A DNA stretch of 49,580 nucleotides, filler included, from Dimargaris cristalligena (GCA_003614675.1; 2 parts of 2 records of this genome joined end to end with filler, not necessarily neighbours in it); one strand, 5' to 3'. Shown: positions 1 through 49,580, counted from the first letter of the whole stretch. Made by a program: numbers and translations. Notes: generated from the letters alone by a model not told the origin.

Positions 1-569
1 GGAAAGTCTAGGGTAATAAATAGAAGGGAACGGGTAACACAGAAGGAAAGGGCATCAAGGATAGAAGGATATACAAAAAAGTCGGACAATAAAAAGGGTA
101 TTTTTAAATAAATAACAGTAAAAAAACATGGAGAGAATAACAATGAGGTAAAGGAACGGATAATGGAGAGAATAAGTAAGGGGGAGTGACAGTTGGTTAA
201 AGCAAATATAGAGGTACAAAATTACCCAGGAGGGTGCGTTTTCGTCAATATGCGGATGACTCGAGACAGTTAACAATCTGGCAGCACGCCAGTATAAATA
301 AAAAGACAAAAATGTGGAAATAATAAAACCAGAGATGCGGGCAATATTAGAATTAAAAGGGCGAGTGATCAACTAGGAAGCAAGATGGCGCATTTTTTAA
401 TAATCGAAATAATAATAAAACGAATGACCAGGGGAGGGCGGCCCGTAGGGAAGCTGGCCTAGAGTTGCTAAATCCATCTATATTGGTCGGTAATCCCCAA
501 TGAGTGAGTTGAAAGAGGAGGGGGGTGAAAGATGGCCAAGCGGAGCCCCCATGAGGAAAAGTATGGGGT

Positions 570-3500
570 TCAGGTGGCCGTGGAGGAAGTAGCCGAATCA
601 ACAGTAAGCTGGGATGTCGTTTCGGCAATGGAGCTCGGCAGTTGATTTGTAGGCAAGAAGGAAATACTCAGGTCAAGTAAAAACAGGTCCAGATCTTGCC
701 AACTGCCTCGACCAAATACCTGCACTGGACAGTCACTGGGGGTGATTTCGGACCGACGCTGAGAGGCGGTTGGTTCCCGACCCGGGCGAGTTAACGAGGA
801 GGAGCGCAGTCGACAGTGAGCTAATTTACCAACCTCACTGGAGGATCCGGGGTTAGCGGAATCCAATAGTTCGTGGTTATGGTGAAGGCCAAAGTAGTAT
901 TTGGCGGTCTGGATCCGGTAGGTGGAGATCGGCACGGGGGATTGGGCAACCACCTTGGCCACCGCAGTATCCAGGGAATCCTTCGTATCTAGGGCAACGC
1001 GCTGGGGTAGGTTGGCCAGGGCCACCAAAATGTCGCTAGTGGGTTCTTCGGTAGTTGAGCGAGTGCCCGTGCCAATATCGGTGGCTGCTCCGCCGATTGG
1101 GCGTCGATGGGAAGCCGAAGCAGGTCCGATGCGGGGGGACCCAGACTGGCGCGTCGTCCGAGTGAGGTGGCCTAGCGGGAGCTGCGGTGAATTGGGGGTC
1201 AGAATAAGGGACGATAGGGAGCGATCAGTGGTTCCTGATATCGGGGTTTTGGTGCGCGGGGAGTACGTTGACGAACCGGAAGAAGTGATGCTAGTGCGGC
1301 GAGGGCGCGGGGGAAGACGGTCGGTTCCACCCGAAGGGCCCCGTGACGGGTTGGTCATCGAGGACTGGGCCAGGGCTTGTCCAAGGCTGGGCATCGGGGC
1401 GTGGAGCGGCGGGGATCCCATCCGAGGCAGCCCTGCCATAAAACTGGTGGGACTTACCGACCGCCGAGGTAAACGCTGGCTGCTCATTGGTAGTACAGGC
1501 GGGGTGACCAAAAGTCGGGAGTAGCGGCCGCCATTAAGACGGTTGGTCGGGGTCTTGGCTCGGGTCAACAGGACATCCATATTGGTGAGGCCATCAACCG
1601 TGATAGCCGGCGAATCAGTGTCGGTATAACTCGGGGTGGCCGGGGCGGGGGAGGAGGCCCCAGGAGTACGAGACCGACTGGTGGATCCGCTGGAAGTCGC
1701 TCCCCCACCTTTGCCCCTGAGGGTCACAGTATAGGTGGCCCTGGGTAGCGCGGGACTTTCGAGCATTCGGTTAGCCAAGGAGGTCGGGGAGCCATAGGCG
1801 GTGGTGGGTCCTACGGGGGTAGTGGCCCGGGATTTGGCCCGGTCCCCTGGCGGGGACATGCGTTGCTGAATTGGCAAAGCGGGGACGGGTTGGCTGGGGT
1901 ACCCTTGACTGGGGGAGGTGGCCCTGGATCGCTGAGGGGTTTTGGGCCGGGGTAGGAGGGACGGGGTCTTGCACCGGCGTACCTCCAGGGACGAAACAGC
2001 TCGAGAAGATGATCCCATGGAGGCATCAAAGGACTTGCGGGTTAAGGGAGTCGGGGCCGGGGGACCGTTGATGTTGGGGGTCTTGGGTCGGGGCAAAAGG
2101 GAGCGCGGAACCGTGGGGGCGGACTTACGGGGGGCTAGGGTACCGGGCGGGGAGGAAGAATCGGCGACCGAAGTAGGGCCAGATACCGGGGAGAGCGGCG
2201 GCGACACCACCTGGCGGCTGGGCTCTTCCGAAATGCGGTACTGCTCCAGGGCCCTGATCAGGGGTCCAACCGTAGATAGTATGGCAACCGAGTCGGTATC
2301 AGTGCTGGATACGGAGGAAGTCGGCTGGCTCCCCGGGGACCCAATGATGTGGTTTAATTCCGCTTCCAGGTGGCACAGGCCCTCCTGCACTTCGTACCAA
2401 GTCTGCTGCAAGTCGTGGTAGTGGCGAACCAGGCCGGGTTTCCGCTGCTTGAGCACCTCCTTGTCATAACTGGTGGCGAGGTGGCGGAAAAGTTTAGTGA
2501 CGGTTTGCAGGGGCCGATGCCGCTGCTGATAGAAATTGGAGCGCACGGCTTCGATGCCGAGCCGTAGGTCGCGGGAATCGGAGGCGGTACTCTTCACTTT
2601 GATGATATCGCCCCGGGTGTCCTGAACGAGGTGAACTAGGTTATTCATATCGGCGGCAATTTCGGCGGAGAGATCCTCGAAAATGTAGACCCAGCGCTCG
2701 GAAATGACGCGGCGCTTTAGCAGCTCTAAATGGTCGCGTAGGTCCTCCCACTCGCGAACTACCACGTCATAGAATTCCTGGAAAGTCAAAAAGGGGCTGT
2801 CGGTGGGCAAAAGGTGGTTCAACTGAATGCTGATAAATTTGCTGACGCGGGTCCGAAGGTGCTGCAGTCGGGGCTCGAATGAAGCCACTTGCTGATGGAG
2901 ACGGGCCAGGGCATGGTCCTCTTGGCGTTGGATTTTCTCAGTGGCAATGCCCAAGAAGGACTTGGAGGTGGCCACAACGGGGGCGGGGGATTCGGAGGTA
3001 TAATGATGATGGGCGGGGGAGACGCAGGGGGCATGGGTGGCGGTCCACTGACGTTCAAAGGCCTCGACGCTGCCCACATACTGACGTATATCGGTTTGCA
3101 TATGATAAATGGCGGCATAAAGCTCGTCAGCGTACTGTGCCTCGAGGAGTTGCTTCTTGATATGACCGAAGTTGAGATTAATGATTTTCCAATCGGCCAG
3201 GATGCGATGGAGCAGTACCTTGGCCTGATTGGCCTGTTGGTCGCGCAGGGCCTGTTCATCGGGCGGTAAACTGGCCTGGATGCGCTCAATGCGGGACTGG
3301 ATACTGTCGCCCAATTCGCAGAGTAGCTCCATGGTGGGGGTGAAATCCTTCATCATGGCGGCGAATTCCAGGCAGGAGCGGTTGCTGTCGGGTATGGCGC
3401 GGATATCGATGGACTCAAGATAGACTTTGGCGGCCTCCAGCCAGAGCTCGACCTCCCGGGCACCACTGCCGAAGTTGTCGAGCATTTGGGGTAGGGACAC

Positions 3501-3701
3501 GGAGGCATGCTTGGTGCTGTCCCGGCGGACACTGGAACGGCGAGTCAAACGACCTAGGGTAGCGGTGGGGGGCTCGGGAGCGCCGGGACGTGGGGCTAGC
3601 CGGGGCGACAGGGCCAGGACCTGGTCGATGGTGTCGCCCTGGGCCGAGAGGGCATCCTCATAGACCGAGGAGTCGGAGGCGTAGGAGGTAGCGGACGCCA
3701 T
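570..3701 (-). CDS. KAR9-like karyogamy/spindle-positioning protein with C-terminal GAR (Gas2)-like microtubule-binding segment
   Basis: Uninterrupted 1043-aa ORF. Helical N-terminal region with KAR9-like 'ELLKRRVISERWVYIFEDLS', long S/P/T/R-rich middle, C-terminal 'DSLDTAVAKVV...KYYFG...KLAHCRL...VQVFGRGSWQDLDLFL' resembling the GAR motif VRVGGGW..L..FL. Family recognised by eye. Confidence 0.65.
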   Translation of the reverse strand: MASATSYASDSSVYEDALSAQGDTIDQVLALSPRLAPRPGAPEPPTATLGRLTRRSSVRRDSTKHASVSLPQMLDNFGSGAREVELWLEAAKVYLESIDIRAIPDSNRSCLEFAAMMKDFTPTMELLCELGDSIQSRIERIQASLPPDEQALRDQQANQAKVLLHRILADWKIINLNFGHIKKQLLEAQYADELYAAIYHMQTDIRQYVGSVEAFERQWTATHAPCVSPAHHHYTSESPAPVVATSKSFLGIATEKIQRQEDHALARLHQQVASFEPRLQHLRTRVSKFISIQLNHLLPTDSPFLTFQEFYDVVVREWEDLRDHLELLKRRVISERWVYIFEDLSAEIAADMNNLVHLVQDTRGDIIKVKSTASDSRDLRLGIEAVRSNFYQQRHRPLQTVTKLFRHLATSYDKEVLKQRKPGLVRHYHDLQQTWYEVQEGLCHLEAELNHIIGSPGSQPTSSVSSTDTDSVAILSTVGPLIRALEQYRISEEPSRQVVSPPLSPVSGPTSVADSSSPPGTLAPRKSAPTVPRSLLPRPKTPNINGPPAPTPLTRKSFDASMGSSSRAVSSLEVRRCKTPSLLPRPKTPQRSRATSPSQGYPSQPVPALPIQQRMSPPGDRAKSRATTPVGPTTAYGSPTSLANRMLESPALPRATYTVTLRGKGGGATSSGSTSRSRTPGASSPAPATPSYTDTDSPAITVDGLTNMDVLLTRAKTPTNRLNGGRYSRLLVTPPVLPMSSQRLPRRSVSPTSFMAGLPRMGSPPLHAPMPSLGQALAQSSMTNPSRGPSGGTDRLPPRPRRTSITSSGSSTYSPRTKTPISGTTDRSLSSLILTPNSPQLPLGHLTRTTRQSGSPRIGPASASHRRPIGGAATDIGTGTRSTTEEPTSDILVALANLPQRVALDTKDSLDTAVAKVVAQSPVPISTYRIQTAKYYFGLHHNHELLDSANPGSSSEVGKLAHCRLRSSSLTRPGREPTASQRRSEITPSDCPVQVFGRGSWQDLDLFLLDLSISFLPTNQLPSSIAETTSQLTVDSATSSTAT

Positions 3702-3947
3702 CCGGCGGTAGAGAGGGGAAGCAGTGAGGGGCGGTGGGAGATTAGGTCGGGATGGGTAGGGTTGGGGGGATTATAGCAGAGAGGGGAGGAATTCGTGGAT
3801 GGAGAGGAGGGACTAGCTGGTGAAAGGATAGATATATCCAGCGGGGCAGAAACCCAGGGCAACCGAAGCGGAAGAGAAAGGGAAAGGGAGAAGTCCAAAG
3901 AAAGTATTTCGGTTTAGTACGGGCCGGCTAGGAATATTGGGGGAGGG

Positions 3948-3979
3948 AGAGAGAGAGAGATAGATAGAGAAAGAGAGAG
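3948..3979. repeat. (GA)n/(GATA)n microsatellite in the upstream region of the KAR9-like gene
   Basis: gagagagagagagatagatagagaaagagagag. Confidence 0.8.
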
Positions 3980-5102
3980 GGCTTGGGTGTGCATACAAAG
4001 GAGGAAGAATAGTAGTCATAGTGATAATAATGACTGGGTGGTGTAGTCTGTCTATATGCGCATTCAGGGGGGAAGGCCTTTTATGGGGAGAGAATATATA
4101 ATAGCCATTGCTTAGAAAGAGGAATGTATGCAGACGGCGGCTGCATTGCCGTGAGGATTTCAATTTCAAGGGGAGATCAATAATAATTACGGTCGGCTAG
4201 CCGGCTCAGTCACGTTGGGTAAATAATATAGGCCTATTCAAGGGTTTCTTCCCATTGAGCCACTACTGCTATAATAGTATATAATTGGCCTTCTATAGCC
4301 CACGGTTAATGGAGTGATGGTGGTGGAGATGGTTTGCCAGGGCAGGGGGCCCTCCTCTTCCTTCTCCTCCAACCAGCGACGGGAGGGGGCTGCGGCACTT
4401 GACCTATCATCATATATCCTATAATAGCTATTACCTATGCGCATACGGTCCAAGCGTCGTCGTGGCCCTTTTGGATTTTTCCTGCCAAAACTATATGCAT
4501 AGACAGCCAACCACACTAGAGAAACGCCAGGTGAGAGAACGTGTGGGGTATTTACCTTGGCTCGCTTTGGCCTGCTTTTCCTTTCCTTCTTTCTCATTCT
4601 TTCTTTCGTTATCGTTTAAATATTCTTTTCGTATCGTCGTCGTTCCCTGCCCTTGGATACTCTCCGTCCGTTTCTCTCACACACATCTCCCTCGTTCTCC
4701 GTGCCAAGTGCCCGCCTTTTTCCTCTGCTTGGCCAATGTCGCCCGCCGTGTGCTCGCCTGTCTATTCTCCTCTTGCTTACCTCGCCTTCTCGCTTTAACC
4801 CTTCCCTCGCCTCTGCGGTATACGCCGGTCCTTTTTATCACTACTTATTTATTTATTTAACTAGCTCACCCTCCCCGCTCGCAAACCTTCTTTTTATTTA
4901 GCCTCGCTTTGTGCTAATTGACCCGGGCGCGACCCCTCCTTCCTTGTTCTCTTTCGGCGCACTTCTCTATTCGGTGAACTGCTATTAATATACTTACTAC
5001 TCACTTATATTACCGCTTCGGTAGATACCCTATCCACACACTTTTCCTACATTGTTACTAACACTCTCCCCCTCCGCCCTGTGTGCGGCCCCTGCGCTTC
5101 CC

Positions 5103-6418
5103 ATGAACGAACTGACCAAAGTTCCCAGCTTCAGCGAACCCGATCTTTTTCACTGCACCCCCGTGGCTGCGGATCCAGGAGGTCAGTTCGTAAGCCAATC
5201 CGACTTTCTTGCTCTACCGGTGCCGCCCGTCACTCCACGTCTATGCACTCAAGGCTCGGGGGGTCTTGGCCTTGACCGGTCTTCCTCCCAGGCCACCACC
5301 GCTGGCATGTCCTCCATCAAGTCTCCCTTCATGTCACTGGTGGCCACCCCCCTCCCCGAAACCATGTCGTTCGCCACTCCCACCCTACCCATCATTGACA
5401 ATGCCGTTAACGTGCCTTACGACGACCCCCCCAATCCCACTCCCCGACACTTTGAACTTCCTCCAGTCCCCCCATATCTTGGATGCTCCCTCGCTGTTAA
5501 GCTGGGCCGCCTTTACACCCCAGTTTACGCCTATCCAGAATCCCGCCATTCTCTTCACCCCCCCAAGAGACCGCCCACGCGGAATTCCCTACTCCCCAGA
5601 CAATGCTGCTTCAAGACTCCCTGCAAAACAGCCCCACTATTGACTTTGACTCCCAATACCCCGACCTATTCAGTCCATTTTTTCCCGGGGGTCAGCTAAT
5701 AAGCCCCACCACTCCCTTCAACCCGACCGTCCTGTTTAGTCCTGCTCCCCAACCCGGCCTATCCACCCCCTTCGAATATCCGTTCAGTTTATATCAGCCT
5801 ACTCCCGATGTACCCTATATGGACCACACCGCCGACCTCAACCCGTCCACCAGTCTATTCGCACCGCTCGATGAGGTGTCCGAACCCCTATCCGACGTGA
5901 CCCGCATTCACCTCGATGCGTCCCCCTCTTCGACCCAGCGCTCCAATTCCACCACTACTGCCGCTGCTGAACGCCCTGGCCCCGTACCTTCCGATGTCCA
6001 GCCTCCCCGCCACCGCTCCGTCAAACGCCGGAAAGTAAGCCAAGGCTCCGAACATACCCCACCTTCGACCGACGAGGGCGCATCCTCCTCTACTTCCCCA
6101 CCCCCATCCGGCAAGCGCTCCGACAAGCGGCGATTCCCCTGCCACTTCGAAGGATGCACCTTTGTGTCCGCCCGAGCTTATAATCTGCGCACCCACGAAC
6201 AGACCCATTACCCTAACCAGGCCCGTGTCTTCAGGTGCGACCAGTGCTCCAAGGCGTTTAGTCGTCGCCATGATTTGGCAAGGCATAAATCGTCCTTACA
6301 CCAGGGAGAGCGGCAGTACGAGTGTTCCCATTGTAATAAGAGCTTCTCTCGGAACGATGCCCTTCAGCGCCATCTACTGAAATTCCCTAAACAGGACTGC
6401 CAGGCTGATTCTGGATAA
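5103..6418 (+). CDS. Crz1/CrzA-like C2H2 zinc-finger transcription factor; finger-bearing ORF 5603-6418, upstream part apparently split over frames at 5426-5432 and 5558-5564
   Basis: Three C2H2 fingers (CHFEGC..RAYNLRTHEQTH; CDQC.KAFSRRHDLARHKSSLH; GERQYECSHC.KSFSRNDALQRHL) match the Crz1 RAYNLR/R.HD..RH/R.DAL.RH pattern. SP/TP-rich N-terminus with a PxIxIT-like PTIDFD. 5' structure is uncertain (see findings). Confidence 0.75.
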
Positions 6419-6838
6419 TGGCGCCGCTCTATCGTATAGCCCCCTTTCCTCTCCTCCTCGCATATCCATGTATTTATTTTCACTCATTTATTATAACCAC
6501 CCCCCCTTCCTTCATTTCCAGGCCTTCCCTTAATAATCTCACTCATTACCACAGTGCCCAAAATCCCCCTCACCATGTTTGGTGGATTTTTACACCGGTT
6601 TTGAACAACACTTTCCCTCACCATTCCACCCATTATTACCACCACCATTAACCTATTTGTTCTATTTGTTTTAAACCCACTTCATTTTTTGGTCTCCGCA
6701 TACCCGGATCATTTGTTATATTTGTTTTTGGTTATTAGTTCCCCACAAGTACTAGCTCATTGGCTGTCTTACTTCCTCCGGTCCCCGACCACGCCGTTTA
6801 TTTAACCTATTTAATGCTTATTCCCCACCTGAGTGCGG

Positions 6839-6856
6839 ATATATATATATATATAT
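6839..6856. repeat. (AT)n microsatellite; similar tracts near 7735, 17055, 22546, 24445 and 47292
   Basis: Runs of about 8-10 AT units in introns and intergenic DNA. Confidence 0.8.
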
Positions 6857-8004
6857 ACTTTCACCATTTCCGTGGTCCTGTTGGCCTCCTCCATGAGCCC
6901 ATGATCAGGCCAGGTATATGAGCAGCTATAAGGTGCGGCTGATCTCTGGAACTTCCCAGCGCCTACCTGCCATGTCGCCTAGTTTGCTAGGGTGGGGGGT
7001 ATGGGGTCTCCACCCCCCTTTACGGCCCGATGGGGCTACTATTTTCGAGTTACCTATTCGTCCTGGAAATATAGATATGTGCCTCTCTATAACACCCAAC
7101 GTTTAACATATATTTAATCATTGGAGAGGGCTGGTGATAGTGCCATCCTTCCAACCATTCGGAAGACTGACGCTCTCGCTGGTAAGCCTCGCGGACAGAT
7201 GGCCGGTTAGGAAGTGAAATATTTCTTTCCCTAACTCTCGGCAAACCCATGTCCATTTTGGTAAATTTTGGCACCTGTTTGGTACTATTTTTTTATATTA
7301 TTATTAATGAAGAACAAACTGAACAGGTCACTCTGAATCCTAATTGGAATTTCCGAATGAGACCGGCCTGGATAATTTAATACTGGTATCTAGAGCGCAT
7401 CTTTGGGTCAAGACTGCAGCCCAATAGGAGAAGGGAGGAGGGCTTTGCTCTGGGGCTAATCTCCCTCTTAGGCCCAGCGAAATTGTGACTAGTCATGGGT
7501 AGATGATTGGTGCTTGGAGTTATGAATAACACTGAAGTTCCCATGGGGAACATACGACTGCCCTGCGAGATGTTATTAATGGGCCCCGTGATGAAATGTA
7601 ATAGGCTCTTCCGAAAAAGCAGTCCAAACCTGGCTATAAAGATATGCGAAAGAGGGAGAGAAGGGCTTAATCAGGGATTGGGGGAGGTGAAGTATACACT
7701 TGAATGGGACTGGCATGTGCACTTCGTTGAAATTTATATATATATATATATATGGTGTGCCCCTCCCCCTACCTCAACCGTCTCTTAGCGTCCCTGCGGT
7801 TACTTTTGATTTTACCCACTGAGCAAGGCTTCCCTCTCTCTCTTTCTCCCCGTTCTCCTTCTCTACTTTCTTATTACTACTCGTACACAGTCACCCTGGT
7901 CATTTTTCATTGAAACCCCGTATTTGTCTACCTTGCCCTCTCATCTCCCCAGCAGCGAGTTGTTCGTGTAATATACCTTAGCCTCTCTTTCCGAGTTCCG
8001 CAAT

Positions 8005-9812
8005 ATGGCTCCCTCCCTAATTAGCACCGTCATTACCTCGGCAGGTAAGCCCAGCTGGATTCGGATAACCTATTATAGTACCCGGCGGAGTCCTCATTCA
8101 GCTTCCAATCCCACTCTTCCCACCGCCCAGCTAATATAATAAACCAGGTGGTCTATACTAAGTAGTTCGCTTCTCCCACCTAACTAACACCAACCCACCC
8201 ACCACCACCACCACCACACAACCTAACCACAGTCCGTACCCCCGTCGGTTGCTTCGGCGGCTCACTCTCCAAGCTTAGCGCCACCGCCCTCGGTGCCCAC
8301 GCCGTTAAGAATGCCATTAGTCGCTCTGGTACGTTTACTATTGATGCTGGAAGCCAAAGTCTGGGCTTTTAGGCAGTCGGATTAAAAAGGGGTCACTGTG
8401 GGTCAGTCTAATTGTTCCCCTACTTTTATTCCGCCCACCCTTTTAGCTGCCCACCTAGAAATCCAGTTCTCTTCTTCAGATCGGCTAGATTGTATTACAC
8501 ATCTAATTAACCCCCGTGTTTTGAATCGAATACTTTTCTCTTACAATCTATATCAGGTATCAAACCGGGACAGGTCGAGGAGGTCTACATGGGCAACGTT
8601 CTCCAGGCTAGTCTTGGCCAGGCCCCGGCTACCCAGGTCGCTCTTGCTGCAGGTAAGCATCTATTATTGTGTATAAAAACCGCGGCTACTGGCCGGTAGT
8701 CTATAGTTAACACAGGTCCGGCTTTCGTATTGAATTCTGAACCCTGTCCCTTCTATTGACAGGTGGTATTCGAAGATGCACCTTTCCATCACCACCTCCT
8801 ATGTGTAATATACTCATCACGCACTTCACTACGCTATTTACATGATGACTTTTCATTTCTACCTCCAGGCTGCGAGCCGACTACCCCGGCCACTACTATC
8901 AACAAGGTGTGCGCTTCTGGTATGAAGGCGGTCATGTTGGCTGCCCAGAATATCCAAACCGGCACCACCGGAATCATGGTGGCTGGCGGGATGGAGAGCA
9001 TGTCCAATGCCCCGTATTTGGCCCCCCGTGGTGCCAGTTTCGGTCACCAGAAGTTGGAGGACAGCATCATTAAGGATGGTCTGTGGGATGTCTACGATCA
9101 AGTGCACATGGGGTCCTGCGCCGAACGAACCGCCGAAAAGTTCAAGATCTCCCGGGAAGTCCAAGATGAACATGCCATCACCTCTTACAAGCGCGCCGCG
9201 GCCGCTTGGGAAAACGGTATCTTCAAAAACGAGGTAGTGCCCGTCACCCTAACCTCCCGCAAGGGCGAGGTTATCATCGAGAAGGATGAGGAGTTCACCA
9301 AGGTGAATTTCGCCAAGATCGCCTCCCTGGCCCCGGTCTTTAAGAAACAGGGTGGTACCGTCACTGCGGCCAACGCTAGTACACTGAACGACGGTGCATC
9401 AGCCATGGTCCTGATGGCCGAGGAGCGGGCCAAGGAACTCGGTGCCCAGCCTTTAGCCCGCATCGTGTCCTATGCCGATGCGGCCACCCACCCCTACGAA
9501 TTCACCATCGCTCCGTCGTTGGCCGTCCCCATTGCCCTGAAGCGCGCCGGCCTGCAGTTGTCCGATATCAGTTTATTCGAATTCAACGAGGCGTTCAGCG
9601 TGGTCGCCCGCGTGAACGAACAGTTGTTGGGCATCGACCCGGAGAAGTGCAACATCGCTGGTGGAGCCGTGGCCCTGGGACACCCAATTGGGTCATCGGG
9701 CTGTCGTATCCTCGTCACCCTGACCCACTTGCTTAAGCCGGGCCAGTTTGGTGTGGCTAGCGTGTGTAACGGCGGAGGCGGTGCCAGTGCTGTGGTGATC
9801 CAACGCCTTTAA
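8005..9812 (+). CDS. ERG10: Acetyl-CoA C-acetyltransferase (thiolase II); exons 8005-8044, 8233-8328, 8557-8652, 8869-9812
   Basis: Spliced protein [26 protein letters not shown]...[18 protein letters not shown]...[10 protein letters not shown] (catalytic Cys), [21 protein letters not shown]. All three introns GT-AG with consistent phase. Confidence 0.95.
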
Positions 9813-10545
9813 CGTAAATTATAATTTCGCCTTGCTTGCGTTTTCAGAAGATGTAAGCTATTTAAGTGCTGATTTTACTTTGTTACAGGTGCTTTTAATA
9901 CATAAATATATAAATATACAAATAAAATGATTGATATTGAATATTCGAGTATGCCATAGGCAGTTGGAGTAATTTTTATGCAGTGGTTTCTCTATTGCCC
10001 GCAAGAGGTTGTGGGGGTTTGGCTTATTATAGTTGACTGCGGGACTAATGAATACAATGTTATATAGTGCGATATCTGTGGCTGGTGAATACTGTGTTAT
10101 GTAGAAATCACTATCTATGAATTTCTTGGCATGGTTGTTCCCAGAGGTCGCCCCGCCTTCATAACCTAAAAATGGGATCTATCAGATGTTTACAGTTTAT
10201 CAACACTCCCATCGTCACACCAAGACTGAAGAACCTACTGTACGTCACCCATGAGCACTCACACTTAATTTGGGCATTCTGGGTCTTGAGTGTAGATAAT
10301 TCCCACCAATCCCGCCAGCCAACAGGACCTCCTGCTATAAAAGGCCCTCTTCCTACCGGGAAAATTTCCGAAAAGCGTTACTTACTATTTTATAATGTCA
10401 CCTGGTCAACTTCCTCATCCGACTCCCAAATGCTACCAAATACTCACCCTTGTTATACCTAATCACACTAAATCCGGTACCCTCCCCCCATCTCTCTATA
10501 CAATATTGCCGGCTTAGACCTGCCAGCAGCCACATTTTATATTTT

Positions 10546-12936
10546 ATGCATCCCACTGCCCCTAAGAACCCCGCCGACCCGCTGTCGTCCTTCGGGGTCA
10601 CTCTACCAAGTACCAACCTCTCCCCGTACTCCTGCCTCGCCTGCCGTAAACGGAAATCCGGCTGCAGTCGACTTCTACCGCATTGCTCCAAATGCGAACA
10701 ATGGGGCACCGAATGCATTTACCAACTCACCCCCGCTCGGCAGCGGAAGGCCCTGGCTCGGTCCGCTAATTACCGAATGTCGACTCGGGTCAGCTCAGTC
10801 GTCCCGGCTCCAACTCCGACCCCGACCCCGACCCCGACCCAGGTACGTTACCAGCAAGAGGGGACCGTTTCCCCGACCCCACCCCAACCTCACAACCACA
10901 GCCCCAGCCACCATTGGCTCCCGCTCGCCCTGGCCCCGGCCACAGCCACGGGCCGCACCAGTACCTCACCTTCCTATGCTCAGGTAGCCTCCTCGACCTC
11001 GTCGGATGCTTCTAGATTCACCGAAACCCCCCTCCCACCTTCATCTAGCCAGGAGGAGGAGGAGGAGGGGGTAGTCCTCCAACACTTGCCCAGTCCGGCT
11101 CTGTCAGCCTGGGAAGATAGCTTGCCGATGTGGGGTGATAGTGTCGGCGGCTATAACGGTTTGGCGCCATTCGAGGCCTCCGGATCAACAACACCATTCA
11201 GTTTCAATAGGGCCTTGTCACCACCCTGTCCGCTAGGGTTAGAGACGGGGGCCCTGTCGCCTTCGTTGACGTGTGCGGCCACCGATGGCATTGGGCAGAT
11301 CTCCTCCCGCTTATTGTTCAAATTGATGCGGTATCGACCGGCACCTGCCCAGGGCGTATCGTACCTTCACCGGATATCGCGCTTGGCCAACTCGAACTGC
11401 CCCGCTGCTTCCTCATCCAGCGGTGACTCCGATGACACGCTAACAACATCCCCGCTTCCCCTCCGGTCGCTTATCATGCCGACCGACTTACTCTACCATT
11501 CGAGTGTGGTGCGCCATACGATGGAGGTTTTCGGCACCTTTGTCCACCAAGGCGCTAACCCTTTGAATAATGTCCGGCTGTTGTTTCGGCTGGACCAGGG
11601 CCTGGTTTCCAAGCCCTTCCAATTGGCCGCCATGCTGGCCACGGCGCCCTTCTCCGACCATTCCGTGTTCCAGCATATCCATCCCCGCAAAGTGAGTCTA
11701 GAGTATCATGCCCGGCTCCTTGACCTAGTCCCCCAGTGCCTGGAGGACTTCAGTCCGGACATGTATGACGTGCTGGGCATGCTAATCGGAGCCACGCTTA
11801 ACCTGGGCCTGTTTTCCCTGCACCAGTCTCTAGTTGCCGCCTTTATCCGTAAACAACAGTCCACGCGCTTGCACCTACTGGACCATCCCAACCTACCTCC
11901 CCGGCCGACCCACCTGTTTACCGCTGAACCAAATTCAGCTGACGACGCCCCGGCCATTCGCAATGAAATGCTGCGGGAACTCCACCGAGTCAGTTGGTGG
12001 GGCATTTTGCTCAAGGATACGATCAGTGCCCTGATTTGCGGACAAAAGCCCATAATTGATTTAGACGAATGTTTCGTGAACCCGCCCTGCCCCGACCATG
12101 AATTCGAACCCCTACTGGACCAACAGCTGGCTAACCCTAATTCGCCCATTTATACGAGTGCCGCGTACCCTACTGTGGTGGATTACTCCCGGATTAAGAA
12201 TAATATCATTTTATTTAAAGTGGAGGTGGCCGTGCTGGGCCACCGCGTGGCTCAACTCCGGGACCTCCAAATGACTAACCCCATGGCCTGGCTCCGTGCT
12301 CTACCGGGGTTGAACCACGAGCTGGAACAATGGTACCACCAGTATACGGACGAGGATTCCACCCACCTGGGGCCGAGCCCAGATACCACCACCACCCCCG
12401 CAAAGGAAAACGCAATCTCGGGTTACCAGATTCGGGTACTTTGCTCCATGCTAATCATTTACCTCAACCATTTCGACGGCCATGCGCCTGATAGTGCGGC
12501 CCCGTTTCCCGGACCGGCCCTTAACGAGGCCCTCCGGGCCACGGGCGACCTGACGCACCGTACCCTAGCGGAATGCCACGAACGTAGCTGGCTGTACGCC
12601 CTCCGGCTGCGCGAACTGTTAGTCGACTCGGCCGCCCCGCCGGCCTTCATTAACAACACCCTCGTGATTGCCTCCCTGTACCCCGCGGCCGTGGTGTGTC
12701 ACGAACGTATCCACGGGATGGGTTCCGCGTTTCCCTGCCCCGTGGATCCGGCCGATCGGCGACTGGCGATCCGGTTTACGGACGAAATTACCCAGGTGTT
12801 GGAGAGTTTTGGGCAGCTCTGGAAAGCAAATTTGAAGGTCGTTGAGGGTATCCAGGCCATGCATAAGGGCCCCTTTGTCCGGCATAGTATATGTATCGGG
12901 CATCTGGTGTCCCTATTTATAGACCACGGGCCGTAG
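10546..12936 (+). CDS. Zn(II)2Cys6 fungal transcription factor, apparently intronless
   Basis: CLACRKRKSGCSRLLPHCSKCEQWGTECIY binuclear cluster; middle-homology-like 'ELHRVSWWGILLKD'. First in-frame ATG at 10546. Confidence 0.85.
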   Translation: MHPTAPKNPADPLSSFGVTLPSTNLSPYSCLACRKRKSGCSRLLPHCSKCEQWGTECIYQLTPARQRKALARSANYRMSTRVSSVVPAPTPTPTPTPTQVRYQQEGTVSPTPPQPHNHSPSHHWLPLALAPATATGRTSTSPSYAQVASSTSSDASRFTETPLPPSSSQEEEEEGVVLQHLPSPALSAWEDSLPMWGDSVGGYNGLAPFEASGSTTPFSFNRALSPPCPLGLETGALSPSLTCAATDGIGQISSRLLFKLMRYRPAPAQGVSYLHRISRLANSNCPAASSSSGDSDDTLTTSPLPLRSLIMPTDLLYHSSVVRHTMEVFGTFVHQGANPLNNVRLLFRLDQGLVSKPFQLAAMLATAPFSDHSVFQHIHPRKVSLEYHARLLDLVPQCLEDFSPDMYDVLGMLIGATLNLGLFSLHQSLVAAFIRKQQSTRLHLLDHPNLPPRPTHLFTAEPNSADDAPAIRNEMLRELHRVSWWGILLKDTISALICGQKPIIDLDECFVNPPCPDHEFEPLLDQQLANPNSPIYTSAAYPTVVDYSRIKNNIILFKVEVAVLGHRVAQLRDLQMTNPMAWLRALPGLNHELEQWYHQYTDEDSTHLGPSPDTTTTPAKENAISGYQIRVLCSMLIIYLNHFDGHAPDSAAPFPGPALNEALRATGDLTHRTLAECHERSWLYALRLRELLVDSAAPPAFINNTLVIASLYPAAVVCHERIHGMGSAFPCPVDPADRRLAIRFTDEITQVLESFGQLWKANLKVVEGIQAMHKGPFVRHSICIGHLVSLFIDHGP

Positions 12937-14285
12937 ATGTGCTACATGTATATACTAGTTTGGAAATTTTGGCATCACTGAATCTACAGCTGTGGATTAA
13001 TAAACCAATGTATTTTATCGCAAATACCCATTTTTGGTATGTATTTATTTTTATGTATGGATGACCTACCTGCATTTATTTCTATTATATAGGCAGTCCT
13101 AATGCACAAGACCGTCGACTTCTCGAATTTGTCGAGCCTACTGATAAAACTCTCGGAAAGTAGGTAGGCTAGAGGGATAGCGGTAATTGGTTGTTGGGCA
13201 AAGCTAGAGACTTGGTATTTACAAAACGGGATTATATATACGAGTGTCGATTGATTACAAGTTCTCGAATTAGCTGGGATGCTAGGCTTGAATCCCTTAG
13301 TTTACATCAAGAATAGAATGCCTATAAAGCAGCTAGGGCGGTGCATGGCTAAATATCTCTAGTCCAGGCCTCCCTGGATATGGCCGTAGGAATGTCCTGC
13401 CTTAATTCCAATTATACCCCAAGGCTATGTTATTTTAGCGGGTTACTCGAACGACTAACCACAGTCTAGTTAGCTTATTCTTTTAGGTGGGGCTATGTCT
13501 ATTATTGCCAGTCATGGGTCACTGAAAGGCCAAGTGGCAATCGAAGTAGACACCGGGGTAGGGGTATCCAAGGTGTTAAATGATATCCTTCATCTATTTG
13601 CCGTGATCACCCCGATGAACTTACAATATATACCCAGTGATCAATGTAGTAAACCTTTTATAAAGAAAGAGGCTTTAGTGAAACAAGTAGTAGAGTGGGC
13701 TCTTGCTAACCCAACCTCCAATCACCAATCCCTTTGTAGGATGTATTTCTGACTAGCCCACCTAGCAATCGATAATCCAAGCCAATTGATTAGCCAGCAA
13801 ATTGTTCCGCTAATCCCATCGAATTGCTGATGTATTACGGGGTAAATAAAATGGCAATAAATGGGTTGTTATAGTAAAGTGGGGGGATTTCTTCTTAGCT
13901 AGCTAAAAGCCCCCTTACCATCCCCTCCCCCTCATTGCCCCCGTTTTGGCTAAAGGGTGCCCCCCCTCATAATCTTCTATACCCTTAAGGTTGGCAGGAA
14001 GAGCAACAAGGGGCGGAAATCCCCCCCTCTTCTTTCTCGGATATCCACAGTCAATCCCCCCCCCTCTCTCTCTATCTCTCTCTCATATTTGGAGCAACTT
14101 GCCAGCTCGTCTTTTACATAAGCCTTCTCCTTCCTTTACCCACAGTAACCTTGTTATATATCTTTCTCGACTATTTAACTCCGTGGACTTCCTCCTGTTT
14201 CGTTACCTATTATTCATAAGTATACCTCCCCCCCTTCATTCCCTCATTCGCCCACCCCTCCCTCACCTCTTCTCCAACTCCCGCC

Positions 14286-15226
14286 ATGGAATTCAACAGC
14301 GAGCATATCAAGAGCATTATCCGCATTGTGCCGGATTTCCCCAAAAAGGTAAGGCTCGAGCTAAGGAGACATGGCTTGCTCTGGTCCTCCGGGCCCAAAC
14401 TGTCATACCGAGTTACTGAAAAGGGCGGCCGTATGAACCACTAACCCCTCAGGGAGCAGTCCGTGCCAGTGCATTCCCCACCCTACTCTGGTCATTCAGC
14501 CAATCGACACCAACCATACTAAACCACTTATGAAACTATATCATGATGCGTACCGTTCGCCAGGGAATTCATTTCTACGATATTTTCCCGCTGTTCCAAA
14601 ACCCTGCGGCTCTGGAGTCGGTTATTACCCATATCACCGACCATATCAAGGCCCAGAATAAGGAGCCTGTCGATGCCATCGTTGGTCTGGATGCCCGCGG
14701 CTTTCTCTTCGGAGCCCTGGTCTGTGCCCGCCTAGGGGTACCCTTCGTCCCCGTTCGCAAAGCCGGCAAACTGCCCGGTCAAACGGTCCAGGTTTGCTAT
14801 ACTAAGGAATATGGCCAGGTAAGTGTGGTAGGGTAGGGTGATCCCCCCCCTAGCTTCAATTCTTCGACCCGTATAGAATATTGTTGGATGGGGCAAAGAC
14901 AGTCTCTTCTATAACTGTGCATACATACATACTAACCTTCTTCGACTTTCTGGTATTTATTATAATCACCTCTGGTGGGTGGTGCACCCTTGGGTCGACT
15001 GTAGGATGTTTTCGAGATGCAGTCCGATGCCATCAAGCCGGGCCAGAAGGTGGTGGTTATCGACGATTTAATCGCGACCGGAGGCAGCGCCCTGGCGGCC
15101 GGTGAGCTGGTCGCCCAGCTGGGTGGCCAGGTGGTTGAATTCATTTTTATGATCGAATTGGAGGGTTTGGATGGAACCGCCCAACTCAAGAGCCCTGTCT
15201 ACTCTCTTTTCAAGTGCCCCTGTTAA
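14286..15226 (+). CDS. APT1: Adenine phosphoribosyltransferase; exons 14286-14348, 14564-14818, 15005-15226
   Basis: VPDFPKK|GIHFYDIFPLF, GLDARGFLFG, VRKAGKLPG, KEYG, PRPP motif VVVIDDLIATGGS. Phase-0 GT-AG introns. Confidence 0.95.
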
Positions 15227-16264
15227 AATCAGCAAGCTGGCCATGTCCAATGAGTCCACTAGAAAAATAAATGTCTGATTATATATTTGCTTAGCTAGAT
15301 TCACATACCAACCTAGAGCGCCGGAATGGCCCAAACCTGTATCCATCCGACGGAATAAAACCTTTCTTGCCTTTGGGATTGCCTGATGCAAGCGTGAATG
15401 AAACTGGGCGTGTGGTGGAATCACAGGCAATGTGTCTCGTGTGAAGAGGGCTGGGCTGCTCTGTTTATTGATCATGGACTGGCCATGCGAATATACGGGC
15501 CTGGGGGGAGGTGTGGCTTACTCGCCTCTCGCATCAACTTCAGTTGGGGTACTGCTTTGGGGAGATAATAGGGAAGATGTCTTTGAATACAATATAGAAG
15601 TAACCTTTAATGGGATTTGCCTAGTGGAAACGTTGGCCCTTTTTATAGAATGGCCATGCCCCCCCTCTATACCTCTTCTTGCGCTGGATATAAGCGCATA
15701 TAGAGTCTCCTCCACACACAAGACCCCGCCCCCGAGAACATGTGACTAGCACAGTTCCTGAGGAGGCAACCGGCTGACCCCGCAGGACGTGCTGGGTGGC
15801 AAGGCTGCCTCGAATTTATATAAGCAAAAGTAAAGCAGCCTGCGTGCTGTTCCATAATGCCAGCCATTATACCGCATATAGAGTCAGCGGTGCGGTGTGG
15901 CTTCAAAGGGCCCCCTCCTCTCCCATAAATAATGACCGTGCCCCACCCAAACCTCCCCCCACTCTCCTCTATACGCTTCTATACTACGCATCCTTTTCTC
16001 CTTCGGCGCCTTTGGTTTAAGTGCATAGCTAGCTGCTCACCCGTTCTAACTTGCATTTCCCCAACCTTCGCATTTCACCTTTAGTTCCACCACTGGTAGC
16101 CCCCCTTCTTCTTCTTCTTCTTCTTAAGCGAGTCCCGCTGTCACAGGCCACTGCTGGTCTGGTCTATTCCCCCTATTATAAATAGCCCTATTACTATTCC
16201 CATTCTTTTTATTCTTCCTGTTCTTATCCCTACAGCCTACCTGCCAGTCGCCAAGTCACTTACC

Positions 16265-19200
16265 ATGCAGTACGTGGGACGGGTGCTGAATACAGTATCC
16301 GAGTTCTATAAAGAACTCAACCCATCGACCCTCTCAGGCGCTATCGACATTATCGTAGCCGAGCGGGCCGATGGTACTCTGGCCTGCACTCCCTTTCATG
16401 TTCGCTTCGGTAAATTCCAACTCCTGCGGCCATCCGAGAAAGTGGTAAGTTACCGGCTAGACCTAACAACTCCTTTTACTTGTTCCGCCCCAGAGTGGTA
16501 TCCGAGACCTAGTATGTAAGACATCTGCCCTCTCTCCAGCGGCCGCTTGAGCGCTGGGGGACATGGCAGAAGTCCCTGGAGTAGGCAATAGTGAGTGAAC
16601 AGGGATATGGGTACGCCGAGAAAAATGGGGAAGTGTGCGTTTTTCCTACCCTTTTCCCACTTCCTATTGACCCTGACTATACGCCAAATGGGCCTGTTCA
16701 TTACTATACGCCTCCGATTAGCCTCTTGGTACCCTGAACTACACATTGATACAGAGGCCCGTCTTTCATCCTTTTGCGTCTCTATGAACAGCCCATTCCC
16801 CTTGCGAATTGATTAGTACGCCCATAGCGTGTCTGGCGAATAGGTGTAGTTGCTGGTTTCATTGATCAGGGTGTACCTGGAATACAAGTTCATAGGGGAA
16901 AGGGGGGTATGCATTAAGCGGTAATAATCCAGCCCGGAGCATAGCGTGCGCCCCTGGACACCCGACTAGAGGGGGTGTTTGATCCATTGATCACAACGGC
17001 CTACCGCTACTCTATTATACTCATCACCATACTAACCCCTCATTGCTACTTTGATATATATATATATATATATTGGTACCTGGTCCAATCCCGTCGTACA
17101 CGTGTACTTCAGGTGGATCTCTTGGTGAATGGCCAGCCAGTGAGCGTTCACATGAAACTTGGCGACGCGGGGGAGGCCTTCTTCGTGATCGAGTCGGACC
17201 AACCAGTACCCCAGGAATTCGCCACCTCGCCCATTACCGAGCCCCTGGACGGAATTACCGAGCCGGACTATCTGGATCTGGGCGATGCCCCCGCCGAATA
17301 CCCCAACCCCGACGACGGTCGTCAGTACGACGGCTACGTAAGCGCCGCCAGTGACCACGACCTGGACGCTGCCCACAGTGAATCCCCCGATCCCCCGGGC
17401 TCGGCCGGTGATTTTGCCGTTAAACCGTATACCCTGCCGGAAGAAACCCGGAGCCCTACGGCGACAAGTCCTCATCACTCCACCCCCACCACTACGGACC
17501 GCCGACCCACCGCGTCCCACCGGGTGTCCCTCGACGGCCGGCGGTTGTCCAAGGCCTTCAAGGAGCCCAGTCCCCGCGACGATACGCTATTGCTTGACAC
17601 CACGGGCTACAAAACTCAATCCCAATTCCCCGAGAGTCAGCGTCACCGCCCTAATCTACCCCATCTGCTACTGGATGTGGCCAAAGCGGGCCATGAGCTA
17701 GTCGATAAGCGTCAGCGGTCCCGCACCCGCCTCGCGGACCTTCGCCACGACGTAAAAAGTGATGATGAATACACAATGACTCAGCTGGATGACCTGATCC
17801 ACTATGAACAGTCCCGGGAACTGCATCAACACGACGCCTTCCGGACCCCCGGTCTGCATGATCGGCAAGCGTTCTTATCCGGCTCGTCGACCGATGCTAG
17901 TCCTAAGCAGGAAACTCCGACCCCCACCCCGGTGGCCACCCACCCGACGGTCGAAGAACGGTTAGGATCTGATACGGCCTCGGACCATAGTAGTATGGGA
18001 GCCATTCACGATAAACCGACACCACCTGAAGCTACTACTACTACTACTGCTTCCTCCGCCGGTGATCCATCATCAACGTCAACTCTCACACCAACCGCGA
18101 CCAATCACCCGCCCGTGGAGCTCTCACTATGCGGCTGGCGGGCCCTAGGTCGTAATGAGGACGCCAATGCCCGGGTGTTCGATACCCATACGCTGACCTA
18201 CGAAGAATTTGCGGCGGATTCCCATACCCTCCTAGCCGACCATAACCTGGTGGTCCGGGTCAAGCAACAGTACTATACTTGGCCCAACGTGGCCCCCCTG
18301 CTCATTTCGCTGCTGGCCTTCAACCGGCCGCTGGAACTACCCTCCATCAATGGCCTACAGCCCCTTGAGGCCTCCCGGCCCTCCACTCCTCTAGCGGACA
18401 AGGCATTGGCCACCCCCAAGGCTCTTTCCCCCTTGAACGCCAGCGCCATCGCCCGAGGCGCCCAGAGTGACCCCGGAGAAGACAACGATGCGGACACCGA
18501 AGATGAGGCGGACCCGAGCGCAGCGGGAAGTCAGTCGCGGACCCTACGCAAATCACCCGGCTATAGCCTACGTCGTACCTGGCGTTGGTGGGGCCGCAGC
18601 CAGCCCCCACCCAGTCCCCATACCTCCGCGGTGGCCGATAAACCAGCAACCAACCTACCTGCCCAGCCCTCACCATCCCCACTGACATCCGCAACGGCCA
18701 GTACTAAAACTAGTGCCACTACCACTGAACGAGCCCTGCCCACCTTGAACCACGCTCGGTCTGAAAGCGAACTCATGAGCCCCCGGAGCAAGGCACACAC
18801 CTTTATGGACAGTACTGACCATATCGCTTTACCCATGGAAACCAGCGAACGGCCCCGTCACTACGCCAAGACCCTTCGCCTAACTTCGGACCAGTTGAAA
18901 CAGATGGGCCTCCAATACGGAGTGAATTCCGTTAAATTTACGGTGCGGACGAACCCAGGGGCAAACGGTGGTCCCGATGAAGAGGACGCGGGGACATCCT
19001 TGACCGCCCGACCACCGGATGGTGGTAACCCCGAAGAGGAAGGTAACTGCCTCCCAGGTGAACCGAACCAGCTGCAAAGCGAAGATGCCGGTAGGGACGA
19101 ATCCACTTCAGCTCCTGGGGACACCGGAGCCCCAGCCAAACCCCCCAACGGCGGCAATGCCCAGGCCCGGGCAGTATGTACCGCCAAGATATTTTTCCTC

Positions 19201-21186
19201 AAGCACGATACCCAACTCGTTATTTCCGACATTGACGGGACCATCACCAAATCCGATGCGCTGGGCCATATTTTCACCATGGTCGGTAAGGACTGGACGC
19301 ACATTGGGGTAGCTAAGCTCTATACAGACATCACCCGGAACGGCTACCAAATTATGTACCTTACCTCGCGGGCCATTGGCCAGGCGGACGCCACGCGGGC
19401 CTACCTCCGGGGCGTCACCCAGGGACCGTACCACCTTCCCGACGGCCCCGTCATCATGTCCCCCGACCGCCTTTTCGAATCCCTCCACCGGGAAGTGATT
19501 GCCCGCCAGCCGCAGGTCTTTAAAATGGCCTGCCTGCGGGACGTGAAAAGCATCTTCGGCGACCGTAACCCGTTCTACGCGGGGTTCGGCAACCGCATCA
19601 CCGATGCGCTCTCCTACCGCAGTGTCAACGTCCCTACCTCCCGCATCTTCACTATCGAATACTCGGGTGAAGTGAAATTGGAATTACTCGCGGGCTACCG
19701 GTCCTCCTACCTGTCCCTTAATTCCCTCGTCGATCAAATTTTCCCCCCCGTCACCGAAAATTTGGTCACTGAATACAACGATTGGAATTACTGGAAACCG
19801 GCCCTACCGGAAATCGATGTCCTGTTGGAGGAAGAGGAAATCCGAATGGCCGCGGCCTCGGCTTCGGCAGCCACCTTGCATCAGGCGAAGATGAACGCGG
19901 GGAAACCCCCGACGGCGACCACTGCCGTGCCTGCTATTCCGTCGGCGAAAATCATCGCGGAAACCCAGCCGGCTAAATCGACAACGTCGTTGCCCGGGAC
20001 AGTCGCAGTCACCACCCCTAACCCCACCCATACCGATACCGATACCCAAGTGGAAGTGGCGAGTCTGACTCACTCCAAAGAGGCAGACGCTCCTGCGCCG
20101 GGCAGTGCTGGAGGGGACGAATCGGCGGTCACTTCGACTGCAACCGCTGCCACGGCCGCGACACCTACGTCACCGACGCAATCCCCGCCGGGGTCCCACA
20201 AAGGCCCCACCAAGCGGCGAAGTATGATTAGTCGGGTTACTAATTTGGGTGGACTCTTCGATTCACTCAACCGGAGTGCCACTTCGGTAACCCATCAAAT
20301 TACCGGTAACAGTGGTACCGGCAGTGGCGAAAGTGTGCCTAACCTGCCTTCTACTAACGGCACCTCCCGCTCTAATGGCAAACCCGGTCCTACGGTAGAA
20401 CATTCCAATACGGCCAGCGAAACTGAAGAGGCGGTGGATAGTACCAAGGCCACCACCACCTCTACTACCACTACTACCCACCTAGATGATACTGCTCTTG
20501 AGCCTGTTCATCCAACGTCAGGCGGTGGCGACCCCCCTTCATCCACCAGTTCCACGACATCATCGGCCACAGCGCCGAGCCAAGTCCCCGGCCCAAGCTC
20601 AAACCCAGACTCTCGCCCTAAGCCCCGAAAAGTGTCGCTGGGCTCCGCCGCCTCCATCGTCACCACCGGCAGCCAACCCCCCACGTGGCTACCTAAGAAA
20701 CCGACCCACGAGACGGCCCCTACTCAGGTGGACCATACCAACTCGTACTCCCCACCACTGCCGTCGACCCGCCGTTTCTTTTCACCCCCATTAGCACCGC
20801 TAACGCTAAATGATAATGGCACATTCCCCGGCCGGGACTCTGACCAACCCCCCGCGGTTGCATCGGCACCGGTACCGGTACAAGCATCGTCAGCGTCACC
20901 AGTATTGGCATCGGCATCAGTTTCAACCGGAGCATCTTCCACTACCCACGCCCCCGCACCTGCCGCCTCTGTGGCCCTTCCGGGCACTAACCCGGTATTG
21001 GATCAGTCTACCGCATCGACCAAACCCGACGTTAACCTGCCAGCAGCAAAGCCGTTAATGGTGACTACTAAGCCCACTGCGGATTCGAGCGGTAGTGGGC
21101 ACAAAGATGAGGATTTGTTTAATGAGTACCTGGACAGCGTCCAAATGAGCCCCGAAATTGATCTGAACGAATTTTCCTATCTGTAG
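16265..21186 (+). CDS. PAH1: Lipin / phosphatidate phosphatase (Pah1/Ned1); exons 16265-16444, 17113-21186
   Basis: N-LIP (INP-like NPSTLSGAIDIIV...TPFHVRFGKFQLLRPSEKV|VDLLVNG...MKLGDAGEAFFV), middle domain, C-LIP with catalytic DIDGT, GKDWTH, YAGFGNRITD and the conserved WNYWK. Confidence 0.95.
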
Positions 21187-22045
21187 GCCATAAGGGGAGA
21201 AGGTGCCCGCTTGCTGGATCCACTTCCATGGATGTTCCTTGGATATATCGCACCGCTTTTCATTATTTTTTGCTTACACTGTTAGCAACATATCTTCGGT
21301 TGCGTGTACAGATCAGACTATTATTTCCACACACACTCTCTCTTTCTCTTCTATTTATTTTACCAGGTCTTACCATATATTTCAAGTCAATATATTACTA
21401 CTATGATTACAGATACTCCACCAGTATGCTTTTATTGTGTAGCCATTTTAACCGATTCAACGTCAGTCCGGTATGGGGTGTAGTGAGGAGAGATTGTCAT
21501 GTGAATTTGTCTCTTAAATGGCTTCTTAATTTTACTTTTTAAAGATGACGAAAGGTTTTCGGACACTCAGCACAGACTATCCAGAAAAAGCAGAGGGGTA
21601 ACGATGCGTCATCGATAATATTTAACTAAAAGGCGTGTTTCTTGGAAGTCAGCTGTCATTAAACTCAGCTAAACTGATCCCAAAATGGGAAAATGAAGCA
21701 GGCTTGGCCTGTAAAAAGTATCCCTCCACTGATGACGTTAACCAGCTTTGCTACCCACTCGTTCTCCCTGACTGCGGCCAAGGGGAGGGGAGGAGAGGAG
21801 AGGAGAGGCAGGTGTTGGATACACCAGAAACCCACCTTATTCGAGCAATAGGTCTGAAAATGGGTTCAACACCTGCCTCACCCTAATAGAATACACTCCC
21901 CGTTTGGTTTTGACTACTTTGGCTCTGAAGCGCATTCCTTTAGGGTCGATCGAAGCCTTGGGATTGACGTACCGTGTGATTTTCACCCACTTTTATCTAA
22001 CTTGCTGATAAACATATTCCCTGCTAATCTTTACTACTTCGTACC

Positions 22046-24275
22046 ATGTGGCGACTGACTACTTCCCGCACCTCCATTCGCTTGGCTCAGGCTCTAGGGA
22101 CCCGACCATTCCTCCCGACCACCGCCTCCCTTTGGGTCAATCGAGCTGCAGTATGGGGAGGTACGTCCTCCTCCTCCTCCTCCTTCTTCTTCACTCGACC
22201 TTTGGCGCAGCGTTCCCTCAGGACCAGTCCGACCCACAGCAGCGCGGGGACGGGAACGGGGCCGACCACTGCCGGTTTTCGCGAAGGAAGGGAGGAAGAC
22301 CTGTGGGCCCGCTTCGGGGAGTACCGCACCAGTCTGCGTCTGGCTTGGCCCCACTTGAATACCACCCAGCGGGATATGATTGCTTCGATGCTGCGGGTGA
22401 ACCAGGCCGGTGAAATTGGGGCCAATTATATTTATAAGGGCCAGCATGCGGTATTCGCCCGGCATCCTACTCTAGGGCCTTTGATTGAGGTAAATAAGGC
22501 AACTCTTCCTTCATGAGATGGTGGCGAGGTTACGAATGAAACACCATATATATATATATATATATAAGCATATTCATATATGCTGGTGTATTACACGTCG
22601 TCCTACTTCACCCCACCCCACTCACCCATTTCCCCCATTGCATATATGAAATAACTCGATGTTTTGTTGAACAGCACATGTGGGACCAGGAAAAGAAGCA
22701 TCTGTTCGTATTTGACCAGTTTATTGGCCAGAATCGCGTTCGACCCACCCTGCTTCGTCCGATTTGGGAAACGGCGGGGTTGGTTGTAGGGGCCGGCACC
22801 GCTCTCATGGGCAAAGAAGCCGCCATGGCGTGTACGGAAGCCGTTGAAACGGTGATTGGCCAACACTACGACGAGTAAGTTTCAAAAATGGACTACCACT
22901 ACTACTTACTACATGGAGGGAGGGACGAGTTCTGATTTTTACACACCCAACTTTCATCCTCAGTCGCTCTTTGGCTGACCACACCCACACACTAATCCCC
23001 CCCCCTGGTCTGGTATTTAGTGCAACTGGGATTAGAGGGATCGTGTATCTTGGTGACTAGGCATAGTTACCCACGACTCACTCGGTAAAGGTGAAAACTG
23101 GGATACTAAGTCGAGAGTGGCCCTGGATAGCCTATCCGTTAGTATAGCTCTGCCAATACACCCGTCCTCTTCCCCCCGGCAATATGGGTCTGACCTTCTA
23201 CCCACCCATGTCGTGGCGGGCTTGATCACTACTACCCGGTGACTAGGCATTTTGGGTCTAGCCCCCCCCCCCCACGGAACCGGTTTAGACAATAGGGTCA
23301 AAATATATAGTCGCTGGAATAGTGATTAACAATCTCCCTGACTAATAATATCGAGAGGATTGTGCTGGGAATTTAGTCACATTTTCTTTCCTGGCTGATC
23401 CCTCTACCCTCCCCTAATACTTCACCTATGTTCTAATTTTTGCACCGTTGACCCGACGGACTGATGGTAACTGTATTGCTTCTTGTATATCCCCCCCTCC
23501 TTCACTCCTTTGATTTGTACTTATTTAGCCAACTGCGCGAACTTCTTAAAATTGTCCATCCTGAAATTGAGAATCTACGGAAGGTAAGGCTGTTTGAAGA
23601 TATTAGAGTCACACGGGATTTAGAGCCCCTGGGCAATCCTTGCCATTCTACCTTATTGGGGTCGATGTTACTGCCAATCATTTTTGCCCCATCCGTTGGG
23701 TTGGGTTAGTGTAGTGAAAGGGAGGGAGAGTGGTGTGGTGGGCCTAGAGTTAGTAAGGCACTAAAACAAGTTGCTTGAATGAAGAGGGGCGCCCTATGAT
23801 TCACTGGTTAAGCGACATTTGTGTCTAATTCTGAGTACAACTGGCTCTATGGGTAATTTGGCTGATTATACTACCTGGCTGATTGTAGATTATCAAGGAA
23901 TTCCGCGACGACGAACTTGAACACTTGGACACTGCCGTGCAACACGATGCCCATAAGGTAAGTTAACTTAAGCATAGGCATAACGCCCTGGTCAATCGGA
24001 ATATATCTACGATGCCGCGCCACTCTGGATTTCTAGAAGTGTAAAGGGGTTTCACCATTTCAACGGTCCTTGTACTTCCAATGCATAACTAAACCAAACC
24101 CCCCCCCCCCCCCCCCCCCACCCCGCCCATTGGCGGTTGTAATCCCCTTCAACCCCCCCCCCCCTTCACTCTCATCAACCACAATATTTACCGACAGGCG
24201 CCGGTTTACGAAGGACTTTCTCAGATTATCAAACAAGGCTGCAAAGTGTGTATCGAAATTGCCAAACGCGTTTAA
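22046..24275 (+). CDS. COQ7: 5-demethoxyubiquinone hydroxylase; exons 22046-22489, 22675-22874, 23529-23583, 23889-23957, 24198-24275
   Basis: [78 protein letters not shown] (di-iron ligands). Arg/Ser-rich mitochondrial-type presequence. Confidence 0.95.
24099..24164. repeat. Poly-C tracts (C21 and C12) inside COQ7 intron 4
   Basis: C run 24099-24119 and C run 24153-24164; G-rich on the minus strand. Confidence 0.85.
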
Positions 24276-24777
24276 CTCATTGGCCCGGAATCTCTTTTTA
24301 TTTACTTTCCATCTCACATTCCGGAACCGATTCGGCCATTGGCGTAATCCACTTGTTTGGTACGTTTCGGCTTCTTGTATGGGAGCGATTGGGGCTTTTA
24401 TGCGGAAGCCGACCTTTTATTCTTTTTTACCATCTATCTATCTATATATATATATATATACTGGGTTAAGCGTACTGAATGTATCAGTAGGTGAGTATGG
24501 TGAGCATGCGAGAACTTGGTCATTGTTTCTCATTAGTATTTGATACAGTGCAGCCCATCAACTCATTTGTTTGACACAACGTTGTAAGTGGAAGTAACAT
24601 CCATTGACTAGCCACCCTTGTAATAAAGTTGATTGACGATATCATATTCTGATTAATAGGGTACTATAGGTAAAACAGCCCCGGCACTTAAATGGGGTTT
24701 CCGAATTCGATTGAACAATATGATATGGGAGTAGTTCAGCAAGGCTGTATAACGAAAAATCCATTTGATGAGGCAAA

Positions 24778-24877
24778 NNNNNNNNNNNNNNNNNNNNNNN
24801 NNNNNNNNNNNNNNNNNNNNNTTAATTAATTAANNNNNNNNNNNNNNNNNNNNNNNNNNNNNNNNNNNNNNNNNNNN
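24778..24877. other. Assembly gap / artificial contig spacer: N44-TTAATTAATTAA-N44
   Basis: Exactly 100 nt, symmetric, with a palindromic 12-mer that places stop codons in all six frames. Confidence 0.95.
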
Positions 24878-27465
24878 ATGAAAACACCTTGGTGTGCTCG
24901 TAGGAGTGGGGTCCGGGTTGGCCGTATGAAGTCGACAGGCCGGCACCCCCCACGCTCGCATAAGACACCCCGGGCGATAGAGGCGCCGGATAGGCCGGGG
25001 AGGGCGTCGCCATGCCGGAATAGGGCGGGAGTAATTGGGCCGCCGTGTGGGATCGATGCGGGCGAGTGGGACCGGTTGCTATGGGTCGGGGCGGAAAGTT
25101 GGGTCCGGTGGTCGGAGGGGAGGTCCCTCCCGGATAGACGGGGGGCAGTGGATGGGGGGAAGGCCGCGGGGCGCGGGGGTTGGGCGGTCCACTTAAAGCA
25201 GGCGGAGAGCCCGGCCAATACCGACTATCAATGGGAGGAAGACGGATCTCCGAAGGCGAGTACGAAGTGGCCCGACCCGCGGCCGGCAGGGGGAGCCGGG
25301 GGAAAAGGGGGGCCGACGGACGGGGGTGGGTCTCCATGGGCCCGGTCGGGGCCGGAAAGGGGGGCGAGGCGGGGCGGGGCGAGAAGGAATAGGGACCTGG
25401 GGAAGCCGGCTGCCGGTAAAGCGGACTATGCTCGGATGGGTTACGGCGCAGGAATTTATGAGGTGAAGTGGGACTCGGTACCCGGTCATCCGAAACGCGG
25501 CTAGGTCGCCGGGGGAAGTCGGGCCAGGCGGATTCCGCGGCACTTCCGTCGAAGCCCGGTGATGGGTGGACTGGGAGTCGCCGGGGTAGGGCAGCTTGAG
25601 GAGGGACGGTGTCGGGGGAGACGCCTCTGAATATCCGGTCAAGGGTCTCGTTGAGGGGCGGTAGTGGAAGGCGGGGTTCAAAGATGTCCGCAGGGCCGGG
25701 GGGTGTGGAGGATAGCAAAGAGGGCTCCGTCAGCCGATTGCCCTGCTCAATGACATCCGAGGGGGGTGCCAACCAAGTGGGCGGCCGGGTGTTGGCTAGG
25801 GGCCGCATGATGGCCGATATAGAAGGGTAGTGCCGGGCGGGGCCCGAAACAAGGTGGGGGCCTAGATTAGGACCGGTCGGGGCGGTTGTTACGGGAGTAA
25901 TAGAGTGCCCTGTGGATAGATAGTCGCGTAAAGGAGGTAGTAGAATACCGGTCGGGGGGTCCAAAAATAAATATAAAGCGGATAAGGAGGCAAACAGTCA
26001 AGATTAATATTACTACAGGGTCTTTTGCACACAGTTGAACACGAGAGAACTGCTTCGGTCAAATACAATCCTCGATTAATGGTCCATAGAGAGGGTGAGT
26101 GAGAGAGCCCGAGAAGCGGAAGGAAGAGGGAAAGAGGGGTTAGTGGCCAAGGCCAGGGTGTAGGACAGGCGCTTATTTGGAGCAGGGATAACGAGCCAAA
26201 TAAAAATGCCGAAAGGTCAGTTGTTGACTGAAGGGGCTTCGCCGACTGAGTTAGGTTTAGGGTTATGTGAGTTGGCAGGCAACTAGTGGGTTTAAGTACT
26301 TGGAGCAGGTTATTCCGGATACTAAACGCACTTGCCCTGGACCATTGCGCCCGTTACAGAGCTAACCCTCCCCTCCTCCTCCCCCTGCAGCGGTCGGCTC
26401 GGGGACTATTCAGGAAGGCTGAACGGGGTGGAGATGGAGAGTTCCGTAACTCGTTGACTGTTCCCTTCGGTTTTCACCAGACCAAAAATCAGTAGGGAGA
26501 GGGGGTTCCGACTGACAGGGCATCTCCCTCTTTGGCTCAGCTGCTCCTTAGTCTCGATGGGAAGTGCGCATTGACACTAGTGTGCAACGAGCCTTTGGGG
26601 GTTAGACGAAGGTACCGGGCTATATTTTTAACCAAATCGGGCGAACGAGAATTCGCCCTGGGCTATTAATAAGGGAATGGGGAAAACCAGCAGACCTAGT
26701 CCATCGAGGGACAAGAGGCCCCGGCTGGGTTCGGGACACCCCGGCGATGCCGTCTAAAAGGGCACCATTATACCAGCACAAGGGGGTCGCGAATGGTGGG
26801 GATTGGGATTCTGTCGAGCTGTGAAAGAGGCGGAGTGACTGGGGCAGACATCAACCGGCCCGGTCGGCTGTCATTCATTCGGACCTAATGGCTTCTCACA
26901 AAGGAGATTATAGTCCCGTAATCCCCGGTTAGACCACGGTGCTTTAGAGCGCGAGTCTGTGGTTGCAGAAGGTGGACTGCAGTGTTTGGAAGCCACACCA
27001 CATTTGCGGGTGTGGTGAGGCAAACAGAGAAAAACACGGCCCCGTGTGGCTCTCGCCTAGCCAGCGAGCACCCATCGTTTACCAAATGACCGGTGGAAGC
27101 ATAATTTAAGGCGCCGTTGTTTACGGGAACACGCTGGGAAGCCAGTCCAGCGGCGTCATCAGGAACTAAATGCCGGAGATGTGACGAAGTGGGGAGCATC
27201 TACCCCTCTTTCGTTCTCTTTCCGTCACTCTCCCCCTCTCAAATCCGAAAAGGACCAAAGGCCTGGTCCAATACGATGGCCACCACCAGCCTCTATCCCG
27301 CTCGGGATCATCGCATTTGATGCTATAATTACACATCACTATATATAATAAATAAAAGGGTCACTTACAAGGATGGGCCAACGGCGGGGGGGGCGACGAA
27401 GATTGGGGATGGTCTGGGAGGCCAGGTGGCTGTTCGGGGGGCAGTCCACGTTTGCCGTGGGCCAT
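24878..27465 (-). CDS. Pro-rich probable transcription factor, 3'-truncated by the gap (possibly Con7-like C2H2); putative exon 1 27465-27369, exon 2 25909 to the gap
   Basis: Long open frame with repeated LPPL/LPPI motifs ending ...HSYEHTKVFS at the gap. Upstream ATG exon MAHGKRGLPPEQPPGLPDHPQSSSPPPPLAHP ends in phase 1 at GTAAGT (27368) and matches a phase-1 CAG acceptor at 25910. Exon 1 and family identity are inferred. Confidence 0.5.
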
Positions 27466-27624
27466 TACAGAGCCGGTCAAGGGCGATTAAACGGTAACTA
27501 GAATTAAAAGTGCGAAATAGGGGGAAACAGAGGGACAGGGGCGACGAGGGTTGGTTCTGGGCCATTGGTACCTTCTTCTTAGGAAGCCAGGCGGGGCGGT
27601 GAAGTGGGCGCGCGCACTAATGGA

Positions 27625-28020
27625 TACACATACACACACACACACAGACAGACAGACAGACAGAGACTGTCACCCGTACAAGAATAACGAGAGAGGGAGA
27701 GCGGCGCACACGGAGGCGGCGCGGCACTCTAAACAAATAGAACTGGGGGACGGTGCCCGTAGAAGCGACGGTACAACGAAAAAAATGGGGCAGGGAAGGA
27801 GGGCTCTAATAAGGGTATTGGGGGCGCGCAAATGATGATAAAAAAGCGAAACGGGGGAGCGGGGATCGCCCTGGGGTGAGCAGGGCTGGTCTAATTATAG
27901 AGATTGAATAAAAATACCGGACTGAATGAACCAAATAAGTCGAGGACTAGTGAGAGAAGGGCGATCGATTTGGCAGCCATAAAAACACACACACACACAC
28001 ACACACATCCACATCCACAT
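27625..28020. repeat. (CA)n, (GACA)n and (CACATC)n microsatellites
   Basis: 27625-27665 tacacatacacacacacacacagacagacagacagacaga; 27985-28020 (AC)n followed by ATCCAC repeats. Confidence 0.8.
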
Positions 28021-29344
28021 CTACAGAAAGAGAGAGCGAGAGAAAGAGGTAGCGACTGCAGGCGTCCAACTACAATACGCCTAGAGTGCTTCGGAAACCG
28101 TGGTCGAACCAAACGAGTCAACTGACGGAGAAGACGATGGAGTCAACGAAGAAGGACGAAGCCAGGTAAGAGGGTTCGGGTGCGCTCGGGCCGAATATAA
28201 ACTAGAACCTGTCCAAGCCGACGGACGGTTAGGTTAGGGTGGGCTCGATGTATGGCACTGCCAGAAAAGAAATCCGGCAAACTAGGGGGGAATAGAAAAG
28301 AGGTGGTGACGGAGGCAGGGGGGCAGTAGGCTGAAATTAGACTGGCCAGAAGAGCAGCAAAGGGGGGAGGTATACAGCGGAGGAGGCGGGATGTGGCACT
28401 AACGCAGCAGGGAATGTCTAAATGAGCCTAGTCACCACCTGCAGCCGCGCGGGATTGAATGGAACCAAGTGCGGGAATCCCCAGCACAATAGACGAGGAC
28501 TAAACGGGGCGTCGGTTGGGGCCGGCAGACTAAGGCAATTGGGGACTAATTGGCCGCAACGAGCCAAGACTATACTAAAAGGCAGCGAACGCGTCAATAG
28601 CGTAGAAGATATACAAAATAGGGGTTAGGGTGGAATTGCGAGTGGATGGGGGCCGGTTTAAATGCCCTTTAGAGGGAGGGAGATGCACTGGGTCAGTTGC
28701 TGCAAGGCAGACGGACTGGGGAATCCTCTGCTCTGACGCCGGCTGTCTCGTCGCGTGAAGGGTTCATTTGACTTGACTATATCCGCTAGTCAGTCACTGT
28801 GCGAGGCTAACCCTCGGGGTGATGCAATCTCAGGGAGCCCGGCTTAATCCATTTAGCCTTTTGGTGGACCCGTTGGCTGATAAATTGGCCTTGTAATGGA
28901 GCTAACCCTAAAAGCTGAAAGCGTTTGGGTCCCCGATCCAGGCCGCTGCTTCATTATCGGGATGCCTCTCCCCCCTGGGCAATAGTAAGTAGTAGGTTTA
29001 GTGAGGGAGATCCTGCGGCTGGCTAATGAATGAATGGACGAAGTCAACTGGTTCTCCTCTTCCACCCGTTAGCATGGTAAAAGGGGGACAGCCGCCGGTC
29101 TTTGTTGATCAGCCGGCGCCCCGCTGAAGTAACCCCGTCGACTCCACCAGAGGCCACTGCCATTAGCCGCGTTATACTTTATTTCCCTAAAATGTTTATT
29201 TGTACTGTATCCCATTGTCGACAAGCTCGGTCTAGCCTTCTCTCACGACTATGCTTCCGTACACACATCTCCCCCTGCCCGCTGCTAGTCTCTCAACATA
29301 CCCCCCCCTAGTGCTCCTATCCAACCCTCCGGTACCGTAGCATC

Positions 29345-29647
29345 ATGTATCCGCCCAGTATGAGAGGCGGAGCTGTAAGCACTCCTCCCCTTGTCAACCT
29401 AGCCGGGGTGTACCGCCCACACCCGCCCCTCAGCAGCGGCTGTGCCATGGCGGGGGCAACGGTCGAACGGACCACAATCGCAGGCAGTAGTGTCGACTCC
29501 GCCAGCAACGGCCCTGTTCACAGCCTAACCCCTCCCCCTCTCCTCCCGGGTACCTACCATATGAAGGACGGGAGAGCGGCGAGAATCGTCTGCATAAGCG
29601 ACATTGTGCGTTCCCAATTGAACCAGACGGGCAGCTGCTCTGGTTGA
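29345..29647 (+). CDS. Possible small hypothetical protein (100 aa)
   Basis: ATG in CATCATG context after a C/T-rich leader like those of real genes here; no recognisable family. Confidence 0.25.
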   Translation: MYPPSMRGGAVSTPPLVNLAGVYRPHPPLSSGCAMAGATVERTTIAGSSVDSASNGPVHSLTPPPLLPGTYHMKDGRAARIVCISDIVRSQLNQTGSCSG

Positions 29648-32295
29648 TGCGTATTACTGCATACGAATGGCCCTCTCTGCTCCATGCCATCCCATGCAGC
29701 TTCGGCAGCCCTGTGAAATGCCAAATGAGACGAGTCCAGAAAGACGGAGGCGGTGTGGGTGGAAGGGGGGAACATAAACCACCCCCATCCATACACAAGC
29801 CGGTGTCGTTTTGGTGAGGGAAGTGAATGGTAGAGGAGGAGGGATTAGGTAGGCTACGCCGATTGTCGCGGGGTTCCACTACCGAAGGGCGTGTAAAAGG
29901 GTTCCGACGGTCCAACCCTCTATAGCCCACTGATGAGCAGCCTGTACCGCCATTACTCTGAATAATCCTCTCTCAAAGCACACTTTGGTTCGTGACGGGC
30001 CCTCGACCGCATGGGGCTCGCCAAGCTTATCTAGAGGCCTGGCGGGTAAACAAAGGGTGGCTTATGGGGCAGTGTTGCCATCATACGCCCTGATTGTGGC
30101 TGGTGGGAGGGACAATCGGCAGGATTGGCACGGTAGAGGTGACCCGGTCACCACACCATTAAAACCATATCCGTGTCCCTACTATAATCCCCCTTCGTCC
30201 TAGTTTACGTGTTGCTGGAGAAGGGACGCGATGGCCTTGGACCCAGCTCATTCTCCTGGTCTGCACGGAGCTGACGGAACCGTTGCACTCTAGGGGGGTT
30301 GGTATTCGCCTGGTTTCCGTTCATTTCCGATGCTTTCCTTAGAGTCGGATAGATAGTGGCTAGGGCCGTCTATAGCTACATGAAACTGCACGGAAAAGAT
30401 GCCGAGGCCCCTTCCATCCCCCACAGGCACCGGCTATAGGGAATAAGGTGAAGGGGCCGAGTCGCTGCCAGGTCAGATGTCACCTCGCACCTTAGGATCA
30501 TGTAGGTTCGTCTCTGATCCCCCACTAAACCGTACCTAGCCAACTCCCTTCCTCGTCTAATTGACTGAAGACCTCCACCACGTGAGTGTGAAACTACTCC
30601 GAAGGTGAGAACGTTGACGTGGCGCCCTCTAGCAAATGGGGTACTCTCTCATAGATCACTCCCCCCCTTAAACGAATGCTCTCGATGCCTCCCCAACTGC
30701 CATGGCCCCCCCACCGTCACTAACCATACAGAAGCAGTAGTAGTAAACCCTAGGGCAGGGGGAATCCACCCACTTTTCATTTCGGGTGCAGTAGAGACGG
30801 CCATCATCATCATCTTCTTCTTCACAACAATAGCAAGAAGGCATCACTAGCATTAGCCCTTGGAAACAAGTCAATGTATCCTCTTTGTATCCCTCTCCCA
30901 TCTCTTTTACATTCCCATGTAGTGCTGAGTCATTAATATGAGTCGTTTATCCATGTAGGGGGATCTAGGTAAGCGGTGTAGTACGTGTAGTCTAAATTAA
31001 TAGGGATCCGCTGGGTGCTTCGATTCAGCTGTAAATCATCCCCCACCCCTGACACGGCCAGCTACTTTCGGCCGCCAAGATGAATGTCATTGACCCCGTG
31101 TTCGAGAGACCACATAGATCCTTTTCATAACACTGACTGGTCCCCCCTCCCCACCGAAGCTCGAGTAAGCGGGACCTAATCAGTGAATATGACGAACGGC
31201 TGCAAGTAAATTGCATTCACCTTCGGAAAATCAAACCACTGACTAGAAAGAACCCCGGTCCATTAGGATAAGCTCCGTGACAATTGTCCGCCAGGGAAGT
31301 AAACCCTAAATCAGCTGGGAGGACACACCTGAAGGGCGAGTGTGCGAGGGTAGGAGGGATCTCTCCTCCGGTCGGTAAATTTCTAGAATCAAGTAGCTGG
31401 AGGTTCACCACCATGAGCATCGGCAGGGCATCTCGGCCTATGGACTAGCCCCGTTTGGAATAACCCCAACTGGTCTAAGCTCTTGTGAGGAATACGCCTT
31501 GCTGGCCACCTCATTCGAGAAATAATTTCTGATGCACACTACATCACTATCACTGTACCATCCCCCCCATTCGGCCCCGCACAGATGGTCAAAAAGTCAC
31601 TCGTTATTTGCTCCTGCCACGCTAGTGTGTAGGGCGAGTCCACTCAGCTGTGCATTGGAAAAGTATAGTTTGGGGGAGATATTGAAATGCAAATGCCGAG
31701 TGTTCCGAAGGATTCGCGGGAAGAGAGAAGGGAGAGAGAGGGATAAAGTTCTTCAGCAAGACGCGAACCCTGGGTGGCTAATACCAAGCGATGCCGCCTG
31801 GTTTCCCACCCCACTCAAAAGGGGGGCCAGTCGCGATCGCTGCGAGACTTTAGTCGAGTGGATCATTTCATGGCACGATTTGGTCAAGCATAGTTAGTAG
31901 TGGGTTGGGGTGGGTGAGGGAGCTCCTGGCTACACTACGCCCATCTGGCCCTTTGGGACGGCAATACCAATTGAGGTATCTTGGACCACTGCCCAAGTTC
32001 CCACCCGTCGAGTCATTTGGAGGTTCTCTTTAGCCAATTTTGAAAATTTGACAAGCCCACAGTCCTAAATATAGTAACTAGTACAGTATTCGCCTAACCC
32101 AGGTGGGCCTAGGATCGCCCAGGCGGGAGGGGAACCGCGAATGGGAGTATCAGAGGACTCGCAGCCCCGTAAATCCACGCATCACCCAAAATAGATATTC
32201 CACATTGGGATAGGTAAAATTCATTGGTGATTGACACATAGACATGGACTGAGACCCCCAAAGGGAAGAGAATAAAGAACAACGAGCGCGGTGAC

Positions 32296-34134
32296 CTAAA
32301 ACACGGCCCCGAAGCTATACCGCCATGACATGAAACCACAGGTGGTTGGAGTTAGTTAGCCCGGGTTACGGTACACGACATATGCATAGGTAGCCGCAAT
32401 GAGGGCCAGCGTCGAAGTAGCCCATAGCCCAATTGCCATTGCGGACGTGGATGGGGGGAGTGGTCGTTGTGAACGAGTACGGCGCGGGTTTTTACGGGTG
32501 CGGCGGGGGGTTGAAGGTAGGTCAGAGATGGAGGGGTTAGTTCCAGTCGAGGTACTGATGATTAAGTAGCTGTCCAGTGAACGACGGCATAGCAGAGACA
32601 TCCACCATGGGAGATGGCAGGGGTGAAGGTGGTGTCGGTCCGTTATTCCCCACGCCATTCGTGCCAGTAGCCCCGTCCCAACGCCAAAGAATCCGCCCCA
32701 CGAATAAACGATAAACCAAAACAGATACAATGTAGCGGTGGTCAATAGAGAGGCCTTCATTGGCGAAATGGGGTGGGTCGGAGGGTGGCCGGGGGCAGTG
32801 GTATCTAGCGTCTAGAGTCAAGGAGCACATACGATTCTCGGAGGTATAAAATAAACATGTGAACTTACCCAAAGGTGGATTTGATACTCTGCCAATAGAA
32901 CTGGTGCCAGTTGCTCTTGGTCTGGTCTTCGTCACCCACCGGCACCCCCGTCTGGCGGAGGTGCAAGCGTACTCCACTCTCAGTCTGGTCCAGATCGATG
33001 CTCACTTGGGAGTAGTAGCCCTGGGGCCAGCTGGACAAGCGCCACTTTTGCTTAATACTGCGGCTGGGTTCCAGCTGCTCGTTTTCACCCGTCACATTGC
33101 CCCCGAAAAAGGAGAAGCGGCCACCGACACGAGCCTCGAACTGGGGCGCCGATCGGGTCCACGCGGCGATGCGGGCCGGGTCCGTCAGGGTAGTGTACAG
33201 CTCGGCCGCACTGGTTACGAACTCGACGGTTTCGTCCACGGTCACCGTATTGGTCACCGCAACTGGGGCGGCGCCGCCCGATGAGCCGGCGGATGGGGCC
33301 TTGACCGAGGTGGGCTCGTGGGCCGGCTTGGCCACGCGCGGCATGGCCGGGGGGGTAGGAGTGCCCAGCTGATCGGGGTCAATATACACGTCCTTTCGGT
33401 GGGATTCAATCAGGTCACCACGGAAGGCAGCTAGGCGCTCACGCAGAACCTGGGTTAGTTGTTTGCGCACCACTTCTTTGATTTCCCGCTTCTCTCGAGT
33501 TTCAGCGGTAATGGTGATATCGAACACATAGTCGCTAGTGTCGGCATCATGGGTCACCTCAGGGATGTGGATGGAACCGGCAGCCTCGGTACCATCCGGG
33601 CCCGTGCCTGGTGGTGCGGAAGTGTGAAGGAACAATTAGGGCATGTGGTGCGGCAAAGGGGTTTTAGTCGGGGCAGATAAAAGGGTTATAGGGCAAGGAA
33701 CGCCCACAACTCAATCGCTTATAGCAAATCAAAATACTCCAAAAAAAAACGGGACTGGGTTTACCAACGTACCTGACCAATTCAACTTGATTTCCAAGTC
33801 GAAGATGGTAATGACCTTGCCCTTGCGCTGGTTCAGATCGCAGTCGCCGGTAACGCTGGTCACATCCTCCGTCGTGACGTGATAGCCATTATAGTCTACA
33901 GCAACATTGGCTAGCCTGTCCTTGAAGTAGCTCTTGGCCCAGTTGATGCAGTTTTTGTCGGTCCAATGCCTAGCCGTATGGGGAATGAGGCCGGCCAGTA
34001 TAAGTGGGTGGTGTGAGTGACGGGTTAATCCTGAAGCAATAGCAGCGACTCGCCGCTGACCTGGGTCGAATTCCGTCTGCGAGTAACTTCGGAGCTTAGG
34101 CTTACCAATTGTTGACGTTCTTCCAGTTCGACAT
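32296..34134 (-). CDS. AHA1: Hsp90 co-chaperone Aha1; exons 34134-34106, 33969-33773, 33607-32869, terminal exon 32314-32296 (alternative terminal exon 32569-32356)
   Basis: MSNWKNVNNW|HWTDKNC (NxNNWHW motif), NQRKGKVITIFD, GSIHIPEV, START-like C-domain (GGRFSFFGGNVTG...IKQKWRLSSWP...NWHQFYWQSIKSTFG|FGAVF*). Confidence 0.95.
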
Positions 34135-34836
34135 GATAGATACGTAATGCAATGGGTAGGGTTGGGGGATAAATAAGGCACCAAAGGGGTAAGATTCAGA
34201 GAGTAGGTAAAATGGATGAATATTGCGAAAGACACGCCTAAATGCATTTAATGTGGTATGGGTCAATGGGGACGGGGGGCTGAAACAATCCCCCTTTCTA
34301 CAAGCTGGCTTATATTTTGGCTGTGGCGGGCCACCCATCCACCTACCTCCCACCTTTATCAAGCCCCCCCCCCCCACACTAGCCATCGTATTTTCCAGAA
34401 ACATGGGCGCAGAGCCCCTTCCCCACTGGTCAAAATTACTTCCGCCCTGCCCTTTTTTGGTATACACGAGCCCATTGGTGGCAAGAGAGGAGAAGGGGTG
34501 GGTAGCCAAATAAGAAGAATAATAAAAAAACACTGTGGGACTATGATGTACCTACTGTTTCGTTGCTAGCGGGATCCAAATTCCATTGCTTCTAGCTTTG
34601 TTCCAGCAACTGAGCCGATTAATGATCCATTATACCGTTTTACCTCAAAGGACCTTTATTTGTTAGTGGTTCCGGCGAATGGTAATAATAATAAAAAGAC
34701 ACGAATACAGGGTGCGGCTAGATAATGGTCTGGGGAAACATATTGGCGTAGAAGGAGGTGGGCAGCCAAGCAGTACATTGTCTAATGTGAGAGTAACCTA
34801 GTAGATCGCATTGCTATCGGGTTAGGCGAGCGGATA

Positions 34837-37800
34837 TCAATCCATTTCTCGACAATGGCACAGGCAGTCGGCGACGGGGCATACGTTATGGGTCATAAAC
34901 CACTCGGTAAGGTGCTTCTGGTGGCCTCCGTGACGACAGGTCTGGCACCACATGAACCACCAGTCAAAGGGGTTGCTTATAACCGGACGGTTATCTGTGG
35001 TATTAAAAAGGGAGTAGGGACAGTATAGTCGTTTATGTAGTGGGTGAGCGAAGCTGGGGTGATTCAAGGGCGGTTACAGCGGGGTCCATCGTAGGATTAA
35101 CGTAGAAGTAGTAAAATTCCTTAGTGGTTTCAGTGGCTAGGTCGGACCCTAACACAACTTACCATTCCGTGCAAGATAGGAGCTGGCCATACAAATATTG
35201 GCCGGGGTACCCAGCGATAACAGGCAGATTGGGCACGATGGTAGGGCCGCCTTACAGTTGGGACATTGCATCGACTGGGGGGCCATCAGAGTCCATAAAA
35301 TAGTAAGGGTATTAGATTCAAAAATATAGATAGATAGATATTTAGCCATGGTGGCCATGGTTGGAGTCGCAAAGCCGTATTGGAAACCCCAGTGATAGTG
35401 TTATTACACAAGACCCGACAAAGTATTTTAATATAAATTGACCAATAATTGGATCGGGTGACATACCGTATCGCTCACGCTGTTGTCGAAGCGGTTGGAA
35501 TTCATATGCTGGAACCGGCGGTTACCATCCCGGTCAAGGTTGGTTGACGGAACCCCCGCCCCACCAACCAGGTTAAGGCTTTGCATCAGGCTACTCATGC
35601 AAAAAGTGCAGCGCACAAGAATGGGGGGTTGGGAGGTGACGGTGACCGGGATCTGGTACCGGCGCATCCATTTACCCCGCTCAATATCGAATACCGCCCG
35701 TGTTTCGAACATTTGCCATTGGTCCAGTAAATCCCGGTAGCACTCTATGCACCGTTTCTTGACCGAGTTGGGGGTTGCTTGGATAGGTGAAAAGCTCATA
35801 ATCAGGGCCGCCGTTTGGGTATCCGCCGTTCGATTCGCATAATTGTCAATCAGTTCCATATTCCGGTCGGCCAGGCCCGTTAAAATCAGTCCTTCCAGGT
35901 TCCCATTTTTGACGGCCGTAGCCGTGTTATCATTGACATAGGCCAGCAGCTTGTTATCGTCGAGGAAGCGCAACGCAATGGACAGGCGCTCCTTCATCGA
36001 AAGGCCCTGCTCATTGAGCACATCCGACCAGTCCTCGCTGTAGTAGTACTTGAAAATGGCACGCAGGTATGAGTTGTCCGTACTTTTCATAAACCGGCGG
36101 TTCATTTGCTTCCATTCGTCCATGTAGGTTTGGTTGGATCGATCCACCACCCGCGAGGCGTGGGCCGAAAGGGCCATGGCAATTACTTCCAGGTTTGGGT
36201 CTAACGCATCGGAGCAAGGTATGGTTAAAGGTATAAATGAGAAATTAGTACAGAGGGTTCCCACCCGGGTAGGGTAGCCTGGGTTTGGGTGGCATATAAA
36301 GGAGTGCACTGGCCTTTGAGGCGGTTCAACTTACTTCCACTCTTGCTTAACGCCACTACACACCGCTCGCGGCAGTTGTGGAACAAGGCCCAAGCGGCAG
36401 CTTTCTCGAATTCGCCGGCCTTTTCCATCCTGTGAGAATCAGTTTAATGTACCCATGAGCGGGCAGATGGCAAAATCATCTAGTTAGTCCCGCTACTGAG
36501 TAATACACTGCGTGGGGCAATTTAAAAAGATTGCACATATAGACATACACGCGCGCGCGCGTACATTCCCCTTAGTCTTAAATTGAAAAACGCGAGAGGG
36601 AATCTAGAACTGGACTTACGTGAGTAGCGTTTCCTCAAGTCGACTCTGACTGAAATGACACCCCGATATCCGAAGGGCTAATTTACGCGGAATATCGAGT
36701 TCGCTTCCGGGGTAGATTGGGTCTTCACCCCCACCGCCTCCGCCCAAATTAACCCGGCCCATGGCTCCCGTCCCGAGCCCCAACCCGGAAGTCCCACTGA
36801 AATGGTTCATTCCCGATGGGAGATGGGAGTAGTACGAAGGGTGACTCATACCAGGGCCACCGCCCGTCATGTCGTAGTCCGCATGCTGCAACTGTTGCTG
36901 TTGCTGTTTATTTTTTAGAGCCATGACATCCCGCTTATTTAGCTCCCGAAGAACCTTCTGGATGCCCATAAACCCGAGTCGGATATTGCCTGCAATAAAG
37001 TCGCTATCTTCAGCAAGGTTGACGGCATCCTGGATCCACGACCACGCTTCCCGGAGAGGCCGGTCATGGGCGATGAGTTTGAGGTTGGTGGCCGGATCCA
37101 TAGCGTAGCCTTGCTCAGCCCGTCGTTTCATAACCATTGAAACATCCGCTTCTAAGATGGAAATTAAGCGATTGTCCCGCGTGGTGAGAGGGCGGTTCCA
37201 CATGTCCCAGCGTTGGCCAAGGGTCATACCGGAAGCAGCGGCTTTTTTGGAAGCGGGGTGAGGGTCTCCGGCCAGGGCCCCTTTCTTGAGCGAGGCTCGG
37301 CGGAGATACAAACTGGCCGGTAGCTCGTCGGCCCGCGGCTCCGGGGGCGCAGTGGGAACCAGTGGCTGGAACGTGGATCCGTCCGCCGTGGGCGTGGAGG
37401 GACCCAAGTGAAGGGATTCAATGCCTCGTTTGACCGCAGCGGGGAGACCCGGTAGCCCTTCGGCCGGCGGGGGGGCTTGCAGGTCAAAGATTTTGGAAAA
37501 TTGCTCGTCCGCCACGGCCAGGCTGCCGTGGGGATCCCAGGCCACCCGAGGCAGCTCCTCGATTTTACGGGACTCCAGATGGCCACTGGAGTTCACTGTA
37601 AGGATCCGGTAGCGGTGGGCGAACGGTGTCAGGTGGGGGATCCAGGTGAAGGTGGCGAGTGGCGCGGGGGGATCGGTGCGAATATGCCGCGTTCGCCATA
37701 GGAAGGTGTCGACGGATGGGCCAGCCGACGAGGCCGGGTTCTCCAGTGTCCCATCAAGCGGGAGGGCCATCTCTGGGTTGGACCCATTGGGGTATGCGGG

Positions 37801-39253
37801 CAGTGCCTGATTTTGGGAGAAGTCGTTGGAAAGCGGGGCCAACGTCCGCTGTTCAGTCACGGTTTGTAGGCAGTTGAGCCGGATAGAATCATTGTCGGTG
37901 CCTAAGCTGGCCAGGACTCCCCGGCGATGTGGGGAGAAGGCGATTTTACGCATGGTAGACTTGCCCTCGGACAGAAGGGGGATCTGGAGCACCCCCCGGA
38001 GGCCGTATCGGATATCCCAGATTTGGATATCCCCCTGCGACGAGTGTGATGCAAATCGGTACGGGTCAAACGGGTCGGCAGTCAGGCCAAACACGGCGGA
38101 GGTTTCGAAGCGAGTAACATGTCGGGTTTGGCGGATGTCGTAGAGGTGTAGAATACGCTGCGAGGCGGCCAAACCGCCCACCAGCAGCTGGGACTGGGAT
38201 GACGCCAACCAGGCAACCGACGAAACCGACTCTTGGAACGAATAAACACCGACAGGTCGGTCGGAGCCTGGGTTGCGCGGGTTCGATGACGTGTAAAATA
38301 CTTGGCGCGTGGCAATGCGAGAGGCTGTCGGATTGGTCCACGCGCTTGAGGGAGTCGCCAACGGGGACTGTCGGAAGGGGGTCCGGGGGAGAGCGGTCGA
38401 ATTGGGGGTGGATTTACGGGCCTCCAGCGGGTCCGAAAACTCAACCAGAGGCCGGTCCAGGGAAGAATGGCTCGAATCGCGTAAAGCTTTCGAGGGATCG
38501 ATTGGGGAGCTGGCCGCCTTGAGTCGCTCCGTGTCCCAGACCAAGAGGCCGTGCTCGTTGCGATGCCGTTCCAGCCCCACTGCGAGGAGCTTATGGTTAT
38601 GGGGGCTGTAGGATAGCACTTGGCAGTTCCGGCCGTGGGTAATGGATATTTGGGGAACACCCCCCACCGATGCTAGGGGAGTGGTTGCCGGCCGGAAAAG
38701 GGAACCGTTTGTGTCAAGGTCGAGGTCGGAAGATGCGGGCGGAGGGTATTCGACGGGCCGGGCGGAGGAGGATAATGACCCTGACAAGGGGGTTTGTAGC
38801 GATGACTGGGTGCTTCCGGTTTGGCCAAACTCGGACATGCGTAGCAATAGTACTTGGCCCATCCCGACGCCGATGGCCACCAGGTCCTGAACCTGAGGGT
38901 CGTGCGACCACGATATACAATCGATTTTATGAGGGTCATGGTACACGGAAACCACCGCTTGGCTCGGCTGGGGCTGTGCCTCCTGGGGAATGGATAAAGG
39001 CGAAGTGAATGAAGAGGTAACAAGGGGAGGAGGGCTTGGGTTAATGGAGGTCCTATAGTACGTTCGTCTGTTTTTATTGTTGGTTGCGGGGCAATGTATA
39101 GCCTTGCTGGGGTTCCTCTTACTCGGCTCTACTTTACTCTACCTTTGGGGGCTGCCAGCGATACAAGCGCAACGAATGCTCTTGAACGAGCAAAAACTCG
39201 TGGCTCTGTTGGTGGGGGGACCACAGCAAGAAGGGGGAGTTGGGCATGGTCAT
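34837..39253 (-). CDS. SEA4: GATOR2/SEA complex WD40 subunit MIOS/Sea4; exons 39253-39143, 38982-36620, 36429-36335, 36200-35479, 35274-35163, 34994-34837
   Basis: N-terminal LLWSPH...LRLY, LLAVGLERHRNEHGLLVWD, DVSMVMKRRAEQGY, EKAAAWALFH, ERLSIALRFLDD, GNLEGLILTGL, C-terminal CPNCKAALPSCPICL and WFMWCQTCRHGGH...CPVADCLCHC. Intron phases consistent. Confidence 0.92.
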
Positions 39254-39676
39254 AAGCAAGCGACTGAACAAGGCGAGTAATTCGAAGAAGGGGCAGGAAA
39301 GGACCCGTCGGTGCTAGTTGGGTGAAACTAGGCCGGTGGAGGGGCTTATACTGGCATATACTCTCTGTATGCGTATGTTTACTGGGCCAGTAGGAGTTGT
39401 AGAGGAGAGTCCGTTTTCTCCCCACGCTTCCTTTTGCGAGGGCCTACAACGGCCCGTGGATTACTAGAGTTAGGCGAGTTGGGGTGTGCATGGACAATAG
39501 CCCTAACCCTATCTAAGCCCCACCCTACTTTGAAGTCCCCTTTTGCTAATTCCTCTGCATTTCCAATTCGGCGTTGCATTCGCATTGCTAGACCTTGCTT
39601 CCGCCTACGGTGTATCCGCCACTTTCTCCGTTTCTCCCCCCAACCAGAGCCCTCTCGTCAGCAACTATTGCCTACT

Positions 39677-39976
39677 ATGCGCTCCAGAATCCTTCGTGAC
39701 CAGCGCCAACGCCAGGCCTTTGCGTCCCACGAGGTGATCCGTCAGGTGTACCGCTTTATTACCCACAATGAGACCGTCATGCCCCGTAACCGGTACCAGG
39801 CCCAGCTTGCACTTGATCAGTATCCCCAGAATTCCTCTTCCTCCCACATTAGCAATCGCTGTATCGAAACGGGCCGCGGTCGGGGTGTCCTCCAGGACTT
39901 CCGACTCTGCCGGACCCAGTTCCGTATTAAGGCACTGCGAGGCGAGATTCCAGGCGTGACCAAACACTCTTGGTAA
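39677..39976 (+). CDS. MRP2: Mitochondrial ribosomal protein uS14m
   Basis: RILRD...[42 protein letters not shown] is the uS14 signature. Divergent from SEA4 across about 420 bp. Confidence 0.92.
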
Positions 39977-40436
39977 CCCATTTCCCGCATGTTGGTGACC
40001 CTTAGGGTAACTACTGGTCATTTAGTATTAAACAAATCCATCATCAATTGCTAGATATATTTTGGAACTGTGATTAAATCGCCTCAGGGACCCCACTTAT
40101 TACTCCGTAAAATAAATCCAATTTTATAAAACCCAATGGATTTAATTGACCTTGCCCGATTGTGGGGTGTTGGTATGCCCCAGCTTTAACGCTGGCTGTG
40201 ACCAAGGAATAGGTTAGGAGGGGGGAGTAGCTTGGGAAGACCCTAGCCCTCTAAGTGTCTTACAGAATAGCTAAGTATAGGAAGAGGACCTCACATTTGC
40301 AGCCAGATACTTGTTGGAATCCCGACACTTTCTCTTTATTCCCACTTGAATCTCCCATCCCGGGTTGCTTTTAATCCCTTTCGTTTTCAATCAAGTCTTT
40401 TTTCACATTTTCCTTCTTACTACATTCTACATCACC

Positions 40437-42587
40437 ATGGGTATCCTCGAGAAAATCGGCGACATTGAGCGCGAAATCGCCCGAACCCAAAAGAACAAGG
40501 GTAAGTTACCCTCGTTTTCGAAATTAAAAGGCGAAACGGCATCCTTCCCACCCCGCAACTGTTTTTTTTTTCTCGGCGGCGGACTTCGAGTCACCTTCAT
40601 TTGCTCGCTTTGTTTTCGATAAGCCGATAGTGGCTCTAAACTTCACAGCGACCACCCGGGCCGGTGCACTAATACCCATTTTTCTGTATAACCGTACGGT
40701 ATTGCCAATTCATAATACTAGCGACCGAGCACCATTTGGGCCTACTCAAGGCCAAGTTGGCCAAATTCCGAGCCGAACTGCTGGAGCCCAAGACCAGCGG
40801 TGGTCCCAAGGTAATTTATATCTGTCCACCCAGTAGTACATGCTACCCAACTATGCAATCAGCCCTCATAATTGACAACGTCGGTGGTGCCGATTTGTTG
40901 TTTCAATCATGTACTTGAAAATACGAAATCTCACTCCCACTCTCAATCCAGCCCTTTCCCTCTCCACTTTCGCTGGGCTTTGCTCTCTTCTAATACCAAT
41001 ACTATTTACTACCTTAGGGCGAGGGCTTCGATGTCATGAAATCGGGCGATGCCCGGGTGGTCATGATTGGGTTTCCCTCCGTGGGTAAGTCTACCCTGCT
41101 CAACGCAGTCACCAACACCCAGTCGGAGGCGGGCGCTTACGAGTTCACCACGCTGACATGCATTCCTGGTAAAATCGAGTATCAAGGGGCGATTATCCAG
41201 TTGCTTGATTTGCCCGGTATTATTGAGGGTGCGTCCCAGGGTAAAGGCCGTGGTCGTCAGGTGATTGCCGTAGCCCGGACGGCCGACCTGGTCCTGATGA
41301 TGCTGGATGCCACCAAGAGTCGTCAACAAAGGTAGGTTACTTTAATAGGCACATTTCCTATTTTGGCCTTGGTAAGCCTCACTAGAGGGGGAGACCCACT
41401 TGCTTAATGAAAGGCTGGGAGATTCCGCTGGCCGCCCATTTAAACCGTACTCATTTTGACAGTTCGTTAAGCACCGCATTAAATAACCGAAGTTACCAAT
41501 GTTTATTTATTTTGATCTACCCGTTCCAATGATACTGTCAACTGGCGACTATTTTATAAAGGGCGTTGCTGGAAGCTGAACTCGAAGCGGTCGGTTTACG
41601 GATCAATTGCGCCCGGCCTAATATCTACTTCAAGGTCAGTGCCTGTTGAGCCGACTTCATTCTGCCTGGTATCCCGGGATTGGGCAGTGACAGTGGACCA
41701 CTGCGCGTTTTACTTTGGCCAGGCTTAACCAGGGCGAGTAATGGGATGTATGCCATTGGAGTTAGAATTATGTGTCTTATTCTCTGCTAGCTAACCCTGC
41801 GCCGTATTTTATACCCATGGACAGATCAAGAAAGGAGGCGGCATTAGTTTCAATAAGACCTGCGTTCTCACTCATCTTAATGAACGTTTGGTAACTCAGA
41901 TTCTCCAAAACTACCGTAAGTAATCTAGGGTCGCCTGATTTAGACTAGACTGTCGTTTAATTTTAGGCGTAGCCCACCTCCTGGGGCCCGGTTTGACAGC
42001 CATTTGGGGGCCACTGTTCGATTTTTTTATTACAGGTATAATGTTTATTCTGGTTGGATGCTTTTCATCTAATTATGCCTGTATTTTATATCCCAACTAC
42101 TTAACTCCCCCCCCCTGCGATAGGTATCTTTAACGCCGAGATCCTGATTCGAGAGGACTGTACGGTGGACCAATTTATCGATGTGGTTCTGGGAAACCGC
42201 AAGTACATCAAGTGCCTGTACTGCTACAATAAGATTGACGAAATCACCATTGAGGAAGTCGATCGCCTGGCTCGCCAGCCCCACACGGTGGTGGTGAGTT
42301 GTGAGAGCAAACTCAATCTGGACTATCTGGTTCAGCAGATCTGGTACCACCTGAATCTGCTGCGTGTATACACTAAGAAGCGCGGAGAATTCCCCGATTT
42401 CGATGACGGTCTTATTTTGCGTAATGGCGCGACTGTTGAGCACGTCTGCCATACCATCCATCGCTCCCTGGCCGAGAACTTCAAATACGCACTGGTTTGG
42501 GGGACATCGACGAAACACAGTCCCCAGCGGGTGGGGCTAGGTCACTTGGTGGAGACTGAGGATGTGGTCCAAATTGTGACCAAGTAA
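40437..42587 (+). CDS. RBG2: Developmentally regulated GTPase DRG2/Rbg2; exons 40437-40500, 40722-40810, 41018-41331, 41562-41634, 41825-41915, 42124-42587
   Basis: [81 protein letters not shown] (DRG2-type), NKID, TGS domain [14 protein letters not shown]. Confidence 0.93.
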
Positions 42588-43411
42588 ATGTGGGATGCTA
42601 GCCAGCCCAGTCCAGCTCGGAAGACCCCGAGCGACTGAGTTTGTGTAATAAAGTTGTAATGACTTGGTTGGAATATTTCGGGATAACTCTTTTGGGGCTG
42701 TAATACGATTGGCCTCTCCTTGGGGCGGGGGTATCTAGTCTGCCATCCGTGCGATTGAAGTCGACGAAAATGACAGTCTGAATGCCCCGGTGGACATGCT
42801 GTAGATGGGGGTAGGATGTCGACCAACAAATGGTATTTAGTATTTGGCCTGGTTGATGATGTGGGTGCATCATGAAGGAGAGAGAGAGTGAGAGAGACTT
42901 GGAAAAGGAAAGCCATTCGGGGTCAATAACGATCACGTGACAATCGCAATTGATCATCTACATTGGATGGGGCGATGGAGAGTCGCTGTGTTCCCCACTG
43001 ACTTACTCTCCCAGCGCTTACAGGCGGGAAAGAGGGATGTAGTAGATAGATATATGGAGAGAGGAGAGGATATAGCCAAGCGGCCTTGTAAAGCAGAGCC
43101 CTGCCTGTGGAGAGCCAAAAACCAACCCTATTGCGGCCCAGGGAATCCACCACACCAACAGACAATGGCCTTAATCTGCTTCTGATTCCTCCAACGACCA
43201 ATCTAGTTCATTCTTTCACCATTATACGCTTGTCCAGGGCTAATATCCCATTTGCCCATTATACCCTTCAGCCCGTGTTCTAACATTAGGTCTATAGACC
43301 TCTCCTTTCCTCATTTTTCCATCACCCCAACCGGCACTCCCCCTTCTGCTGTGGGACCACCACCCGGTCGTCGTTACATTCGCTTGTTAATCTATTGTTT
43401 TTACTCCCGCT

Positions 43412-44821
43412 ATGCTCCCTTTGATCCGCCCCTCGGTCACTCGCCTAGTGAGTCGTGTGGCTCAGCGCCCCTCTCTACCCCGCGCTACCTTGGCCACTGC
43501 CGCCAGCGCCAGTAAGAAAACCTACGGCAATTTGCGCGACGAGGACCGCATCTTCACTAACTTATACGGCCGCCATGACTTTCGCTTAAAGGGTGCCTTG
43601 GCCCGTGGTGACTGGCACAAAACCAAGGAGATTGTGCTCAAGGGCGACGACTGGATCATCAACGAAATGAAGGCCTCCGGCCTGCGTGGCCGTGGCGGTG
43701 CTGGTTTCCCGTCAGGCCTAAAGTGGAGCTTCATGGGTAAGAGCTCCCCGGGCCGCCCCCGCTACGTCGTGGTCAATGCCGACGAGGGTGAACCAGGTAC
43801 CTGCAAGGACCGCGAGATTATGCGCCACGACCCCCACAAGCTTGTCGAGGGCTGCTTGATCGCCGGCCGTGCCATGAACGCCAATGCCGCTTATATTTAC
43901 ATTCGCGGTGAATTCTACAACGAGGCGTCCAACCTCCAAATTGCCATTGACGAGGCCTACAAGGCCGGCCTAATTGGTAAGAACGCCTGCGGTACCGGCT
44001 ACGACTTTGATGTGTACATCCACCGCGGTGCGGGCGCCTATATCTGTGGCGAGGAGACCGCCCTGATTGAGTCCATTGAAGGCAAGCAGGGCAAGCCCCG
44101 CCTTAAGCCCCCTTTCCCGGCCAACGTGGGCCTGTTCGGCTGCCCCACGACGGTGACGAACGTCGAGACGGTGGCCGTGGCCCCCGCCATTTGCCGCCGC
44201 GGTGGCTCCTGGTTTGCCGGGTTCGGTCGCGAGCGGAACACCGGTACCAAACTCTTTTGCATTTCGGGCCACGTGAATACACCCTGTACCGTGGAGGAAG
44301 AGATGAGCATCCCACTCAAGGAATTGATTGAGCGCCACTGCGGGGGTATCCGGGGCGGCTGGGACAACCTCTTGGCGGTGATCCCGGGCGGTGCCTCCAC
44401 CCCCATGCTGCCCAAGTCGGTCTGCGAAGATGTGCTCATGGACTTTGATGGTCTGCGGGATGCCCAAAGCGGTCTGGGTACGGCGGCCGTGATTGTGATG
44501 GACAAGTCGACTGATATCGTCGGGGCCATTGCTCGTTTGAGCGCCTTTTTCCGCCACGAGAGTTGTGGCCAGTGCACTCCCTGCCGTGAGGGGACCAGCT
44601 GGCTCTACCATACCATGGATCGGTTTGTGCGGGGCGAAGCCCGCCCCCAGGAAATCGACATGATCTGGGAGTTGACCAAGCAAATCGAGGGCCATACCAT
44701 TTGTGCTCTGGGTGATGCGGCTGCCTGGCCCGTCCAGGGATTGATTCGCCATTTCCGGCCCGAGCTGGAGCGGCGTATGGCTTCGTCGGAGGAGACGGTC
44801 GCTCAGTCGGCCACCGCTTAG
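43412..44821 (+). CDS. NDUFV1: NADH:ubiquinone oxidoreductase 51-kDa flavoprotein subunit (complex I), intronless
   Basis: [47 protein letters not shown], Fe-S motif [12 protein letters not shown]...TICALGD, presequence. Confidence 0.98.
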
Positions 44822-45466
44822 AGTTGCTTCGTCGTCGGTTATGGTTACATTGACTTTAGCCACCCGCTCCCTTATTTATTCGCATTTTTCTTCCTTTATA
44901 TCCAGGTCTCTGAAAGAGCTGTTCCAATCCGAAAGGCCCAGAGTAGCCGATTAATCCACTTTTCAGCCATCTAGGTTGGTTTGATGAAGGGCGGGGGAGT
45001 GGGGTTTTGCCTCGATTGTATTTCCTTAAATTTCCAAATTTTTCCTTAGAAGATAATAAACTATGGATTCCGTTAACTTTAGAATGTAAGTGTAGGCCTG
45101 GATATGGGTGAGCCAAAATCCCTCCGCCCCTCCGCCTTTTCTTCTGCTTCGAAGGCCCATTGGGTAAAGTAGGGGAGGGGCATTGATTAAGGCAAAATGA
45201 AATGAAACGGGATAGTATATTAGTCTGTGGTGGGCCTTTGCCCATTGCTAGAGGAGCTAATAGGCTCTCACTGCGTGTCTTCTCTCCCTTTTTTTCTGGC
45301 GTGTCCTACTTATTCTTTTATTGGTGTGTATGCATCCGGATAGATTGTCAATGAATTCACCAACTCTTGCCCAGAGGAAATGAGAAAGGACTGGCCACAT
45401 TTACCCCTTCTTGCGCTATTTAGGGAATTGCCCCGGTTACTAAGCAAACTGAGCCAATTCTAAAAC

Positions 45467-46237
45467 ATGGCGGCGACCTTGGGCTCTGCGTCCTCAAGTG
45501 TAACCGTTGCCCTTGCTGAACTTTTTCTGGTATCGGGCCTGTCGCCGCCCACTCACCTCCACGAGGTATGGTCGTCTGCGGAGGAACCTCGGGACTCTAC
45601 TTCGACTTGCCCTGCCCCGCTCGAGTGGTTTTGTGGTACCATTACCGTCTTGGGGACCCAGTCCCTGGACCCAGCGGCCCCACCCGGCCCCACGCAGTTC
45701 ACTGTCCGTTCGACGTGGTCTCTAGTAGGTATCCCCGCCCAGTTCCCTCCTCAACTCCATGGGTGCTGTGTCGCCCCGGATCAGGCGCCCTTGTTTTATG
45801 ATATCGTTTTGCGTTCCATTGCCAAACCAACCTCGGGTCAGATACCGGTGTGGGTGATTCGAAATGTATATCGCCGCCCAACAGGGGATTTACTCGAGCT
45901 ACATAGCCATGCGACCGAGATAAGTAGCGTGGTATTTCGGTCGACCGACTTGTCCACCACGCGCACGCCCCAGACAGAACGCACGGCCGTGTTTGGCACC
46001 AGCCCAGTTAACCTCCTTCAGGGTATCCGATTCGAACCCCGCCGGTTAGTCACTAGGGCGACGACAGGCTCTCACCAAGCTCCCTGGGCAGCAGTGCGCC
46101 ACCAATCCGTGAGGGCGCTGATCCGCGGGCTGTGGCTTCGCACCCGGGAATCGGCCGTTGATCAGGGCGAGTTTGACCTGTGGCTGAATCGGGCGGTGGT
46201 ACTCTGCCTGGGCAAATGCCAGTGGTCTACAGGCTAA
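45467..46237 (+). CDS. Hypothetical protein (256 aa)
   Basis: ATG-started GC-rich ORF (AAACATGG) flanked by AT-rich DNA, globular-looking composition; no family recognised. Confidence 0.55.
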   Translation: MAATLGSASSSVTVALAELFLVSGLSPPTHLHEVWSSAEEPRDSTSTCPAPLEWFCGTITVLGTQSLDPAAPPGPTQFTVRSTWSLVGIPAQFPPQLHGCCVAPDQAPLFYDIVLRSIAKPTSGQIPVWVIRNVYRRPTGDLLELHSHATEISSVVFRSTDLSTTRTPQTERTAVFGTSPVNLLQGIRFEPRRLVTRATTGSHQAPWAAVRHQSVRALIRGLWLRTRESAVDQGEFDLWLNRAVVLCLGKCQWSTG

Positions 46238-46860
46238 GTGGATGAGAAACCGTAGATGCCTCGGGTGCGCCTCCTTTAATTAATAAACGGGGTTGATCAG
46301 TAAAACTTGGTTCGTAATCTTTAGCTGAGGAGAGTCCCCTTGGTATTATTGGCAGGTGAGTGCTTTGTTTCCACTCGAACTAGGTCAATGTACGGTTGTT
46401 AAACTACATAGTCAGGCTGAATGAGTCCCCGAATTAATTTAATATTCAATAGATAATGTTCATCTAGGAGAGCAATTCAATACGACCAAATCTAATGTTA
46501 AATATTATGTATACGGGGAAATAGCCCGCACTATTACTTTTAACCAGTAATACCGACTGGGTCCCTTCAAACCGAGCATTCATTATATTATTGTAATTTA
46601 GATTTATCCAGTCCATATTAATGGCTCAGTCAATATATTATCCTAGGATGATCACCATTGAGCAGAGGTGATGCCCTCCTTGTAGCACTGGTGCATATAG
46701 GGGAAGGAGGGGGAGGGGCTCTCTCATTCGGCTGAAATCGCTCTGGCTTTTCAAGGCTGGCTCCATTCCTTTATTTGCTTATTCGAGCCTAAACTCTGGA
46801 ACACCTGTTTCGGTGCTTCTTCCACTTATCGCAGACTTCCTTTCTTCTCAATCCACCCCC

Positions 46861-49559
46861 ATGTTCAATCTACCCCTTCTCTGGTCACGGATTACCCGGC
46901 CGCCAGGTTCGCAGCAAGGGCTACAGTTTGTCTACCAGCGGCTTGAGGGCTTAGGAGCCAGGCGGGCTGTTGCTAATGGCCCTCATCGTTCTCTACCCGC
47001 TTCTGCCCCAGAGAATCCCGACCTTCATGCCAACTCCCCGGAGCTGATTCCTGTCCCAGGTGAACTGGCTCCGCCAGTGAGTACATTGCGCCCCTACCAG
47101 CAGGATTGCATCACCACCTCCCTCAGTGCCTTTGAAGCAGGCCTTCGGCGCCAGGCCGTGTCTTTACCCGTGGGTAAGCTGTCGCTCAAATGTCCACCCT
47201 CTCGACTGGCTTATTACACCTTGTATTAAAGTATTTGGCCTTTTCCCTTGTATTATATTAAATGGGGGATCTAACTGGTTACTGTAATTTGATATATATA
47301 TATATATTAACGTGATACTCGCTCTGATCCTGGCGGGCCATTTGCTTACACTTAACAGGCAGTGGTAAGACGGTAAGTAAATTATCTGGCTGGATTTCAT
47401 GAGTAGACGTGGACAGTAAGAGCAACTCGACGATTACATCTCCCGCGGCTAGTGCTTATATAGATGGTAATGCCCGCTGGGTATGTCATATAACAAACTA
47501 GCTTCGACCGTAGGCCACTACCGAATCACATATTACCCTCTAGGGGCTGCTTGGCCCATTTTTCGAATGCAGCAACCTAATCCTAGGAGGATCCATCCTC
47601 CATGTCTTGATTTCAACGCTGCCACTCTATTTACTCTTATAGGTAATTTTTTCGCATCTCATTTCGCAAATCCCCGACCGCCGTTCCGGTGCAAATAAAG
47701 TACTCATACTGGCCCATCGTGAAGAGCTGTTATTCCAGGCCAGTCGACAAATCGGCAAATATGCCCCCAACCTGGTATGCCTTTCCATCTCTTTAATTGC
47801 GCATGCGATGGCGGGTTTTCGGATATGGTGCTATAGGTGGAGGTTAACACCACTCACTACCGTCTGTAATGTAATAAACTTGGGCACGTAAGCGGGAGGT
47901 ATGGGTATTTCGCCGCACGCCCTCCCTCCCCCTTTAGGTGTATCCTTTACTACCTAGCTAAATTGGACACTACCCCCCCCCCTCTTGTTGGTTGGGAAGA
48001 CCCACTGTGTCACGGAGAATGTCCCACTAACTTCCGTTTAATGCACATTGTCTTGACTTTAAATAGCGAGTGGAGTTGGAGCAGGGGGTTAATCGCGCCA
48101 GTCCCCTGGCCGACGTCGTCGTGGCCAGCGTGATGACCCTCGGGCGACTCAACAGCAGTCGATTGTAGCGGTTTGACCCATCCCAATTCAAATGCATCAT
48201 TATTGACGAGGTATGTTCCAATGATTTGGCGGGTAGTAAGGATGCTTCATCTCATTATTGCCCCTTATTACTGTCGGACACAGTATCCTAACCCATATTA
48301 ATTGCGATTTTGGAAGGAGGAGGGTAGGGCCTCCATTACTCTATTGTGCACCAACCGATGCTTAGGCCCACCATGCCGCGGCCACGGTGTACCTGCGAAT
48401 TTTAACGCACTTTGGGGCCGATTCCCCCCAAAGCGAAGTGCTAGTATGGGGTTGCTCAGCCACCCTGCGACGTCACGATCGGCTTACCTTGGGGGTGGCC
48501 TTTGACAAAATTACATACCATCGTGACTTTATGCAAATGATTCGGGAAAAGTGGTAGGTTGTCCAGCCGGTGTAGAGTATTTTAATTTGGGAATAATCCG
48601 GATGAGACAATAGGGACAGTTAATTAACCACACTTCTCTCTTTCTCACCCACTTTGCTTGCTAACCACTACCACATGCCTTCTTTCGCTGGGTTTAGGCT
48701 GTGCCCAATTCGGGCGCTGGTGGTGCAAACCACCACGGATCTTTCCAAAGTCCATAGCTTGGCAGGGGACTTTGCGGTAAATGAGCTCTCCCAGCAGGTA
48801 AATACCGCTCGGCGCAATGACATGGTGGGACGGGCATGGCAGCAGGTGGCATACGCGCGACAGTCCACGCTAGTATTCGCAGTGGATGTGGCACATGTCC
48901 AAGGTTTGTGGGCGGCTTTCCGGGCGCATGGGGTGGCAGCCGAAATGGTTACCGGCACCACCCGCGCCGAGGACCGCTATGATATGTTGACGCGTTTCGC
49001 CCAGCGCAAGGTGCCCGTAATGATCAACTGTAGTATTTTAACGGAAGGCACGGACGTACCTGCAATTGACTGTATCATTATGGCGCGGCCCACCCGGAGC
49101 GCGGTACTCTACCAGCAGATGGTCGGACGGGGATTGCGTCTATACCCCGACAAAACCGACTGCTTAGTGGTGGACTTTGTCGATGTGGCCAAGTCCAAGG
49201 CTAACCTACTCACTACCCCTAGCCTGACAGGAATTGAGCCTGTCACTACCTTCCGTGAGCGCCCCCCACGCGACGCGTCCGAAGGAAGCCCAGAGTTTAT
49301 CGACGATGGGGCCCTGGAGGTAGTACGTGAACATGCGGACCAGGCGGCGGCCAGCCCCACCGGCGCAGTCTCGTTCCGGGTCGAAGCACAAAAGCACCCC
49401 TTTCTGGAATGGGCGAGCCGGCAACAATCGAGGCATGACAGCACCTCTAGGGTGAGTTCACTTGCCTGGGTCCAAATTCACAAAGGGCAGTATGTGTTGA
49501 GCAGCGGGCCCCAGATGTACGTTTATGTCGAAAGGACGCCGGCTGTGATACACTCTTGA
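46861..49559 (+). CDS. IRC3: IRC3-like mitochondrial SF2 DExH helicase with in-frame TAG at 48166-48168; exons 46861-47173, 47359-47372, 47643-47774, 48067-48210, 48366-48553, 48698 to at least 49559
   Basis: LRPYQQDCI, AVSLPVG|SGKT|VIF, VLILAHREELLFQA, IIIDE|AHH, WGCSAT, STLVFAVDVAHV, NCSILTEGTDVPAIDCIIMARPTRSAVLYQQMVGRGLRLYPDKTDCLVVDFVD. Functional status and 3' end uncertain. Confidence 0.85.
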
Positions 49560-49580
49560 TGAAGAGGGTGGTGTCGGTTA

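Follow-up and report, generated by a model that had tools for sequence, protein, structure and literature searches.

Does one intron near the 3′ end of AHA1 in the fungus Dimargaris cristalligena serve two kinds of protein, a soluble activator of Hsp90 and a form held on a membrane? Aha1 is regarded as an accelerator of the Hsp90 cycle that is not tied to any membrane but freely soluble. A preliminary description of the locus had proposed that two alternative endings exist, the second of them a membrane anchor. The analysis of the whole stretch of DNA (the window; 49,580 nucleotides, filler included) supported this interpretation in part. On balance, we favour the reading that alternative 3′ splice sites within a single intron give rise to soluble and tail-anchored Aha1 in D. 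cristalligena.

The gene on the minus strand was identified as AHA1 of D. cristalligena by the presence of both the Aha1_N and the AHSA1 domain (Pfam), and the segments NQRKGK and NVNNWHW were readable in the protein sequence. Aha1_N (PF09229) was divided between exon 2 (E 1.2e-22, profile positions 1-63) and exon 3 (E 8.3e-14, positions 68-136 of 136), and the START-like AHSA1 domain (PF08327) was located in exon 3 (E 5.8e-25, profile positions 2-124 of 125). The protein search returned a 100% match, P0005, which is a 327-aa 'Co-chaperone / activator of Hsp90 ATPase' of D. cristalligena. This sequence is held under two NCBI accessions, and both records represent the canonical model. The joined translation of 34134-34106, 33969-33773, 33607-32869 and 32314-32296 on the minus strand was identical to P0005 and ended in FGAVF. 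The same type of canonical ending was present in P0009, P0010 and L001. With both domains complete, the canonical 327-aa isoform appears to be an ordinary member of the Aha1/AHSA1 Hsp90 ATPase activators. Because the AHSA1 domain is already complete at ...STFG, the canonical ending and the alternative one both lie outside of it. The gene is composed as follows:

34106-34134, minus strand: AHA1 exon 1, with the start codon at 34134-34132, encoding MSNWKNVNN and the W codon up to its second base; it matches P0005.
33970-34105, minus strand: intron 1, 136 nt, GTAAGC...TAG, with a branch-point-like TTAAC 55 nt from the 3′ end and 59 nt free of AG before the acceptor.
33773-33969, minus strand: AHA1 exon 2, the first part of Aha1_N (Pfam PF09229), containing NQRKGK.
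33608-33772, minus strand: intron 2, 165 nt, GTACGT...CAG; the acceptor is preceded by 100 nt without AG, by ATAAC (78 nt) and by CTAAT (28 nt).
32869-33607, minus strand: AHA1 exon 3, covering the remainder of Aha1_N, then the linker and the AHSA1 C-domain as far as ...STFG (Pfam); it ends in phase 2.
32863-32868, minus strand: GTAAGT, the donor of the last intron.
32296-32314, minus strand: distal mini-exon, which supplies the last base of the Gly codon, then FGAVF and the stop codon TAG; this is the canonical Aha1 ending and identical to P0005.

The upstream neighbour of AHA1 was a MIOS-like gene (35431-39138, minus strand), and no ORF of at least 200 codons was present in the ∼6 kb downstream. 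The tail described below is therefore not part of a neighbouring gene. A scan for heat-shock elements with one mismatch allowed gave 9 matches, one of which was in the AHA1 promoter (34388-34400). As 9.25 matches were expected, the promoter match is no evidence for heat-shock control.

Exon 3 was found to end in TTT GG/GTAAGT at 32869, in phase 2, as the preliminary description had read it. Retention of the last intron makes the frame read GGG TAA, which gives the third ending, STFG, that had been anticipated there. Three acceptors follow this donor, together with candidate branch points and two stretches without AG:

32572-32754, minus strand: first AG-exclusion zone, 183 nt long and upstream of the proximal acceptor, with the branch-point-like motifs TTGAC (32745) and ATAAC (32646, 73 nt from the acceptor).
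32570-32572, minus strand: proximal acceptor CAG, in phase; an intron of 299 nt would lead to a 392-aa form.
32555-32557, minus strand: second proximal CAG, in phase, 15 nt further on; an intron of 314 nt would lead to a 387-aa form without YLIIS.
32536-32540, minus strand: CTAAC at Thr-Asn codons of the tail; it may act as a distant branch point, 222 nt away from the distal acceptor.
32317-32554, minus strand: second AG-exclusion zone, 238 nt, which spans nearly all of the tail-coding segment down to the distal acceptor.
32351-32359, minus strand: tandem branch-point motif CTAACTAAC, whose CTAAC copies at 32359 and 32355 precede the distal acceptor by 41 and 37 nt; the motif and the stop codon of the tail overlap.
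32315-32317, minus strand: distal acceptor TAG; an intron of 554 nt leads to the 327-aa form.

Every AG among the final 438 nt of the intron, three in total, is in phase, as the intron lengths of 299, 314 and 554 nt are each 2 mod 3. Splicing to the distal TAG (32315) behind CTAACTAAC yields STFG-FGAVF as previously read, and the resulting model is identical to P0005. The proximal CAG (32570) also proved to be in phase, and the frame behind it runs through a tail of 70 residues without an internal stop, for a total of 392 aa. The stretch before this CAG is indeed free of AG, over 183 nt and not the reported length of about 185. The overlap between the stop codon of the tail and the distal branch point was borne out as well, since TAA 32358-32356 lies inside the first CTAAC. 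The in-phase CAG at 32557-32555 and the AG-free run at 32554-32317 (238 nt) were absent from the preliminary description. Its wording of two in-phase terminal exons is less apt. The stop codon of the tail and the distal acceptor are only 40 nt apart, for which reason FGAVF would be 3′ UTR in the long form, and the proposed event is better described as alternative 3′ splice sites in one intron with a common 3′ end. Another reading of this region, as a micro-exon of 14 nt with a GTACCT donor, was rejected because the frame shifts into an unconserved ORF.

Two of the candidate branch points are placed close behind the AGs that precede them: TTGAC 32745 is 9 nt past the last AG, and CTAAC 32540 is 15 nt past the second CAG. 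The proximal acceptor is without a consensus CTAAC. The distance of 73 nt between ATAAC and the proximal CAG is within the range of the other AHA1 introns (55 and 78 nt).

The scarcity of AG in this intron was analyzed on the minus strand over 32754-32317 (438 nt), where 2 AG were observed against 18.8 expected from the local base composition (ratio 0.11). The ratios of the other 15 dinucleotides ranged from 0.74 to 1.54. This stretch contains the fewest AG of any 438-nt stretch on both strands of the window. A single other locus approaches it, plus strand 4535-5120, where both A and G are scarce. Each AG that remains belongs to an acceptor: the first two to the proximal CAGs and the one that follows to the distal TAG. 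The AG-free lengths before the acceptors of the last intron, 183 and 238 nt, compare with 59 and 100 nt in the other introns of AHA1.

AG is also avoided within the tail-coding segment. The tail peptide was kept fixed and its synonymous codons were redrawn from the usage of the 13 long ORFs of the window; zero AG occurred in 454 of 200,000 such resamplings (mean 5.0). Exon 3 served as the control and contained 45 AG, with 42.2 ± 4.5 expected under synonymous resampling. Throughout the tail the codons used are AAA, CAA, TCN and CGN. These AG-avoiding codons would fit a sequence that is both coding and within the range of 3′ splice-site choice, and the overall pattern of AG exclusion indicates selection on that choice.

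Structural or thermosensor switches of splicing have a precedent in yeast. RNA folding of the two AG-free stretches of AHA1 gave z +1.00 and +1.44, so their structure is not unusual, and a switch of this kind that loops out the tail segment was dropped as a candidate. Long AG-exclusion zones are described as marks of distant-branch-point exons, which in human are alternatively spliced more often (Gooding et al., 2006; PMC1431707). The last intron of AHA1 shares with this class the long AG-free stretches before 3′ splice sites. It differs in that the class was defined in human introns, whereas AHA1 has two tandem zones in one fungal intron, the second of which runs through a coding segment, and in that the branch points here are known as sequence motifs alone.

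The peptide behind the proximal acceptor is organized as follows:

32356-32569, minus strand: tail-coding segment, which completes the Gly codon with its third base and continues through 70 codons to the stop codon TAA at 32358-32356; homologous tails are present in P0008 and P0037.
32464-32505, minus strand: basic cluster, tail residues 22-35, with 8 K/R in 14; every Arg is CGN and the single Lys is AAA.
32371-32442, minus strand: predicted membrane helix, tail residues 43-66, 24 aa, followed only by RNPG; its best 19-residue Kyte-Doolittle window is 1.48.

The basic cluster, the hydrophobic helix and the end of four residues were thus all found as the preliminary description had them, the helix being slightly longer than its estimate of roughly 22 aa. 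About 41 residues precede the helix and form a basic linker rich in Ser, Thr and Pro. The predicted layout of the tail is that of a tail-anchored protein, with a single C-terminal hydrophobic helix and a short segment after it. The remainder of the long form consists of the two soluble Aha1 domains (Pfam), and AlphaFold2 on P0008, a model from a relative with such a tail, showed a globular core. A tail-like layout, with a basic linker, a hydrophobic 19-mer and no more than 12 residues behind it, was present in 3 of the 335 stop-to-stop ORFs of at least 60 codons in the window, the AHA1 tail included.

The open frame alone is weak evidence for coding, because an AG-free and A-poor sequence permits few stop codons; two of the three frames are open for at least 69 codons across the tail stretch. 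The codon-usage score of the tail was neutral, +2.5 bits over 70 codons, and the other frames scored -13 and -29. Per codon, the tail scored 0.04 bits versus 0.46 for exon 3, and GC3 across the tail was not highest in the coding frame. The neutral codon bias of the tail is in part due to the avoidance of AG.

The tail was further investigated in the Aha1 models of relatives. Six Dimargaritales Aha1 models include a C-terminus: one is canonical (P0005), three end with TFG (D. xerosporica P0007 and both copies of Tieghemiomyces, P0006 and P0036) and two continue into a tail. Ends at TFG are what an unrecognised GG/GTAA donor would produce; a Blyttiomyces model likewise ends at SFG. D. verticillata and D. 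xerosporica fall into one 90% cluster. The tailed models, Dispira simplex P0008 and Dimargaris verticillata P0037, are both 386 aa long, and their tails of 71 and 61 residues, respectively, start straight after TFG. A conserved frame encoding a membrane helix in relatives had been put forward as a check on the proposed anchor. It was found at the level of protein models in two of the five other Dimargaritales models with a C-terminus (P0008 and P0037), joined at the same residue. Automatic annotation within one fungal order thus gives three C-termini, canonical, TFG-truncated and anchored, for one gene architecture.

The three Dimargaritales tails have in common an initial hydrophobic quartet and a Ser/Thr-rich stretch with a T-N pair, which in all three is near the position of the codons of CTAAC 32536-32540. 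These are followed by a basic cluster (6-9 K/R), a Trp and then the helix. The best 19-residue Kyte-Doolittle window was 1.5-2.0 across the three tails, with 1-10 residues behind it; for the relatives the values were 1.62-2.04 and 1-8 residues. The D. verticillata tail is one short of the charge threshold in the layout criteria. AlphaFold2 modelled the core of P0008 well but was uninformative on its tail: residues 316-383 had a pLDDT <50, and the only element predicted there was a short terminal helix (374-385).

The similarity between whole tails was assessed with a plain shuffle and with a layout-preserving shuffle that keeps the order of linker, then helix. The pair Dispira simplex and D. 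verticillata reached z 8.8 (0/2000) in the plain and z 5.1 in the layout-preserving shuffle, and these two tails are clearly homologous to each other. For D. cristalligena the values were z 5.0 (3/2000) and 3.2 with Dispira simplex, and z 2.3 (62/2000) and 2.6 with D. verticillata. When the first 11-12 residues were removed, Dispira simplex and D. verticillata still gave z 7.6 local and 5.6 global (0/2000). Without this block the comparisons of D. cristalligena were not significant (local z 0.9 and global 2.0 with Dispira simplex, 1.9 and 1.6 with D. verticillata). The first tail block may be conserved as RNA and not as protein, because it overlaps the second CAG and CTAAC 32540. The similarity to the sequences of the relatives begins exactly at the splice junction with Aha1.

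The models of the relatives are described as ab initio Funannotate predictions without transcript evidence (PMC9866270). For D. cristalligena, the genome is described as derived from single-cell co-assemblies and annotated with the JGI pipeline, and the main text of that report does not contain the word 'transcriptome' (PMC6784888).

Outside of the Dimargaritales, the model P0011 of Jimgerdemannia flammicorona (Endogonales) has 65 residues after STFG that are tail-like in layout only. In the shuffle test this tail had no significant local similarity to the Dimargaritales tails (z 0.4-1.4). The P0011 model is flagged as low quality and contains two insertions that resemble unspliced introns, and read-through of a GTATGT-type donor could account for the G-Y-V junction of this model. 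The Endogone model P0001 had only an eight-residue stretch in common with the end of the P0011 tail. A profile of the four tails was searched against longer proteins (E up to 10, 8000 candidates scored) and recovered only its own seeds P0008 and P0011. The protein search among longer sequences yielded nothing beyond the Endogone model and Aha1 fused to other domains, and a search of the ESM Atlas with the tail gave no usable match. A metagenome scan with the Endogonales Aha1 alignment led to one confirmed sequence (L001) among 120 pattern matches. In L001, FGFGAVF is contiguous with the last exon; as there is no intron at that place, the sequence is uninformative on the tail.

These observations can also be accommodated if the stretch is only an intron, with a constitutive splice to FGAVF and one or more distant branch points (e.g., CTAAC 32540) that force a long AG exclusion. 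The exclusion of AG and TAG, together with the scarcity of A, would then supply open frames for free, which gene predictors picked up in the relatives, and the conserved IIST-TGTN block would amount to an acceptor-like AG and a branch-point motif. The neutral codon bias of the tail, the two of three frames that are open across the stretch and the concentration of the D. cristalligena similarity in the block with CAG and CTAAC agree with this explanation, as do the ab initio origin of the relatives' models (PMC9866270) and the canonical state of both D. cristalligena database records. We nevertheless consider it rather unlikely, since it leaves several observations unexplained: the limit of the first AG-exclusion zone (183 nt) coincides exactly with an in-phase acceptor, none of the three remaining AGs is out of phase, and Dispira simplex and D. 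verticillata are similar in one frame over the full length without the first block (z 7.6 and 5.6; 0/2000). It also does not account for three or four independent tails that end a few residues past a hydrophobic helix after a basic linker; the background frequency of this layout is ∼2 in 334.

At the other extreme, the anchored form could be the main or only Aha1 of the Dimargaritales, and the FGAVF mini-exon a minor or decaying leftover favoured by homology-guided annotation. Two of the relatives' models do end in the tail and three others stop at TFG, no predictor having found an FGxxF mini-exon there, but ab initio prediction easily overlooks an exon of five codons. FGAVF moreover matches the usual ending of the family exactly (P0009, P0010 and L001), and no branch point and acceptor in the intron are better than those ahead of it, with the tandem CTAAC at 37-41 nt. 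A remnant of 18 nt would not survive unselected at the species divergence seen (59-64% core identity), and this explanation seems improbable to us. Even less credit can be given to a separate small gene nested in the intron, for which the 151-codon frame at 32811-32356, starting at the Met of MKASLL and encoding two hydrophobic segments, would be the candidate. The frame is open for 81 codons upstream of the CAG, where the second hydrophobic stretch is found, but the codon score of these 81 codons is negative (-6.9 bits) and the frame is without a Pfam family. Its sole match among 1.84 billion representatives (E 5e-5) was a repetitive 661-aa protein, matched in 12 stretches and judged spurious, and the similarity to the relatives starts exactly at the Aha1 splice junction. 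We regard a nested gene as highly improbable.

In the favoured reading, that of alternative 3′ splice sites, the single donor at 32869 would choose among the three in-phase acceptors and thereby produce two kinds of protein. A first unit, made up of the weak ATAAC 73 nt before CAG, TTGAC at the upstream edge of the first zone and the two CAGs, would lead to the anchored form. A second unit, with CTAAC and CTGAC just past the CAGs and the tandem CTAAC 37-41 nt before TAG, would lead to the canonical form. The soluble, FGAVF-ending form from the distal TAG is probably the major one. Because AG is excluded over both zones, only in-phase acceptors are reachable from any branch point, and exclusion over both zones would make sense only if branch points besides the last are used. 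Both mRNAs would have one common 3′ end, FGAVF being 3′ UTR in the long form. By the usual rule, an mRNA without an exon junction past its stop codon is not a target of nonsense-mediated decay. The long AHA1 mRNA should therefore escape it, as no exon junction follows its stop.

From these sequence features we infer that the proximal acceptors are used in vivo and that the tail inserts into a membrane, with a consequence for function. In the anchored form, the Aha1 core would be held on the cytosolic face of an organelle membrane by the putative helix. The destination of tail-anchored proteins is described as being decided by the hydrophobicity of the helix and the charge of the tail (PMC9549241, citing Costello 2017a). 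The helix of the AHA1 tail is moderately hydrophobic and the charge of its end is 0 to +1; the target may conceivably be the mitochondrial outer membrane or the ER, both of which would fit the modest hydrophobicity and the near-neutral end. The preliminary description had proposed ER, mitochondrial or peroxisomal membranes.

A wider proposal, which we hold to be doubtful, is that membrane-tethered Aha1 is an old and conserved second product of AHA1 in early-diverging fungi, in the Dimargaritales and, independently or by descent, in the Endogonales. The balance between soluble and anchored Aha1 would be set by branch-point competition in one intron with two AG-exclusion zones, possibly in response to stress, and Hsp90 ATPase activation would take place at the surface of mitochondria or the ER for the import or folding of membrane clients. 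If the anchored form exists, some fungi would concentrate Hsp90 activation on the organelle surface where membrane or imported clients emerge, a role otherwise filled by unrelated anchored co-chaperones. The AHA1 locus would also be a compact natural example of 3′ splice-site choice under AG exclusion through coding sequence.

One of these anchored co-chaperones, FKBP8, is specifically a tail-anchored protein. In the titles and abstract openings of the literature on Aha1 and membrane anchoring, no description of a membrane-anchored Aha1 was found; the anchored co-chaperone that appeared there was FKBP8. FKBP8 (FKBP38) is an Hsp70-Hsp90 co-chaperone at the ER surface that is reported to support membrane protein folding (PMC13470449). 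As a membrane-held Hsp90 co-chaperone it offers a likeness to anchored Aha1, which would work similarly, but it belongs to an unrelated family (PPIase/TPR), has a constitutive anchor and is an animal protein. Fungi provide the closer parallel in gene expression, as 3′ alternative splicing is described to yield cytosolic and peroxisomal isoforms of GAPDH and PGD (PMC9549241, citing Freitag et al., 2012; Strijbis et al., 2012). As proposed for AHA1, one gene gives a cytosolic and an organelle-targeted form through splicing at the 3′ end of its coding region. These metabolic enzymes gain a short PTS1 that directs them into the peroxisome matrix, whereas Aha1, a chaperone cofactor, would gain a 70-residue tail composed of a linker and a predicted membrane helix.

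The sole AG between the two AG-free zones of the last AHA1 intron (32572-32754 and 32317-32554) was a CAG in phase with the proximal acceptor:

32555-32557, minus strand: second in-phase CAG, 15 nt past the proximal acceptor

As read from the sequence, splicing at this CAG would give a 387-aa version of the anchored form, the predicted Aha1 with a tail-anchor ending, without YLIIS.

The C-termini of four Aha1 models from other fungi, the two Tieghemiomyces copies (P0006 and P0036), Dimargaris xerosporica (P0007) and the chytrid Blyttiomyces (P0012), were all located at (T/S)FG. As all four models end at this point, this suggests that they have a phase-2 intron at the (T/S)FG codon in common and that the downstream exon was overlooked by the predictors.

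The immediate upstream neighbor of AHA1 was a MIOS-like gene, which was divided between two long ORFs:

35431-39138, minus strand: gene resembling the GATOR2 subunit MIOS; WD40 and alpha-solenoid matches

A stretch of 197 nt without AG, ending at CCCCCAG, was present at 35277-35473 (minus strand). It was located where the MIOS-like ORF 35431-36330 has its 3' end, and may represent a further intron that uses a distant branch point. By AG content, the region at 4535-5120 on the plus strand ranked second-lowest in the window. This region was pyrimidine-rich and lay upstream of a C2H2 zinc-finger ORF (5501-6415); AG was absent from two neighboring stretches within it, 4538-4706 and 4709-4862.

The upstream region of AHA1 also contained a 12-nt G homopolymer (34364-34375, minus strand), ∼230 nt before the start codon. 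In the ∼6 kb downstream of AHA1 (26000-32300) no ORFs of at least 200 codons were present on either strand. Repeats of THTH and VCVC in the ORF translations near 27600-27700 point to a CA/GT microsatellite around these positions.

ORF 24825-25997 (391 codons) had no Pfam match; N runs at 24778-24821 and 24834-24877, read as assembly gaps and situated in the joining filler, were found beside and partly inside it. One further ORF was assigned:

43391-44818, plus strand: NADH dehydrogenase 51-kDa subunit ORF

It was overlapped (within 43391-44875) by an antisense open frame of 301 codons (43973-44875), which is probably a shadow ORF.
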